A stretch of 64,000 bases of DNA from an uncultured delta proteobacterium (GTDB lineage: Bacteria > Desulfobacterota > Desulfobacteria > Desulfobacterales > JAHEIW01). The translations under genes and the position numbers were made by a program. Below the pieces are notes generated by a model. That model did no database searches. It was given only the letters and a program-made list of their open reading frames with translations, and had not been told where the DNA came from. The DNA lies in assembly GCA_963706575.1 (NCBI GenBank), contig CAVPNL010000012.1:205072-269071 (forward strand), in the 5' to 3' direction. This document shows positions 1-64,000 of the stretch, in pieces; position 1 is the stretch's first letter; each line of letters begins with the position of its first letter.

Positions 1-1
1 T

Positions 2-784
2 GTTCCATGGATTATTGGTATCTACGAATTCCAGGTGAACAAGTTGGATAAAGAATTTGTTGAGGATCTAAACGAATATAGAAACACAATGCGCAAAGAC
101 CCTCGACCGCAGCCATTACCACAGATGCGAACGATTCCAGTGGGTCAAAGTATTGAAGGCAATTTGGAAGTGCTCCCCTATGAACGTGCTGAAGAGCTGG
201 TGAAAGCCCACGAAAAATATGCAGTAGCGCCTTGTATCTGTCGTCGAAAAGCCAAGCTAATGGGTTCGGGATGTGAAGCACCAGAGGAATCTTGCCTCTA
301 TTTTGGTGACTGGGCGGACTATTACGTTCGAAACGGTCTGGGACGGTACGTTGACAGGGACAATCTACTGGATATTTTGGCTAAAGCTGACAAGTCCAAC
401 TTGGTGTTGCAACCCAGCAATTCCAAGGAAATCTCTTTGCTTTGTACTTGCTGCGGCTGCTGTTGTGGTGGGCTGTTACGTCTCAAGCAGCTTCCCAAAC
501 CCTCTGAAGCAGTTGCCAGCTCTTTTGTTGCAACGGCCACACCTGAAACTTGCGATGGCTGTGGGACTTGTCTGGACCGATGCCAGATGGAAGCTCTGAC
601 TCTTGAGGATGAGCAAGTGGTCTTGAATTCGGATCGCTGTATTGGTTGTGGATTATGTGTATCAACATGCCCTACGAGCTCATTGATTTTGAAGCGTAAA
701 TCTGTGAGTAAACATGTTCCCTTGAATATGGAAACTACTTGGAAAGAATTAAGCTTGGCACGAGCAGAAAAACAACAAGAATGA
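2..784 (+). CDS. 4Fe-4S dicluster (ferredoxin-domain) protein, 5'-truncated by the window edge
   Basis: Frame is open from position 2 (VPWIIGIYEFQV...). Two CxxCxxCxxxC ferredoxin motifs (CDGCGTCLDRC, CIGCGLCVSTCP) plus CICR and CTCCGCCC clusters. Confidence 0.85.
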   Translation, partial: VPWIIGIYEFQVNKLDKEFVEDLNEYRNTMRKDPRPQPLPQMRTIPVGQSIEGNLEVLPYERAEELVKAHEKYAVAPCICRRKAKLMGSGCEAPEESCLYFGDWADYYVRNGLGRYVDRDNLLDILAKADKSNLVLQPSNSKEISLLCTCCGCCCGGLLRLKQLPKPSEAVASSFVATATPETCDGCGTCLDRCQMEALTLEDEQVVLNSDRCIGCGLCVSTCPTSSLILKRKSVSKHVPLNMETTWKELSLARAEKQQE

Positions 785-838
785 TCAATAACTTCATGTG
801 TCGATCTTAACCAATTACCATTATTGATTTGTGTCGAA

Positions 839-925
839 GGGATTCCTAATTAAACCTCTGATTACTCTCCAACATATCGGCGAAATTGACCGGCCTCCAG
901 AAGTTGTGATATTTTCGCATATCTG
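839..925 (+). repeat. Repeat A, unoccupied copy of the recombinase-element target
   Basis: GGGATT..AAA.CT.TGATT..TCTCCAACATATCGGC...AAGTTGTGATA...ATATCTG aligns with the joined flanks 3180-3209 + 5325-5377. Confidence 0.75.
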
Positions 926-1206
926 TAAAATTGAGATAGTTGGGTTTCTCTCAATGTATCGGTAGTTGGCTGATAATTGGTTTTTTGGTAAGGTATCACC
1001 ACATGTCGGAACTCCCAATATTGATTGAAAAACCCCGTCGATTCGTTTATAAATTCTATTATACAATTTCTGATGCACCACTCCAGCTAACCGGAAGCTG
1101 TTCTCCTTTTCCTGAATCGAATCTTGCTGCTGATCTGATGCTACGCTTCACTGATTGATCTACATACTTAGTTCTTTAGTTTGAAACCTTAACGAAGGGG
1201 TTTCCT

Positions 1207-3100
1207 ATGGCAGATGAAGGTTTTAAGCGCAAGCTAACCGCAATTCTCAGCGCCGATGCAGTTGGGTACAGCCGTCTCATGGCAGAAGATGAGGCTGCCA
1301 CTGTAAAAACTATCGCTATCTACCGTGAAATCATGTCATCTCTGATCAAACAGCACAGGGGTCGAGTCGTTGATTCACCAGGGGATAATGTGCTGGCCGA
1401 GTTTTCCAGTGTGGTCGACGCCAGTGCAGTGTGCTGTGGCTGTGCAAAAGGAAATTCAGGCCCGAAACGCAGAGTTGGCCGAGAACCGTAGAATGGAGTT
1501 TCGCATTGGAATCAACCTTGGGGATGTCATTGATGAAGAAGGTCGCCTCTACGGCGATGGAGTCAACATCTCGGCCCGGCTGGAGGCACTGGCAGACCCT
1601 GGGGGTATATGCGTTTCAAAGACGGTTTTTGATCAAATCGAGACCAAACTACCGCTGGGCTATGAATATTTAGGAGAACAGTCAGTTAAAAATATACCCA
1701 AGCCGGTTGGTGCTTATCGGGTCTTGATGAAGCCTGATGATGCTGGCAAAGTGATTGGTGAAAAAAAATTTTTAGGTCGGTATTCACGCAGGACAGCGAT
1801 GGCCACCATTATAATTCTGATCGTAGTAGCAGTAGGTTTAGTTAGCTGGAATATTTATCTTCAGCAATCTAAACGAGTAGAGCCAGCATCTTTAGATAGA
1901 ATGGCCTATCCATTGCCAGATAAACCATCGATCGCAGTATTGCCATTTGTTAACATGAGCGACGACCCTGAGCAGGCGTATTTCAGTGACGGGATCACGG
2001 AGGATATCATCACGACCCTGTCCAAAGTCCCCAAGCTGTTCATCATCGCACGGAACTCGACATTTACATACAAGAATAGATCGGTCAAGGTTCAGCAGGT
2101 GGCAGAGGAACTGGGTGTGCGGTACGTGCTTGAAGGCAGCGTAAGGAAGGCGGGAGAAAAGATCCGTATTACGGCCCAGCTGATCGACGCCGTTAATGGC
2201 CATCACCTCTGGGCGGAACGATTTGACAGGGATCTGAAAGACATCTTCGCCCTTCAGGACGAGATCGCCATGAAGGTCCTAACCGCGCTGGAAGTTAAGT
2301 TGGTCGGGGGACATACTTCCCTTTTAATCTCAAGAGGGACCGATAACTTGGAGGCGTACCTGACTGTCTTACAGGGTCGCGAGTTTCATGAGCGCTCGAA
2401 CAGGGAAAACAATTTCATGGCTCGACAAAAATTCGAGGAAGCTCTGGCCTTGGATCCCAACTATGCCGCCGCCTTCAACCTGCTTGCCCGAACCCACTTC
2501 ATGGACGTCTGGCTCGGATCCAGTAAATCCCCCAAGGCGTCGCTCATAACGGCCATTGATCTAACACAGAAAGCTATTGTCTTGGACGATTCACTTGCGG
2601 ATTCGCACGCACTCCTCGGCTACCTCTATACCCTGACGCGGCAGCACGACAAGGCGATTGCGCAGGGGGAGCGGGCCGTGGAGCTCGATCCCAACTCCAG
2701 TTTAGCTTATCTTTGGCTGGGAACCAGCCTCAATTATATTGGAAGAACTGAGGAGGCCGTGGCCATGATTGAAAAGGCGATCCGCCATAACCCAATGCCC
2801 CCCAGTTCGTGGTACGTTTTCTTAGGCTCGGCCCTGTCAAACGCAGGGCGGTATGACGAGGCGGTAACCGCGTCCCGGAAGGCCGTAGAACTGTCACCAA
2901 ACAACATTTTCGCACAACTCGCACTGGTGTTGTCTTGCAATCTGGGCAGCCGCGATGAGGAGGCCCGTTCCGCAGCGGCCGAGGTCCTCCGGATACAGCC
3001 GAATTTCTCAGTAGATAATTTCGCTAAGAGAATGCCCTATAAAGACCCGGCGGACATGCAACGGATAGTGAAAGCGTGGCGCAAGGCGGGGCTGAAGTGA
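1207..3100 (+). pseudogene. Class III adenylate/guanylate cyclase + TM + TolB-like + TPR protein, split by a +1 frameshift at about 1421-1423 (real or sequencing error)
   Basis: KRKLTAILSADAVGYS and PGDNV in ORF 1207; FRIGINLGDV, GDGVNISARLE, KPSIAVLPF and TPRs in ORF 1370. Removing one base in GAC GCC A GTG CAG restores FSSVVDAVQCAVAVQ. Confidence 0.85.
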
Positions 3101-3297
3101 GGGAAAGCAAGGCACTACATGTTATGGCTTGGCTTATTTTCTTTAGATTGCATATATCATTAAAAATCACAGCCGTTTTGGGATTGTTAAAAACTGTGAT
3201 TTCTCCAACCTGTACGACATAAAATGATAATTGACTAAACAGTCGATCGAGGTCATTATCTACCTGTTTTTTCTGCAAAAAGCGAAAGGAGGTAGTG

Positions 3298-4377
3298 ATG
3301 AACCTCGAGCATGTGTCTGCAGGAAAAAGCACATACAGCCCCACAGCGATCCAGCCCAAAGCGATTCAACTTTCAATTTTTCCCAAAATATCTCTTCGCC
3401 CCGCCTATCATGTATCTAATGAACAGATCGAGCGCACCCTGCGGCGAATATCCGCTGAAGGGTTGTGTGGCAGCGATATGGTGCGCGATTACCTTTGCCG
3501 GCAGCTACGGCACAACTGCCGGCCCAGCACCATTCGCAGCAGCGGAACCACTATCGTGCTATTTTTAGAGTTTTTTAAGCAAAGCGGCGGTCAGCAGTTG
3601 GCGGCAGCAGGTCCAGAGCATATCAGCGCTTTTGTTGAACATGAGCAAGATCGTGGTATGGCGCCAAACTCGGTGGATGGACGGCTAAAGGGATTGTATG
3701 CGTTTTTAAATTTTTTAGTTGAGCACGAGGTTATCAGCGCGGATGTGATCAAGCGTAAGCTTCGCATCAGGGTGCCCCAGGCCCTGCCGCGGGCCATTGA
3801 TCCGGAGGATATTAAGCAGCTGTTGGCGGCAATAGAAAAGCCTCGGGATCGGGCGCTGATACTAACGCTTCTTCGCACCGGCATGCGTATCGGCGAGCTT
3901 TTAAGCACCAGGGTTAAGGATATCAATCTGCGCGAGCAACTGGTTCAGATCTTTGAAGCACATAAAAATCGGGTGGGCCGGGTGGTCTATCTTAGCGCTG
4001 ATGCGGTGGGCACCTTGGAAAAATGGTTAAAGACAAGAAAATATCAGAGCAAATTTATCTTTTATGGCTATGATGTTGGACCGCTTTGCTACCAAGCGGC
4101 CCGTGCGATGTTCAAACGCTATATAGACAAAACCGGTCTGGCCCACAAGGGCTACACGCTTCACTGCCTGCGTCACACATACGCCAGTGAGCTGTTAAAT
4201 GCCGGTATGCCGCTGCAATGTCTGCAGGAGCTTTTGGGTCACAAAAGCATTGAGATGACGCGCCGATATGCGCGGCTAACCGACAACACGCGTCGCAAGG
4301 CTTATTACCAGGCGATGACCATCATTGAAGCAGGAGAGATCAATGGGCATTACCGACTCGATTATCAACTACCGTAG
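3298..4377 (+). CDS. Tyrosine recombinase/integrase 1
   Basis: RBS AAGGAGG before ATG 3298. Catalytic motifs RTGMRIGE, HCLRH, LLGH, RRY. Confidence 0.92.
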   Translation: MNLEHVSAGKSTYSPTAIQPKAIQLSIFPKISLRPAYHVSNEQIERTLRRISAEGLCGSDMVRDYLCRQLRHNCRPSTIRSSGTTIVLFLEFFKQSGGQQLAAAGPEHISAFVEHEQDRGMAPNSVDGRLKGLYAFLNFLVEHEVISADVIKRKLRIRVPQALPRAIDPEDIKQLLAAIEKPRDRALILTLLRTGMRIGELLSTRVKDINLREQLVQIFEAHKNRVGRVVYLSADAVGTLEKWLKTRKYQSKFIFYGYDVGPLCYQAARAMFKRYIDKTGLAHKGYTLHCLRHTYASELLNAGMPLQCLQELLGHKSIEMTRRYARLTDNTRRKAYYQAMTIIEAGEINGHYRLDYQLP

Positions 4378-5263
4378 ATCGTTAAAAAGGCGCAACTTCT
4401 CTAAATACACCATCAGAAATTACATGAGCACACTGAAGCAGTTTGTCATTTGGCTGGATGTGCCCATCGATAAGGTAACCCACCAAAAGCTGGTGGGCTT
4501 TATCGATGATCTGTTGGCCAAGCGCCTGAAACCCAAGACCATCAACTGCTACCTGGACAGCATCCGCGGCTTCTATGACTACCTGATCTGTGAGGAGCAA
4601 CTTAAGATGCAAAATCCGGTGAAACTCGGAGATACACTGCGCATGTCCAAGCCACTGCCGCGCTTTTTGCGAGATGAGCAGGTGCGGACGCTTTTTGCAC
4701 AGATCGATGATCCAAGGGATTTGGCCATCTTCAAGCTGATGCTGCGCTGCGGCCTTAGGGTGCAAGAGGTGGCCAAGTTGACTCTTGCCTCTGTGGATTT
4801 AAAACGCGCCCAGGTGTTTGTCTACCATGGCAAGGGCGCCAAAGAACGGATGGTTTATTTAAGCAAAGATGCCTATCAGGCGCTTTTGGCCTATCTGAAG
4901 GTCAGGCCTTTCTCCCGGGCCAAAAGGCTTTTTTTGGTCAACAAGGGCCGCTTTAGAGGCCAACCGCTCAACGTTCGCGGCATCCAGCACCGTATCAAAT
5001 ACTACTCGAAAAAGGCGGGCTTTAAGGTCAGCTGCCACCAGCTGCGCCACACCATGGCCACCCAGATGCTCAATGCCGATGCGGATTTAGTGACCATCCA
5101 GGACCTTTTGGGCCACGCCTACATCACAACAACCGAGCGGTATTGCCGTGTGTCGAACCAGAAAGTGCGAAGGGATTACTACCGGGCAATGGATAAAGTA
5201 ATCGAGCGCCACAGCCCGGTCGGAAACAAAAGACTTGACAAAGAAGAAATTTTGATTAATTAA
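4343..5263 (+). CDS. Tyrosine recombinase/integrase 2
   Basis: GGAGAG before ATG 4343; overlaps gene 1. Motifs RCGLRVQE, GKG, HQLRH, LLGH, ERY. Confidence 0.92.
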   Translation: MGITDSIINYRRSLKRRNFSKYTIRNYMSTLKQFVIWLDVPIDKVTHQKLVGFIDDLLAKRLKPKTINCYLDSIRGFYDYLICEEQLKMQNPVKLGDTLRMSKPLPRFLRDEQVRTLFAQIDDPRDLAIFKLMLRCGLRVQEVAKLTLASVDLKRAQVFVYHGKGAKERMVYLSKDAYQALLAYLKVRPFSRAKRLFLVNKGRFRGQPLNVRGIQHRIKYYSKKAGFKVSCHQLRHTMATQMLNADADLVTIQDLLGHAYITTTERYCRVSNQKVRRDYYRAMDKVIERHSPVGNKRLDKEEILIN

Positions 5264-5388
5264 AATGGAAGCTAACTAATTAATATTAATAGAAATAACA
5301 GGGTTTATGTCGTACAGCTCCAACATATCGGCACTTTTGAACCCCTCGCAAAAGTTGTGATACTCGTTTTATATCTGCAATCATAAGG

Positions 5389-5476
5389 GCCAAGACAGTT
5401 CCGACCATTCTAATCTAATCGAACTATTTTTCCTCTACCAACCTCCGTCCTTGAAAGCTACACTTAGCTCTGATAT
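5389..5476 (+). repeat. Repeat B, copy 1
   Basis: GCCAAGACAGTTCCGACCATTCTAATCTAATCGAACT...CCTTGAAAGC...TGATAT; direct repeat of 6421-6509. Confidence 0.8.
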
Positions 5477-5520
5477 CAATTATGTATAAAGTTGACCTTT
5501 AGAAATACAGGAGCTGCGAA

Positions 5521-6408
5521 ATGCCACTTTACAAAATCCTTCCAGACGGACAAACACTTGAAATTGTTAAGAGAAAAGAATTCTCATATGAAAAAGACCT
5601 TCATATTCTTATAGACAGGAATCTCCTCAGTTTATTGGGAATAAGGTTAATTGCGAGTGAGTACCCAATTCCAAATGGAAGAATCGACACTCTTGGACTT
5701 GATGAAGATGATATTCCTGTAATAATAGAATATAAAAAAAAGAAGGATTTAAGCGCAATCGTTCAAGGCTTATTTTACCTTGATTGGATTATGCAGAACA
5801 AAAAGCCCTTTGGGTCGATAGTTAAAGATAAGCTAGGCAAAAGCGTGGATGTCAACTGGTCAAAGCAGCCTCGCCTTCTCATCATTGCACAAGATTTCGA
5901 TGTCAAAGAATTAACGGCTATTAATCAAATGGGTCCAAGAATTGAGTTGGTCAAATATTCATTCTACGAAGGATTATTCAATATTGACGGTGTGAATATC
6001 GTTGAGGCCAAATCACCACCCAAAAAAGATGAGGGCGAAAAGCCTTCTGAAGATTATACGGTTGAGCAATTGGTTAAGAAAGCAACCCCAGAAATTCAAT
6101 CCCTATATATGGAATTGCGAGAGAAAATAACCGCTATTTCTGAATCTGTGTGGGAGAAAGTTCATTCATATTATTGCGATTTCCGCACTACCTCAACTTT
6201 TACCACTGTAAATGTGCAAAAGACTCAACTTAAGATCTTTTTAAAGATGGGTGAACGCGAGGTTGATGATCCTAAAGGTCTTACTAAACCAGTCCCTTCA
6301 AGTTGGGGCTATGGTCACTTAAATACTCAGTTCCTTATTTCAAAAACTGATGAAATTGATGACGCAATGCATTTGATAATGCAGGCTTATGATTATGTTT
6401 CAGGATAA
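5521..6408 (+). CDS. PD-(D/E)xK (NucS/DUF91-like) endonuclease domain fused to a DUF5655-like C-terminal domain
   Basis: EKDLH, GRIDTLGLD..PVIIEYK and QGLFYLDW nuclease motifs; C-terminal GYGHLN...LIMQAY. Confidence 0.7.
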   Translation: MPLYKILPDGQTLEIVKRKEFSYEKDLHILIDRNLLSLLGIRLIASEYPIPNGRIDTLGLDEDDIPVIIEYKKKKDLSAIVQGLFYLDWIMQNKKPFGSIVKDKLGKSVDVNWSKQPRLLIIAQDFDVKELTAINQMGPRIELVKYSFYEGLFNIDGVNIVEAKSPPKKDEGEKPSEDYTVEQLVKKATPEIQSLYMELREKITAISESVWEKVHSYYCDFRTTSTFTTVNVQKTQLKIFLKMGEREVDDPKGLTKPVPSSWGYGHLNTQFLISKTDEIDDAMHLIMQAYDYVSG

Positions 6409-6420
6409 TTTTTAATTCGC

Positions 6421-6509
6421 GCCAAGTCAGTTCCGACCATTTTGATCTAATCAAACTTTATTACCTCATCGAACCTCAGTCCCTTGAAAGCCGCACGCAC
6501 CTTTGATAT
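6421..6509 (+). repeat. Repeat B, copy 2
   Basis: GCCAAGTCAGTTCCGACCATTTTGATCTAATCAAACT...CCTTGAAAGC...TGATAT; 4 mismatches in the first 37 nt versus copy 1. Confidence 0.8.
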
Positions 6510-6651
6510 AGATGCATATCAAATAGTTCCCGCATTCTGATGTTCTCTATATATTAACATTGCTTGGTAATAAAAATGCTTAGGTTTATACAGATCCTTT
6601 TAGGGGTCACTATCCCGGCGCCGGCCAATATTGTTCAATTCATATTTCAAC

Positions 6652-6691
6652 AAAAAAGCCGAGTCACCCACTAATCGGGCAATCTCGGCTT
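6652..6691 (-). terminator. Rho-independent terminator
   Basis: AAGCCGAG...CTCGGCTT stem followed by a U-tract on the minus strand, downstream of ORFs 6949 and 6758. Confidence 0.6.
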
Positions 6692-6757
6692 GCTGGCTAC
6701 TTTGGCCAATACCATAAGGTCTGGCCGTTTTGCTGGCTTGGTAATATGTGTAATTGA

Positions 6758-6952
6758 TTACCTTAGCTGCAATTTTCTGTTTTTAGTATGTTGCAGCTCG
6801 TAAACTCTCTCCAATTGGTCTCCCTTTAGCAACAGGGGAAATAGTCCGTCGAAGTCCTCAATGTGAAATACGAAACGCTCAGAGACTGAATCGTAATAGA
6901 TCTCATAGGGCTTTCTGAATTTGCTTTTTTTAAAAACTATAGGTTTTTTCAA
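6758..6952 (-). CDS. Small hypothetical protein
   Basis: 64-aa ORF whose TTG start overlaps the stop of the upstream gene. Confidence 0.4.
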   Translation of the reverse strand: MKKPIVFKKSKFRKPYEIYYDSVSERFVFHIEDFDGLFPLLLKGDQLERVYELQHTKNRKLQLR

Positions 6953-7818
6953 CTTGGCTCCTTGTCTAACAATTTATATAGATCCACTGATACGGGAGAC
7001 TTTGACAAAAATTTTTCAAGCTTTTTATCTGTTTTCAACTTTTGTTGTTTTTCCGTGTAAGTGCGTTCAAATTCAGATTGATAAGCGTCTAGGGCATTTT
7101 CTATAAAGGAAAGGTCGTCAAGCACCTGTCTGTGTTCCTCCGAGCTAAATGTTCTCTTTGATTCGACAATATCCCTGATCGCTCCGACCCTTTTTCTTGC
7201 GAAGATGGGCGGTGTCACTATCATTTCCCGAGTTTCACGGTATTTAAGCATGTTAAACAGGAGTATTGCTAATGCTGATTTTTTATCAAACTCATCACCA
7301 TCAACCTTTTCCAATTTCCTTTGCAATGTGATAACAAATCTTAGGAGTAGAAAAAAAACAGCCTCGCTGTAATGGTTTGCCTCAAACAGCATCTTTTGGT
7401 AATCATCCGATGGAATGCCAGGATCAATCTCGTAGGGATTCCAAGCGGGCAGTGTGGTTTTTGTCCGTTTAATAATTTCAGACGCAAACTCGATGGCGTG
7501 AGCATAAGAAGACTCATAAAATTCGGGGTCAGTCCTCCATTTCCGCAACAGACCGTATGAAACATCACAACTTTTTGCGATATCCTTTAGCGTCCAGTTT
7601 GTTATACCAGCCAGCATAGCAGCATAATATTTTTTCCGTGAAAAACCGATTTTCTCGCCTTTGGAGGTGCCTGCTCTTGTCGGTTGCTCGTAATCGTGGA
7701 GATGATATAGAACATATTCACCAATGAGCGCAGAGATATTGCTCTCGGGTTTCTGGGTAAGCCGTCTGATCTCCTCCCATAAACGATCTGATTCTGTCAT
7801 TTTGTTAGATTGTGCCAT
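6949..7818 (-). CDS. Hypothetical HTH-containing protein (phBC6A51/terminase-small-subunit-like HTH)
   Basis: TLKDIAKSCDVSYGLLRKWRTDPEF helix-turn-helix; RBS GGGAG. Confidence 0.6.
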   Translation of the reverse strand: MAQSNKMTESDRLWEEIRRLTQKPESNISALIGEYVLYHLHDYEQPTRAGTSKGEKIGFSRKKYYAAMLAGITNWTLKDIAKSCDVSYGLLRKWRTDPEFYESSYAHAIEFASEIIKRTKTTLPAWNPYEIDPGIPSDDYQKMLFEANHYSEAVFFLLLRFVITLQRKLEKVDGDEFDKKSALAILLFNMLKYRETREMIVTPPIFARKRVGAIRDIVESKRTFSSEEHRQVLDDLSFIENALDAYQSEFERTYTEKQQKLKTDKKLEKFLSKSPVSVDLYKLLDKEPS

Positions 7819-7865
7819 TTCGCTCCCTACTGATTGAATCCAGTGTGATAATCAAAAAACAATAT

Positions 7866-7900
7866 AAGTAACATATATAAAAAAATGTTACTTTTGTCAA
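7866..7900 (-). promoter_or_regulatory. Promoter with palindromic operator
   Basis: TTGACA on the minus strand (7900-7895) next to a perfect inverted repeat AAGTAACAT-N10-ATGTTACTT. Confidence 0.55.
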
Positions 7901-8098
7901 ATGTTTTTTTCATCAAATTGAATTTTGGGCAAAAGCTATTGGAATGATTCGATTTTTATACAATTAAGGAAGGGATATTAGAAAACAAAAACCCGCTGCC
8001 GAAACTGCGGGTCGTGAGATTCAAAATATAATAGTATGGTAAGCAGGGATATAAAATCCAGCCATAAACTGGGCGTAAATTATTATTCGAAAAATTTA

Positions 8099-8509
8099 TT
8101 AACCGACTTCATCGGGTTTTTTTATCGCAAAATTTTTTTCGTTTTTGCTTTTTTCATCATCATTAATTAAAGTTATTAATTTATAATTCCCCTCTTCCTT
8201 TGCTGTCACTGGGGAAATAATCATATGAAATTGAAATCTAGTATATCCCTTGATGTGTTCTGGGGGGCCACCCTTTACTTTTTTCCCAATCCGATTCCCA
8301 GAAGGATCTAAGAGTTCAGCTGAAAAAATATCGCCTCCTTTAATGTTTTCATAATTTATTACAAAACAGAGCTTGGGGAAGGTAAAGGGAAATTTTGGAA
8401 CAAAGATATCTTTGGCATAAACGCCCATCATCGAAATTTTATTTCCCACCTCTTCCCTTATATCATCACAGATTAGTGTGAAATTACATTTCGGTTTTTT
8501 CGCTGGCAT
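8099..8509 (-). CDS. DUF6941-like beta-rich protein, third gene of the TA locus
   Basis: ICDDIREEVGNKISMMGVY...FPFTFPKLCF signature; AGAGGGA before ATG 8509; overlaps the antitoxin 3' end. Confidence 0.7.
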   Translation of the reverse strand: MPAKKPKCNFTLICDDIREEVGNKISMMGVYAKDIFVPKFPFTFPKLCFVINYENIKGGDIFSAELLDPSGNRIGKKVKGGPPEHIKGYTRFQFHMIISPVTAKEEGNYKLITLINDDEKSKNEKNFAIKKPDEVG

Positions 8510-9173
8510 ACCATCCCTCTGAAGAAGCATCTGAATTGGAGGAAAACACTTGTTCTGTATCCATCTGCGAAACCCCTGATGAAAATAAACTATCCTCCGC
8601 GTATGTCGATTGTGGGTCTCTCACACCCAAAAAAACCGTCTTAGGTCTCTGTGTGCAAGGATTAGAGATTTGCTGCAACCTGACTTTGTAATCGTCTTGA
8701 TAAAACTCAGCAATAATTTGATAGAACATCTTTGTTTCTTGAAGACGTATCTCAGATAGATTTTTCAGTATTTTTTGCGAATCTTCAATCTTTATTCCCT
8801 TATAAATCATATAGGTAGCTCTAATTAATCGGTCATTTGTCTCGCTGTGATTTTGAAGGTCATTTTCCCATTTTGAATAAGTTGTGCTCCCTACCCCCAA
8901 AGCAGATGCAAATTTTTTTGATGGAAAATGCATATTTTTTCTTAAAAATTTAATTTCGCTACCATTTAGCAAAGAATGTTTTTCCAAAAGAACCGACGCA
9001 ATTAAATCGCTCAGATATCCCACTCGAAAAATTGAAGGGTACATTATGCCGCAATTGCACTCATAAACGGGAATATTATGGATATTTACGTTGTATAGAC
9101 CAGATTCTCTATACCAATAATCCCCTATTTTCGGCTGAATTAATTTGCCACAACCGGGACATTTATTTTTCAT
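8484..9173 (-). CDS. MqsA/YgiT-type zinc-finger + HTH antitoxin with a long C-terminal extension
   Basis: CPGC...YRESGL...CNCG zinc finger; LNGSEIKFLRK...FASALGV...YSKWEN HTH. Confidence 0.85.
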   Translation of the reverse strand: MKNKCPGCGKLIQPKIGDYWYRESGLYNVNIHNIPVYECNCGIMYPSIFRVGYLSDLIASVLLEKHSLLNGSEIKFLRKNMHFPSKKFASALGVGSTTYSKWENDLQNHSETNDRLIRATYMIYKGIKIEDSQKILKNLSEIRLQETKMFYQIIAEFYQDDYKVRLQQISNPCTQRPKTVFLGVRDPQSTYAEDSLFSSGVSQMDTEQVFSSNSDASSEGWYASEKTEM

Positions 9174-9182
9174 TATACAGTC

Positions 9183-9491
9183 CTATTTGTCCATGATTGT
9201 TATACAAGCCACTTCTCGATGACCAACTATTACTGTTACTACAGTTGCCTTATCACCATCAATTGCATAACCGGTGGCCTTATATTTCCAATCATCATGC
9301 TTTTTATCATATTCTGGGGCTTCGGTAACCATGCAATTCGAAAGCAGGTATTCTAGATCCTGCATATCGAATCCCCTTTCTTTCATTCTTTCCTGGCAAT
9401 GAGATCTTGGTGTAATCCATCCCAATTTAGCAATCTCCCTGATTTTTTGCTGGGCCTTTTGTGGTGAAAGTCTATATTTATTATCGGTCAT
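9183..9491 (-). CDS. DUF4258-family putative toxin
   Basis: HCQERMKERG..MQD...WKYK..G...CITIM pattern; directly upstream of the antitoxin. Confidence 0.75.
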   Translation of the reverse strand: MTDNKYRLSPQKAQQKIREIAKLGWITPRSHCQERMKERGFDMQDLEYLLSNCMVTEAPEYDKKHDDWKYKATGYAIDGDKATVVTVIVGHREVACITIMDK

Positions 9492-9512
9492 AACAACAAA
9501 AAGTCAAGAGAA

Positions 9513-9535
9513 AAAGTTGGTTTTAAACCAACTTT
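9513..9535. promoter_or_regulatory. Candidate TA operator
   Basis: Perfect 11-bp inverted repeat AAAGTTGGTTT-T-AAACCAACTTT just upstream of the toxin gene. Confidence 0.6.
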
Positions 9536-9973
9536 ACAAAAACTCACGGGTTCATATTTCATCATGGGGATATCTATTTTAAATTTTTAAAACCGTTCTG
9601 TGCAAGAAAAAAATAAAAACCCCGACCGAAATCGAGGCTTAAAAAAATGACATAAAAATGACAATCACACAAAATACTGACAATCAATTTAAAGCCCTAT
9701 TCCAAATTGGAACTTTAAAAACGGCATGAAAATATTCCATGTCAGTTAATGTCAGTTCTGATGGTTTTCAGTTTAATTCTAATCCCCCAACTTATTGTAT
9801 TCCTATATAAAATAAATTTTTGGCCTCCTGATTTAAAGTCAAGCGAACATTCAACTGCTTGAGCGGTCAAAATTTTGACAACCACCGGTTGCTCCCAATT
9901 GATTTTCTCTCCCAATCATAGCGCAGCGCTTAAGCTCTCAATTATTTCGCAGGGTAGTATGCCGGTATAATAT

Positions 9974-9988
9974 TGGCATGGAAATTGA
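9974..9988 (+). promoter_or_regulatory. Candidate sigma54 promoter
   Basis: TGGCAT-N5-TTGA, near-consensus -24/-12. Confidence 0.5.
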
Positions 9989-10177
9989 ATTAAAAATTAT
10001 CGAGTGCCCATGGACGTTCAAACAGCTTTAACCCGTGCGGCATTTGTCTCAAGGGTCTTAACGCCCAGGAAGACGCTCCTCCTTTCACCGCCCCCGGGGC
10101 CTAGCTCACCCCGGGGGCCAACATGATATCAGCGTTATGGATTAAAAAGTCCTATAAAATGAAAGGTTTAACAAATC

Positions 10178-10369
10178 ATGATTTGCGTGGTGGAATACGG
10201 CGAACACATCGGAACCCTGAGAAACCTTTTTCCCGACAGCCAGCAGGCGCTTGTTTTTGCGAAATGGATTATTGCTTTATCCGATGGTGAATATCGATGT
10301 ATCGGACCGCATCAGTGGTACTGTCAGGAGAAAAAGGAATATGTCAAAATCGAAGGCATGGGGAATTGA
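10178..10369 (+). CDS. Small hypothetical protein
   Basis: 63-aa ORF with plausible composition; no recognised motif. Confidence 0.5.
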   Translation: MICVVEYGEHIGTLRNLFPDSQQALVFAKWIIALSDGEYRCIGPHQWYCQEKKEYVKIEGMGN

Positions 10370-10494
10370 AATTTCATCTAACCCGGATTTCGGATAATGG
10401 ATGAATTTTTCAGTTAAAGTTTTCTCTAAAAGGACCGATCATTAGAACAACAGTGTGCAGGCGGGCACGCTGTTTGATATAATTCCTTAGGGAG

Positions 10495-10528
10495 GGGGTG
10501 GCTCGTAATGGGCCACCCCTATTTTTTT
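10495..10528 (+). terminator. Rho-independent terminator
   Basis: GGGGTGGCTC-GTAAT-GGGCCACCCC stem followed by T7. Confidence 0.7.
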
Positions 10529-10809
10529 GCTTTTTCTCGCCGATCCATAAAAAAACCACCTCTTGACCGCATAGGCTTCCCGAAAACATGAATGATATCG
10601 CATTCAGTACCGCAGCGCATAGGGTTGACCCGTTCAAAATGAAATCCTATAGTACCATCAGCACATTGGACAGAAAACTCGTAAATTTGTCAAATGGTTG
10701 ACTGGTTAAATAGTCAAAATTGAAAATGTCCACATACGAATTAACCATTCAACGATTTAACTATTTAACTAAAGCCTAGCGCTTATTTCATGGACAAAAA
10801 GGGATCCAA

Positions 10810-11232
10810 ATGATCATGCGAAATCCTGTTGCTGCGGCCGTTTTGATCACGGCACTGATGGCTGGCAATCATTTTGGCCCGTTGGCGGCTTCAGCAGCTT
10901 CAATTGAAGTGCCCCGCATTTCCATTGAACGCACCAAACAGATGCTTGCCAACCCGGATGTGGTTATCATCGATGTGCGTACGGTAAAAACCTGGTGGCG
11001 CAGTCCCACCAAAATCGAAAATGCGGTAAGAGAAGAGCCCGGCTCGCTGGAGCGCTGGGCGGAAAAGTACCCCAAAGATAAAACCCTGATTTTTTATTGC
11101 ACCTGAAAAAATGAGAGAACCAGTGCCCGGGCGGCACGGCATTTCATAAAAAAAGGCTATCCGAATGTATACGCCCTTAAAGGCGGCTGGTATGCCTGGA
11201 AAAAGGCGGGGTACCCGGTAGAAAAAAAATAA
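10810..11232 (+). CDS. Exported rhodanese-like selenoprotein (in-frame UGA at 11104-11106)
   Basis: Reading through TGA gives IFYCT-U-KNERTSARAARHFIKKGYPNVYALKGGWYAWKKAGYPVEKK, completing the rhodanese fold. Hairpin GTGCC-CGGGC-GGCAC at 11123-11137. N-terminal signal peptide. Confidence 0.85.
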
Positions 11233-11349
11233 GCTTGAAAAATAATTTCTCAGGATATATGTTTTTGGCGGCCACCCCCCTTTTTGAATTCAGAAAAGCA
11301 AAAACTCCGGATTATTGTTTACAGCTGGTATTTTTCGGGAGAATCATCC

Positions 11350-11550
11350 ATGAGTGGTTTGGATAACTTAATCGCCTTCATCGATAACGGCGGCACCCGC
11401 TCGGGCTCTGAGAGACGGCGTTTTTTTGAAAACGAGTATATGCCCGAAAGACGAATGCGGTATGATCGCAGAAGCGGTGCCGATCGCAGAAGGTCCCTCA
11501 ACAAAAAAAGAAAGCAGGGTAAAGAGCGCCGCACCATATTTGTTGACTGA
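11350..11550 (+). CDS. Small Arg-rich protein with repeated (E/D)RR motifs
   Basis: GGAG before ATG 11350; RSGSERR, ERRMRYDRRSGADRR, ERR. Confidence 0.65.
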   Translation: MSGLDNLIAFIDNGGTRSGSERRRFFENEYMPERRMRYDRRSGADRRRSLNKKRKQGKERRTIFVD

Positions 11551-12135
11551 CACGCTTGCCTGAAAACCAAACACCCGGCAAAACGCTGCCCGCATACCCC
11601 CTCTCGCAATCCTCAGGCTGTTAAATCAAACTGCCCAGCCATCCCTCGCATCTGATCGCCCGATCGCCCGTGACCATTTTGGACGGAACCGATGGCACCG
11701 CTGCTGGCCATATTGATTTCAGGCTTTTGTAACTTCAACCCTACATTTGGCTCTTCACATATACCCACAAAGGAGTTGGTGCACGTATTCAACAGTTAAG
11801 AATACCCTCCATAAATTTTTCCTAACAAAGCGAATTCGATAAAATCGGCTTATATTAACCAAGGTGCGTCGTTCGGGACGGCCTACAAACCCCGGCCCCA
11901 AATGACGAGCTGCCGGTTTGTCAACGATTTTGGAATTTAAATCGTCCATTGATTTAGATCAAACAGCCCAACCTGGCAAAGTGATAAATAGGCCGCTAAG
12001 ATTCGTTCGAAGCGTTTTTGTCCCGGCATCTGAAAAGAGATACCGGCATTTATTGATTTTTGAAGGAGGATTCATGGCGGACGCGAAATTTGGAACCGGA
12101 TCACCGGAATCCGCGCCGTCTGGATCGGCAATAAC

Positions 12136-12414
12136 ATGGCTAAATGCATAGCGGATGAGAAAAACAGTTGTCTGCTCCGTAAAGATGATTACGAAGTCCG
12201 GCTGGAGTGCGCAAACTACTGCGTGGCAGGCTTGATGTCGCGTTGCAGCGCCGGCACGGTCTGGAAAGATCAGAATAGATGCAAATTCGCTGAAAAATCA
12301 ACCGTTAGCAATCGATGCATGCATTATATTGAAGCCATCGGCGGTCACTGTGACTGCGAGCAAGCCCAGAGAGAGCTCAGATGTATCCTGCATGCCAAAG
12401 ACGATAAGCTTTAG
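12136..12414 (+). CDS. Cys-rich hypothetical protein
   Basis: 10 Cys in 92 aa; start uncertain (see findings). Confidence 0.6.
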   Translation: MAKCIADEKNSCLLRKDDYEVRLECANYCVAGLMSRCSAGTVWKDQNRCKFAEKSTVSNRCMHYIEAIGGHCDCEQAQRELRCILHAKDDKL

Positions 12415-12454
12415 CGCTTTGTATCGATCTGCTGAATCGCAACGATCTGGCATT

Positions 12455-12490
12455 AAAAAACCCCCGGGCAGCCCTCACACCACCCGGGGG
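12455..12490 (-). terminator. Rho-independent terminator (minus strand)
   Basis: CCCCCGGG...CCCGGGGG stem followed by T6 on the minus strand. Confidence 0.65.
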
Positions 12491-12671
12491 TGATTTAATT
12501 GTGGCCACAGTGAAACATGATCAAAATCCGAATTCAACTCGTTTAACGATGCCCCGTCGCTGTTCACTATGACCGATGTGGGCAAAACCACTAAGGGGGC
12601 TTGCCCTGCCTGCCCTCAAATGATTATTACCAATGGCCAGCAACAATCATCTTTGTGCTGTAATATTTTTA

Positions 12672-12717
12672 TCACAATATATTGATAAATGTCAAGAAAA
12701 AATACTATATGTTGTAT
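12672..12717. promoter_or_regulatory. Tandem NrdR-box-like palindromes flanking a minus-strand TTGACA
   Basis: Cores CAATATATTG (12675-12684) and CTATATGTTG (12705-12714), 30 bp apart; TTGACA at 12695-12690. Confidence 0.55.
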
Positions 12718-12767
12718 ATCTATGCGCTTATCGACAACCGTAAATTGCGCTAAAATCAAACTTTAAT

Positions 12768-13014
12768 TAGAGGTGGTTTCAAAACCTCAGATTAGGTTCA
12801 AGGGTCCCGCTGCAGCGGGATTACATATCTTATCTTAAAAATATTAATGTATGCATCAAGCGCAGGCCGATCGGGAAAGCGCAGTCCGCCTGAGGCGGAT
12901 GAGCATTTACCGGAGGCCTGTGCTGCACCCTAATCTAAAACAATCAGATGCGAATCCCGCTTAGCGGGGCAACGCAGCCATTGGGCCTTAGATGGGGTTT
13001 TGAAACCACTTCTA
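12768..13014. mobile_element. MITE-like element
   Basis: Terminal inverted repeats TAGAGGTGGTTTCAAAACC / GGTTTTGAAACCACTTCTA; three internal GC-rich palindromes; non-coding. Confidence 0.7.
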
Positions 13015-13141
13015 TTAAATATGAGCATCTATTGACGAATTATCCAGAAATAGGGCAATATGGCTTTATTCGTTTAATTTTATGTTTATTATTGAACTTT
13101 AAAGCCTTTTTCAGGGACTTTTTTAGACTTTTAGGAGCAAA

Positions 13142-14590
13142 ATGCTGATAAAAATAAAAACACGAATGATTCTTTGGGTGGTTCTGATAGTCGCGATTTC
13201 CTCACCGGTCACGGCAGTCACCGATTTGACCGAGCTGGTAAAATCCATCCAGCCGGCGGTAGCCACTGTCGTTGTCTATGATGTGAATCGCAATGTCGCC
13301 AATCTGGGTACCGGATTCTTCATTGATAAAACCGGAATTTTAGTAACGAATCATCATGTGCTTCTGGGAAAATTCAGCGCTGAAATCAGAACAGCCGACG
13401 GCAGCACCTACCCCGTAAAAACAGTGATTGCCGAGGATCAAGCAACCGATTTGATAAAAGTCAGGGTCGATATCCCACCCGAAAAGGTCCACTGGTTACC
13501 CGTGAGCGCTGAGCCGCCCCTGGTGGCCCAACACGTGGTTGTCGTAGGCAGCCCGATGGGACTCGAGCAATCTGTCAGTGACGGGATTGTTTCTTCGGTG
13601 CGGGAGATACCGGGCCTGGGGACCTTTTACCAGATGTCCGCCCCGATATCCCCCGGTTCCAGCGGCAGTCCGGTTGTCAATCTGAAGGGAAACGTTGTCG
13701 GTGTGGCAACCTTTCAATTTTTACAGGGTCAAAATCTAAACTTTGCCATAGCGGGCAATTCCATCCTTGACCTGAAAACCGATAAACCCGGGCAATCACT
13801 CTCGGAATGGACCTTCAAACAAAGCAATAAAAAGTCCCGATTGGCGGAGGAGATGTGCCGCAAAGGATTCAGTTTTTCGATAGGCGGGCAGGATCAGAAA
13901 GCCCTCGAATATTTTAAGATGGCAACCGAAAATGACCCGAACAGTACGACGGCATGGTACGGTCTCGGATATTGTTACGCCGGTAAAGATTCCCACACGG
14001 ATGCCATCGAAGCGTATAAACAGGCCATTCGAACAGATCCGACAAACGAGACCTCCCATTTCCATCTGGGAAATTACTACTTCAAAATCGGTCGCTACGA
14101 GGACGCGATCGAAACATTCAAACAGGTGGTTTTGATAAATCCTGAATTCGAAGCCGCGTATTTTAACATCGGATTGATTTACAACAGGGTGGGCCGCGAT
14201 GAGGAGGCAAAAAAAGCATTCGAAAATGTGGTTCGCCTCAATCCGCAATCCAAAACAGCCTATTATAATATCGGGGTGGCTTCCACCAAACTGGGCCAAT
14301 ATGAACAGGCTGCCGTCGCTTACCAAAAAGCAATCGACATCCAGCCGGAATTTGCCGAGGCGCTTTTTAATCTGGGTTTTGTTTACGGCGAGCTGGGCAA
14401 TACTCAGGATGAAATGGAAGCATATAAAAAAACCATCCGGGTTGATCCGGATTTTGCGCCCGCTCATTATGCCATCGGGCAGGCCTATTTAGATCAGGGA
14501 GATAAGGCCTCCGCACTGGATCAATATAAAATCCTTAAAAAACTCGATAGCGATATGGCCGATAAATTATTTGAAAAGATTTATCGCTGA
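13142..14590 (+). CDS. Exported trypsin-like (S1C) serine protease with C-terminal TPR repeats
   Basis: Signal peptide; GTGFF, TNHHV, DL, ISPGSSGSP triad motifs; multiple TPRs. Confidence 0.9.
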   Translation: MLIKIKTRMILWVVLIVAISSPVTAVTDLTELVKSIQPAVATVVVYDVNRNVANLGTGFFIDKTGILVTNHHVLLGKFSAEIRTADGSTYPVKTVIAEDQATDLIKVRVDIPPEKVHWLPVSAEPPLVAQHVVVVGSPMGLEQSVSDGIVSSVREIPGLGTFYQMSAPISPGSSGSPVVNLKGNVVGVATFQFLQGQNLNFAIAGNSILDLKTDKPGQSLSEWTFKQSNKKSRLAEEMCRKGFSFSIGGQDQKALEYFKMATENDPNSTTAWYGLGYCYAGKDSHTDAIEAYKQAIRTDPTNETSHFHLGNYYFKIGRYEDAIETFKQVVLINPEFEAAYFNIGLIYNRVGRDEEAKKAFENVVRLNPQSKTAYYNIGVASTKLGQYEQAAVAYQKAIDIQPEFAEALFNLGFVYGELGNTQDEMEAYKKTIRVDPDFAPAHYAIGQAYLDQGDKASALDQYKILKKLDSDMADKLFEKIYR

Positions 14591-14607
14591 GACACAATTT
14601 ATGGTAC

Positions 14608-14885
14608 TATAAGCTATCTCAAAATTAGCAGTTCATCTTGGAAGACCGAGAAAAACAAGTTCCAAAGGTGCTCTAAAATTAGAAGTGCCTAAAATGACTA
14701 AAATGAATTAAAATGCCTAAAATTATGGTTTCGCTGCGCTCCATCTTTGATTTAATATGATAGAATTCCTCAACTTTAGGCATTTTAGATCATTTCAAAT
14801 TTTAGTGCATTTGTTGTTATAAGCACTTTTTTTAGGTTTAAAACTTTAGCATCCGATGTTAAATGCATTTTTGAAATAGGTACTA
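14608..14885. repeat. MITE-like palindromic element with internal CTAAAATG/CATTTTAG repeats
   Basis: Imperfect terminal inverted repeats (TATAAGCTATCTCAAAA / TTTTGAAATAGGTACTA) and mirrored short tandem repeats. Confidence 0.55.
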
Positions 14886-15380
14886 ATGAACGAAGAATAC
14901 ATCCAGCTGCCAAATCGGGTTGATCACAATTGTTTCGGCTGCAGTCCGGTGAACACATCCGGTCTGCGGATGACCTTTTATACAAACGAAACAGCGGTAT
15001 ACTCAAAAGTAACGGTACCTGAACATCTCAGCGGCTGGAATAACCTGGTTCACGGTGGCGTCCTGACCACGATTCTGGACGAAATCATGAGCTGGTCCGC
15101 GATCTATTTGCTCAAACGGGTAACCATGACAAAATCCATGACCGTTGATTTCCTCAAGCCGGTTTACGTTGGCAATCCATTAAAAGCCGAAGGCCTGGTT
15201 TTGGAAAAAAAAGGCAAACACGAGGCTTTAATGCAAGGGCGGATTTATAATAAAGAGGATGTTTGCTGTGCCAGTGCCACCGGAACCTTTGCCGTTTTTT
15301 CGCCGGCCGTGGCCAAACGGCTGAGTATCACCGATGACGAATCGTCGAAATGGTTTGAGCGAATTTTCAACCTCACTTGA
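14886..15380 (+). CDS. PaaI-family (hotdog-fold) thioesterase
   Basis: CFGCSPVN, VHGGVLTTILDE motifs. Confidence 0.9.
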   Translation: MNEEYIQLPNRVDHNCFGCSPVNTSGLRMTFYTNETAVYSKVTVPEHLSGWNNLVHGGVLTTILDEIMSWSAIYLLKRVTMTKSMTVDFLKPVYVGNPLKAEGLVLEKKGKHEALMQGRIYNKEDVCCASATGTFAVFSPAVAKRLSITDDESSKWFERIFNLT

Positions 15381-15389
15381 GGTTGAAAA

Positions 15390-15607
15390 AGGTGTCAGAA
15401 AAAATAAGAACTGAGGACTGAGCAAAAAAGCCTGCTTGGTGGCTGACCATTTCAACATGACGTGTCGGTTTCCGTCATGAATCGTCCTCCTGGGGCCATG
15501 AGTTGTCATTTTCCGTCCGTGAGCTGGCACGGCCATTTTGTGCCCCTTTCTATTTCGATACACCTCAGACCTCAGCACTCAGTCCTCAGTCCTATTTTTT
15601 GACACCT
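15390..15607. repeat. Inverted-repeat element with 7-mer CTGAGGA/CCTCAG units
   Basis: AGGTGTCAGAAAAAATAAGAACTGAGGACTGAG mirrored by CTCAGTCCTCAGTCCTATTTTTTGACACCT. Confidence 0.65.
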
Positions 15608-15612
15608 GTAAC

Positions 15613-17397
15613 CTACTTGCGGTTGGCTTCCGCCAGAGCTGCCAGGCCCAGAACGGTTTCGAGCTGGGATTTTAGCGGATTTTGATTTAAGGCATTCAAA
15701 TGATCAAGCTGGCCTTTTAACTTCTCAAAGGCCTTGCCGCTGATCCGTTCGCTGGAGGCGGCCACCCGGATGCACAGCTGCAGGATGAAAAAACTTAAAA
15801 ACAGGATCAGGCCGATAGCCCAGAAGGCGTGCATAAAAAAATCACCCGAAAGATAACTGCCGCTAAAGAAAGTCTGCAGGGTTAACCAGCCACAGTAGCC
15901 CAGGAATGCGACGGCGGGCAGGTTAAAAAGGGCTTGCAGGATCAGACCGCTGAGCTTGGCGGTTAAGCGTTCGAGTTCGGCGTCTAAAGCGTCCGTCCAG
16001 ATGGCCGCGAGCTTGTGCTCGAAATCTTCCGTGCCGCTCAATGCATCTTCCACTTTGCGAATCGAGCTGTCAAAGCCGCCCTGGACCATCGATCTGGCAA
16101 TCTCCGGCCAGTTTTCCAGGACCACAAGCCGGTAATTCCTGAAAGCCGCTGTCATCTGTCGATCCTTTTGGGGATCTTCAATTACCGCTTGGGTTTCCTT
16201 CGAGCGCTTTAGCGCCGAGAGCGTGCTCAATACCTGGCGCACCGGGCGGCCGTGTCGAAAAACAGCCATGATGCCGCTGCTAAAAATCAACAGCCGCGCC
16301 CAGATGGCAATCATCCATCCCATGGGGCCCAGCCACCGCTGGGCCAGCTTCTGGTAAACCAGGACATTCAGCCCGAGCAAGGGCTGCACTCCGCTTGCCT
16401 GCATGCCGCAAACAGCGCTGCCCAGTGCCTTCTTTTCGGTATCGATAATCGCGCCGGCCGCATCAGCCAAAACAGCTTTATTTTTCAGCACTTCGACACC
16501 GGCTTCCTCAAAGACAAAGTCCCGCAGGCGTTGAGCGTTTTCAATTCGGCGGTCGATGACATATCCGGCCCGGTTGATGGTGTTTACCACCAGTTGTTTC
16601 AGATCCTCAAATTCATCAAAATCATGTCGGGGACCGGCGTCGGCGTCCCAGTCTGGATCTTGCAGGTTCCGTCGGGCGGATATACAAAACACCCGATCGG
16701 CCGGCATTTGCCAGCCCATCCGGATGTGCTCGAGAAAATCCGGCACAATTTGATTTTTGAGTTCGGGTTCATCCAACCGGTCGCATTTGTTCAGGACGCA
16801 AACCAGAGATTCTCCGCTGAATTTTCGGATGAATGGCGCCAAAAAATCCAGGTGATCGCGTCTCTTGGGGTTTTCGGCGTCAAACACACAGATCAGCATA
16901 TCGGATTTGGCAATGGCCCGTTCAACCAGAGGGATATGTTTCTTAAACGCCCGGCTGTCCGTATCGGGGGTATCGATCAAAAGCACATGCTCGAAATCTT
17001 CGGCTGCCGGGGTTGAACGCGTTTCGACGATTTCGCTGTCAAGGGCCTCGATGAGTTGCATGCCATCGTCTGGATTCCCGCTAAAAATGATGAGATGATC
17101 GGTGGTCGGCCGCCGATGGCCGATCTCTGAAAGATCATCCACACCGGCCAATGCATTTAAGAGGGTGGATTTACCCGAACCGCTGGGCCCGACAAGCGTG
17201 ACCACCAGCTTGCGGTCGAAGCGCTCGGCGATGCCTTCGATCATGCCAATCGCCTGGCTGCATTGTTTTTCAAGCCGGCGGCCCGGAAGCCACAGGGGCG
17301 CATCGCTGAGTTCGGAATTCAGCCGGTGCAAATCATTTTTAAATCCCTCTATTCTGCCCATGGCCTTTAAGAGAGCTTTCTGGCGATCTAAATTCAT
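15613..17397 (-). CDS. Dynamin-like/MMR_HSR1 GTPase with C-terminal TM helices
   Basis: G1 GPSGSGKST, G2 RPTT, G3 DTPD, G4 NKCD; hydrophobic hairpin near the C-terminus. Confidence 0.8.
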   Translation of the reverse strand: MNLDRQKALLKAMGRIEGFKNDLHRLNSELSDAPLWLPGRRLEKQCSQAIGMIEGIAERFDRKLVVTLVGPSGSGKSTLLNALAGVDDLSEIGHRRPTTDHLIIFSGNPDDGMQLIEALDSEIVETRSTPAAEDFEHVLLIDTPDTDSRAFKKHIPLVERAIAKSDMLICVFDAENPKRRDHLDFLAPFIRKFSGESLVCVLNKCDRLDEPELKNQIVPDFLEHIRMGWQMPADRVFCISARRNLQDPDWDADAGPRHDFDEFEDLKQLVVNTINRAGYVIDRRIENAQRLRDFVFEEAGVEVLKNKAVLADAAGAIIDTEKKALGSAVCGMQASGVQPLLGLNVLVYQKLAQRWLGPMGWMIAIWARLLIFSSGIMAVFRHGRPVRQVLSTLSALKRSKETQAVIEDPQKDRQMTAAFRNYRLVVLENWPEIARSMVQGGFDSSIRKVEDALSGTEDFEHKLAAIWTDALDAELERLTAKLSGLILQALFNLPAVAFLGYCGWLTLQTFFSGSYLSGDFFMHAFWAIGLILFLSFFILQLCIRVAASSERISGKAFEKLKGQLDHLNALNQNPLKSQLETVLGLAALAEANRK

Positions 17398-17400
17398 TTT

Positions 17401-19365
17401 TTAGTTTATTTCCTCCGCGCAGATATTCATGCTGCTTTGGATGTCGGAAACCATGGTGGCTGCCTGCTCAATGGTCTCGTTGGCGTTGCGGATCGTACCG
17501 GCGGTAATCGTTTCTTCAAAAAGCTGCTGCACTTTTTTTAATTTGTGATTAAACCAGGCCTGGGCAATGGGCTTCAGCATGGTTTTGAGCTGCTGTTGAT
17601 CGGCCTTTTTCAACTGGGTCGTCACCGGTATGGCAACCAGTGCGTAAAGGTCTTTGGCACCGAAAAGGCCGGTCAATTTCACTTTGATCCCGGCAGCACC
17701 GACCGGGTCACCGGTGGACAGGACATAGGTAACTGCCGCGGTGGCCGGCAGCACGTTCAGCGAGGCCCAAAAGGTCTGACTGATTTTGGACCAGATCCCC
17801 ATTTTGCTGCGAAAATGGTCGGCCAGCTTTTTTAGATCCGCCAGCATGTCTTTGGGAATGTCCACCAGTTCTTCCTTTTGGGAAAGGATTGTTTGCAGCA
17901 TGGACCGAAAATCCTGATCCCGCAACCGCTCCTGTTCCGCAAAAACCGACGGATGGGTATCAACAAAAATACGCAGAATCTGATCTTGCTCGGCGGATTC
18001 CGCCCGGGGGTTTTGCGCAGCGGGATTCTCCCGTTGCACGCGAATGCGATCCACCAGATCAGACATCCGCTTGACAACCGGATCGTTTAACGATCCGGTA
18101 ACGGTAATCTGGGGGCCGATGGCCTGGGCATGCAAACTGGTTACCGCGGTGACCAGATCTTCTTCCAGCTTTTTGTTAAAATCTCCGGAATCCGCCGGCG
18201 CGGCTTTGCCGGAGGCGAGGCGGTCTTTGGCCCAGCCGGCGGCTCCGAACAGTACTTTCAGTGGAAACTCGATCACATTGCCGGTTTTGCGCATAAGCTT
18301 GATGTGGGGCGGATCGGTTTTGGCCCAGATTTTGGCAAAGCGCTTCATGACGCGGTCCATCGGGAAATGTTTGAGGGCCTCATGCACGTATTGGCTCTGG
18401 ACGGTCTGAAAGGCATCCAAATAAAGTTGCAGCTCATCCAGGGAGCATTGCGCATCGGCAAGGAGGTTTTCGGCTTTTTTCAGTGTATCTTTTAATATCG
18501 AAGCGTGCAGTTCAAGTCGCAATTCGGGTGCGTCAACGGCTGTCAGGGCAGAAAGAAATTCGAGGCCATCGTCCGGAACGGGCCGCAGCTTCATGAAACT
18601 TTTTTCAGCTGCCACCCGGTTGTCTTCGTCGGCACGGTAAATCCCCAGAAGGTTATTTTCGGCATCATCACCGTAAATACCACCGGCCACGGTCATGGCA
18701 TGCTCGCGCACCTCCTGGTCGGTAAAGCTGGGATAAACGCGATAGATCAGGAAACACTTGCGGGTACCGATGCCGGTGAGCATCTGGGACATAAAATCGG
18801 TGTTGTCCCGGTTGTTGTAATTGGAATTGGTAAAAATATAAATAAACATATCCGAGGCTTCCAGGGCCAGACGGGTCACGTCCCGGTTGACGTACGCACC
18901 TCCGGCACCGGTGTCAAAGTCAGGCGTATCCAGCAAGACCAGGTCTTTGGGGCCCGAGCGGTTGATCACATAAAGCGGGTTGCCGGGATGGGTGAGGTCG
19001 GCGCTGTCTTTTAGCGGCTGCAGATCCGATCGAAACGGTTCGACCAGATCGGAAACCACGCGGCTATGTTCCACCAGGCTTTTAGGAATTGAGAACAGCA
19101 CGCGGCGATTCATACCGGCCCGGCCGCCGGCGGGCGCCAGCCGCTCCCCCGACAGCGAATTAAACAGGGTCGACTTGCCCGAGGAACCGCCGCCGCAAAT
19201 CGCCGCTACAATGGGAAAATCTGATGAAAATCGGGGGATCAGCTTGGCTTCGATGATATGCATCCAGGAAGCGATATCGGATCTGTCACCAAATTTAAGC
19301 AATTGCGCCAGTCGCGGAATGCCTTCTTTTAAATTTGACAATGCCTTGTGAAAAGCGGAGTCCAT
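17401..19365 (-). CDS. Dynamin-like P-loop GTPase (start may be 19383)
   Basis: G1 GGGSSGKST, G3 LLDTPDFD; canonical G4 not evident; long helical C-terminus. Confidence 0.75.
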   Translation of the reverse strand: MDSAFHKALSNLKEGIPRLAQLLKFGDRSDIASWMHIIEAKLIPRFSSDFPIVAAICGGGSSGKSTLFNSLSGERLAPAGGRAGMNRRVLFSIPKSLVEHSRVVSDLVEPFRSDLQPLKDSADLTHPGNPLYVINRSGPKDLVLLDTPDFDTGAGGAYVNRDVTRLALEASDMFIYIFTNSNYNNRDNTDFMSQMLTGIGTRKCFLIYRVYPSFTDQEVREHAMTVAGGIYGDDAENNLLGIYRADEDNRVAAEKSFMKLRPVPDDGLEFLSALTAVDAPELRLELHASILKDTLKKAENLLADAQCSLDELQLYLDAFQTVQSQYVHEALKHFPMDRVMKRFAKIWAKTDPPHIKLMRKTGNVIEFPLKVLFGAAGWAKDRLASGKAAPADSGDFNKKLEEDLVTAVTSLHAQAIGPQITVTGSLNDPVVKRMSDLVDRIRVQRENPAAQNPRAESAEQDQILRIFVDTHPSVFAEQERLRDQDFRSMLQTILSQKEELVDIPKDMLADLKKLADHFRSKMGIWSKISQTFWASLNVLPATAAVTYVLSTGDPVGAAGIKVKLTGLFGAKDLYALVAIPVTTQLKKADQQQLKTMLKPIAQAWFNHKLKKVQQLFEETITAGTIRNANETIEQAATMVSDIQSSMNICAEEIN

Positions 19366-19467
19366 AACATGTTTTTTTAACATATTGAGATCATTAAGAC
19401 AAAAGATAATTCGCAAACGCCCATATTCAAGCATTGCATTATTATCAGATTTCGTTAAACTTTGATC

Positions 19468-19638
19468 TGGCCGCTGGTCACTGGCTGCTGGCCTCTGGCC
19501 GCCGGCACCTGACTACTGGATTACTACCAGGGTTTCAGTGTTCAGGTGTCAGAAAACAGAAGACGGGGGACAGAACCTGAGAATTCCGCATGTCTTCTGG
19601 CTCGTATTGCTGACACCCGAAACCTGACACCTGAAACC
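19468..19638. repeat. 7-mer tandem and inverted repeats
   Basis: CTGGnnn tandem units, then GGTTTCAGTGTTCAGGTGTCAG mirrored by CTGACACCCGAAACCTGACACCTGAAACC. Confidence 0.6.
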
Positions 19639-19667
19639 TTTTGAATTGAAAATTCTGCCGAATAATT

Positions 19668-21434
19668 ATGAACCTTGCCGACTTAGAAATTTTAGCCCTT
19701 GATTGTCAGGCCACTGGCGCCAACCCGCAAAAAGGGCACCTGCTTGAAATCGGCTGGATTCAAACCTGTGCTGCGGCAGCCGTCAAACCGGAGACATTGA
19801 CTGCAAGCGCCTATCAAATCGCTTTACCGGTGGATGTCGACATCCCTCCGGCGGTGCAACGCATTACCGGCATAACCCGGACGGATTCAGCGCGGGCATT
19901 TCCTGCAGCCGACGTCTGGCACAAACTCGTCCAGGCCGCAAATGGAGCCGCCATTGCCAATCAGATAGAAAAGTGCCCCGTCATCATTCATTATTCCCGC
20001 TTCGAAACCCCGTTCCTGAAGCACCTTCACGCGCTGGAGCATCCGTCGGGTACATTTCCGTTCCGCATTATCTGTACCCACGAAATCGCCAAACGTCTGC
20101 TGCCCGGCTTGCCACGCAGAGGGCTGCGGGCGGTGGCGGGTTACTTTGGACACTCGGTACCGCGGCAGCGTCGCAGCGGTGCTCACGCTGTTGCCACGGC
20201 CGTGATCTGGCAGCATTTCGTTCGGAAGCTCCAGGCCCGGCATGACATCCAGCATTTAGATCAGCTGACTGACTGGCTGGATCGAACCAGGCCCCAAAAC
20301 CGAACCGGTCGGGACTATCCGATGAAGCCGGAAATTCGTCTCAATCTGCCGGACAAACCCGGCATTTATCGCATGTTACGCTCTAATGGCGATTTGCTTT
20401 ACATCGGGAAAGCGACATCCCTGAAGCAGAGGGTCAACAGCTATTTCCGACAAAAAGGGCCCTGTGCGGAGCATACCCTCGAAATGCTCAGCCAGGCCGC
20501 CGATCTGGATGTGACCCAGACCGGCTCCGCGTTGGAAGCCGCTGTGCTGGAATCAGACGAAATCAAGCGGCATTCTCCACCATATAATGTCGCCCTGCAA
20601 AAAGGGCAGCGCAAACTAACATTTCTTACCAGGGATCTCCAAAGGTGCTCTGATGAACTCGATAAAACCCATTGCCTGGGCCCGCTTCCCGCAGGAAACA
20701 CAGTAAATGCCATGGCTGCCTTTGGAAGTTGGCACGAGAACCTTCAAAACATACCCCGTGATGAAGTTCTCGAACTCGGATATGTCATACTGGGTGTGCC
20801 GCAAGCCTATGCCCCGGAGCCGGACTGCCTGGCAGAGGGGCTGGACCTGTTTGGGCACAACCACCTGACGCATTTATCCCACTCGCCTCCGTTGCGAACC
20901 TTGACCGCATTGGGTCATCGTCTCTGGCGGGAGCGGCTTGCGGAGCTTGCAAAGGCTCCAATTGAATATACGGAAGAAAGCGTTGAAGCGGCATCTGCTG
21001 ATTCTGAGCTGGAAGTCGATGAAGCACCGAGCTGGTCACCCGAAATGGTGGCCCGCGGAATTGAAAAATTTAGCATGCGCGCCGCACTGTTGATTCGCCG
21101 CGCCCGCTGGCTGTGCCTGCTGAGTGAATCCTCACTGGCCTGGAAGGTGCGAGACGCGGACGATCATCGCAAAATCGTCTTGCGGTTTGAAAACGGCACT
21201 GTCGCGCATCGGGAAGAACTGCCGGGCCAGGCCGAAGTGCCCCTGTCGGCCGGATATGTTAAACGCATGGCCAATCGACAGAAAATATTCGATTTGGCAA
21301 CCTACGAGCGCCTGCGGGTGGTGACCACCGAACTGCGACGACTCGTCGCTGCCGGCCGCAGCGTTGAGATTCGCTTGAGACCGAATGCAACCCTGAGCCG
21401 CAGGCAGCTCACCAGAATGCTACCATGGGTCTAA
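19668..21434 (+). CDS. DEDDh (DnaQ-like) exonuclease domain + GIY-YIG (UvrC/Cho-like) nuclease fusion
   Basis: ALDCQATG...LLEIG...RITGI; PDKPGIYRM...LLYIGKATSLKQRVNSYF...LE...PPYN. Confidence 0.85.
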   Translation: MNLADLEILALDCQATGANPQKGHLLEIGWIQTCAAAAVKPETLTASAYQIALPVDVDIPPAVQRITGITRTDSARAFPAADVWHKLVQAANGAAIANQIEKCPVIIHYSRFETPFLKHLHALEHPSGTFPFRIICTHEIAKRLLPGLPRRGLRAVAGYFGHSVPRQRRSGAHAVATAVIWQHFVRKLQARHDIQHLDQLTDWLDRTRPQNRTGRDYPMKPEIRLNLPDKPGIYRMLRSNGDLLYIGKATSLKQRVNSYFRQKGPCAEHTLEMLSQAADLDVTQTGSALEAAVLESDEIKRHSPPYNVALQKGQRKLTFLTRDLQRCSDELDKTHCLGPLPAGNTVNAMAAFGSWHENLQNIPRDEVLELGYVILGVPQAYAPEPDCLAEGLDLFGHNHLTHLSHSPPLRTLTALGHRLWRERLAELAKAPIEYTEESVEAASADSELEVDEAPSWSPEMVARGIEKFSMRAALLIRRARWLCLLSESSLAWKVRDADDHRKIVLRFENGTVAHREELPGQAEVPLSAGYVKRMANRQKIFDLATYERLRVVTTELRRLVAAGRSVEIRLRPNATLSRRQLTRMLPWV

Positions 21435-21868
21435 TCCTGTTTCAGGTATTGCAAAAGGATCTGAAAGGAATGCCGCTCAACGCGCCGGTATTTTATCCCG
21501 GTTCGATCGAGCGCACGTCTTTTGCAGAGAAAGATGAGCCCAAGGGCTATCTAATCCTGGAATTTGAAACCGGAGGAGCCTCAACCGGAACTTTAAGGAA
21601 TTGGACCTTTCACGAGCTGCCGGCCCGTCCCATGAACCAGCTGGACCTGCATGCCGCCGCAATGACCGGCCCGCAGATCCAGTCCTGGATCCAGTCCCGT
21701 CTCTATGAAATCCCCGCAGACAGCGTGGTCAAACTCAAAGTGCACGGCAAAATCTCAACGGAAGCCCTGGCCGTCATCAGGGCCCCCGCCCTGAGGGCGC
21801 TAGCACCGGAGACCATGAACATCGACGCCATTCTGGTTGATTATCGCTATTATCGAAATCGCCGATAA
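21425..21868 (+). pseudogene. C-terminal part of an SbcD/Mre11-like metallophosphoesterase
   Basis: VFYPGSIERTSFAEKDEPKGY motif present; N-terminal metal-binding motifs absent. Confidence 0.65.
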
Positions 21869-21979
21869 AATTTTCACACCCCTGTACCCCAATTTTTTAT
21901 TTGTATTCAGTTTTTGAAATCAGTATGAAATACATAACGCGAAAATTCATATATTCCGTATTAACGAGAGAAAATATCC

Positions 21980-22690
21980 ATGTTACCAGACATAGCAAAA
22001 TATCGGGTTCTGGGTATCTCAATGGTTCTGATAAGCATTTTTTACCTTTGCGGGGCGGCGGTGAATGCCCAATCAGAGTACAAGGAAACCATATCCGTTC
22101 TGCAGTCACTCCACCAGGACGAAATGCAGGCCATGCATAACTATCAGGCCTATGCCAAAAAGGCAGTATCACAAAAATATCCAAATATCGCCAAATTATT
22201 TATGACCCTGGCCGCTTCCGAATCCGTTCATGGCCGCAACTTTAAAGCGTGTTTGGCAAAATTAGGGGTCGCGGCGGAAAAATTACCGCAACAGCCGGTC
22301 AAGGTTGGCAGTACCCGCAAAAATCTGAAATTTGCCATCGCGGTGGAATTGGAAGAAATTGACCAAAAATACCCCCAGGTCCTCGAGCAGATAAAATCCG
22401 AAAACCATGCGGCAGCGATTCAATACATCACCTATGCCTGGGAATCGGAGAAACAGCATCGCAAACTGCTAAAAAGAATCCAATCGGGCACGGGTATATT
22501 TTTTGGATTGTTGACCAAACGGATCGAAGGGAACCCCTATCAATATTTTGTCTGTCAAAACTGTGGTTCGACACTTACCGAGATTCCCGCATCCGTGTGC
22601 CCGGTCTGCGGGGGGCCGCCTGCAAAATATAAGGAAATCATATTGGACGTCCCCGACGACGTCCCCGACGAAAAACATCCTTATAAATAA
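21980..22690 (+). CDS. Rubrerythrin-family protein with N-terminal signal/hydrophobic segment
   Basis: E..A...Y, SESVH, E.EE....YP, SEKQH diiron motifs; C-terminal CQNC...CPVC rubredoxin-like site. Confidence 0.85.
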   Translation: MLPDIAKYRVLGISMVLISIFYLCGAAVNAQSEYKETISVLQSLHQDEMQAMHNYQAYAKKAVSQKYPNIAKLFMTLAASESVHGRNFKACLAKLGVAAEKLPQQPVKVGSTRKNLKFAIAVELEEIDQKYPQVLEQIKSENHAAAIQYITYAWESEKQHRKLLKRIQSGTGIFFGLLTKRIEGNPYQYFVCQNCGSTLTEIPASVCPVCGGPPAKYKEIILDVPDDVPDEKHPYK

Positions 22691-22707
22691 ACCTTGAGAG
22701 GTTTCAA

Positions 22708-22833
22708 ATGAATGACCTGCTGCTTTCTTTCGGATTCATGGAAGACATCCCGGAAGCGGCTCAGTATAAAGAACAAACAGTGCAGCTGCAGGCCGGCGAC
22801 TCAGCGCTTTTATTCAGCGACGGTGCCTTTTAG
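22708..22833 (+). pseudogene. Fragment of a PP2C/SpoIIE-type phosphatase
   Basis: Translates YKEQTVQLQAGDSALLFSDG, resembling the SpoIIE (L)xxGDxLLLFSDG motif. Confidence 0.5.
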
Positions 22834-22845
22834 ATGATCATCACG

Positions 22846-23255
22846 CTATACGTAACAAATGCCAATTTTTCTCTTAATATTAATTAGTTATATTCTGTTT
22901 AATAATTCGTATTTTGCTGGCTATCAAGCAAAATTAAAGATGATTACCTCCGGTTCGCTGCATCACCAGCCTCATTGCTTTAAAATAATCACGCTGTACT
23001 TTGAGATTGCACACCTTGCAATACCTCTGGGTTGTCTTGATTCTCGCATGGCCTAACAGATCCTGGATGGTGACCAGATCCGCATCGGCATTGAGCAGTT
23101 GAGTCGCCATCGTATGACGCAGCTGGTGGCATGATATCGGCAAACCGGTTTTGTTGGCATAGTGCTCCATTCGTTTTTGGATGCCTCGCACCGATATCGA
23201 TTTGCCTCTGTGAGTGCCTTTTTCAACCAGGAACAGCTTCTTGACTCTGCAAAAC
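22846..23255 (-). pseudogene. Remnant of a related twin-recombinase element (3' part of recombinase 2 plus degenerate right end)
   Basis: LFLVEKG..RG..SCHQLRHTMATQLLNADADLVTIQDLLGHA is near-identical to gene 4343; end motif TAACTAATTAATATTAA.AGAAA is shared. Confidence 0.85.
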
Positions 23256-23448
23256 AGAATCTCACATGGCCTCCTTTTCGCGTATTTTCCGACAGGCAAG
23301 GAATTCAATATCATCAAGAGAGAGTGTTTTTTCTTTTCTTTTGCAAGCGAATGCGGGAAAATCTCTAATCGGTAATTTCTTTGTCAATCACGGATGCATT
23401 GAAATTCGAAGATTCTCTTAGACTAAAATTGGAAAAATACAATCGAAA

Positions 23449-24282
23449 ATGTCCGATGTCATCGAAAAACTAAACCATTCGATCGTCCAACATGGTTCAT
23501 ATAACAGTCGCATCTATCTGATGAAACTTCATGAGCGCGATATGCCATCTATTGTACCTGTATTAGAGCGCCTCGCCCGCGAAAAAGGCTATGAGAAGAT
23601 TTTAGTCAAGACACCAGCTCGCCACAGAGATGGGTTCGCAAAAGAAGGATACCATCAGGAGGCGATTATCCCCCGTTATTTTAAAGATCGAGAGGATGCG
23701 GTTTTTATGGCTAAATATTATTCCTCGATCCGGAGACGGGTCAAAGATCGTCAGCGCATCATTGCAATTCTTTCACAGGCAGACAGATACGAACAGACCC
23801 GATCGCACCAAACAAATGACCTCTTTTGGGGAGTACAGATCTGCCAGCAGGACGATGCCCCTGAGATGAGCCGATTGTACAAAGCGGTTTTTAAAACATA
23901 TCCGTTTCCGGTCTTTGATCCGCATTTTTTGATTGAATCGATAAATCATCATGTAACCTATTTTTGTATTCGCACGGACAATCGAATCGTGGCTTTGGCT
24001 GCATCGGAGAAGGACCCTGACAACTTGGCTGTCGAGATGACGGACTTTGCAACCCTTTCCGGGCACCGCAGTCAGGGGATGGCCAGCTGTCTGCTGAGGG
24101 CGATGGAACATGAGATGATTCAACAGAGCCTTAAAACAGCTTTCAGTATTGCCAGGTCATTCTCACCGGAAATAAATATTACATTCGGCAAGAACGGCTA
24201 TCGGTATGGCGGTACCCTGGGAAACAACACCAATATTGCCGGGCGGATCGAAAGCATGAACATCTGGTACAAACATCTGTAA
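23449..24282 (+). CDS. ablB: Putative beta-lysine N-acetyltransferase (AblB/YodP family)
   Basis: QHG.YNSRIYLMKL, YPFPVFDP, EMTDFATL..HR.QG.A, G.L.NNTNIAG.IESMNIWYK. Confidence 0.85.
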   Translation: MSDVIEKLNHSIVQHGSYNSRIYLMKLHERDMPSIVPVLERLAREKGYEKILVKTPARHRDGFAKEGYHQEAIIPRYFKDREDAVFMAKYYSSIRRRVKDRQRIIAILSQADRYEQTRSHQTNDLFWGVQICQQDDAPEMSRLYKAVFKTYPFPVFDPHFLIESINHHVTYFCIRTDNRIVALAASEKDPDNLAVEMTDFATLSGHRSQGMASCLLRAMEHEMIQQSLKTAFSIARSFSPEINITFGKNGYRYGGTLGNNTNIAGRIESMNIWYKHL

Positions 24283-24464
24283 AGCATCAGAGGCTGCTTT
24301 CAACTTCACTCTCAGCTGAAAATCTTTTACTTTGCGGGATGTATTTGACAATGAATTCGGCCATGGTATACTGGCCGTCAAAGAAGAGTAGACCGGTAAC
24401 GCTTTTCTCTCGCCGCCGGTCGTTAAGAAAGCCTAAGGCTCAAACTGTTTTCTAAATCGACAAG

Positions 24465-26942
24465 GTGAATAAAATGAATCTTGAAAATACGGTCTATGAA
24501 GTGGAATTTGTCAACTCGCGGGAACAGACAGATGTCGCCCTTTCCTCGCTCTCCGATGATGCTGTTGATTTCCTCGAGCATTTTGGAGAGGAATATCTAT
24601 TAGGGAAAGTCTTTCATGACATCATCGGTGAAGGCGACGGCCAAACCAAATTTCACAGGTTGTTAAACGCTGCCGGGTATGAAAATAACCCGCCTGGCTT
24701 TTTTTTAGAGATGACCGAAAAACTGGGAAACGCAAGCAGTGCAAAGGGGGTTCCGATCGAAGTCAACGGCATTGACCTGCCCAACCTTTTCGTATTGTCA
24801 ATCCTGGAAAAAATCATACCGGGCAACCGCTTTATCTCCATACGAGATGTGAGCCAATATGAAAAACTGGCCAATATTGCGGTTGGCGAATCGGAGCGGG
24901 ATGCGCTGCAGGAGGTCATTGAGACCTATCCGGTCAGGCTCTCCCTGCATACCCTTCGCCAGATGCGGGTGTCAAAGAACGTTGCCTACCAGTATGCGCC
25001 GTTTGTCGAGGAACTGGATCCGGTCGGACAGGTCAACACCTGGATCGGTCAATTCCATCAGGGGCTTTTAGAGCGGATGTACCGTAATCGGGTTATCTTT
25101 TTGCTGAACATGAGCTGCCCGGTTTACTGTCGCTTCTGTTTCAGAAAACATAAAGATTCCAGAAACCAGGTCAATCCAACGGAAGCAGATGTGCGCGAGT
25201 CGGTCGATTATGTAGGGCAATCTCCCAATATTAAGGAAATTGTGATTACCGGGGGGGACCCCTTTTTGAACAAGAAAAACATGATGGCTGCCATTGACGG
25301 CTTGAAAGAGATCCCGCATGTTCAGACCCTTCGGCTGGCAACACGCTCCATTTCTTACTACCCGCATCTCTTCTACAAAGACAATTCCTTCTGGCTGAAC
25401 TTTGTTAAGATGAAGAACCTTGAACTGCAACAGCTGGGAAAACGCTTAGAGGTTGCCACCCATTTCATCCATCCAGATGAGATCTCCCTGGACAGCCTGG
25501 ATATCATTTCGACGCTTGTCAAAAACGGCATCAGCGTTTATGTCCAGACGCCTTTTCTGAGCAACTGCAATGATGAAGGCCCCGAACTAACAAGGCTCTT
25601 CAGCCTCTTAAGGGGCGCGGGGGCTGAACTTCACTACATTTATATCCCCTGCAGTCCGATACAAGGTAACAGCGTTTATTGGTCGCCGATCTCAAAAGGG
25701 TTGGCCGCAGCCCAATATCTGCGGGCCCACCTGTCGGATCGGATCATGCCCAGAATCTGTACGGCCACACCCATCGGAAAAATAGACTGGCACTCGAGCG
25801 GCTGGGCGGTTGAAAAAGATAAGCAAGATGATCACTTTTTCTGGATCAGAACGCCCTATACCCCGGAATATTTTAAGGACTTCGCCCAGAAAGTCGAGGA
25901 GCAGGATGTCGTACGGGTCAACTCGGAAGGCACGCTGGATGCGCGCTTTATGGCACAAATCGGGGATGATTCGATATTCATTGGTTCCCGCAAAGCAGCG
26001 CCCGCCAAAGCAGATGAGACCGATCAGGATGCCCTGGAAACGATGCAGGCCCTTACAAAAAAAGATCAGAGAATTGGATGTTCGATCGTTTCGACTGGAT
26101 CGGCAAGCATTTTCAGAGCCCACGAGACGCGAGTTGAAATCGATGCGACGGCCAGCGATAAAGATTTGGATTATATTCGACAGGATAACCGAATCACCGA
26201 TGTCGTCATTTCATCTGAGCAAGATGCCATAGAGAACCTTTATGGCATCGGAAAGCTGATCGGCGATCTGCGCGAAATCCATCATGTCAACGCCGTCCGG
26301 TTGCGGAGTCTCAAATTCAACTATGAACCCGCGGTTTATACCAGGGCTGTCATTGAGCGGCTGGGTGAGCTCAACCGATTGGCGGTGGTCAATCCCTTGC
26401 GGCTGGAAATCGAGACGCAATTTCTGCATTCCAGCGAAATCGAGCAAATCCATGAGGACCGAATAAAGGCTTTACACAATAAAGGCATTACCGTTTACAA
26501 TAACACACCCCTTTTGGCAAACATCAATGACAATGAGGAAGAAATACACCGCTTGGCGCACACTTGTCGAAAGATCGGCCTCGAATACCACCATCTGTAT
26601 GTGGCCGGTTTGCCCCTGCAAAAAGATTGGAGTCAAAAACATCCCGTCGACATTTCTACTGTCATCGACATTGCAACGCGCGTCCGCAAGGACGGCAGCG
26701 GTCGGGAGATACCGCGCTATATCATCCTTACGGAGCTGGGCGAAGTCGATTTCGGTCTTACATCGAGACTGTCGGAAGAAAACGGGGGGATGGTGCTAAA
26801 ACTGACGCCATATACGCTGGATTATTTTAAAGGCATGGATCCGACTTACGACTGGCCGCCGCATGTCAGAATCGATACAGACGGTAAACCGATCATAGCG
26901 GTTGCCGGACTGGTGAACCCCAGCGGTTTTTTTATGACCTGA
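24465..26942 (+). CDS. KamA-family radical SAM (2,3-aminomutase-like) protein with a duplicated, degenerate second domain
   Basis: ERMYRNRV, CPVYCRFCFR, ITGGDP, THFIHPDEI; the C-terminal third repeats these motifs without the cluster Cys. Confidence 0.85.
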   Translation: MNKMNLENTVYEVEFVNSREQTDVALSSLSDDAVDFLEHFGEEYLLGKVFHDIIGEGDGQTKFHRLLNAAGYENNPPGFFLEMTEKLGNASSAKGVPIEVNGIDLPNLFVLSILEKIIPGNRFISIRDVSQYEKLANIAVGESERDALQEVIETYPVRLSLHTLRQMRVSKNVAYQYAPFVEELDPVGQVNTWIGQFHQGLLERMYRNRVIFLLNMSCPVYCRFCFRKHKDSRNQVNPTEADVRESVDYVGQSPNIKEIVITGGDPFLNKKNMMAAIDGLKEIPHVQTLRLATRSISYYPHLFYKDNSFWLNFVKMKNLELQQLGKRLEVATHFIHPDEISLDSLDIISTLVKNGISVYVQTPFLSNCNDEGPELTRLFSLLRGAGAELHYIYIPCSPIQGNSVYWSPISKGLAAAQYLRAHLSDRIMPRICTATPIGKIDWHSSGWAVEKDKQDDHFFWIRTPYTPEYFKDFAQKVEEQDVVRVNSEGTLDARFMAQIGDDSIFIGSRKAAPAKADETDQDALETMQALTKKDQRIGCSIVSTGSASIFRAHETRVEIDATASDKDLDYIRQDNRITDVVISSEQDAIENLYGIGKLIGDLREIHHVNAVRLRSLKFNYEPAVYTRAVIERLGELNRLAVVNPLRLEIETQFLHSSEIEQIHEDRIKALHNKGITVYNNTPLLANINDNEEEIHRLAHTCRKIGLEYHHLYVAGLPLQKDWSQKHPVDISTVIDIATRVRKDGSGREIPRYIILTELGEVDFGLTSRLSEENGGMVLKLTPYTLDYFKGMDPTYDWPPHVRIDTDGKPIIAVAGLVNPSGFFMT

Positions 26943-26950
26943 TTCAAGTA

Positions 26951-28591
26951 TTAATCGGATCGATAGACAATCCGGCCGTCAAAAATCGTCATTTCCACCC
27001 GGGTATCGGCGATCTGCATCGGATCCACCCCAAAAATATCTCTGTCTAAAACAGCCATGTCGGCCCTTTTTCCGGGCGTCAACGTGCCCATCTCCCGGGA
27101 CTGACCGTAAAATGCAGCGGGCGCCGTCGTGTAACCCCGAACCGCATCTTCCACACTGATCCGTTGTTCGGGATACCACCCCCCCGCCGGAGTGCCGTCG
27201 CGCCTTTGGCGGGTAACGGCGGCATGAATTCCCACCAGCGGGCTCGGATCACAGACCGGCGCATCGGAACTGAGAAGCACTGGAATGCCGGCATCGATCA
27301 TTTCTTTATACGCATAGGTCCAACGGCCACGGGGCCCGACCGATTCTTCAATCATATTGATGTCCAGAATCATGTTGTGCGGCTGGACACAGGCCGCCAC
27401 CTTGAGTTTGGCCAGTCGTTGGATGTCTTCGGATCGAATCATCTGGGTATGCTCAATGCGATGGGGCAGCAGCGGCGGCACGATGGATTGCTCCTTTGTC
27501 TCGTTGCGCAATTTAGCGAGTCTCTCGAAAATGGTAATGACCTCGCGATTGGTCCGATCTCCAATGGCATGGACCATTACGGCCAGTCCTGCCTTTTCCG
27601 CCGCGGCGATGCTGCGGCTCAGTTCAGCCATGGAGCCCAGCGGCATGCCGTATTCGGCATCCAGATAGGGTTCCAGCATCCAGGCAGTGCGCGCGCCCAT
27701 GCCGCCGTCCGCAAAGTATTTGAGGTGGCCAATGCGAAGACATTCATCACCGAGCCCGGTTCGCAGTCCCAATGCGATGGCCTCCTCCAGGCATTCACCG
27801 GCAAGACTCACCCAACACCGTAAATCAAGTTTCCCTTTTTCGTTTAAAAGTTGCCAGGCCTTTAAAGCCGGAGCACCCTCCAGACCGCCCATGAGGCGTA
27901 CATCGTGAAGGCCCGTCAGACCTAAGGTGTGCAAGTATTTGATGCCATCTCGCATTGCAGCCACAAGTTCATCAGCACTTGGCGCCGGGATAACCGCTTT
28001 GACCAGATTGGGAGCCAGTTCCCGCAGAATGCCGGTTGGACGCCCGGATGAATCCTTTTCAATCACACCGTCGGGAGGGTCCGGGGTTGTTTCATCAATA
28101 CCGGCCAGTTCCAGGGCACGCGAGTTAACCGAGACCAGGTGCAAATCACAGCGCCAGAGGGCGACCGGATGGGCCGGAGCCATTGCATCGAGATGATCCC
28201 GGCGGGGCATGGTATGTTCGGGCCAATCGGACTCATTCCAGCCCTGACCCAAAATCCAATTCGCCGGCGGTAACTTTGCGGCAGCCCGCGCAACCTGGTT
28301 GAGTAATTCATCTAAAGATTTGACACGCGCCAGATCGAGTTGCTGTCGCCCCATGGCCCAATCATAGAAATGAAAATGAGAATCCATCATACCCGGAATT
28401 CCCAGACGACCATTGAGGTTGACCCGCTCTGTTTTTGAATCCGCCAGGGCGCTAATTTCGTCATTATCACCGACAGCCATAATCCGGCCGGCTTTGACAG
28501 CCAGGGCCTGGGCCCGGGGTCTTTGAGCGTCCAGTGTTCGTATCTGGCCATTAAATAAAATCAGATCTGGCATAAAGGGGCTGCGGGTCAT
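26951..28591 (-). CDS. Amidohydrolase 3 (YtcJ-like)
   Basis: PGMMDSHFH, K.FADG, HAIGD, RIEH, SSDAP, GKRAD motifs. Confidence 0.9.
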   Translation of the reverse strand: MTRSPFMPDLILFNGQIRTLDAQRPRAQALAVKAGRIMAVGDNDEISALADSKTERVNLNGRLGIPGMMDSHFHFYDWAMGRQQLDLARVKSLDELLNQVARAAAKLPPANWILGQGWNESDWPEHTMPRRDHLDAMAPAHPVALWRCDLHLVSVNSRALELAGIDETTPDPPDGVIEKDSSGRPTGILRELAPNLVKAVIPAPSADELVAAMRDGIKYLHTLGLTGLHDVRLMGGLEGAPALKAWQLLNEKGKLDLRCWVSLAGECLEEAIALGLRTGLGDECLRIGHLKYFADGGMGARTAWMLEPYLDAEYGMPLGSMAELSRSIAAAEKAGLAVMVHAIGDRTNREVITIFERLAKLRNETKEQSIVPPLLPHRIEHTQMIRSEDIQRLAKLKVAACVQPHNMILDINMIEESVGPRGRWTYAYKEMIDAGIPVLLSSDAPVCDPSPLVGIHAAVTRQRRDGTPAGGWYPEQRISVEDAVRGYTTAPAAFYGQSREMGTLTPGKRADMAVLDRDIFGVDPMQIADTRVEMTIFDGRIVYRSD

Positions 28592-29628
28592 AGTAAAAAT
28601 CCTTTCTGAAATGGATCGCGCGCATCAATGATGAATTCGTGTCTGCCGGTGATATGAGCGCTTCCGCGCACTTCTGCAACAACTGCCTTTTTATCCCCCA
28701 GCCGGGTTTCTTCCACGAGCCGGCCCTGAAAGGTGGTTCCGAGCGGACTTGTGTTAATGAAGGTTTTGTTGAGCCCGAGTTGGCCCCGGTGATGGAGCAG
28801 GGTCATTTTGGCCGTGGTACCGGTGCCGCAAGGCGAGCGGTCCATATGTTCTTCGCCCAAAATAACAATGCTTTTTCCTTTGCCCTGAGCGTCCGATGCT
28901 GGATCATAAAATTCCGTTACATCCACCGTGTTGACTTCAGGCCGCGTGGGATGGCGCACGGTCAATTGTTGATTGGCTGCTTGAATGAGGGCCATCCCCA
29001 ATTCGATGAAACGGCGCCCATTGGACGCGGTGAAGTCCAGACCGATCTGATCCGATGAGACCATGACGAAGAACCCACCCACACAGACCGTTGCAACCTG
29101 CAGCCGACCCAACTCAGGAATGGATAGGGTTTCATCGTCGCTGTAAACAAACGAAGGCACCATCTGGATCGCAACCGATTCGACCTTGCCGTTCTGCAGG
29201 TAGGCCGTCGTTTGCATGGGGCCCGAAGGTGTGTCAACCATAACCTGTTGCGCGTCGCCGTCTGCATCGATTACACCCGCCTCGATCAGGGTCATGACCG
29301 CACCCATGGTCGCATGCCCGCAAAGATAAGGATAGCGGCGCGCATCCATATAAATCAGACCAAACCGGGCACCGTCCGATACGGGTTCGGTGACACATGC
29401 GGCAAACATGTCGCGATGACCGCGGGGTTCGCGCGTCAGCAACAGACGGATGTGATCATAGCGTTCCATGAAAAAAGCCCGTTTTTCCTGCATGGTCTCA
29501 CCCGGCACGGGACCCACCCCGCCCACAATCAGGCGCGCCGGTTCCCCGGCGATGTGCGAATCAATCGAAACAATTCGGTCTGGATAGCGCTCAAAGAATT
29601 GGTTTGCGATCCGATCCAGTTTCAGCAT
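28588..29628 (-). CDS. Proline racemase family (Cys/Cys racemase/epimerase)
   Basis: DSH.AGEP.R, EPRGHRDM, LCGH, DRSPCGTGT; RBS GGAGGG before ATG 29628. Confidence 0.9.
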   Translation of the reverse strand: MLKLDRIANQFFERYPDRIVSIDSHIAGEPARLIVGGVGPVPGETMQEKRAFFMERYDHIRLLLTREPRGHRDMFAACVTEPVSDGARFGLIYMDARRYPYLCGHATMGAVMTLIEAGVIDADGDAQQVMVDTPSGPMQTTAYLQNGKVESVAIQMVPSFVYSDDETLSIPELGRLQVATVCVGGFFVMVSSDQIGLDFTASNGRRFIELGMALIQAANQQLTVRHPTRPEVNTVDVTEFYDPASDAQGKGKSIVILGEEHMDRSPCGTGTTAKMTLLHHRGQLGLNKTFINTSPLGTTFQGRLVEETRLGDKKAVVAEVRGSAHITGRHEFIIDARDPFQKGFLL

Positions 29629-29700
29629 ACGCGCCCCTCCTTTTTTTACCCTTGTTGTCTTAGGAAGCGAGTTCACATTCAGGTCGGCCAACAACCGCAG

Positions 29701-29738
29701 AAAAAAAACCTGAAAACGGCAGTGTCTGCTTTCAGGTT
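29701..29738 (-). terminator. Terminator-like hairpin between the ABC ATPase and racemase genes
   Basis: AACCTGAAA...TTTCAGGTT stem with a minus-strand U-tract. Confidence 0.5.
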
Positions 29739-29775
29739 TCAGATCGGAAAGTTTGCCGAAAAACGGTCTGCCGGG

Positions 29776-30876
29776 TCATTCTACGAGAATCAAATGGCAG
29801 TGGTGTGGCGATACCTGCACGCTGACCTCCTCGCCGATGTTGAAGATCTGTGTTCTCATCATACTGATGACATGAATTTCCCGGTCGGCGCTCAGTTCAA
29901 TGAAGTAACTGACCTCTCCGCCCATGTAACTGCGGTCTTTGATGCGGCCCTGAAAGTGGTTCATCCCCTCCACCGGTTTGAATTCATCTTTGGGAAAAAC
30001 ATCGAACCGCTGGGCGCGGACGATGATTTCCACCTGGTCACTTTTCGAGAATCCGCCTTTATTTTTAGCAAAGAGGACATCGCCGGTCTCAATTTTGACG
30101 TTTACCTGCTGGTCGTCGACATCGACGACTTGGCCCAAAATGAAATTAGAGTGGCCCAGAAAATCGGCCACAAAATGGTTGGCCGGCTCATTGTAAACCG
30201 CTTGGGGGTGTCCCTCCTGTTGCTTTTGGCCGTCTTTCATGACGAGGATCTTGTCCGACATGCTCAATGCTTCCCGCTGATCATGGGTGACAAAGATGGT
30301 GGTGACGCCAAGCATCTGCTGCAGGTTGTCTACCTCGCGCCGCATCTCTTCCCTCAAGTTCTCGTCCAGCGCGGAGAGCGGTTCGTCCATCAACAGGACA
30401 TCCGGCTCGATTACGATGGCGCGTGCCATGGCGATGCGCTGCTGCTGGCCGCCGGAAAGCTGGCTCGGCATACGGTTCTCCACGCCGGGCAGGCGAACCA
30501 TCTGCAGTGCCCGTGTCACCTTTTTGTTGATCTCCTCTTTTGACACATCCCTGTACTTCAAACCGAAGGCCACATTTTCAAAGATGGTTTTGTGGGGAAA
30601 CAGGGCGTAGTTCTGAAAAATCATTCCCAGGTTTCGTTTGTGGATCGGTGTGTCGTTGATCCGGATCCCCTTGATGAAAATATCGCCTTCGGTGGGCTCC
30701 TCCAGACCGGCCACCATGCGCAGCAAGGTGGTCTTCCCGCATCCGGAAGGACCCAGCAACGTCACCAGGCTCCCTTCTTCGATGTCAAAATCCATTTTCT
30801 CAACGGCGACAACGCTGCCGAACCGTTTTAAAATGCCTTTGAACTGCACAATGGGCTGCTTCTTGTCGGTCGCCAA
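29776..30876 (-). CDS. PotA-like ABC transporter ATP-binding protein
   Basis: GPSGCGKTT, FQNYALFPH, LSGGQQQR, DEPLSALD; TOBE-like C-terminus. Confidence 0.92.
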   Translation of the reverse strand: MATDKKQPIVQFKGILKRFGSVVAVEKMDFDIEEGSLVTLLGPSGCGKTTLLRMVAGLEEPTEGDIFIKGIRINDTPIHKRNLGMIFQNYALFPHKTIFENVAFGLKYRDVSKEEINKKVTRALQMVRLPGVENRMPSQLSGGQQQRIAMARAIVIEPDVLLMDEPLSALDENLREEMRREVDNLQQMLGVTTIFVTHDQREALSMSDKILVMKDGQKQQEGHPQAVYNEPANHFVADFLGHSNFILGQVVDVDDQQVNVKIETGDVLFAKNKGGFSKSDQVEIIVRAQRFDVFPKDEFKPVEGMNHFQGRIKDRSYMGGEVSYFIELSADREIHVISMMRTQIFNIGEEVSVQVSPHHCHLILVE

Positions 30877-30910
30877 TTTATTCTGTCTCCCTGTTCACGT
30901 TTGCCTAATA

Positions 30911-30951
30911 CCGGGGTCGGACAGCTCCCCTTAAAGAGCGTCCGACCCCGG
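30911..30951. terminator. Strong intercistronic hairpin after the binding-protein gene
   Basis: CCGGGGTCGGAC...GTCCGACCCCGG 12-bp stem. Confidence 0.55.
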
Positions 30952-30994
30952 CGATCAAGTCGCATTTACAAACATTGATCTATCGAAGGTTGAT

Positions 30995-32158
30995 CTAACT
31001 GCCCGCCTTGACTCGATCCCATTTCTCGGCCCATTCCACCTGATTGGCATTCCAGTAGGCCGGATTGGCAAACAGGTACCCTTCCAGTTTGCCGGTGGGA
31101 TCAAAGGCCGGCATCTTCTGGATCTTCTCTGTTAATTTAACCTTGGTCGGATCGAGGCTGGGCGGATAATTCTGCCCTTCGGCCACAGCGATGGCCGCGG
31201 CTGGCTCAAGCATGAAATTGAGCAGCTGCTGGGCAATCTCCATATCAGTGCCTTTCAGGACGAAAAGATATTCCATCCAGGAGTAGGTGCCACTGGGGGA
31301 GAGGTAGCCGATGGGGTGGCCTTCCTGCTGAAGTGCGGCCACCCGTCCGGACCAGGCCACCGTGGCATAGATCTCCCCGTTGGCCAGCAAGCTCATCAAC
31401 TCGGCGCCGGAGCTCCAATATTTCTTCATCAGGCCGCGCTGTTCACTCAATGCGGCCCAGATGGCCTTCAGGTCGGTCATGTTGTTGGGGCTCTGGCCGG
31501 TGTGAAGCGCCGCGTACCACATGTTGGTCCTGTGGTCGCCGCCCCAGCTGCCCAGTTTGCCTTTCAAGTCTTTGTCCCACAGCAGGGAAGCGCCGAGCTT
31601 TTCGGCCTTTTCCTTGCTGATATACTTGGTATTGTAAGCAATACCGGTCTGTCCCAGATCGTAGGGGACGGCCGAGAGGGTTCCCTTGGTGATCTCCCGT
31701 AAGGGTTTGATCATTGACGCCATGACATTTTTTAGGTTGGGAATTTTGGATTCATCCAGTACCGAAGCGTATCCCAAATCCACATAGCGGGCGTAATCGA
31801 AAACGGCGCTGAGATGGGCGATGTTGAACTCCCCGCCCGGTGGGAAAGAGGCTTTGACGCGCGTCAGGTAGGAGTCCATTCCACCGAATTCGCCATCGAT
31901 GACCTTAATGCCCGTGGCTTTGGTAAAAGGCTTAAACGCGTGTTCCCGGAACGCCTCGGAAACCACGCCGCCCCATCCGTCGAAACGGATGGACTTGGCT
32001 GCCCAGGCCTTTTTCACGGCATTTCCAAAGGGCGACCCGACCAGCCCGATGGCGGCGCCGGCAAGGCCAAGGTACTTGAGAAAGTGACGTCGGCTGAGGG
32101 TGCCGTTTTTGTACGCCTCATATAAATTATCCAGTTTTTCTTTCGTTACGTTAGCCAT
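30995..32158 (-). CDS. PotD/PotF-like ABC substrate-binding protein, Tat-exported
   Basis: SRRHFLK twin-arginine signal; WGG...PF.KATGIKV, WSGR motifs. Confidence 0.88.
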   Translation of the reverse strand: MANVTKEKLDNLYEAYKNGTLSRRHFLKYLGLAGAAIGLVGSPFGNAVKKAWAAKSIRFDGWGGVVSEAFREHAFKPFTKATGIKVIDGEFGGMDSYLTRVKASFPPGGEFNIAHLSAVFDYARYVDLGYASVLDESKIPNLKNVMASMIKPLREITKGTLSAVPYDLGQTGIAYNTKYISKEKAEKLGASLLWDKDLKGKLGSWGGDHRTNMWYAALHTGQSPNNMTDLKAIWAALSEQRGLMKKYWSSGAELMSLLANGEIYATVAWSGRVAALQQEGHPIGYLSPSGTYSWMEYLFVLKGTDMEIAQQLLNFMLEPAAAIAVAEGQNYPPSLDPTKVKLTEKIQKMPAFDPTGKLEGYLFANPAYWNANQVEWAEKWDRVKAGS

Positions 32159-32188
32159 TGGTTCTCCTTTCAGCTGAGGGTTGTCAAT

Positions 32189-32986
32189 TTATGTCTTTAC
32201 TTTCGAAAACTTGCGTGACAAGTAACCTGCCAGCAATGGGGTGGTAACGGTCAGTACGATCATGACGGCGCCCAGGGCATTGATTTCCGGGCTGATGGAA
32301 TTTCTCAGCATGCTGAAAATCTTGACCGGAACGGTTTGATTTTGTGCCGTGGCCCAGAAAAGTGTCGCCGTGATATCATCGAACGAAATGGTAAAGGAAA
32401 AAAGGGCGCCAGCCAATATGGCCGGCAACAATAACGGTAAAGTGATCTCTTTAAATGTTTGAAAGGCATTGGCGCCCAGGGATTTTGCCGCCTCTTCGTA
32501 CTCTTTTTTAATGCCCACCAGACGTGCCTGAACGATCAAAAGCACATAGGGCAGGGTCAATACGACATGCCCGATCAGCAGCAGGGCGAAACTCTTGGGC
32601 TGCTGAAGAAACCGTAAAAACAGCAAAAGCGCAACCCCCAAAACCACTTCCGGGATCATGATCGGAGATAGCAGCAGGGTGTTGAGGGTGTTTTTGCCGG
32701 GAAATTCGAAACGGATAAATGCCAGCGCTGCAAGAATGCCGATAGCGGTGGATAGCACCGCGGTCAGCGAGCCCAGGACGAGAGAGTTTTTAAAAGCGCC
32801 AATGATCGCTTCATTTTGAGCCAGTTTGATGAACCACCGGAAGCTGACACCCTCCATGGGGAAGATACCGAATTGCTTGGGGTTGAATGAAAGCACGATG
32901 ACCACGACGATAGGCGCGAACAGGAATACGTAGACGATAACCGTGTAGATTCGGATCAATGACCATCCTATTGAGAATTGTTTCAT
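32189..32986 (-). CDS. PotC-like ABC permease
   Basis: EEAAKSLGA EAA loop, FTISFDD, ISPEINA. Confidence 0.9.
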   Translation of the reverse strand: MKQFSIGWSLIRIYTVIVYVFLFAPIVVVIVLSFNPKQFGIFPMEGVSFRWFIKLAQNEAIIGAFKNSLVLGSLTAVLSTAIGILAALAFIRFEFPGKNTLNTLLLSPIMIPEVVLGVALLLFLRFLQQPKSFALLLIGHVVLTLPYVLLIVQARLVGIKKEYEEAAKSLGANAFQTFKEITLPLLLPAILAGALFSFTISFDDITATLFWATAQNQTVPVKIFSMLRNSISPEINALGAVMIVLTVTTPLLAGYLSRKFSKVKT

Positions 32987-32989
32987 GGT

Positions 32990-33856
32990 CTAATTTCCCT
33001 GAAGGCTTTTGAAAATCTGATTGATTCCCAGGTAGCGGTTGTAGGTCCACACGATCACAAACAACAGGGAGAGCAGGATTACGCTGATGGCCGAGCCGAA
33101 TGGCCAGTCCAGCGTGCCGACGATCCGCTTGAAAATGAGATTGGCAATCATTTCGTTTCCCGGTCCACCCAGTATCATGGGCGGCAGATAGGTCCCGGCA
33201 GTCAGCACGAAAACCAGCAGACAACCGGCGCTGACACCCGGGAGACTGAGCGGCAGCGTCACCTCTCGAAATGCCTGCCATTCAGTACAGCCCATGCAGC
33301 GTGCAGCTTCGAGAAGACTCTTGTCGATGCCTTCCAGGCTGACATAAATATTCAGCACCATAAACGGCAGCAGATACATGATCAATCCCATGAGCACGGT
33401 GAATTCATTATAAAGCATGGATATGGGCGATTGAATCAGTCCGATCTTCAACAGGAAGTGGTTGATCAGTCCCGAATCGCCCATAATGTTGATCCAGCTC
33501 ATGGTACGGATGATGAAGCTGACCCAGAACGGCAGCATGATAAGCAGAAGAAAAGCCTTTTTATAACGGCTTTCGCTGCGGTAGAAAAAATAGGCGGGGA
33601 TATATCCCATGAAAACGCAGAGAATGACGGTCTCAAAGGAGATGCGAATCGTTCGTATGAGAATTTTCGGGTAGAAGAAATCTTCGAAGAATTTGGCGTA
33701 ATTCCCTAATTGGAAGGCGGGGATGTCCGCTCCGCTGGGAGATCTCAACCAAAAGCTGTAAACGACGATGAAGCATACGGGGATAACCAGTAAAAGAAAT
33801 ATGGCGCTAAGCGCCGGGGACAAAAGGCCCCAAGGTTTCCATGATTTTTTTAGCAT
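32990..33856 (-). CDS. PotB-like ABC permease
   Basis: LPFWVSFIIR, LLEAARCMG, DWPFGSA. Confidence 0.9.
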   Translation of the reverse strand: MLKKSWKPWGLLSPALSAIFLLLVIPVCFIVVYSFWLRSPSGADIPAFQLGNYAKFFEDFFYPKILIRTIRISFETVILCVFMGYIPAYFFYRSESRYKKAFLLLIMLPFWVSFIIRTMSWINIMGDSGLINHFLLKIGLIQSPISMLYNEFTVLMGLIMYLLPFMVLNIYVSLEGIDKSLLEAARCMGCTEWQAFREVTLPLSLPGVSAGCLLVFVLTAGTYLPPMILGGPGNEMIANLIFKRIVGTLDWPFGSAISVILLSLLFVIVWTYNRYLGINQIFKSLQGN

Positions 33857-33895
33857 TCTTTCTCACAGGTTTGAAAGAATATAAATTAAAAATAA

Positions 33896-33920
33896 TTTAA
33901 TTAAGAAACACTTAATTGAA
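33896..33920. promoter_or_regulatory. Candidate operator upstream of the ABC operon
   Basis: TTTAATTAAG-N5-CTTAATTGAA near-perfect inverted repeat. Confidence 0.4.
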
Positions 33921-34422
33921 CTGCTGCTCAAAGTCAAGGACGACGATCTATAAAATACCGGTATTTACGTTTGATTCCGGCTGTAGAAGAAGTATCGACG
34001 CTACTTCGCCAAAATTTGTATCTTTAATAGAGTAAAATTATCAAATTATGATTATTTTTTTGTCGCAATCGTCGTCAAGTCAATATTCTAGGGCATTTAT
34101 CCTCATAGACCATTAAAAAAATTGATGATTTCAGAGAATTTGTATGCTTGACGTTTTTGGGAATTTTTTGTAGGAACCTAATCAACAGAACCCGACAAAA
34201 CTGCAAGTGAACCGCCTGATTACTGCCAAAGCTTTTGAGAATGGACTAATCATTTATGCGCTACGGTCAATCAATGGCCCTGCAGGGGACCATGTCCTTA
34301 TTGCTCACCGGTGCAGATATTCGCATACCACAGGGGGATATCCCCGGGTTTTGAGCGCATCAATCTAAAACTACCTGCCAGTCGATCTGAAGCAAATCGG
34401 TTATAGAGTAATTGGGAAAAGT

Positions 34423-35697
34423 ATGAATATGAATGCTCAAGAAACTCACATCATTAAAACTGTCGATGCCATGCAGGACGACATTGTGGATTTGACAAAA
34501 CGCTTGGTAAGCGAGCCCAGCACTTTAGGCAATGAAGCGGCGGTTTTATCCTTAATGGAAGGAAGCCTTGCACAACTCGGTTTGCAGCCGAAGAGAATAC
34601 CGATCGATGTGCAGAGATTAACTTCTTCTGGGGGATTTGCACCCGTTCCATGGGAATATGAAAACCGTTACAACCTTGTAGCCACTGAACCCGCAGCAGG
34701 CAAAGGTGGTCGCAGCGTGTTGTTTAACGGTCACCTGGATGTCGTCAGCCCTGAACCTGAAGATTTGTGGCAACATGATCCCTTCAAACCGTTTATTCGG
34801 GATGGCTGGTTGTACGGGCGTGGGGCGGGAGACATGAAATCCGGGGTGGCAGCCATGGTGTACGCCCTGCACGCTTTAAAAAAGGCAGGGTTCGGGCTTA
34901 AGGCACCAGTAACCATAGAGTCCGTTATCGAGGAGGAATGCAGCGGAAACGGTTCATTGGCATGTATTTTGGCAGGACATGATGCCGATGCCGTACTGAT
35001 TCCTGAGCCATTTGGCCCCACTATCCTCACCCACCAGGTCGGGGTGGTGTGGTTCAAAATCGTTGTAAAAGGGGTCTCAAGTCATGTGCTGGCAGCTCCA
35101 ACGGGAACCAATGCCATTGAAAAAATTTATCCTTTGATTTCAGGATTACGTCAGCTTGAATCGGAATTGAATAATTCCAAAATCCCTGAACCATACGATA
35201 AAATTGATCATCCAATAAATTTGAACATTGGAGTCATAAAGGGTGGCGATTGGCCGTCGACTGTTCCAGCGGAGGCTGAGTTTCACGCACGGTTGTCCTA
35301 TTTTCCTGGTATCAGCTTCCAGGAAATCAACCAACAAATTGTTCAGGCTGTGGAACGCGTCTCTAAGGCTGATCCATGGTTATCCGAAAATCCACCGAAA
35401 ATCGAGTTCTATGGCTTTCGCTCCGATGGTCACAGTATTTCTAAGGATCTGACAGCATTACGAACCTTAAACGATAGTCACCGGGCTTTAACCGGGCATG
35501 AGGCTGCAGAATATATTGCCACCTGTACAACCGATCTGAGAGCGTTTATTCATTTTGGTCGAGGACAAGCAACCTGTTACGGTCCCATCGCTGAAAACAT
35601 CCATGCTGCAAACGAACGCGTAAATATAGACAGTGTAATGCTTGTTGCACGATCATACGCGCTTTTTTTAGCACGCTGGTGCGGGTTGGTAGAATAA
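34423..35697 (+). CDS. M20 ArgE/DapE-family deacylase (YodQ-like)
   Basis: FNGHLDVV, GRGAGDMKSG, SVIEEECSG, IHAANERV. Confidence 0.9.
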   Translation: MNMNAQETHIIKTVDAMQDDIVDLTKRLVSEPSTLGNEAAVLSLMEGSLAQLGLQPKRIPIDVQRLTSSGGFAPVPWEYENRYNLVATEPAAGKGGRSVLFNGHLDVVSPEPEDLWQHDPFKPFIRDGWLYGRGAGDMKSGVAAMVYALHALKKAGFGLKAPVTIESVIEEECSGNGSLACILAGHDADAVLIPEPFGPTILTHQVGVVWFKIVVKGVSSHVLAAPTGTNAIEKIYPLISGLRQLESELNNSKIPEPYDKIDHPINLNIGVIKGGDWPSTVPAEAEFHARLSYFPGISFQEINQQIVQAVERVSKADPWLSENPPKIEFYGFRSDGHSISKDLTALRTLNDSHRALTGHEAAEYIATCTTDLRAFIHFGRGQATCYGPIAENIHAANERVNIDSVMLVARSYALFLARWCGLVE

Positions 35698-35969
35698 ACC
35701 TGATAATTGAATTCTATCTATCGAAAATTTTGCCGACGTGCTAAGGCCCAATTCCAGTGATGAGTATAGAAATCAAGGCAAAAAGCTAAAAACTGGCACT
35801 AATAGTATTGTGGCGATGGTTATTTTTCCATGTGCCAGTGAAATATACACCTCGTTTGATTGATCTGCAAGTTTCCAACTAACTAGCCATACTGAAGGTC
35901 TTCCGTAAAAAAATAGTGACAACCTGCCACCTGTGCCGAGGAGAGAATTAGCGCACTCCACCAGGCACC

Positions 35970-36959
35970 TTATCTATGGTGAGATGAAAAGAAAATCACC
36001 AGGCTTTCCACCACCTCGGCCATAAATTCAAAATCCAGCTTGTCCATGGTGTCGGCCGCAGTGTGATAATAGGGGTTGCGGAAAAAGGCCGAATCGGTCA
36101 CCATGACGGCTTTAAAGCCCTGATCCCAGAATGAGGCGTGGTCACTGAGCCTGACCGCCGGCATTACCCAGCCGTTCAAGGGAACGGTCAGTTTGACCAC
36201 CGGAAGCTGCCGGTTCTTTTGAAACTGCTCAACCAATCCTCGCGCAAACCCACGGCTTTTAAAATTATTGACGATGCCGATAAAGTCGCCCTTTTGGGGG
36301 TAGTCCAGGAACATCAACGGGAAGGGGTATTTCTGGCAGCCCGGCTCATGGCAGGCATAGCCGACCATTTCCAGGCAGATCATGCCGTCAATTTTTTCTT
36401 TTTGGCGACGCGCCATTTTGGCGTACACCCGACTGCCCATATGCGGGGTTCCATAGGCCGGCGGCTCTTCCAGCGCAAAAAAAACAAATTTCACCGCCAG
36501 ATCGAGCGTATTGGTACCCGCCTGCTCGGCCAAATGCCGAGCCACCTCGAGCTGCACGGCAACGGCGCTGGCATTATCATCGGCGCCGACAGTTCCGCTG
36601 ACCGAATCATAGTGGGCTCCGATCAGAAAGCGGTGCTTCGGGTCGGCGCGGAATGATATTTCAGCAGCGATATTATCAAGCGATTGTTCGGCGTATGAAT
36701 ACTTTTGGCGATCAACGGCGACATCAAGATCCTCGAGAAAGGCGGTGATATATGCGGCCGTTTTCTCAAGGTTTTGCGGAAGGCGGACGCTGCGCTCGCC
36801 GATGGTCACGGTCAACGCATGCAGATGGTCCCGCAGGCGCTGCTGGGTTTGCCGGATGTCAATCATTGCCCCCTCTCTGCTAGCGGCATAAAGCACCCCG
36901 CTTGTAATCCATCCAAGGATAACGCCAAGAAGGCAAACTATGGTTGAAAATTTAATCAA
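35970..36959 (-). CDS. M28-family metallopeptidase
   Basis: GAHYD, GADDNASA, LEEPP, SDH.SFW, YHT..D; start uncertain. Confidence 0.85.
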   Translation of the reverse strand: MIKFSTIVCLLGVILGWITSGVLYAASREGAMIDIRQTQQRLRDHLHALTVTIGERSVRLPQNLEKTAAYITAFLEDLDVAVDRQKYSYAEQSLDNIAAEISFRADPKHRFLIGAHYDSVSGTVGADDNASAVAVQLEVARHLAEQAGTNTLDLAVKFVFFALEEPPAYGTPHMGSRVYAKMARRQKEKIDGMICLEMVGYACHEPGCQKYPFPLMFLDYPQKGDFIGIVNNFKSRGFARGLVEQFQKNRQLPVVKLTVPLNGWVMPAVRLSDHASFWDQGFKAVMVTDSAFFRNPYYHTAADTMDKLDFEFMAEVVESLVIFFSSHHR

Positions 36960-36969
36960 CTTCCCTATG

Positions 36970-37662
36970 ATGGCAGTCGTGGAAAAATTGATCGAAAAAC
37001 CGATTCACTCCTGGGATTTGGAAATTCCGGAAGCAGCGGCCCTTCAAACCAGGCTTTGCCGACGCGTGGTGCGACAAACGCTCATAAATTTTGAGGATAT
37101 CGACACCGTTGCCGGCGTAGACATCGGGTACCGCGACGACACCGCCCGTGCAGCTGTTGTGGTGATGAGCCTGACAGACTTGAAGATCCTGGAAGAGGCG
37201 GTGGCGACCAGACCGGTTCAATTTCCCTATGTTCCCGGTTTGCTTTCGTTTCGCGAGGGGCCGGTGATCATGGAAGCACTGGGCAAATTAAAAACAGCGC
37301 CTGACCTTTTAATGATCGATGGCCAGGGGATCGCTCACCCCCGCCGTTTCGGTGTTGCCAGCCATATCGGCATGCTGCTGGATATGCCGACCATCGGCTG
37401 CGCCAAAACCAGACTGGTGGGCGCTTATGAACCGCCGCAACGCTCCGCCGGAAGCACGTCATTTCTGACAGACGCAGAAGAAACCATCGGGGCGGTGGTG
37501 CGCACCCGCACAGGTGTAAAACCCGTATTCGTCTCAATCGGGCACCTCATGAATTTAAACGACAGCATCCGGGTGGTTTTAAAATCCTGCCGCGGCTATC
37601 GCCTGCCCGAACCCCTGCGCAGAGCCGATCACCTGTCGCGAAAAAACTTGTCTTCCGTCTAA
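36970..37662 (+). CDS. nfi: Endonuclease V (deoxyinosine 3' endonuclease)
   Basis: AGVD, FPYVPGLLSFRE, DGQGIAHPRRFG, KPVFVSIGH, YRLPEPLR.AD. Confidence 0.95.
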   Translation: MAVVEKLIEKPIHSWDLEIPEAAALQTRLCRRVVRQTLINFEDIDTVAGVDIGYRDDTARAAVVVMSLTDLKILEEAVATRPVQFPYVPGLLSFREGPVIMEALGKLKTAPDLLMIDGQGIAHPRRFGVASHIGMLLDMPTIGCAKTRLVGAYEPPQRSAGSTSFLTDAEETIGAVVRTRTGVKPVFVSIGHLMNLNDSIRVVLKSCRGYRLPEPLRRADHLSRKNLSSV

Positions 37663-37692
37663 CCTCGAAGAGTTGAATCCAAGCAGTTATAT

Positions 37693-37777
37693 AACCACGA
37701 AGGACACGAAGAACACAAAGATAACATCCAAAGACTGATTTTAACTGCCCTTCGTGAACTTCGTGTTCTTCGTGGTA
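37693..37777. repeat. Palindromic 9-mer (CACGAAG) repeat element
   Basis: ACCACGAAGGACACGAAGAACACAAAG mirrored by CTTCGTGAACTTCGTGTTCTTCGTGGT. Confidence 0.7.
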
Positions 37778-37832
37778 AGAAAAGCTCTGCGAAAAACGTA
37801 AGACAATTATTAGGAGTTAAGTGGTCGGCTCA

Positions 37833-39125
37833 TCACCCTTGGTTCATCAAATCTTCAATCTCTTCGGCCTCCCGCGGGATGGTCTTCGTTAAATCAACGG
37901 GACCTTTTGGGGTGATAAGGATATCATTTTCAATGCGCACCCCGATGGATTCGTCCCGAATATAAATCCCGGGCTCACAGGTGAAAACCATCCCCGGTTC
38001 AAATTTGCGATATTTATCACCATAGTCATGCACATCCAGCCCCAGGTGATGGGAGGTCCCGTGCGGAAAGAATTTTTTATAAAGCGGCGAGTCCGCCGGC
38101 TGTTTTTTTATGTCCGCTTTTTTTAACACGCCCAGGCGGATCAGCTCGGCTTGCATTAATTTGCCCACCTTTTCCTGGTAGGCTTCCAGGGAATTGCCCG
38201 GTCTGAGCATTTTAATGGCGGCTTTTTGAATCTTCAGGACGGCATTGTAAACTTCTTTTTGTCTTTTTGAAAACTTCCCGTTTACCGGAACGGTTCGGGT
38301 CACGTCAGCGGCGTAATTGGCATATTCGGCGCCGAAATCAATAAGCACCAGATCACCCTTTTTGCATTGTTTATCATTTTTAACGTAATGCAGGGTGCAG
38401 GCGTCGGTGCCGGAGGCCACGATGGTTTCAAAGGCCGGGCCCCTGGACCGATTGCGCATAAACTCATGCACAATCTCGGCTTCCACCTCATATTCCCACA
38501 CCCCGGGTCGAATAAAACCGAGCAGGCGCCGAAATGCTTTAGCGGTTATCGAGCAGGCCTCCTTGATAAGTTCGATCTCCTGTGGTGATTTGACAGCCCG
38601 CAAATCATGCATAATGGGCGCCAGACGCTCATAATGATGCAGCGGAAAAGCCTGTCGGCACCATTCAAGGAATCGCCTGTCCCGGGTCTCAACGGTAACT
38701 GCGGCCCGCACGTGTTCATTGGTATTTAAATAAACATTTTCAGATTGAATGATCAGCGCCCGCAATATCCCACCTAGCTCGGAGGTCCAGTGAACCGTCT
38801 TGATTCCGGAAATATCCTTGGCTGTCTCTTTCGAGTATTTCTGCCCTTCCCAGGTGGCAATCTGCTCGTTGGTTTCCTTTATAAACAGGATTTCTTTGTG
38901 CTTCTTTTCGGGAGCATCCGGATAAATCACCAACACGGTTTCTTCCTGATCGATGCCGCTCAGATAAAACAGGTCCGTTTGCTGAATAAACGGGTGGGTA
39001 CCGTCGGCACTGGTCGGCATGAAATCATTGGAGTTGAGAACTGCTACTGAATTGGGTTTTAGTCGCTTGCTGAAACGCTGCCGGTTTTTGACGAATAAAC
39101 GCGGATCAATTTTCGGATATTTCAT
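37833..39125 (-). CDS. pepP: Xaa-Pro aminopeptidase (M24B)
   Basis: IDFGAEY.NY.ADVTRT, HGTSHHLGLDVHD, EPGIY, GVRIEND. Confidence 0.92.
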   Translation of the reverse strand: MKYPKIDPRLFVKNRQRFSKRLKPNSVAVLNSNDFMPTSADGTHPFIQQTDLFYLSGIDQEETVLVIYPDAPEKKHKEILFIKETNEQIATWEGQKYSKETAKDISGIKTVHWTSELGGILRALIIQSENVYLNTNEHVRAAVTVETRDRRFLEWCRQAFPLHHYERLAPIMHDLRAVKSPQEIELIKEACSITAKAFRRLLGFIRPGVWEYEVEAEIVHEFMRNRSRGPAFETIVASGTDACTLHYVKNDKQCKKGDLVLIDFGAEYANYAADVTRTVPVNGKFSKRQKEVYNAVLKIQKAAIKMLRPGNSLEAYQEKVGKLMQAELIRLGVLKKADIKKQPADSPLYKKFFPHGTSHHLGLDVHDYGDKYRKFEPGMVFTCEPGIYIRDESIGVRIENDILITPKGPVDLTKTIPREAEEIEDLMNQG

Positions 39126-39421
39126 ATTGTTTTACCCATGGGATTTAAGAGGTTATAACAAGGCTGCCTCGCTGTCCGATTCGAAGCGTTTTCAGAAATT
39201 ATACACTATCTTAAGTTAGAATGCAGGATGAAACGTGTCAAGCAAACAATCCTGGGTCGAGTTCGATAGGGGAAGAAAAGCGCGATGATAAGATTTCAGC
39301 GGCAGCTATAAAAAAGCGCCTAAAGCTGAAAAGCTTATCATCTATTTTTCTCAGCTTTAGACGCCTTCGCTAATTTAAAAATTTTTGCTACGTATTATTT
39401 TAAAACGCCGGTAGTGGCATT

Positions 39422-40963
39422 TTAAGATAATACCAGCGGATACACCTTTATCACGGCATCAAATTTGGCTTTTTTATTTCCCTCACCGGCTTCAACGCCT
39501 TCCTGACCTTCGACTATCGTTAAGATCGTCTTGAGGGGGTAACTGTACTGCAATTTTTTATCTTTTACTCTGACACTGAAAAATTCTTCATTGGCATCCA
39601 CCAGTTCGGCTTCTCTTATATCAGAAGAATTATCATAATTAATCCCGATGGCCTTGCCTTTGTATCTTTTGAGCAAGCCCAGCATACGCTCATAGGGCTT
39701 GATGCTTGCAGCGGCAGTCTGCGCCATCCCGGTGCAGGCACACTGAACTTCCTGGGATGATGCTTCGGCCCTGGTCTGAGCTTCTTTCTGTTTTTTCAGT
39801 GCATCTGCCCTCGCCTGGGTTGCCTCCTGATTTTTTAAAGCTCGTGCTTTGGCCAGGGCTTCTTTCTTTTTCTTTAAGGCTTCAGCTTTGGCCTGAGCCG
39901 CTTTTTGCTTCTTTAAGGCCTCGGCCTGAGCCCGGACCAGTTTTTTCTTTTTCATGGCCACGGTCTGGGCAGTTTTTTCTTTTTCCTGAGCTTCAATCTT
40001 GGCCTGAGCTTCCTGCTGCTTCTTGAGCGTATCTTGTTTCGCTTTTTCCGCCTGTTGATCCACCTTGGTGTTCTCTTCAACCAATTCAATCGGCATTTCA
40101 ATGGTTGCCTTCACATCGGGCCTTTCTTCTACCTTAACCGGCGCCGCTTCAGCCACTGTTAATTGGGGCTTTTCTTCACTTTGGATTTCTTGTTCTGCCG
40201 GCGCAGCCGCATCTGCCGGTATTGAAGTTACGGGTTCGACAACTTCAGTTACTGCTGTTTCTGTTTCGGCGGCTGTGTCCGTCTCGGATTTGGCTTCCGC
40301 TGACTCTTTTTCCTCCCGGTTTTCTTCCTTTTGGGGCTCGCCCAGGAGTTTGCCCCATGGGGATGATTTCACCGGAAGCGCCTCAGCCTTGCGATTCTGG
40401 CTGTCTTCTTTATCGGCCTTCGAATTAAGGGTTTCAGCACTTTGATCGTCTGCCTTTTCAACCGCGAAGGGGGTGCCGGTCGTCTTTTGGATAGTCTCCA
40501 TAGTGGCCGCTTCGATCGATTTGTCTGTATTGACTTCCGATAGAAAAAGCGCTTCAGGATCTGCCGTTGCGTCTACGGTTTCCATGGCCGCTTCAATCGC
40601 TTCCATCTCAATCTCTTGATTTTCCGGATGGTTATCCGCCTCCGGTTTGGGCACTTCCGGCGCTGCAGCTTCGGGTTTTATATCCGTGGTTTCTTCTTTT
40701 GGAATCTCCATTTCAGCGGTATCCTCATGGGGGTCGGGCCCCTTGATAATCTCATTTTTGAAAGCGTCGATTTCAGACGATGCTTGCGTTTCGTCCAACA
40801 TCGCCTCGGCCTCTTCAATCGCTTTTCTTTTTCGATCATCCTGTATGATATGGGTGCTCATACCAGGATTCTTAATGAAAATGATACCGCATTGTACACA
40901 CGACTCTGTGAGCTCATTATTGGCAAGGCCGCATTGCGGGCAGATTATCTCGTTTGCTTCCAT
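39422..40963 (-). CDS. Hypothetical protein: zinc ribbon + acidic linker + Lys/Ala coiled coil + small C-terminal domain
   Basis: CPQC...CVQC; E/A/P-rich middle; AQAEALKKQK repeats. Confidence 0.75.
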   Translation of the reverse strand: MEANEIICPQCGLANNELTESCVQCGIIFIKNPGMSTHIIQDDRKRKAIEEAEAMLDETQASSEIDAFKNEIIKGPDPHEDTAEMEIPKEETTDIKPEAAAPEVPKPEADNHPENQEIEMEAIEAAMETVDATADPEALFLSEVNTDKSIEAATMETIQKTTGTPFAVEKADDQSAETLNSKADKEDSQNRKAEALPVKSSPWGKLLGEPQKEENREEKESAEAKSETDTAAETETAVTEVVEPVTSIPADAAAPAEQEIQSEEKPQLTVAEAAPVKVEERPDVKATIEMPIELVEENTKVDQQAEKAKQDTLKKQQEAQAKIEAQEKEKTAQTVAMKKKKLVRAQAEALKKQKAAQAKAEALKKKKEALAKARALKNQEATQARADALKKQKEAQTRAEASSQEVQCACTGMAQTAAASIKPYERMLGLLKRYKGKAIGINYDNSSDIREAELVDANEEFFSVRVKDKKLQYSYPLKTILTIVEGQEGVEAGEGNKKAKFDAVIKVYPLVLS

Positions 40964-41344
40964 TTTAGGCCACTCCTTTGGCGTTGGGATCTATCCGGCG
41001 ACATTTCATGCAAAATTGGTTGATTTTATCTATTTTTTAAGTTTGAAACGCTCGATTTAGCATTTAATTCCTATTACCGGATTATAATGAGGTTATCGGT
41101 CCAAAGTCGTTTTTTCTTGAATAATATATCCACTGTGCCACTTTTTATTTCGGAAACCCGGGAACACGATCGCGGAAAAGATAATAATTAAAATAATTAC
41201 AGAATATTAAAAAATACCGCCAAAAGTAACAACTCGGCGATGGATGATTGAAAGCACCCATTTTTTATGGTATCTGCTGGCATCTTAAAAAAACTCATTA
41301 TCAACATTCAGTTAGACACAAATTTTCAGGGCTATTGGGACGCT

Positions 41345-41457
41345 ATGAATTTTTCACCACAGAGCTCGCAGAGCACACAGAGAAAAATTATTAAATTATG
41401 CCGAATCACCTCTAACTTATTGAATTCAATCTCTGTGTTCTCTGTGGTTAATAAACG
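41345..41457. repeat. CACAGAG palindromic element, copy 1
   Basis: CACCACAGAGCTCGCAGAGCACACAGAG...CTCTGTGTTCTCTGTGGTTAATAAACG. Confidence 0.8.
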
Positions 41458-41478
41458 AGGATGAAAGGAGATACGGTT

Positions 41479-41874
41479 ATGGCAATGGAAATCAGTTTCC
41501 CGGGCGGTAAAAAAGTCAATGCGGTTTTTAAGGGCTTTACGATCAAAACCGATCAAAGTGAAAAAGATGGTGGTGAGGGCTGCGCACCTACGCCTACTTT
41601 TCTGTTTTTGTCCTCGCTGGGCACCTGTGCGGGTCTGTATGCATTGAATTTTTGCGAGAAACGCAAAATCGACACGCAAGAATTAAGACTGGTGCTTGAT
41701 TTTAAAACTCATAAAAAGACTCATATGGTGGAAAAAATCAGAATGACACTCACTCTACCACCAGATTTTCCGGAAAAATATACAGCGGCAATCGTCAAAG
41801 CGATGGATCTTTGCTATGTCAAAAAGCACCTGCATGAGCCCCCCGAGTTTGAAACCATCACTCTAAAAAAATGA
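41479..41874 (+). CDS. OsmC-family protein
   Basis: TDQ...GG...AP.P...FL.SL.TC and C.VKKHL motifs; RBS AAGGAG. Confidence 0.88.
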   Translation: MAMEISFPGGKKVNAVFKGFTIKTDQSEKDGGEGCAPTPTFLFLSSLGTCAGLYALNFCEKRKIDTQELRLVLDFKTHKKTHMVEKIRMTLTLPPDFPEKYTAAIVKAMDLCYVKKHLHEPPEFETITLKK

Positions 41875-41996
41875 AACTTTTTCCACCACAGAGTTCGCAG
41901 AGCACACAGAGAAAAATATTAAATCCAAATCTTAATCTATTCTAACTTGCAGAATTTAATCTCTGTGCCCTCTGTGTTCTCTGTGGTTAATAAACG
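41871..41996. repeat. CACAGAG palindromic element, copy 2
   Basis: Direct repeat of 41345-41457. Confidence 0.8.
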
Positions 41997-42042
41997 CAGA
42001 TTTATCTGCCTTGGATTTTTAACCCCGACAGAGAGACCAGCC

Positions 42043-43254
42043 ATGCCAGAGGAATCCGTTCCGGATAGAGCTTCAACGTCTGTTTCCCACTTGATCCTGA
42101 GCATCGTGGTAACCACCCTGTGCCGCCTGGTGCTCAATACGGCGCGCCGCTTCGTCTATCCCTTTGCCCCGGCATTAAGCCGGGGGCTGGGGGTACCCCT
42201 TACCGCAATTACCTCATTAATTGCCGTGAATCAGGCCACTGCCGTTTTGGGCCTTTTCTTCGGGCCGATTGCGGATCGTCTGGGGTATCGTTTGATGATG
42301 CTCAGCGGGATGACCTTGCTGGTCGCCGGAATGTTTGCCGGGGGTCTGTTTCCTTTTTACGGGGTGATTCTGATCGCACTATTCATGGCCGGTCTTGGGA
42401 AAAGCATTTTTGATCCGGCCTTGCAGGCCTATGTCAGCGAACGGGTACCATTCCATCGCAGAGGCCTGGTGATTGGTATTCTTGAATTTAGCTGGGCCGG
42501 AAGCACCTTGCTGGGGATCCCGCTTATCGCTGTTCTGATTGACCGCCTGGATTGGCGGGCACCGTTCTTCGTGATGGGCGGACTGGGAGTTTTGGGTATT
42601 TTGGCATTAAGCATCCTGATCGAAAAAACCGGGCAAAAGAAAGCAGCCGGGCAGTCTTTACCCGTATTCAGAGGGGCATGGCGGCAATTGCTGCGGGAAC
42701 GCGCAGCGCTGGGAGCACTTTCTTATTCCTTCTGGATCAGTGTGGCCAACGATAACTTATTCGTCGTCTACGGCGCCTGGCTGGAAAAACAATTTGACTT
42801 GAGCATTGTGGCGCTGGGTCTGGGAACCGCGGTTATCGGTATCGCCGAATTGGCCGGTGAATCGTTCACGGCAGCACTGGCCGATCGCCTGGGTTTAAAA
42901 CGATCATTGATCGGGGGCCTGACTGCCTGTCTTATCTGCTACGGCATCCTGCCCTTTCTCGGCCAGACCCTGGGGATGGCTTTGACCGGTCTCTTTTTTC
43001 TTTTTTTGACATTCGAGTTTACCATTGTAACCGGCCTATCCCTGTTTACCGAGCTGGTGCCCGCATCGCGGGCAACGATGATGGCCACCTATCTGGCATC
43101 CGGCGGCGCCGGCCGGGTCGTGGGCGCGCTGATTGGCGGCCCCATATGGCTGGCGGGCGGCATATATGTCACAGCTCTGGTTTCTGCGGCCATCAGCGGC
43201 CTGGCGCTGGTATCATTGATCTGGGGACTGCGCGGCTGGCAAAAGCCTCATTGA
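42043..43254 (+). CDS. MFS transporter
   Basis: GPIADRLGYR and LADRLGLKR motifs; about 12 hydrophobic segments. Confidence 0.9.
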   Translation: MPEESVPDRASTSVSHLILSIVVTTLCRLVLNTARRFVYPFAPALSRGLGVPLTAITSLIAVNQATAVLGLFFGPIADRLGYRLMMLSGMTLLVAGMFAGGLFPFYGVILIALFMAGLGKSIFDPALQAYVSERVPFHRRGLVIGILEFSWAGSTLLGIPLIAVLIDRLDWRAPFFVMGGLGVLGILALSILIEKTGQKKAAGQSLPVFRGAWRQLLRERAALGALSYSFWISVANDNLFVVYGAWLEKQFDLSIVALGLGTAVIGIAELAGESFTAALADRLGLKRSLIGGLTACLICYGILPFLGQTLGMALTGLFFLFLTFEFTIVTGLSLFTELVPASRATMMATYLASGGAGRVVGALIGGPIWLAGGIYVTALVSAAISGLALVSLIWGLRGWQKPH

Positions 43255-43275
43255 GTGCCCAGCTCTCAATGAGGC
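43245..43275 (+). terminator. Hairpin over the MFS stop codon
   Basis: GCCTCATTGAG...CTCAATGAGGC 11-bp stem. Confidence 0.5.
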
Positions 43276-43436
43276 GTTAGTTATTATTCGTTATTCGTTA
43301 TTAGCCTTAATGATGCGAGCGATATACACTGCTGTATTCTTCTGAAGCGATTGACCCATAACCATATCGTTGCGGGTTATTTTTTTATCGCTTTATTGCT
43401 ATTGTTTAATCGGTTAAATGGATTACATTTCAATAT

Positions 43437-45731
43437 ATGCTGAAAAAAATCCTTAAATACACCCTCCTCATTTTTGTTTTAGGCGGCGTGGCTTTGGCGA
43501 TCTACGCTTGGTATCTTTCAACCCAGGTTGAAAAACGCTTCTCCGCCCGACGCTGGAGCATCCCCTCAACGGTTTATTCGGATACAACGCTTCTATACCC
43601 GGGGCAGCGCTTGAATCCATCCCTGTTCAACCAGAAGCTGGTTAATTTAGGCTATCGCCGGGTGCAGCATTTGCCTTCCCAAAAAGGTGAAATCCGGATA
43701 AGACCGGATGCGCTGGATATTTTTTTAAACGACCTGAAAACACCCTGGACCCAACGCCGGGGGTTTTTGGTTCAAATTGGCTTCAGTGAAAACAGAATCG
43801 GCGCGATCAGCCGAATGGAAAACGGCGAGACGATACCGATCCTGGAATTGGAACCTGAAGAAATCATGCAGTTTTTCGGCCAGGAACGTGAACGCCGGCA
43901 ACTGATTTCGCTCGAGCAGGTTCCCGAGCACCTGATTCAGGCCGTTCTGGCAGCCGAGGACCATCGGTTTTTTCAACATTACGGCGTCGATCTGCGAGGT
44001 ATTCTGAGAGCCCTGATCTCCAACCTGCGTCACGGGTCCATCCGGCAGGGCGGCTCGACTTTGACCCAGCAGCTGGCCAAAAATTATTTTTTAACACCGG
44101 CCCGTACCATTACCCGCAAGTTTAAAGAAGTTATTCTATCGGTGATCATCGAATTAAAATACGACAAGCGTGAGATTTTAGAGATTTATTTGAATGAAAT
44201 CTATCTGGGACAAAAGGGTTCGGTTGCCATTAACGGATTCGGGGAAGCGGCTTATTTTTATTTCGGCAAACCGGTTAAGCACCTGACGCTTTCGGAAGCG
44301 GCCATCATTGCCGGTTTGATCAAAGCACCCAATCATTATTCACCATACCGGGATATCACGCGCTGCCGCAGCCGCCGTGATGCGGTTTTGCAGGCCATGC
44401 ACCGCTGGGAATGGATTACCGAAACAGCGCTTCAAACCGCGCTGAAACAGCCGATCAAAGCCGTCGGATTCATCGCGTCCCATACCAAAGCCCCCTATTT
44501 TATCGATTACCTGACCGAACAGCTCAACACGTTGTATCGCCCGGAAGATCTTTCGAGCCTGGGGCTTTCCGTGTACACCACGCTGGACACCCAGGTCCAA
44601 GGGGCCGCCGAAGAGGCTCTCGCAAAAGGGTTGACCCGTTTGGAAAATGCGAATGCGGCGCTGCAGCGCGAAGTGCCTGCAGAAAAACTCCAGGGGGCCA
44701 TTATCGTCATGCAGCCCAAAACCGGCCACATCCTGGCCCTGGTGGGCGGACGCAACTATAGCGTCAGTCAGTTTAACCGAATCACCCAGGCCCGGCGGCA
44801 GCCCGGCAGCGCATTTAAACCCATTGTCTATTTGAGCAGCCTGTCTCAATTTACACCCACTTCACTGCTGTCAAATGACCCCAAATCGTATACGGTAAAC
44901 GGCGAATTGTGGGAGCCTCAGAACTTTGAACCGGTGACCGAATATACCGTCAGCCTGAAAGACGCCCTTAAAAAGTCGTATAACCTGGCCACGGTCGACC
45001 TGGCCATGCAAACCGGCCTTGAACGCATCGTGGATGTGGCCAGACGGTTTCAATTTTCAACACCGATTAAGCCGTATCCGTCACTGGCTCTGGGCGCTTT
45101 TGAGGTCATACCCATGGAGCTCACCCGGGCCTATTGCGTATTTGCAGCCGAGGGCGTGCAGCCGTTTCCGCTGTCATTAAAGGGGGTTGTGGACGAACAT
45201 GACAAAATCCTCGAACAACAGCATCTCAATATCAAACGCCTGATTACACCGGCCGAAGCATTTGTTATGAACAGCATGCTGCAAAACGTGGTTAAAGAAG
45301 GCACGGCGCGCGCATTGCAATGGCGCGGCGTTACCTGGCCGGTTGCCGGCAAGACGGGAACGACCAACAATTTTAGAGATGCCTGGTTTGTGGGGTATAC
45401 CCCGGATATACTGGCGCTGGTCTGGGTCGGCTTTGACAATGGCGATTCGACCGAGGCAACCGGCGCAGCGGCCGCGCTGCCGATCTGGGCCGACCTCATG
45501 AACGCCATCCCCCAATACCGATCTGAAACCGACTTTAAAATGCCCAAAGGCGTTGAAAAAATCCGGGTTTGTTCGGTCACCGGCCGGCCGGCGGTCGCCG
45601 GCTGCCCGGAACCGGCGGAGGTGTATTTTTTGGCCGACCGCAAACCGGACGGGTATTGCCCGTTGCATGACAAGGGCGGAATTGCTGGAAAAATCATCAA
45701 AGGCGTAAAGGACCTCATCGATGGGGATTAA
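43437..45731 (+). CDS. mrcB: Class A penicillin-binding protein, PBP1b-type
   Basis: UB2H-like region; EDHRF, GGSTLTQQ, RKFKE transglycosylase motifs; SAFK, SYN, KTG transpeptidase motifs. Confidence 0.9.
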   Translation: MLKKILKYTLLIFVLGGVALAIYAWYLSTQVEKRFSARRWSIPSTVYSDTTLLYPGQRLNPSLFNQKLVNLGYRRVQHLPSQKGEIRIRPDALDIFLNDLKTPWTQRRGFLVQIGFSENRIGAISRMENGETIPILELEPEEIMQFFGQERERRQLISLEQVPEHLIQAVLAAEDHRFFQHYGVDLRGILRALISNLRHGSIRQGGSTLTQQLAKNYFLTPARTITRKFKEVILSVIIELKYDKREILEIYLNEIYLGQKGSVAINGFGEAAYFYFGKPVKHLTLSEAAIIAGLIKAPNHYSPYRDITRCRSRRDAVLQAMHRWEWITETALQTALKQPIKAVGFIASHTKAPYFIDYLTEQLNTLYRPEDLSSLGLSVYTTLDTQVQGAAEEALAKGLTRLENANAALQREVPAEKLQGAIIVMQPKTGHILALVGGRNYSVSQFNRITQARRQPGSAFKPIVYLSSLSQFTPTSLLSNDPKSYTVNGELWEPQNFEPVTEYTVSLKDALKKSYNLATVDLAMQTGLERIVDVARRFQFSTPIKPYPSLALGAFEVIPMELTRAYCVFAAEGVQPFPLSLKGVVDEHDKILEQQHLNIKRLITPAEAFVMNSMLQNVVKEGTARALQWRGVTWPVAGKTGTTNNFRDAWFVGYTPDILALVWVGFDNGDSTEATGAAAALPIWADLMNAIPQYRSETDFKMPKGVEKIRVCSVTGRPAVAGCPEPAEVYFLADRKPDGYCPLHDKGGIAGKIIKGVKDLIDGD

Positions 45732-46137
45732 ATTCATAAAAATTATTTTATTCGTAGTAGTGGCCGCCTGGCTGGCTGCCTGCCCGAAGCCGCCGTTGCA
45801 AGAGGTACGCGTTGAAGGGGAAGAACCCACCAGCGTAGAAGAAACCACCAAAGAAAACCCGCGGGTGGTGGCCTCGCAGCAATTGACCGACCAGGGCCGC
45901 CGCCTGCTGGAGGACCGCAAGCCGGATAAAGCCATCCGGGTACTGGAACAGGCGGTCAGCCTCCATCCGACCAATGGCCGCAATTACTATTATCTTTCCG
46001 AGGCATGGCTGATGAAAGGTTCCGCGACCCAGGCCAAAGAATTCAATAACCTGGCAGAAATCCACCTCAAAGAAGACAGCGCGTGGATGATTCGGGTGGC
46101 AAACCAGGCGGACCGGATCGCGGAGCTGGAAAAGTAG
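45721..46137 (+). CDS. TPR lipoprotein (LpoP-like candidate)
   Basis: Lipobox LAAC; TPR AIRVLEQAVSLHP.NG.NYYYL; overlaps the PBP1b stop. Confidence 0.75.
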   Translation: MGIKFIKIILFVVVAAWLAACPKPPLQEVRVEGEEPTSVEETTKENPRVVASQQLTDQGRRLLEDRKPDKAIRVLEQAVSLHPTNGRNYYYLSEAWLMKGSATQAKEFNNLAEIHLKEDSAWMIRVANQADRIAELEK

Positions 46138-46304
46138 CAGCGACTTTCAAAATGCGCTTTATGCGCCTCAGGTGGAGGGGTTATAAAAATCGCATGGCGC
46201 ATAGCGCAAAGAGTTAAAACCCAAGCTCGCAATCGCGAGCCGATCAATTTGACAGGCTGATTGTGGCCCGGTCAGAAAGAAAAAATTATCAACATAATAA
46301 TCTT

Positions 46305-46336
<32 letters not shown>

Positions 46337-46478
46337 TCTATTCCAATTTCTCACCAAAAAACCAGCGATGGCGGCCGATGTGCGCATTGTCGTAATCTAA
46401 AAATTGCCCGCTGAATTCCGGGGGCCTTGCAGCGCCAGCCAGGCAATCATGCGCCCCGGCACCTGCGCTGTTTCAAGT

Positions 46479-47692
46479 TCATTTCGAAAGATCCAGTAAT
46501 GCCACAACAACATTCGTATCACTTTTTCCCATGGCGTGTTTCATATATTCCACCATCAATACCGACTGCATGGCTTCCGTTGACATCTGAAACCAGGGTC
46601 TTTTGTCTTTAAATACTTGAGGGGACCAGGTGCGGGCCGGCCGATAGTCGCGGCCGTATCGATTTTCCAGGATATTGAGATAGATTTTCATTCTTTCTTT
46701 AAGCTCATCTGCAGACATGGCATTTATTTTAGAAAAAGCGTCACCAAACGCGCTGATGCCCGGCAGGGATGGATATTCCATTATCTGTTTAAAGGATTTC
46801 GCAAAACGTCTTATCCCATTGTAAATATGGTGTTTTTTAACGACGTTGATCTTGGACCAGCCGGCCCGGACCCATTTAAATGCCGCACAGCGCAGCAAGG
46901 GTGCATAGGGGTCAATTTCGTAATATATGTTAATGCCATATGAATCATACATGCGGGATCGCACCCAGCCCAGCCCGGGCTTCGTCAAACCCGGCTTGCC
47001 GGAATAAAAATAATCCCAATTATCGTCAGAGCCCAGCACATATCCTTTCTTGCCCACATCCGATTTACCCTTTTGTTTGGATATCGATATGATCACCTTA
47101 CGATTGTTGACTTTAAACAGTATCAGGGTGCGATACAAATCATAACTGTAATAGGCACCTGAGGAGATATCCGGTGTGTTTTCGACAAATTCGAGCCCTT
47201 TGACAAAGATCGGCGCGTCGCGTTCATCGATGATCTTCCACAGCACCGGCATTTGGCCGCTTAAACCTTGCACCTGCTTCCAGTGCGACAACCGGATAGA
47301 AGAAGGTGTCGTTAAATGGAGGGCACCTTTGGATTAAACGCATATTTAAGCATATGGTCAAAGCGCTGCCGGATATCAAAATCGAAGTAGGCTGACGGGG
47401 ATCCGAGTTTGGGGTCCGCAAAATACAGGGCACCCGGCTCTTTGGGTCCTTCCACAAATTCCAGCAGTTTTTTGATTTTATCGGGTTGAAATGAGGGTTG
47501 CTTCTGCGGATCCGCCAGATCTAAAAGATGCATCAGACCCGGCGAAAGGCTATCCGGAACCTCAATTTGGGTAAGTGGCTCTGCGCCCGGGGCCGAAGCG
47601 GCTTGAAACAAGAAAGTCATTATTGTCAAGGCGCAACAGCAAACCATTTTTAACTGTGATGTCATTTTTTTTATTGAGCTTTGTATTGTCAT
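46479..47692 (-). pseudogene. Exported hypothetical protein split by a frameshift at about 47313-47316
   Basis: Adding one T in TCC ATT TAA CGA gives PSILTTPSSIRLSHWKQ, joining ORFs 47312-47692 and 46479-47291. Confidence 0.7.
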
Positions 47693-47943
47693 ATTGATAA
47701 ATACCTCGATACCTTATGAGAAACCGGAATAACCAGCACAGATCAGATTAGATTAGAACATGAATCTTATTAGAGAAAATAGGGATTTTGGTCTTCCAGA
47801 TCACCACTAAGAAAAATTTTGTATCTGCCCGATCAATTGTTATCTTATTAACCTAATCTCGAATAAAAAATTTTCCACCCTATATCAAAAAATTTTCGAA
47901 CGATTTTTAAAAATTTGAACACTCTCATAAGGGAGGTACAAAA

Positions 47944-48138
47944 ATGAAAGTTAAAATTGATTATGATTTATGTATGGGTGATCGCAATTGCAACAAACTT
48001 TGTCCGGAAGTCTTCGATTACGATGCCGATCAATTGCAGGCCCGAATTAAAGTCGATGAAGTCCCCGAACATCTGCAGGATCTGGTTCGGCAGGCCGCTG
48101 CTGAATGTGCGCCCGGCGCCATCATTGTTGAAGAATAG
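47944..48138 (+). CDS. Single-cluster ferredoxin
   Basis: CMGDRNC...CPEVF...CAPGAI; RBS GGAGG. Confidence 0.9.
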   Translation: MKVKIDYDLCMGDRNCNKLCPEVFDYDADQLQARIKVDEVPEHLQDLVRQAAAECAPGAIIVEE

Positions 48139-48144
48139 AAAGCA

Positions 48145-51100
48145 ATGAAAACACAGTCGATTCGGGTCAAAGGTGCCCGGCAGCATAATCTGAAAAATCT
48201 TGATATCGAAATCCCGCTGAACCGCATTACGGTGGTAACCGGGGTCAGCGGTTCCGGCAAGTCTTCTCTGGCCTTTGATACGCTCTATGCCGAAGGCCAG
48301 CGCCGCTACGTGGAAACGTTTTCACCCTATGCCCGCCAATTCATGGATCGCATGGACCGGCCCCAGGTGGATAAAATCGAAGGCATCCCGCCGGCCATTG
48401 CCATCGACCGCAAAGATCCGGTTCGAACCTCGCGGTCGACGGTCGGCACCATGACTGAAATTACGGATTATGTCAAACTTTTATATGCCCGGCTGGGACA
48501 ACTCCATTGTAAATCGTGTGGCCAACCGGTCATACCCGAAACACCGGCGCACGTTTGGGATTTTTTAGAACGCCAGTCGGCCGGCGGCCAGATCGTTATC
48601 ACTTTTCCGTATCGGCTGGAGGCTGCGCCCTTCAAAGAAGTGCGTCAACTTCTTATGCAAATGGGCTTTGACCGACTTTACCTCGACGGCCGCATTACCC
48701 ATCTGGAAGAATGGCAGCCGGCGAAACGGCCAATAGAAATTCCGGTCCTGGCCGACCGCGTGATCCTGCGCGCCAAAGAGCGCGAGCGCATCCTGGACTC
48801 ACTCGAATTGGCCTACCGCTTTGGCGGCGGACGGCTGGATGTCTGGATCCCGCCGGACGGCCACCAGGCCTTCAGCAATCAACTGGAATGTGCCGATTGC
48901 AAAATCAAATACAACACGCCCATGCCGAATCTTTTCTCATTCAACAGCCCGCTGGGCGCCTGCGACACCTGCCGGGGATTCGGCCGCACCATCGGTATCG
49001 ATCTGGACCTGATTATTCCGGATCCCTCGCGTTCACTGGAAGACGGCGCCATCAAGCCCTTCGGAGCGAAAGAAAACGGGCGCATGGAGTTTGATGACCT
49101 GATGGATTTTTGCCGGCGCCGCCGGATTCCGATGCGGGTCCCGTTTCAACACTTAAAGGCGGCGCACAAAAAGGCAATTATCGAGGGCACGTCGACCTAT
49201 TACGGCATCCACGGCTTTTTCCGCTGGCTGGAAACCAGAACCTATAAAATGCCGGTGCGGGTATTTCTTTCGCGCTACCGCAGCTATGACGTCTGCCCGG
49301 ATTGCGACGGCACCCGTTTCAAAGACGAATCCCTGCTTTATCAACTGGCCGGCCGCACGATCGCCCAGGTATACCGAGGTAATGTGGATCAGACCCTCGA
49401 TTTTTTCAAAACGCTCAAGATTGCGGCCCGGGATGAAGCCGGCCTGCTGGTGCTGCAGGAAGTCCGTAACCGCCTGGCCTATTTAAGAGATGTCGGCCTG
49501 GGCTACCTGACCCTTGACCGGCAATCACGCACCCTGTCCGGCGGTGAGGTCCAGCGGGTAGCACTGGCCTCGTCCCTGGGGTCTTCTCTGGTCAATACGC
49601 TATATGTGCTGGATGAACCCAGTATCGGGCTTCACCCGCGTGACAATCACCGGCTGATTCGTATTTTAAAAGGGCTGCGCAATCTGTCCAATACCGTGGT
49701 GGTTGTCGAGCATGACCCCGAAATAATACGTGAAAGCGATTTTCTGCTGGATCTCGGGCCCCGGGCCGGAGAAAGCGGCGGCGAGGTCATGTATTTCGGC
49801 CCCACCGCAAATGTCAACGGCTCCCTGACCGGCCAATATTTAAAAGGCGAACGCCGGATTCCCGTTAGAGAAACGCGGCGCCGTCCTCAAAAAGACCGAT
49901 GGATTACGATAAAAAATGCGGCCGAAAATAATTTGAAAGACATCGATGTCCGCATTCCCCTGGGATTGTTTGTCTGTCTCACGGGCGTATCCGGATCGGG
50001 CAAATCGACCCTGGCCGAAGAAATTCTTTATAAAGCGGCCAAACGGGCGCTGGGCGATCCCCTAGATCGACCCGGCCGGCACAAAAAAATCACAGGGATC
50101 CATAACATCGATGATGTCGTCCTGGTGGATCAGCGCTCCATCGGTCGAACGCCCAGAGCCAATGCCCTGACCTACACCAAAGCGCTGGATCCCATTCGCA
50201 AGCTGCTGGCGCAGACCGATGCTGCCAGAGCCAAAAACTTCGGGCCGGGTTATTTTTCATTCAATGTTTCCGACGGGCGCTGTGAGACTTGCAACGGAGA
50301 CGGATTCGAAAAGGTTGAAATGCAGTTTCTTTCCGATGTCTATATCACCTGCCCCGATTGCAGGGGCAAACGCTTTAAAGAAACCGTATTGGAAATCACC
50401 TATCAGGGCAAAAACATACACGACCTTTTGAACCTGACCGTCAATCAGGCCCTTGAATTTTTTCAGGATCATCATAAAATTATCGCCGCTTTACAGCCGC
50501 TGGCGGATGTCGGCCTCGGCTACATTCGCCTGGGCCAGCCCATCAATACGCTGTCCGGCGGCGAAGCCCAGCGCCTGAAACTTTCGCGCCACGTAAAGCT
50601 CAACGGCCACGGGGACGCCCGCAGACTGTTTATCTTTGATGAGCCCACCACCGGCCTGCATTTCGACGACATCGGCAAACTGCTTACGGCCCTGCAGCAA
50701 CTGGTGGATGGTGGAAATACGGTTTTGGTCATCGAACACAACATGGATGTGATCAAGACCGCGGACTGGGTCATCGATCTGGGGCCCGAAGGCGGCGACA
50801 ACGGTGGCCGGGTGGTGGCCAGCGGACCTCCCGAAAAAATCGCTCAAAAAAATAATTCGCACACCGGGCGGTTTTTAAAAGTATACCTGGATGGAAGCGG
50901 GCGCCTGAAACGGAAGAAATCAGGGCCGGTCGGGATTGCCGAATCTGTTTCCGGCTTTTCGGTTTCGCAGCCCCCCGGTACGATTGCGTTAAAAGGCGCC
51001 CGGGAACACAATCTAAAAGACATCGATCTGACCGTTCCTCAAAACGAACTGGTGGTGCTGACCGGCGTATCCGGATCGGGCAAATCCACTCTGGCCTTTG

Positions 51101-53466
51101 ACATTCTTTTTGCAGAGGGCCAGCGCCGATATCTGGAAAGCCTGGCCCCCTACGTTCGTCAATATATGAAAATCCTGGAACGGCCGGATGTCGATCTGGT
51201 CACGGGCCTGGCGCCGACGGTGGCCATCGAACAGCGCATCAGTCATTCCAGCCGACGATCCACGGTGGCGACCCTTACCGAAATTTATCATTTCCTCAGG
51301 CTGTTATTCAGCAAACTGGGCGCCCAACATTGTACGGGATGCGGGCGCCGGCTGACCGCCCAGACCCGGGCAACCATCGTCAAACAGCTCCGCAAACGCT
51401 ATTCGAAAAAAGCAGCCACCGTGCTGGCAACCAAGGTTTTCGGACGCAAAGGATTTCATAAGGACGTACTTGCCCGGGCGTTGAAAAAAGGATTTAAGAA
51501 AGCCCGCATCGACGCTAAAATGGTTGCGCTTAAAGAAGGCATGGCCCTCAGCCGTTACCACGAGCATACGATCGAGCTGGTCATCGGGCGTCTTCCATCA
51601 AACAATCTCGATCAGCTGATCGCTGAGGCCCTCAAAGAGGGTAACGGCAGCCTCATCCTCATGGATCGCCGCGGCAACGAAGAAATTTTCAGCCTTTCCG
51701 GTATCTGCCCGACCTGCGGTATCGGTTTGGAGCAGCTGGATCCCCGCCTGTTCTCTTTTAACAGCAAACAGGGCGCCTGCACCCATTGCGGCGGATTAGG
51801 CGTAACCGGCGACACGGAAGCCGAAGATGAAGAACCCGTCGAAACCACGGTATGCGATGATTGCGGCGGCAGCCGCCTCAAACCCCAGGCCCTGGCGGTA
51901 AAGGTCGGCGGGCATTCCATCTGGGACCTGGTGCAGCGGCCGGCGCGCGATATATTTGAGATCATCAAAAAATTCAAATTCAACGCAAAGCAAAAACCGG
52001 TGGCCGAACCGGTTGTTGCCGAAATATTGAGCCGTCTGTCTTTGTTGAATCAGCTGGGTCTGTCTTACCTTTCTCTGGCACGCAGCGGCGATACGCTGTC
52101 CGGCGGAGAGGCCCAGCGGGTTCGCCTTGCGGCCCAGCTGGGTTCCAATCTTACCGGCGTTTGCTATATTCTCGACGAACCCACCATCGGGCTGCACGCC
52201 CGCGATAACCGCATCCTGATCGATGCCTTGCAAACCCTGCGGGATCGCGGCAACAGCATCCTGGTTGTCGAGCATGATGAGGAAACCATTCGCGCAGCAG
52301 ATACCATCATCGACCTGGGGCCCGGCGCCGGCCAGGACGGTGGCCGTGTCGTCGCAACCGGAACACTGGCGAATCTGAAAAAAGTCAAATCTTCAATTAC
52401 CGGCGCACTGCTTGACGGGCAGCCCAGAAAAATTGAATCTCAACCCAGATCCTGCGAGAATACGCAGCGCGTTAGCGTTCAGGGCGCAACCACCAACAAC
52501 CTCAAAAACATCCGCGTAGATTTTCCCCTGGGCCGCTTGATTTGTGTAACCGGTGTTTCGGGCTCGGGGAAATCTTCCTTGCTGAAGGAAACCCTGTATA
52601 AGGGATTGCGCAACCGGCTGTTGGAAAAGCAATATCTGGCCGGGGCCTGTAAAGACATTAAAGGCTGGCGTCATCTTGCGCGAGTCCTGGAAGTCGATCA
52701 CAGCCCCATCGGCCGCACACCGCGTTCGGTTCCGGCATCCTACGTCGGCTTTTTAGCCGACATCCGCAAATTGTTTTCCATGACGCCGGCTGCCAGAGCC
52801 AGAGGCTATAAACCTGGCCGCTTTTCATTCAATGTGGCCGAGGGCCGCTGCGATGCCTGCAAAGGCCAGGGGCGGCCCAAGGTCGAAATGAGCTTTTTGC
52901 CGGATGTCTACGTGCTCTGTGACGTTTGCCGGGGCAAACGCTACAACAAAGAAACCCGGGCGGTTCAGTATAAAGGAAAAAATATCGCCGATGTTCTGGA
53001 AATGACATTTGCGGAGGCCGTGCGTTTTTTTTCGGCCGTGCCGGTTATCCGGCGCGCGGTGCAATTCGTCTGTGATGTCGGGCTGGGATATCTATGCCTG
53101 GGGCAACCCAGCCCCACCCTGTCAGGTGGTGAGGCCCAGCGTATAAAACTGGCGAAGCAATTGGTGAAACGCACAAACGGGCATACCCTGTATGTTTTGG
53201 ATGAGCCCACCACCGGATTGCACCTGGCCGACATTCAGCGGCTGATCAGCGTTCTCCAGGCACTGGTGGATGAAGGCAATACCGTGGCGATTATTGAACA
53301 CAACATGGAAATTATCAGGCAAGCCGACCATATCATCGATCTGGGCCCCGAAGGCGGTGATGACGGCGGCCGCGTGGTGGCGACCGGGTCGCCGCAGGAG
53401 CTTTTAAAGCATAACGTCAGATCCCACACCGCCAGATGTTTTGCTAAATACCTTAAAGGGCGCTAA
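48145..53466 (+). CDS. uvrA: Double-length UvrA-family excinuclease subunit
   Basis: Four GVSGSGKS Walker A and four LSGGE/DEP motifs; two complete UvrA units. Confidence 0.92.
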   Translation: MKTQSIRVKGARQHNLKNLDIEIPLNRITVVTGVSGSGKSSLAFDTLYAEGQRRYVETFSPYARQFMDRMDRPQVDKIEGIPPAIAIDRKDPVRTSRSTVGTMTEITDYVKLLYARLGQLHCKSCGQPVIPETPAHVWDFLERQSAGGQIVITFPYRLEAAPFKEVRQLLMQMGFDRLYLDGRITHLEEWQPAKRPIEIPVLADRVILRAKERERILDSLELAYRFGGGRLDVWIPPDGHQAFSNQLECADCKIKYNTPMPNLFSFNSPLGACDTCRGFGRTIGIDLDLIIPDPSRSLEDGAIKPFGAKENGRMEFDDLMDFCRRRRIPMRVPFQHLKAAHKKAIIEGTSTYYGIHGFFRWLETRTYKMPVRVFLSRYRSYDVCPDCDGTRFKDESLLYQLAGRTIAQVYRGNVDQTLDFFKTLKIAARDEAGLLVLQEVRNRLAYLRDVGLGYLTLDRQSRTLSGGEVQRVALASSLGSSLVNTLYVLDEPSIGLHPRDNHRLIRILKGLRNLSNTVVVVEHDPEIIRESDFLLDLGPRAGESGGEVMYFGPTANVNGSLTGQYLKGERRIPVRETRRRPQKDRWITIKNAAENNLKDIDVRIPLGLFVCLTGVSGSGKSTLAEEILYKAAKRALGDPLDRPGRHKKITGIHNIDDVVLVDQRSIGRTPRANALTYTKALDPIRKLLAQTDAARAKNFGPGYFSFNVSDGRCETCNGDGFEKVEMQFLSDVYITCPDCRGKRFKETVLEITYQGKNIHDLLNLTVNQALEFFQDHHKIIAALQPLADVGLGYIRLGQPINTLSGGEAQRLKLSRHVKLNGHGDARRLFIFDEPTTGLHFDDIGKLLTALQQLVDGGNTVLVIEHNMDVIKTADWVIDLGPEGGDNGGRVVASGPPEKIAQKNNSHTGRFLKVYLDGSGRLKRKKSGPVGIAESVSGFSVSQPPGTIALKGAREHNLKDIDLTVPQNELVVLTGVSGSGKSTLAFDILFAEGQRRYLESLAPYVRQYMKILERPDVDLVTGLAPTVAIEQRISHSSRRSTVATLTEIYHFLRLLFSKLGAQHCTGCGRRLTAQTRATIVKQLRKRYSKKAATVLATKVFGRKGFHKDVLARALKKGFKKARIDAKMVALKEGMALSRYHEHTIELVIGRLPSNNLDQLIAEALKEGNGSLILMDRRGNEEIFSLSGICPTCGIGLEQLDPRLFSFNSKQGACTHCGGLGVTGDTEAEDEEPVETTVCDDCGGSRLKPQALAVKVGGHSIWDLVQRPARDIFEIIKKFKFNAKQKPVAEPVVAEILSRLSLLNQLGLSYLSLARSGDTLSGGEAQRVRLAAQLGSNLTGVCYILDEPTIGLHARDNRILIDALQTLRDRGNSILVVEHDEETIRAADTIIDLGPGAGQDGGRVVATGTLANLKKVKSSITGALLDGQPRKIESQPRSCENTQRVSVQGATTNNLKNIRVDFPLGRLICVTGVSGSGKSSLLKETLYKGLRNRLLEKQYLAGACKDIKGWRHLARVLEVDHSPIGRTPRSVPASYVGFLADIRKLFSMTPAARARGYKPGRFSFNVAEGRCDACKGQGRPKVEMSFLPDVYVLCDVCRGKRYNKETRAVQYKGKNIADVLEMTFAEAVRFFSAVPVIRRAVQFVCDVGLGYLCLGQPSPTLSGGEAQRIKLAKQLVKRTNGHTLYVLDEPTTGLHLADIQRLISVLQALVDEGNTVAIIEHNMEIIRQADHIIDLGPEGGDDGGRVVATGSPQELLKHNVRSHTARCFAKYLKGR

Positions 53467-53514
53467 AATTGGTGTCGGGATTCGGGTGTCAGTCAGATGG
53501 CAGGTGTTACACCC

Positions 53515-53610
53515 TGTTTAATTGGTTTGATTGGTTTAATTTGTTCAATTGGTTCGGATTAAGCCAACCAATGCAACCAATGAAACAAATAAAACGAATC
53601 GAACAAATGA
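53515..53610. repeat. Mirrored 9-mer repeats (ATTGGTT/AACCAAT)
   Basis: TTTAATTGGTTTGATTGGTTT... versus ...AACCAATGCAACCAATGAAACAAAT. Confidence 0.6.
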
Positions 53611-53653
53611 TTGAGCCCCTGAACCTTTGAACCAGATGGAGGAAGATGAGCCA

Positions 53654-54475
53654 ATGAAAAAACTGACCCTGGCAGTGGTCCAGTTCACCCCCGAATTCGG
53701 AGAGAAGCAAAAAAACATTTCCCGCATGCGGGAAATGGTCGAAGATGTGAGCGCAGATATCATTGTGTTTCCGGAGCTGTGCACCACCGGTTATTTCTTT
53801 CAGTCCCGCGCAGAGGTCGCCAAAGCGGCTGAGCCCGTCGACGGACCCGGCGGCGAATTCTTCCGGGACATGGCCCGGGATAAAAATGCGGTGGTGGTGG
53901 CCGGTTTCGCCGAGCGCCATCAAAAGAACCTTTATAACGCCTGTCTGATCGTAGTTCCGGAAGAGAAAAATCCATATGTTTATCGCAAAACGCACCTCTT
54001 TTATAAAGAAAAGGCTTGCTTTGACCCGGGAGACAGCGGCTTTTTTGTCGTTGAGGACAAAAAACGGGATGTCCGTATCGGGCCGATGGTCTGCTACGAC
54101 TGGCGGTTTCCGGAATCGGCCCGGGTGCTGACCCTGCTGGGTGCCGACCTGATCGTCTGCCCGGCCAATTTGGTTACCGAGGCCTGGCGCCGGGTAATGC
54201 CCGCCCGTGCGATCGAAAACAATGTCTATCTGGCAGTGGCCAATCGGGCCGGCCTGGAAAAAAGAAAGGGCGAAGAATTGCGTTTTAAAGGCAATTCCGC
54301 CATTTATGATCTTAGCGGCCAGGAAATAACAGAAGCCGGAGAAGAGAAAGATGAAGTTTTGCTGGCCGAAATTTACCCCTCAAAAACACGCGATAAATCT
54401 TTTAACGCCATCAATGATGTTCTAGCCGACAGGCAACCGCAGCACTATGGACCGCTGACAAGAATTGTAAAATGA
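53654..54475 (+). CDS. Nitrilase-superfamily carbon-nitrogen hydrolase
   Basis: FPE, YRKTHL, VCYDWRFPE catalytic triad. Confidence 0.92.
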   Translation: MKKLTLAVVQFTPEFGEKQKNISRMREMVEDVSADIIVFPELCTTGYFFQSRAEVAKAAEPVDGPGGEFFRDMARDKNAVVVAGFAERHQKNLYNACLIVVPEEKNPYVYRKTHLFYKEKACFDPGDSGFFVVEDKKRDVRIGPMVCYDWRFPESARVLTLLGADLIVCPANLVTEAWRRVMPARAIENNVYLAVANRAGLEKRKGEELRFKGNSAIYDLSGQEITEAGEEKDEVLLAEIYPSKTRDKSFNAINDVLADRQPQHYGPLTRIVK

Positions 54476-54635
54476 TGTCTATACTGCTATAATAAAAGAT
54501 TGACTTTAAAACCTCATCTGGTGTCCGATGGTCCGCTTCTGGCGGATTATGCTCGACGCGACTGAATTTTCGGCCCGTGCTTTCCTATATCTGAACGGCC
54601 AACCATATATAACAAAGACTCGGGGAGTTTTTTCC

Positions 54636-54706
54636 GTCATGCCCGCGCAGGCGGGCATCCAGTTTTTTGCAACTCATTTTTGGATTCCCGCCTTCGCGGG
54701 AATGAC
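54636..54706. repeat. REP-like inverted pair
   Basis: GTCATGCCCGCGCAGGCGGGCATCCA...TGGATTCCCGCCTTCGCGGGAATGAC. Confidence 0.8.
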
Positions 54707-54755
54707 AAGCTTGATAGGAAAAAAGCTCCAACCAATAAATTAATTAGGTGAAAAT

Positions 54756-57164
54756 ATGCCGAAGAAATTTGAGCTGGACGTATCGGATTTAAGGCTGATT
54801 TGCGATCCAAAAATCTTCAAGTTCAAAAACACATCTGAAGTTAAGCCGCTGGATACGGTGATCGGACAGGAGCGCGCTGTCCAGGCAATTGACTTTGGTT
54901 TGAACATGCAGGACCCCGGTTACAATATTTTTGTCACCGGTCTGGCCAGCACCGGCAAATCCACGATTGTCAGAGATCTGGTGAACAAACACGCCAAAAA
55001 TCTACCGACCCCCCTTGACCTATGCCTCGTCAATAATTTCAAAGATGAATTCCGCCCCAGAGCCATCGCGGTAACGCCGGGCAAAGCCATTCATTTCAAA
55101 AAGAAAATGAGCCGGGCCGTCGAAGGATTGAAAAAAGAGCTGCCCGCGGTATTTGAAGATGAAGGCTATTTAAAAAAATTATCCAAAATTAAAAACAAAC
55201 ATTCTGAAAAGCTCAATAATCTTTTTGACAAACTTCAAGCTTATGCCGCCAAAAAAAATCTGTACATCGAGCAGACCGAAACCGATTTCCAAACCATCCC
55301 GGTGGTTAACGGTCAACCGATTACACCTGAAGAGTTCAATTCCCTGCCGGACAACGTCAAGATTAAAATCGAGGAAAACCTGCGGTCGATTCAGACAAAA
55401 ATCGAAGCCACCGCCGTGGACATGGATAAAAACAACCTGGCCCTGCACGCAAGCATTGAAAAGCTGATGGATGAGTGCGCCTTGTCGGTGGTAAAAAAGC
55501 GGCTGGATCCGATCAGAAAGGAATTCAAGGACAATCAGGCGATTGTTGAACACCTCAACAGAGTTCAGGAGCATATCGTTGAGAATTTCAACCTTTTTAT
55601 CCCGGCAGATAAAACCGAACAGCAACCGGAGAGCCCGGCGCCCCGTAACGCGGAAGCGTCTTTTCAGCAATACAAAGTCAACGTATTGGTCGATAACGAG
55701 TCCACAAAAGGCGCGCCGGTTATCTTTGAAACCAACCCGACATATTACAATGTCTTCGGCCGTATCGAAAAGCGCGCCTTCATGGGAACCGTCAACACGG
55801 ATTTTAACATGGTGCAGGCCGGCTCCGTGCTGAACGCCAACGGCGGATTTTTGATTATAGAAATCGATTCGGTTATTATGAACCCTTACGTCTGGGAGGC
55901 CCTCAAAAGAACACTGCGAACCAAATGCCTGCAAATTGAAGATATCCCGGAAGAAACGGGTTTCGGCACCACCTCACTCAAACCGGAACCCATTCCGCTG
56001 GACGTCAAGGTGATCCTGCTGGGCAGCTATGAAATCTTTGAAGTCATTCAGAACGAAGATCCCAGATTTAACAAAATATTTAAAGTGCGAGCGGATTTTG
56101 ATTCGGAAGTGGATCGAACCCCGCGCACCATCCAGCAATATGCCCGCTTTATTGCCCGGGTTTGCCGGGAGGAAAAATTGCTGCCCTTCACCCCCAAAGG
56201 TGTCGCCCTCATGGTGGAGTATGGCGAAAAATATGTTTCCAGCAAACATAAGCTGTCCATTCGATTTGGTCCCATCCTGGGGATCCTCAAAGAGGCGGAT
56301 TACTGGGCCCGCAAGAGCAACGCCCGCCAGGTAACGCATAAACACATCGTCAAAGCATTTAACGATCATCGCTTCCGCCACAATCTATATGAACAAAAAA
56401 TGCATGAATCCTATCTGGATAACAGCATCATGATCGATGTGAGCGGCGGGGTGATCGGGCAGGTAAATGCCCTGGCGGTTTACCAGATCGGCGAACTCTC
56501 TTTTGGCCGGCCGGCGCGCATCACGGCCGAAACCTATATGGGAAAACAGGGCGTCGTAAATATCGAACGCGAGGTGGAACTCAGCGGTAGCACGCACGAT
56601 AAAGGGGTTTTGATTTTATCCGGATATCTTGGTAGAACGTTTGCCCAGCATTATCCGCTGAGTCTGTCGATCAGCATCACCTTCGAGCAAAGTTATTTCG
56701 GCATCGATGGCGACAGCGCATCATCGACCGAACTGTATGCCATTCTCTCCAGTCTGGCGGATATGCCCATCAAGCAGGGAATTGCCGTTACCGGATCGGT
56801 GAACCAGAAAGGAAAAATACAGGCCATCGGAGATGTCAACCATAAGGTTGAGGGATTTTTTGAGGTTTGCAAAGAAAAAGGCATGAACGGCCAACAGGGT
56901 GTCATGATTCCGGCTGCCAACACCCAAAATTTGATGCTCAAAAAAGAAGTAATCGACGCCGTCAAACAAAACAAATTCCACATCTATCGGGTCTCCTCGG
57001 TTGAAGAAGGCATCGAGATCCTGACCGGCGTACCGGCCGGCAAACCCAACAAAAAGGGAATTTATCCGGCAGGAACCGTGTACGGCGCAGTCCAGAAAAA
57101 ATTAAAATACTACCTGGAGCGCTACCGGAAAATAAAAAAGGAATTTGAAGATCCGGAAGAATAA
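54756..57164 (+). CDS. Lon-like (LonC/AAA_32 + Lon_C) ATP-dependent protease
   Basis: IGQERA, GLASTGKST, ANGG, FEQSY..IDGDSAS, TGSVNQKG, NHKVEGFF. Confidence 0.9.
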   Translation: MPKKFELDVSDLRLICDPKIFKFKNTSEVKPLDTVIGQERAVQAIDFGLNMQDPGYNIFVTGLASTGKSTIVRDLVNKHAKNLPTPLDLCLVNNFKDEFRPRAIAVTPGKAIHFKKKMSRAVEGLKKELPAVFEDEGYLKKLSKIKNKHSEKLNNLFDKLQAYAAKKNLYIEQTETDFQTIPVVNGQPITPEEFNSLPDNVKIKIEENLRSIQTKIEATAVDMDKNNLALHASIEKLMDECALSVVKKRLDPIRKEFKDNQAIVEHLNRVQEHIVENFNLFIPADKTEQQPESPAPRNAEASFQQYKVNVLVDNESTKGAPVIFETNPTYYNVFGRIEKRAFMGTVNTDFNMVQAGSVLNANGGFLIIEIDSVIMNPYVWEALKRTLRTKCLQIEDIPEETGFGTTSLKPEPIPLDVKVILLGSYEIFEVIQNEDPRFNKIFKVRADFDSEVDRTPRTIQQYARFIARVCREEKLLPFTPKGVALMVEYGEKYVSSKHKLSIRFGPILGILKEADYWARKSNARQVTHKHIVKAFNDHRFRHNLYEQKMHESYLDNSIMIDVSGGVIGQVNALAVYQIGELSFGRPARITAETYMGKQGVVNIEREVELSGSTHDKGVLILSGYLGRTFAQHYPLSLSISITFEQSYFGIDGDSASSTELYAILSSLADMPIKQGIAVTGSVNQKGKIQAIGDVNHKVEGFFEVCKEKGMNGQQGVMIPAANTQNLMLKKEVIDAVKQNKFHIYRVSSVEEGIEILTGVPAGKPNKKGIYPAGTVYGAVQKKLKYYLERYRKIKKEFEDPEE

Positions 57165-57592
57165 GACCGCTCTTAATTTACATACAAGTCCTTCCGATCA
57201 GAAACCAATCCATAAAGCCTCAAAATTTCATATTACGTCAGCACATCCAACGAATTCTTGCTCCCTCCAAATTTTACATTCAGGCACGAAACCTACAATT
57301 CAAGCTCTTGCAAAATACTGTGGAATGCCATATGCAATATCTAATGGCCAAATCGAGCACATACAATATATTGGGGGGAGAATAAAATCAGGTTTGGAAA
57401 TGATTCACAACCTGAGTTGCATGTATGCAAACCTTATCCAGATTAATTTGACTGGTTTATATTTGTATAGTCTAGCAAGATAGGTCGGGATTTTTATAGC
57501 AAGCATTAAATTGTAGGCAGATCCATTGCGTATCGCAACCCAGCCCCAAATTGGTTTTAACGTTATCACAAATATTCCCTGAATCGAGGTAT

Positions 57593-59125
57593 ATGGTTAA
57601 AGCTAACATGTTTCAAAGAATTGCCGATCTATGCCAGCCCGCCATCCAGCTTACCAAAGGTATCATCCTCATCTTGGATCTGGATGGAAAGATTATCAGT
57701 TTTAATGAATTTATGGAGTCAGCCACGGGATATTCGTATTCAGAGCTCACCCAAAAAAATTGGTTTGATCTGCTTCTGCCCGAGAAGGAAAAGAACTCGG
57801 CAAAGCGATATTTTCGGCGGTTCATTCTTAGAGGCAAGTCGCCAATAAATATTGTCACTAGGATAATTACCCGTGCCGGCGGAGAACGCTTTATCGAATG
57901 GCACTACAAGCGACTTGAGGATGACGCATCGGGAGTTGTCACCGGGTTGTTGGCAATCGGTCAGGATGTATCCGAGCGTGTTGAACAGCAAAAGCAGCTC
58001 TTGAATGAGCGAAATCAACTGATCGAAAGAAACAAGGAACTTACCTGCCTTTATAGCATGGCAAAGATTGTGGGGCAAAACAAGCCGCTTCCCCAAATGC
58101 TGGATTCCATCGCCGCTATTATTCCCCCGGCGTTTCAATATCCGGAGATCACTACCTCCATTATCCGCTTGGATCAGCATTCCTATGGTAGTCGGGATAC
58201 GGCAATAGCTGGGCCTACCCTGACCGAAAGCCTGGTTATCCAGAGGATTCGGCGGGGAAACATAGAGGTAATTTACTCATCTCCAAAAAATGGTCTCAAA
58301 ACGAGTAAAACTCCCTTTCTCGATGAAGAGCGCGCCCTCCTGAAAAACATTGCTCACCATCTTTCACTGGCGATCGAAAAAAAGGAGGCGCTCGATATTA
58401 AAGCCGAGATGGAAAATCAGCTGCGGCACTCAGATCGACTGGCAAAAATCGGTCAGTTGACTGCCGGTGTGGCTCACGAACTAAATGAACCTCTTGGAAA
58501 TATCCTTGGTTTTGCCCAACTATCGTCAAAGGTTACTGATCTTCCAGAACAAGTCTATAGTGATCTGGACAATATTGTTAAAGCAGCTTTGCATGCCAGG
58601 GAAGTCATTAAAAAACTAATGTTTTTCAGTCGTCAGACCCCGCCGCGGGAAACCCTGGTGAATCTGAATCGACTCATTGAAGACGGTATTTATCTGTTTG
58701 AGTCACGATGTGCTAAGAATGGAATTATAGTGACAAAAAAACTTTACCAGGATTTACCGGCCATAAAAGCCGATATGTCCCAGTTGCAGCAGGTTTTTAC
58801 CAACCTGATCGTCAATGCGCTTCAGGCCATGCCTGAAGAAGGTAAGCTGTGCATTGAAACCTCGTCTGACGAAAACCATGTTTACATGCTGGTTCAGGAC
58901 TCCGGTATCGGTATGACTGAGGAAACATTGAAACAAATTTTTCTGCCGTTTTTTACAACCAAGGACATCAAACAGGGAACCGGTCTGGGGCTTTCTGTGG
59001 TTCACGGCCTCGTTAAGTCCCATGGCGGCAGTATTGACGTGGAGAGCCGTATCGGACATGGTTCCTGCTTCCGGATCAAATTTCCACTGAGAGGGTTATC
59101 CCCGGAGGAAAAGAATGAATCATAA
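57593..59125 (+). CDS. PAS-domain sensor histidine kinase
   Basis: PAS domain; AHELNEPL H-box, NLIVNA, DSGIGM, FFTTK, GTGLGL. Confidence 0.92.
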   Translation: MVKANMFQRIADLCQPAIQLTKGIILILDLDGKIISFNEFMESATGYSYSELTQKNWFDLLLPEKEKNSAKRYFRRFILRGKSPINIVTRIITRAGGERFIEWHYKRLEDDASGVVTGLLAIGQDVSERVEQQKQLLNERNQLIERNKELTCLYSMAKIVGQNKPLPQMLDSIAAIIPPAFQYPEITTSIIRLDQHSYGSRDTAIAGPTLTESLVIQRIRRGNIEVIYSSPKNGLKTSKTPFLDEERALLKNIAHHLSLAIEKKEALDIKAEMENQLRHSDRLAKIGQLTAGVAHELNEPLGNILGFAQLSSKVTDLPEQVYSDLDNIVKAALHAREVIKKLMFFSRQTPPRETLVNLNRLIEDGIYLFESRCAKNGIIVTKKLYQDLPAIKADMSQLQQVFTNLIVNALQAMPEEGKLCIETSSDENHVYMLVQDSGIGMTEETLKQIFLPFFTTKDIKQGTGLGLSVVHGLVKSHGGSIDVESRIGHGSCFRIKFPLRGLSPEEKNES

Positions 59126-60473
59126 AAAAATAGAGCGTGACAGAACTAAGATTCTGGTAGTGGATGATTCAGCGCCGACGTTGGAAGTTATCCAAAGAAA
59201 CCTCGAAGCTGCCGGCTATGAAGTCTTCACCGCACCGAGCGTGGAAGAAGCGATTGCCTTCTTGGAACAAAACTCGGTGGATTTAGTCATCACCGATATA
59301 AAAATGCCCAAAATCAGCGGCTTGGAGCTACTTAAATATGTGAATGAAAATGTAAAGGGAACGGAAATAATGATCATCACCGGTTACCCGTCCATTAAAG
59401 GTGCGGTAGAGGCGGTTAAAGATGGTGCTGAAAATTATCTGGTAAAACCCTTTACGGATGAAGAGTTATTGTTGGCTGTCTCTAAGATGCTCGAGAAGCT
59501 GGCAAACCGTCGTGCTGTTGAAGCGAAGCCGTTGCCCAGTAGCCATAATATTATTGGCAATTCCCCGGAAATGCAGCATGTATACCGACTTATTGAAAAG
59601 GCCGCCGCCACTAGAGTCAACGTGTTGGTTTCAGGGGAGAGCGGCACGGGTAAGGAATTGGTGGCACGCGCCATCCATTACAGCAGTAAAACTGGTTCAG
59701 GACCTTTTGTGACTGTCAACTGTACAGCGATTCCAGATAGCCTTCTTGAAAGCGAGCTTTTCGGTCACGTCAAAGGGGCCTTCACCGGAGCGCAAGCCTC
59801 CCGAGCCGGCTTTTTCCAGATAGCCGATGGAGGGACGCTCTTTCTTGATGAAATCGGGGATGCCAGCCTGAGTATGCAAGGGAAACTGCTGCGGGCTATT
59901 CAAAACAAGGAAATTTTCATGGTAGGGTCCAGCCGCGTTCAAAAAATCGACACACGAATCATAGCGGCAACCAATACGGATCTGAACCGTCTCGTCCAAA
60001 AGAGCCTCTTCCGGGAGGACCTTTATTTTCGGCTGAATGTTATCGAAATTTCATTGCCGCCTCTGCACGAACGCGGCGAGGATATTCTGTTACTGGTTCA
60101 GCTATTTATGGAAAAACTTTCAAAAGATATGAATCGCCCGGCGCCCCGGTTCTCAGACAAGGTTCTTCAGATTTTTAAAAATTATCGTTGGCAGGGCAAT
60201 GTCCGGGAGCTTGAAAACCTGGTCCAGCGTCTGGTGGTGCTGGCTGACGGTGATTTTATCGATGTCACGGACCTGCCTGAACAAATGCGATTCAACATCA
60301 ACTGGCGCAAAGGTTTCAACCGGGCCTTAGCTGAGGTTGAGGCGGAACATATTGCCAATGTGCTAAACAGCGTGAAAGGAAACAAAACTAGAGCCGCCCA
60401 GATTCTGGGGATTGACCGCAAAACCCTCCGGGAAAAAATACGGCGGGCAAACCTACCAACCGAAATCGGGTAG
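59115..60473 (+). CDS. Sigma54-dependent (NtrC-family) response regulator
   Basis: Receiver VVDD/TD.KMP; GESGTGKE, GAFTGA, FLDE; Fis-type HTH. Confidence 0.95.
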   Translation: MNHKKIERDRTKILVVDDSAPTLEVIQRNLEAAGYEVFTAPSVEEAIAFLEQNSVDLVITDIKMPKISGLELLKYVNENVKGTEIMIITGYPSIKGAVEAVKDGAENYLVKPFTDEELLLAVSKMLEKLANRRAVEAKPLPSSHNIIGNSPEMQHVYRLIEKAAATRVNVLVSGESGTGKELVARAIHYSSKTGSGPFVTVNCTAIPDSLLESELFGHVKGAFTGAQASRAGFFQIADGGTLFLDEIGDASLSMQGKLLRAIQNKEIFMVGSSRVQKIDTRIIAATNTDLNRLVQKSLFREDLYFRLNVIEISLPPLHERGEDILLLVQLFMEKLSKDMNRPAPRFSDKVLQIFKNYRWQGNVRELENLVQRLVVLADGDFIDVTDLPEQMRFNINWRKGFNRALAEVEAEHIANVLNSVKGNKTRAAQILGIDRKTLREKIRRANLPTEIG

Positions 60474-60645
60474 TTTTTCCCCGACGAGGCATTCCTCCCC
60501 GGTTTTTTCTCTCCCTCATCCATTTCTTCTAAATGCGAACCACCGCAACATCCTTTCTTCTAACCTGATGTATATATCTGATATTTCAACTTATTCAGTT
60601 TAAGGTGCCAAACCGACCGATGTCGTCCAGCCCCCTTTTTCATTC

Positions 60646-60660
60646 TGGCATATGGATTGC
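60646..60660 (+). promoter_or_regulatory. Sigma54 promoter
   Basis: TGGCAT-N5-TTGC directly downstream of a sigma54 activator gene. Confidence 0.8.
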
Positions 60661-60729
60661 TCTATCTAAGTGCAACAATAATTCGTTCTTTCTTTTAACA
60701 TAAGAAACGAAATCCAAAAATGAAGGAGG

Positions 60730-61047
60730 ATGTGTATGAAAGCTCAACCCCAAAATACATATATTTGTCAAACCTGTATTTATGCATCCGAATGCGTTCA
60801 TTATCAAAATAGCCAAATCGTGTGCAAACCGATCTGGTTTTGTGAAAATTTTGATAATAGAACCTCGCTACAGGTGGCTGAAAAGGAGGAGATCAATTCA
60901 GAGGAGCGATCGTCTCAATCTTCCAAGCCCGGCATTGAGGCGATTCCCGGAAGGATGAAAGGGTTGTGTATTAACTGCGACAACCGAGCTTTATGTCTAT
61001 TTCCTATCGTGGAAGGAGGCGTTTGGTATTGCGAAGAATACTGTTAA
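60730..61047 (+). CDS. Small Cys-rich protein with a duplicated CxxCx5C...WxCE motif
   Basis: CQTCIYASEC...WFCENF and CINCDNRALC...WYCEEY; RBS AAGGAGG (start may be 60736). Confidence 0.75.
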   Translation: MCMKAQPQNTYICQTCIYASECVHYQNSQIVCKPIWFCENFDNRTSLQVAEKEEINSEERSSQSSKPGIEAIPGRMKGLCINCDNRALCLFPIVEGGVWYCEEYC

Positions 61048-61205
61048 AAAATAATAGCCAGTCCGATAGAACTTTCCGGCTTGGATTTAAGCCCTGTTTC
61101 AGTAATCGTTAAACGAAACTCGGCAGTTGATATGCCCTAGCGTTCTGCCGATTTTCCGCTAAACAAGGGACTTGAGTCACAGGTAACTAAAAGGAGAATA
61201 CAAAA

Positions 61206-62579
61206 ATGTATAAGACAGCTTTATACAAGGAAGAACAATCGAGCTCCTACGTACAAGAAATATCACAAATGATAAAAAGAAAATATCCCTGGGAAAGAGA
61301 ATATATTCAGGCGGTCGATGAGCTTCTTTCTTCATTGAGTCTGCTGTTTGATCAGGAACCCCTCTATCAACATGAACGTATCCTGGAAAGAATCGTCGAA
61401 CCCGAGCGGATCGTCATCTTCCGGGTGCCTTGGCGCGACGATACCGGTACCATTCATGTTAACACCGGGTATCGAATCGGATTTAACAGCGCTCTCGGAC
61501 CTTACAAAGGCGGCTTGCGGTTCCACGCCTCGGTAACTTTGAGTATACTGAAATTTTTAGGCTTTGAGCAGGTGTTCAAAAACGCCTTAACCGGTCTGCC
61601 CCTGGGTGGTGGGAAAGGTGGCAGCGATTTCAATCCTCGCGGCAAATCCGATATCGAAATCGAAAATTTCTGCCAGAGCTTTATGGTTGGCCTGTACAAT
61701 CATATTGGTCCCAATACCGATGTGCCTGCCGGCGATATCGGTGTAGGTGCCCGGGAAATTGGTTATTTATTTGGTCATTATAAACGTCTTAAAAATGTGT
61801 TTGAGGGCGTGTTGACCGGCAAAGGAATCGACTGGGGCGGTTCCGTTGTCCGACCAGAGGCCACGGGATACGGTGCTGTATATTTTGCCGAAGAAATGTT
61901 GAAGACTCGCGGAGAACACATCGACCGTAAAATAGTGGCAGTTTCAGGCTTTGGAAATGTTGCCTGGGGTGTAGTCAAAAAGATTACGGAAATGGGAGCC
62001 AAGGTAATCACGCTTTCCGGCCCAGACGGGTTTATTTATGACAAAGACGGTGTCCAGGGGGAAAAGATCGATTACATGTTGACCATGCGTTCTAGCGGCC
62101 GTGACAGGGTGCAGGACTATTCCGATAAGTTTAAGGTTGATTTCTATCCGGAAAAACGTCCTTGGGGCGTCAAATGCGACATCGCCTTCCCCTGTGCTTG
62201 TGAAAATGAGATGGATGTAGAAGATGCTAAGGCTCTTGTCCGCAACGGGTGTATGTGCGTCACCGAGTGCGCCAATATGCCTTTAACCCCGGATGCTATC
62301 GAGTTTTTACTTGAAAGCAACATTCTCTATTCTCCTGGAAAAGCATCCAATGCTGGTGGCGTTTCCTGTTCCGGATTTGAAATGGCACAAAACAGCACCA
62401 AAATAAAGTGGACAAAGGAAGAAGTCGATCAAAGATTGCGACAGGTGATGACCGACATCCATCGGAACTGCTTGCAGGCGGCTGAAAGGTATGGCTATCC
62501 TGGCAATTATTTCAGCGGAGCAAATATCGCGGGATTTATAAAAGTGGCAAACGCAATGCTCGACCAAGGCAATACTTGA
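61206..62579 (+). CDS. gdhA: Glutamate dehydrogenase (GdhA type)
   Basis: GPYKGGLRFH, GGGKGGSDF, DVPAGDIG, RPEATGYG, PGKASNAGGV. Confidence 0.95.
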   Translation: MYKTALYKEEQSSSYVQEISQMIKRKYPWEREYIQAVDELLSSLSLLFDQEPLYQHERILERIVEPERIVIFRVPWRDDTGTIHVNTGYRIGFNSALGPYKGGLRFHASVTLSILKFLGFEQVFKNALTGLPLGGGKGGSDFNPRGKSDIEIENFCQSFMVGLYNHIGPNTDVPAGDIGVGAREIGYLFGHYKRLKNVFEGVLTGKGIDWGGSVVRPEATGYGAVYFAEEMLKTRGEHIDRKIVAVSGFGNVAWGVVKKITEMGAKVITLSGPDGFIYDKDGVQGEKIDYMLTMRSSGRDRVQDYSDKFKVDFYPEKRPWGVKCDIAFPCACENEMDVEDAKALVRNGCMCVTECANMPLTPDAIEFLLESNILYSPGKASNAGGVSCSGFEMAQNSTKIKWTKEEVDQRLRQVMTDIHRNCLQAAERYGYPGNYFSGANIAGFIKVANAMLDQGNT

Positions 62580-62664
62580 TTTTTGGCATCACCCCCAGAA
62601 AGGGTGCCAGTATTTAATCTCGGGCCTTTACCCTAAACACAAGGTGTTGGGATAAGATACCAAA

Positions 62665-63132
62665 ATGCAAATCTCACCTGAACAGTTCGAGAGTATCCTG
62701 CCTTGTATGGTGAAGTGGGCGGAAGCCAAAGAAAAGGTTATATTGGAGCATGGCATTGTCCTACCTCCTCAGTATATGGAAGATGCAAGATCGGTCGGCG
62801 TGAGATTTCCGGAAAAAGTTTGGATTTACGAAGTCCCTCGGATACCCATTCCGAAGCATCCAATTTTGAAATCGGCGGTGAAGGCAACTCAACTGATTTC
62901 ATCTACAACGGTTGGACTTTCACTCAGGTACGGAATTTTTATCCATTCAAATTATTCAAATGACCGATATATCATCGTCCATGAATTGGTTCACACCATG
63001 CAATGCGAGAGGCTGGGGGGTTTGTATGCTTTTTTGAAACGATACCTATGGGAGTGCATCGAAATAGGCTATCCGCAGGCCCCAGTGGAGCAAGAAGCGG
63101 TCAGAATTGCCAGTGAGATATGCGGAATTTAG
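62665..63132 (+). CDS. Hypothetical HExxH (zincin-like) protein
   Basis: IVHELVHTMQ...GY..AP.E.EA. Confidence 0.7.
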   Translation: MQISPEQFESILPCMVKWAEAKEKVILEHGIVLPPQYMEDARSVGVRFPEKVWIYEVPRIPIPKHPILKSAVKATQLISSTTVGLSLRYGIFIHSNYSNDRYIIVHELVHTMQCERLGGLYAFLKRYLWECIEIGYPQAPVEQEAVRIASEICGI

Positions 63133-63141
63133 GAGTTCGAT

Positions 63142-63375
63142 ATGGAAATATTCAAAAACAAGACTTCGGGTAAGTACTTCATCGGCATCGATGGTGAAAT
63201 CGGCGAAACAGCACTCATGATTACACCCATAGGCGCGGTAAAAAAACTGGAGCTTCATTTATTTGAGCATTTGGAGACCAGCGATCCAGAAAGCCTGCTT
63301 GCCGATGAATTAATCACAGAGACACAGTTCGAAAAATACGGGGAGTACATGGACACACTGTTACCGGGGAGTTGA
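63142..63375 (+). CDS. Small hypothetical protein
   Basis: 77 aa; RBS AGGAG. Confidence 0.65.
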   Translation: MEIFKNKTSGKYFIGIDGEIGETALMITPIGAVKKLELHLFEHLETSDPESLLADELITETQFEKYGEYMDTLLPGS

Positions 63376-63479
63376 ATTTGACCGCCCACCAAAGGAGGGA
63401 GACAAAGTGAATAGAGATCCTTTCGGCAATCTTCAGGATTGGAAAACAGTTCTCGATCAGCTGGATGATATTGAAAACG

Positions 63480-63545
63480 AAAGGCGTATTGGCCGAGCAG
63501 GTTGATTTGCTGCCAAGAAATCACTGAGTCGCTGGCAATCGCCTG
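63480..63545 (-). pseudogene. Possible Tn3-family transposase C-terminal remnant
   Basis: QAIASDSVISWQQINLLGQYAF resembles the terminal W.HINL.G.Y.F motif of Tn3 TnpA. Confidence 0.4.
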
Positions 63546-64000
63546 CTAAATTTTTAATGGCATCATTGATCTCTAAAATCCATTGAAAGGCTCTATTTAT
63601 ATCAAAAGCGTTAAATTTGACTTCAGAATACCGCCGAGCGAGAATAACTTCATGAATTAATAACCCCCAATATGTATGATAAAATCCATCAACTAAATTT
63701 TTATCGAAGATTGCATATTAGGTATGCGCAACCCACACTTTGGCTGAAGTGTATATAACGGCTATGAACTTACAAATCTCTATTTTTTTAGATAGCTTCA
63801 TCAAATCTTAAAATCACAAATCCTCATCCAAACACCCCTCCCTCTTTAAAAACTCTGGGAAAATTCGGTATTTATTTTTTTGTGAATTTTAAGAACGGAT
63901 ACTTCTGAAATTTTCTGATTTTTTTGAATCGGATATTGTGATATCCATTTAATATCTTTAAAAACGCCAATATGCATGTATTCTCAATCGGTAGTTGGGT

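Follow-up and report, generated by a model that had tools for sequence, protein, structure and literature searches.

Two overlapping tyrosine-recombinase genes, held between short inverted repeats and flanked on both sides by the same seven bases, raise the question of whether so small a unit is a mobile element in its own right and, if so, by what route it moves. The genes lie in a 64,000-nucleotide window of the sediment sulfate-reducer-type genome of an uncultured delta proteobacterium (contig CAVPNL010000012.1, positions 205,072 to 269,071), to which the coordinates below refer; all features described are on its forward strand. We consider it likely that the unit is a site-specific transposon, autonomous and no larger than an IS, which its own pair of recombinases moves through a circular form.

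Anatomy of the unit and its two genes

The unit spans 2,122 bp (3203–5324), and the two tyrosine-recombinase genes are the only genes in it. Its left border (3203–3223) reads tttCTCCAAC followed by CTGTACGACATAAA, and its right border (5304–5324) reads TTTATGTCGTACAG followed by CTCCAAC. A repeat search identified the 14-nt terminal inverted repeats (3210–3223 and 5304–5317) as 100% complementary and 2080 nt apart, each bordered on the outside by CTCCAAC; the two 7-mers (3203–3209 and 5318–5324, the putative overlap regions of attL and attR) are in direct orientation. These are the ends and flanks that the original prediction had described. The 14-mer occurs exactly 4 times on both strands of the 5.67-Mb genome, always as an end of one of two element copies (5 matches with one mismatch allowed, 27 with two). 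CTCCAAC itself is not over-represented in the genome (396 occurrences, where about 692 would be expected if all 7-mers were equally frequent).

Outside the left core lies a candidate target arm (3186–3202, GTTAAAAACTGTGATTT) that imperfectly mirrors the right flank (5325–5342): the reverse complement of the latter, GTTCAAAAGTGCCGATAT, agrees with the left arm at 13 of 18 positions, counted by eye. The second copy of the element, on contig C1, has GTTCAAAAGTTGCGATTA in this place. Inside the ends, the left subterminal repeat CTGTTTTTTCT (3264–3274) has its inverted partner, AGAAATAACAG, at 5291–5301, immediately inside the right terminal repeat, where the C1 copy reads AGAAAAAACAG; a k-mer search recovered inverted subterminal pairs of the CTGTTTTTTC/TGTTTTTTCT type in L022, L024, L025 and L028. 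An inward-facing promoter-like site (TTGACT, 17 nt, CATTAT; 3231–3259) precedes the genes, and the motifs ATTGAC and CATTATCT of this region are retained in most of 21 aligned relatives. The left arm of a predicted 5′ leader hairpin (3247–3308) overlaps the −10 hexamer, and the hairpin would pair CATTATCTACCT with the Shine–Dalgarno sequence GGAGG (3288–3292) and the ATG (3298–3300). Its predicted folding energy is −32.3 kcal/mol (z −5.7), equalled by 0 of 200 shuffles; the inner 6 pairs and CAU:AUG are retained in 14–22 of 22 sequences, with one covarying position (G-C in 8, A-U in 6). Across the family, pair counts for the whole helix were no better than those of shuffles (152/500), and RNAalifold returned no consensus for it.

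Recombinase A (3298–4377; 359 aa) begins with about 65 poorly conserved residues, followed by core-binding and catalytic domains, and recombinase B (4343–5263; 306 aa from the first ATG) overlaps it by 35 nt. The non-coding ends measure 88 nt and 54 nt and therefore leave no space for cargo or a third recombinase; the remaining open reading frames of at least 60 aa are all contained within A or B, in different frames. Both proteins match PF00589 (A, E = 2.7e-39; B, E = 2.5e-36), and alignment places the superfamily's catalytic set R-K-HxxR-H/W-Y at R197, K223, H289, R292, H315 and Y324 of A and at R139, K167, H232, R235, H258 and Y267 of B. Reading frames, profile and alignments thus agree with the claim, made from the letters alone, that the unit holds only two overlapping recombinase genes with intact catalytic residues and no cargo. 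The nearest profile matches of both proteins are XerC, XerD and XerA, and the Xer equivalog scores all fall under the curated cut-offs (A 163 against 220, B 203 against 335).

In a tree of the family proteins A and B form two clades, with the B clade pure (support 1.0), and within one element the two are 23–34% identical. Pairwise identities of A and B correlate (r = 0.95 over 406 pairs, among relatives that are not independent). Both reading frames are intact in 29 of 33 family elements, and the six catalytic columns are retained in 29 of 29 B sequences and 28 of 29 A sequences, the exception having one Arg replaced by Gly. A protein–protein prediction for A with B, run without controls, scored 0.09 against a mark of 0.32 and carries no weight here.

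Copies, family and the 7-bp core

The second copy (G000:C1:10-2131) lies on another contig of the same genome, differs at 8 positions in 2,122 nt and has CTCCAAC on both sides. The two loci are unrelated and have different left flanks, yet the same 7-mer stands at all four borders: on the left, homology between the copies ends exactly at the outer edge of CTCCAAC, and on the right the 9 nt readable beside the C1 copy differ from the window after ATATC. The anatomy lies far beyond chance, since ends and flanking 7-mers alike recur in the second copy.

Gene pairs of the same anatomy occur at 9 loci in 8 of 60 relatives, in the order 7-bp direct repeat, 14-bp inverted repeat, promoter, A, overlapping B and subterminal repeat, with the cores CTCCAAC, TCTCAAT, ATAGCCG, CTGCCTT and CRGCTAT. 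A scan of public genome contigs yielded 70 family loci, hosted by uncultured or sediment Desulfobacterota, Nitrospirota, Nitrospinota and others. After 18 loci without room at one end were left out, 52 remained, of which 32 show the family repeat at both ends; the other 20 gave only chance repeats and were dropped, the element in them being truncated, interrupted or differently spaced. The family is widespread, and its mobility, as first proposed for this locus, is supported by near-identical copies at unrelated loci and by the recurrence of the gene pair, the 14-bp repeats and the 7-bp flanks in other genomes. Among PLSDB plasmids there was no family member, the one distant match sharing 32% identity over 55% of A. 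In the literature searched, which comprised journals outside subscription, we found no published description of an element with two recombinases only.

CTCCAAC marks six independent insertions of this lineage (the window, C1, G012 on its left side only, G015, L041 and L043); because it is identical at all of them, it behaves, on sequence comparison, as a carried crossover sequence and not as a random target duplication. Across the 32 copies readable at both ends, the flanking 7-mers agree at 7/7 positions in 23, at 6/7 in 3, at 5/7 in 3 and at 4/7 in 3. The unequal pairs are informative about direction. One Nitrospiraceae genome holds four copies, 99.9–100% identical, with CAGGGTG on the right in all four and CAGGGTG, CTTGGTG, CTTGGTG and CAGAGTG on the left; in the whole set, all 6 unequal pairs that allow a judgement have the lineage's own core as the right-hand 7-mer, and they come from four genomes, with three cases from one of them. 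Mismatches fall within core positions 1–4 in 12 of 13 instances (our own count, all lineages). The window and C1 copies have equal 7-mers on both sides and hence are uninformative on strand bias. Elements 95% identical to one another can also carry quite different cores (TGTTGTA and GAGCGTA), and the carried 7-mer can therefore be replaced, which the simple route proposed below does not explain.

The original prediction also held that an excised circle would be joined through CTCCAAC. A joint of this form is seen in a sibling lineage, in which a metagenome contig of 2,246 bp runs from the flank through ACAGGAA and the whole element to a second ACAGGAA and then into the start of the element once more; this head-to-tail joint with a 7-bp spacer could be a circle or a tandem pair. 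For the element itself no junction was found: Logan contigs of four runs aligned to 2600–6000, a form of data in which rare variants drop out, contained neither the circle junction (5317 back to 3210) nor a skip of the element, and the exact circle-junction pattern of the lineage had 0 matches in metagenome contigs. The two joints listed in the contigs of the four runs fall within gene B, have short sides (23–26 nt) and are probably due to related copies. Neither locus was seen as a precise empty site; one contig, from run X3, has the left flank (170/188 positions alike) and CTCCAAC followed by module-like sequence, with no element. A search by synteny in relatives, for an orthologous empty site or for presence and absence of cassettes, met regions that are patchwork and genomes that are fragmented.

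The repeated target module and routes of movement

In this genome both copies occupy the opening bases of an intergenic module, about 60 bp long, that is present many times. In the window, the right core forms bases 1–7 of the module, and its remainder (ATATCGGCACTTTTGAA ... TTGTGATACTCGTTTTATATC) follows at 5325–5380 (nhmmer, C12:210389-210451, E = 3e-14, the best match in the genome). An unoccupied module in the same orientation lies 2.3 kb upstream of the element (867–927), with CTCCAAC at 867–873 and a promoter-like TTGACC-16-GATATT at 886–913. Just past it stands a second 7-mer, TCTCAAT (949–955), which is the core of a second family lineage in G034 and G015. The original prediction did not include this feature: the targets here are the heads of a repeated module and not an arbitrary CTCCAAC.

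There are 42 copies of the module in the genome, in co-oriented arrays, and the 32 that have a neighbour within 10 kb always share its strand. The 7-mer is the best conserved part, at 1.5 bits per position, and module conservation begins exactly there: the 15 bases to its left have 0.2 bits and those to its right 0.9. A hairpin or terminator formed by left arm, core and right arm was discarded, since with 0.2 bits in the left arm a conserved stem is not general. Modules lie 10–50 bp past the stop of the preceding gene, the genes between them are a mixed accessory set, and 21 genomes of the genus show no synteny with the array. Rfam returned nothing in positions 1–9000 of the window at E ≤ 1; at four array loci the only matches to attain the gathering scores of their families were a group II intron and a single c-di-GMP riboswitch, with four weaker matches below these scores. 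The group II intron sits inside the same 7 bases of the module and is co-oriented with the genes, and an IS end adjoins the module four bases further on.

In the route that we propose, A and B, as distantly related Xer-like tyrosine recombinases and the sole genes of the element, would recombine the two border copies of CTCCAAC and free a 2,115-bp circle, with its 14-bp repeats facing each other across a single CTCCAAC. The circle would then re-enter DNA at a site with the same 7 bases, the asymmetric 7-mer setting its orientation. Because each border combines an arm of the element with an unrelated arm of the target, and A and B are both catalytically complete, we infer a mixed A/B complex, in which one of the two proteins, be it A or B, would read the element arms and the other the loosely palindromic target arms (GATAT-like, core, ATATC-like). 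In the sibling lineages the right 7-mer travels with the element and the left one comes from the target, and a match appears to be needed only in the right-hand 3 core bases. A similar left/right behaviour is described in passages on Tn552-II and Tn554 (PMC12486829), where the left 7-bp att is the target's, the right one arrives with the donor and the circular form has a spacer of 7 bp, and on SE elements, with 6 bp (PMC10214605). The family-wide data point to a one-sided exchange of this kind: a single bottom-strand exchange followed by replication would amount to copy-out/copy-in, like the route proposed for Tn554 and SE elements, and would explain multi-copy genomes too. In the present genome, the CTCCAAC at the module heads would offer the element ready-made places to land.

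Classical conservative excision and integration, in which both strand pairs are exchanged as by lambda or Cre, would make the left/right rule a product of repair or sampling and would let copies rise only through re-integration after replication. The identical 7-mers on both sides of 23 of 32 copies are what a fully homology-dependent exchange requires, and the retention of all catalytic residues in both proteins fits two ordered exchanges as in XerC/XerD. Unequal cores, however, would then give heteroduplex at both borders, from which either arrangement could be inherited, whereas all six cases are target-left and carried-right; genomes with 3–5 near-identical copies also fit the replicative route better, and we regard conservative exchange as possible but rather unlikely. 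An invertible segment or a resident Xer-type pair, with repeats that serve inversion or local resolution, has in its favour that the repeats are inverted and the nearest profiles are Xer; yet the 7-mers are direct, the scores stay under the Xer cut-offs and two other, better Xer-like genes of the genome lie on C3. Near-identical copies, with exact ends, at unrelated loci and in other phyla already contradict this reading through their multi-locus spread and make it scarcely credible.

The arrays could belong to a larger, integron-like scheme, in which the roughly 42 modules are recombination sites, the stretches between them are mobile cassettes and the two-gene unit is one cassette that supplies the recombinases. 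This would be a chromosomal gene-cassette system unrelated to integrons, its promoter-bearing cassettes cut and re-inserted at the 7-bp core by Xer-like pairs, with the element as a self-mobilising cassette. The same-strand arrays, the conservation that starts exactly at the 7-mer, the position of modules after gene stops, the accessory genes between them and the lack of synteny all agree with it, and none of the ten PF00589 matches in the genome lies beside the module arrays, so that there is no other obvious candidate recombinase near them. Against it, modules with the core occur in five relatives (G002, G003, G011, G013 and G014) in which a search at E ≤ 1e-40 revealed no A homologue, although these genomes are 78–86% complete and may still hold one; in other genomes the lineage has also entered CTCCAAC sites that belong to no module (L041, L043). 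No cassette was found in two contexts with breakpoints at the core, and in G014 homology with the window stops about 45 bp before it. Given its good promoter-like site, the module may simply be a regulatory unit. Both the scheme in general and its self-mobilising-cassette version therefore seem improbable to us, and we retain the site-specific transposon as the preferred reading.

Relation to known recombinase systems

A review table (PMC10214605) lists five groups of prokaryotic tyrosine-recombinase transposons: ICE/IME, SE, GInt, RIT and Tn554. As stated in the original prediction, that source gives RIT elements three recombinases and Tn554 two plus TnpC. Tn554 resembles the present element in its two adjacent tyrosine recombinases, target specificity and lack of true target duplication; a 6–7-bp att is retained from the target on its left and brought in on its right, and its circular form has a 7-bp spacer (passages in PMC12486829 and PMC10214605). 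A like att arrangement is seen in the unequal sibling copies (6 of 6 judgeable) and a head-to-tail joint in one sibling lineage; the element here has equal cores, and its circle was not seen in the contigs searched. As described in PMC10214605, however, Tn554 needs TnpC, has one ordinary and one large recombinase, carries resistance cargo and belongs to Staphylococcus and Enterococcus, whereas our element has two small Xer-like proteins (359 aa and 306 aa), no third open reading frame, no cargo and perfect 14-bp terminal repeats. The Tn554-type profile was absent among the NCBIfam matches of A and B.

SE-6283, SE-6945 and the GInts share with it two catalytic recombinases, terminal repeats (13–19 bp, imperfect) and a short travelling spacer, and they are proposed to move by copy-out, with no empty site left behind (PMC10214605). 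The same source reports SEs and GInts from Gamma- and Betaproteobacteria, with four conserved genes (intA, tfp, intB and srap, or ginA–D), 7–14 kb or more, cargo and a 6-bp spacer; the element here has two genes in 2.1 kb, neither of them a counterpart of Tfp/GinC or Srap/GinD, and a 7-bp core. RIT elements are likewise compact and cargo-free, with overlapping recombinase genes between inverted repeats and mobility inferred from multiple copies (passages in PMC3414803 and PMC8138268). They differ in having three consecutive recombinase genes (ritA, ritB and ritC), about 3.5 kb and repeats of 28–34 bp, and the passages describe no defined flanking core; we find two reading frames, here and in 29 of 33 elements, around which the inverted repeats are perfect over 14 bp.

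The XerC/XerD–dif system offers two catalytic paralogues that are the nearest relatives of A and B, and a two-arm site around a short spacer. Xer proteins, however, serve the host as housekeeping enzymes at a single chromosomal site, whereas A and B themselves make up the mobile unit, which brings its own arms, and the genome has two copies of the pair inside a repeat-bounded unit; the best scores of the pair against XerC/XerD profiles (153.8–202.8 bits) stay below the cut-offs of 330–335, and a genome search for a dif-like site with a dif consensus gave nothing convincing.

Integrons come to mind because the target modules form co-oriented arrays after open reading frames. Read backwards, CTCCAAC (GTTGGAG) resembles the integron core consensus GTTRRRY. 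An attC identity was rejected: there is no IntI (TIGR02249, 75.3 bits for A and 111.5 bits for B, cut-off 265) and, by eye in three module types, no paired inverse core 50–130 bp away. The group II introns of attC sites are described as lying on the bottom strand, opposite to transcription (PMC3001079), unlike the co-oriented intron here. Two further candidates were set aside: BIM modules of Cupriavidus, which combine a recombinase with an SMC-domain protein and not two recombinases, and IntDes, a Desulfovibrio-only subgroup with an altered catalytic core.

All five recognised groups are large, cargo-bearing or dependent on extra proteins. The family described here would be their stripped-down form, reduced to a pair of small recombinases, ends of 14 bp and an address of 7 bp. 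Its small size and the natural copies with unequal cores would make it a clean system for questions raised by Tn554 and SE elements, including the identity of the exchanged strand, the origin of the travelling spacer and the need for two recombinases. The repeated module, entered at the same few bases by a second kind of mobile element, is itself worth study.

A two-gene element and its second copy

The element begins with CTCCAAC followed by CTGTACGACATAAA (3203-3223) and ends with TTTATGTCGTACAG followed by CTCCAAC (5304-5324), as read directly from the sequence. The original prediction of inverted 14-bp ends bordered by this 7-mer holds, as a repeat finder run on the window showed the 14-nt terminal arms to be perfectly complementary, with CTCCAAC on both sides. 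Between the terminal repeats lie the open reading frames of gene A (3298-4377, 359 amino acids) and gene B (4343-5263, 306 amino acids). These had been proposed to be overlapping recombinases with intact residues, and indeed they share 35 nt, and alignment to solved Xer proteins with position look-up recovered every residue of the R-K-HxxR-H-Y set in both proteins. Each has a match to the phage-integrase catalytic domain, to which B adds a match to an N-terminal SAM-like domain. The best NCBIfam matches of the two proteins are XerA, XerC and XerD, every score being below its cut-off, and the integron-integrase profile scored far under cut-off in the same search.

The 5.67-Mb genome has four occurrences of the terminal 14-mer, each one an end of one of two element copies, and CTCCAAC itself is not enriched (396 seen, about 692 expected). 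The second copy, at G000:C1:10-2131 (contig C1 of the source genome, G000) on the strand opposite to the window copy, has 8 differences over 2,122 positions, confined to the last third; protein A is unchanged and protein B has 3 residue differences. CTCCAAC again stands on both sides, the left flank is unrelated to that of the window beyond about 20 nt, and the right flank, 9 nt before the contig end, diverges from that of the window after ATATC. The two-gene unit is mobile DNA.

The left 88 nt of the element include a promoter-like TTGACT-17-CATTAT and a predicted hairpin (3247-3308; -32.3 kcal/mol, z -5.7) in which the ribosome-binding site and start codon of A would base-pair with sequence that overlaps the -10 hexamer. 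If the hairpin is real, the start of A would be hidden in transcripts from outside and exposed in transcripts from the element's own promoter; such hiding of a start codon in outside transcripts is a device of classical insertion sequences. In 22 members of the family, the inner pairs are retained and a single position covaries. Because the helix as a whole did no better than shuffled controls in these members, the hairpin is offered as no more than a prediction. Relatives share an 11-nt inverted repeat in subterminal position (3264-3274 and 5291-5301 here). Downstream of the element, the gene at 5521-6408 codes for a DUF5655 protein that includes a NucS-C-like nuclease domain (E 1e-10 and 1e-7).

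An excised circle joined around CTCCAAC had also been predicted; for the window element, its junction was absent from the contigs of four sequencing runs and, by exact pattern, from metagenome contigs, and no precise orthologous empty site was found. One contig of run X3 carries the left flank (90% identical) and CTCCAAC, then module-like sequence instead of the element, and one of run X4 carries the right end of the element and CTCCAAC, then a flank unlike that of the window. For a sibling lineage, a 2,246-bp contig reads flank, ACAGGAA, complete element, ACAGGAA and the first 38 nt of the element again. Reads across left end, 7 bp and right end must underlie this path, and the head-to-tail joint is either a circle or a tandem pair. 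Separately, two metagenome contigs (L128:1090-1120 and L129:1911-1941) hold a stand-alone perfect palindrome, TTATGTTACGTATAG CACCTGC CTATACGTAACATAA, that equals the two end repeats of the family around 7 bp, and recombinase genes are present neither between these repeats nor next to them. The palindrome may be an isolated junction-like site, or else a natural site mimicked by the element ends.

A family with a paired set of recombinases

Gene content separates the element from known systems: RIT elements have three genes, SE/GInt elements have four, Tn554 has a third protein and a large recombinase that are both missing here, and integrons and host Xer also differ in gene content. In behaviour, Tn554 and SE elements are the closest. 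BIM modules, which combine a recombinase with an SMC-domain protein, were rejected as an identity. None of the five groups listed in a 2023 overview fits the element (PMC10214605), and a search of the open-access literature returned no published description of an element of two small tyrosine recombinases alone.

Of 60 other genomes sampled across the order, 8 have homologues of A (E <= 1e-40); 4 of the 8 are among 21 genomes of the genus. All nine loci read from relatives have the same plan, with varying 14-bp repeats (mostly ...ACGTAACAAA) and 7-mers. Scanning one genome per species yielded 70 family loci, with 3-5 copies in each of several genomes; record titles include Desulfobacterales, Desulfobulbales, Syntrophobacteraceae, Nitrospirota, Nitrospinaceae, Chloroflexota, Bacteroidales and others. 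Sequence was available at both ends for 52 of the 70 loci and the family repeat was at both ends in 32 of the 52, where the flanking 7-mers were identical in 23 and agreed at 6/7, 5/7 and 4/7 positions in 3 each. In a protein search, 6,423 of 8,000 scored candidates had E <= 1e-30; many of the best 120 matches listed come from contigs about 2-2.5 kb long, as is typical of an assembly-breaking repeat.

Of 33 elements, 29 have both genes intact. The A and B proteins fall into separate clades (mutual identity 23-34%), their divergences run in parallel (r = 0.95, among relatives that are not independent) and every catalytic residue is kept in both across the family, with one exception, in A. Together, these patterns indicate that the pair is old and co-inherited, and that each protein is selected as an enzyme.

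Truncated remains of a second family lineage are also present in the source genome, at 22839-23281 of the window (- strand), G000:C18:69293-69345 and C18:89256-89556. They comprise the 3' half of a B-like gene (65% identical), the subterminal repeat and the right end TTTGTTACGTATAG, after which the 7-mer is CGTGATG in the window and CGTGAAA on C18.

Behaviour of the 7-bp core

Because the core is CTCCAAC at six independent sites of the window's lineage (the window, C1, relatives G012 (left side) and G015, and public-genome loci L041 and L043), the 7-mer is carried or selected rather than a random duplication. Four Nitrospiraceae copies, 99.9-100% identical, all have CAGGGTG as the right core (4/4), and their left cores are CAGGGTG, CTTGGTG, CTTGGTG and CAGAGTG. 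Where borders are unequal, the right-hand 7-mer is that of the lineage in 6/6 judgeable pairs (L054, L061 and L088 included); three pairs were left unjudged, as L068 and L069 have the same two 7-mers as each other and L081 lacks a sibling. Among 13 mismatched core positions, 12 are in positions 1-4 and none is in 5 or 7.

Exchange of the bottom strand only, with a cut at the right edge of the core, would keep the bases of the target at the left border and the carried ones at the right, exactly as seen, and would require pairing solely at the right-hand core bases. A complete two-strand exchange would produce a heteroduplex, with both left/right arrangements expected. From the left/right rule, seen in few events, we infer that exchange may be strand-biased. 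The arrangement corresponds to the bringing-in of att reported for Tn552-II and Tn554 (PMC12486829), and SE elements are reported to behave likewise (PMC10214605). Replacement of the carried 7-mer also occurs, as elements that are 95% identical have wholly different cores (TGTTGTA versus GAGCGTA).

The landing module

Both copies in the source genome are inserted at the first 7 bases of a repeated intergenic block of ~60 bp, the module, with the consensus CTCCAAC ATATC n5 TTTTGA n7 AAAA nn TTGTGATAT n6-7 ATATCACA. An nhmmer profile found 42 blocks in this genome (E < 0.02), with exact CTCCAAC in 22 and one change in 11; 32 of the 42 have a neighbour <10 kb away, always on the same strand. The window holds modules at 867-927 and 5318-5380, and example arrays are at G000:C1:4378-10972, C1:177264-184292, C4:266683-308709 and C4:350393-360672. 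The gene before a block ends 10-50 bp away from it, and the next gene, which is co-oriented, follows after 200-780 bp. The genes between them are a mixed accessory set, unrelated to one another: four serine hydrolases, a thioesterase, a Yip1-domain membrane protein, a hybrid kinase, hydrolases, a sulfur oxygenase-reductase homologue, a globin, an aldo-keto reductase, a caspase-like peptidase and adenylate cyclase-TPR proteins. Between the two window modules, the adenylate-cyclase/TPR gene (1207-3100) is split into frames 1207-1491 and 1370-3100, by either a frameshift or a sequencing error; paralogues with the same module subtype ahead are common in the genus. One array contains a c-di-GMP-I-GGC riboswitch match (G000:C4:354680-354754, - strand; L112:6681-6755) that scores above gathering (67.8 versus 59 bits).

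Other DNA has entered or abutted the module. A group II intron (G000:C4:301232-303086, - strand; L111:6233-8087), with an RT/maturase ORF and Rfam D1-D4 and domain V/VI matches, sits inside the core between the sixth and seventh base (CTCCAA|C); it differs from attC-type introns in being co-oriented with the genes. A 1,853-bp insertion sequence with a DDE_Tnp_1_6/DUF772 transposase (C1:180724-182576, C6:430691-432543 and C8:245377-246980, and partially C4:293701-294263) has a right end reading ...TTCCCAACATAT, which in two of the three full copies adjoins the module at the point corresponding to ATAT|C, as though this end mimicked the module head. A ~280-bp segment (95% identical; G000:C4:305899-306179, C1:174213-174492 and C1:3921-4197) lies within the long leader of each of three inter-module units, is absent from the G018 homologue and is possibly a small non-autonomous insertion.

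Conservation of the module starts sharply at the 7-mer, with 1.5 bits per base there, compared with 0.2 in the 15 bases before it and 0.9 on its right-hand side, and about half of the sites have a weak left mirror arm (AAAAC..TG.GATAT). Other lineages of the family, in other genomes, target 7-mers flanked by short mirror-symmetric arms, some within local repeats. That the module is the true recombination site of a cassette system strikes us as improbable. The block includes a promoter-like TTGACC-16-(TG)GATATT and a second palindrome, GATAT-n7-ATATC, and could be a terminator/promoter unit that mobile elements came to exploit. In one module subfamily, a second 7-mer, TCTCAAT, follows 82 bp later (949-955 of the window); this is the core of another lineage of the family, which is inserted exactly there in relatives G034 and G015. 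One module type serves two lineages through two different 7-mers.
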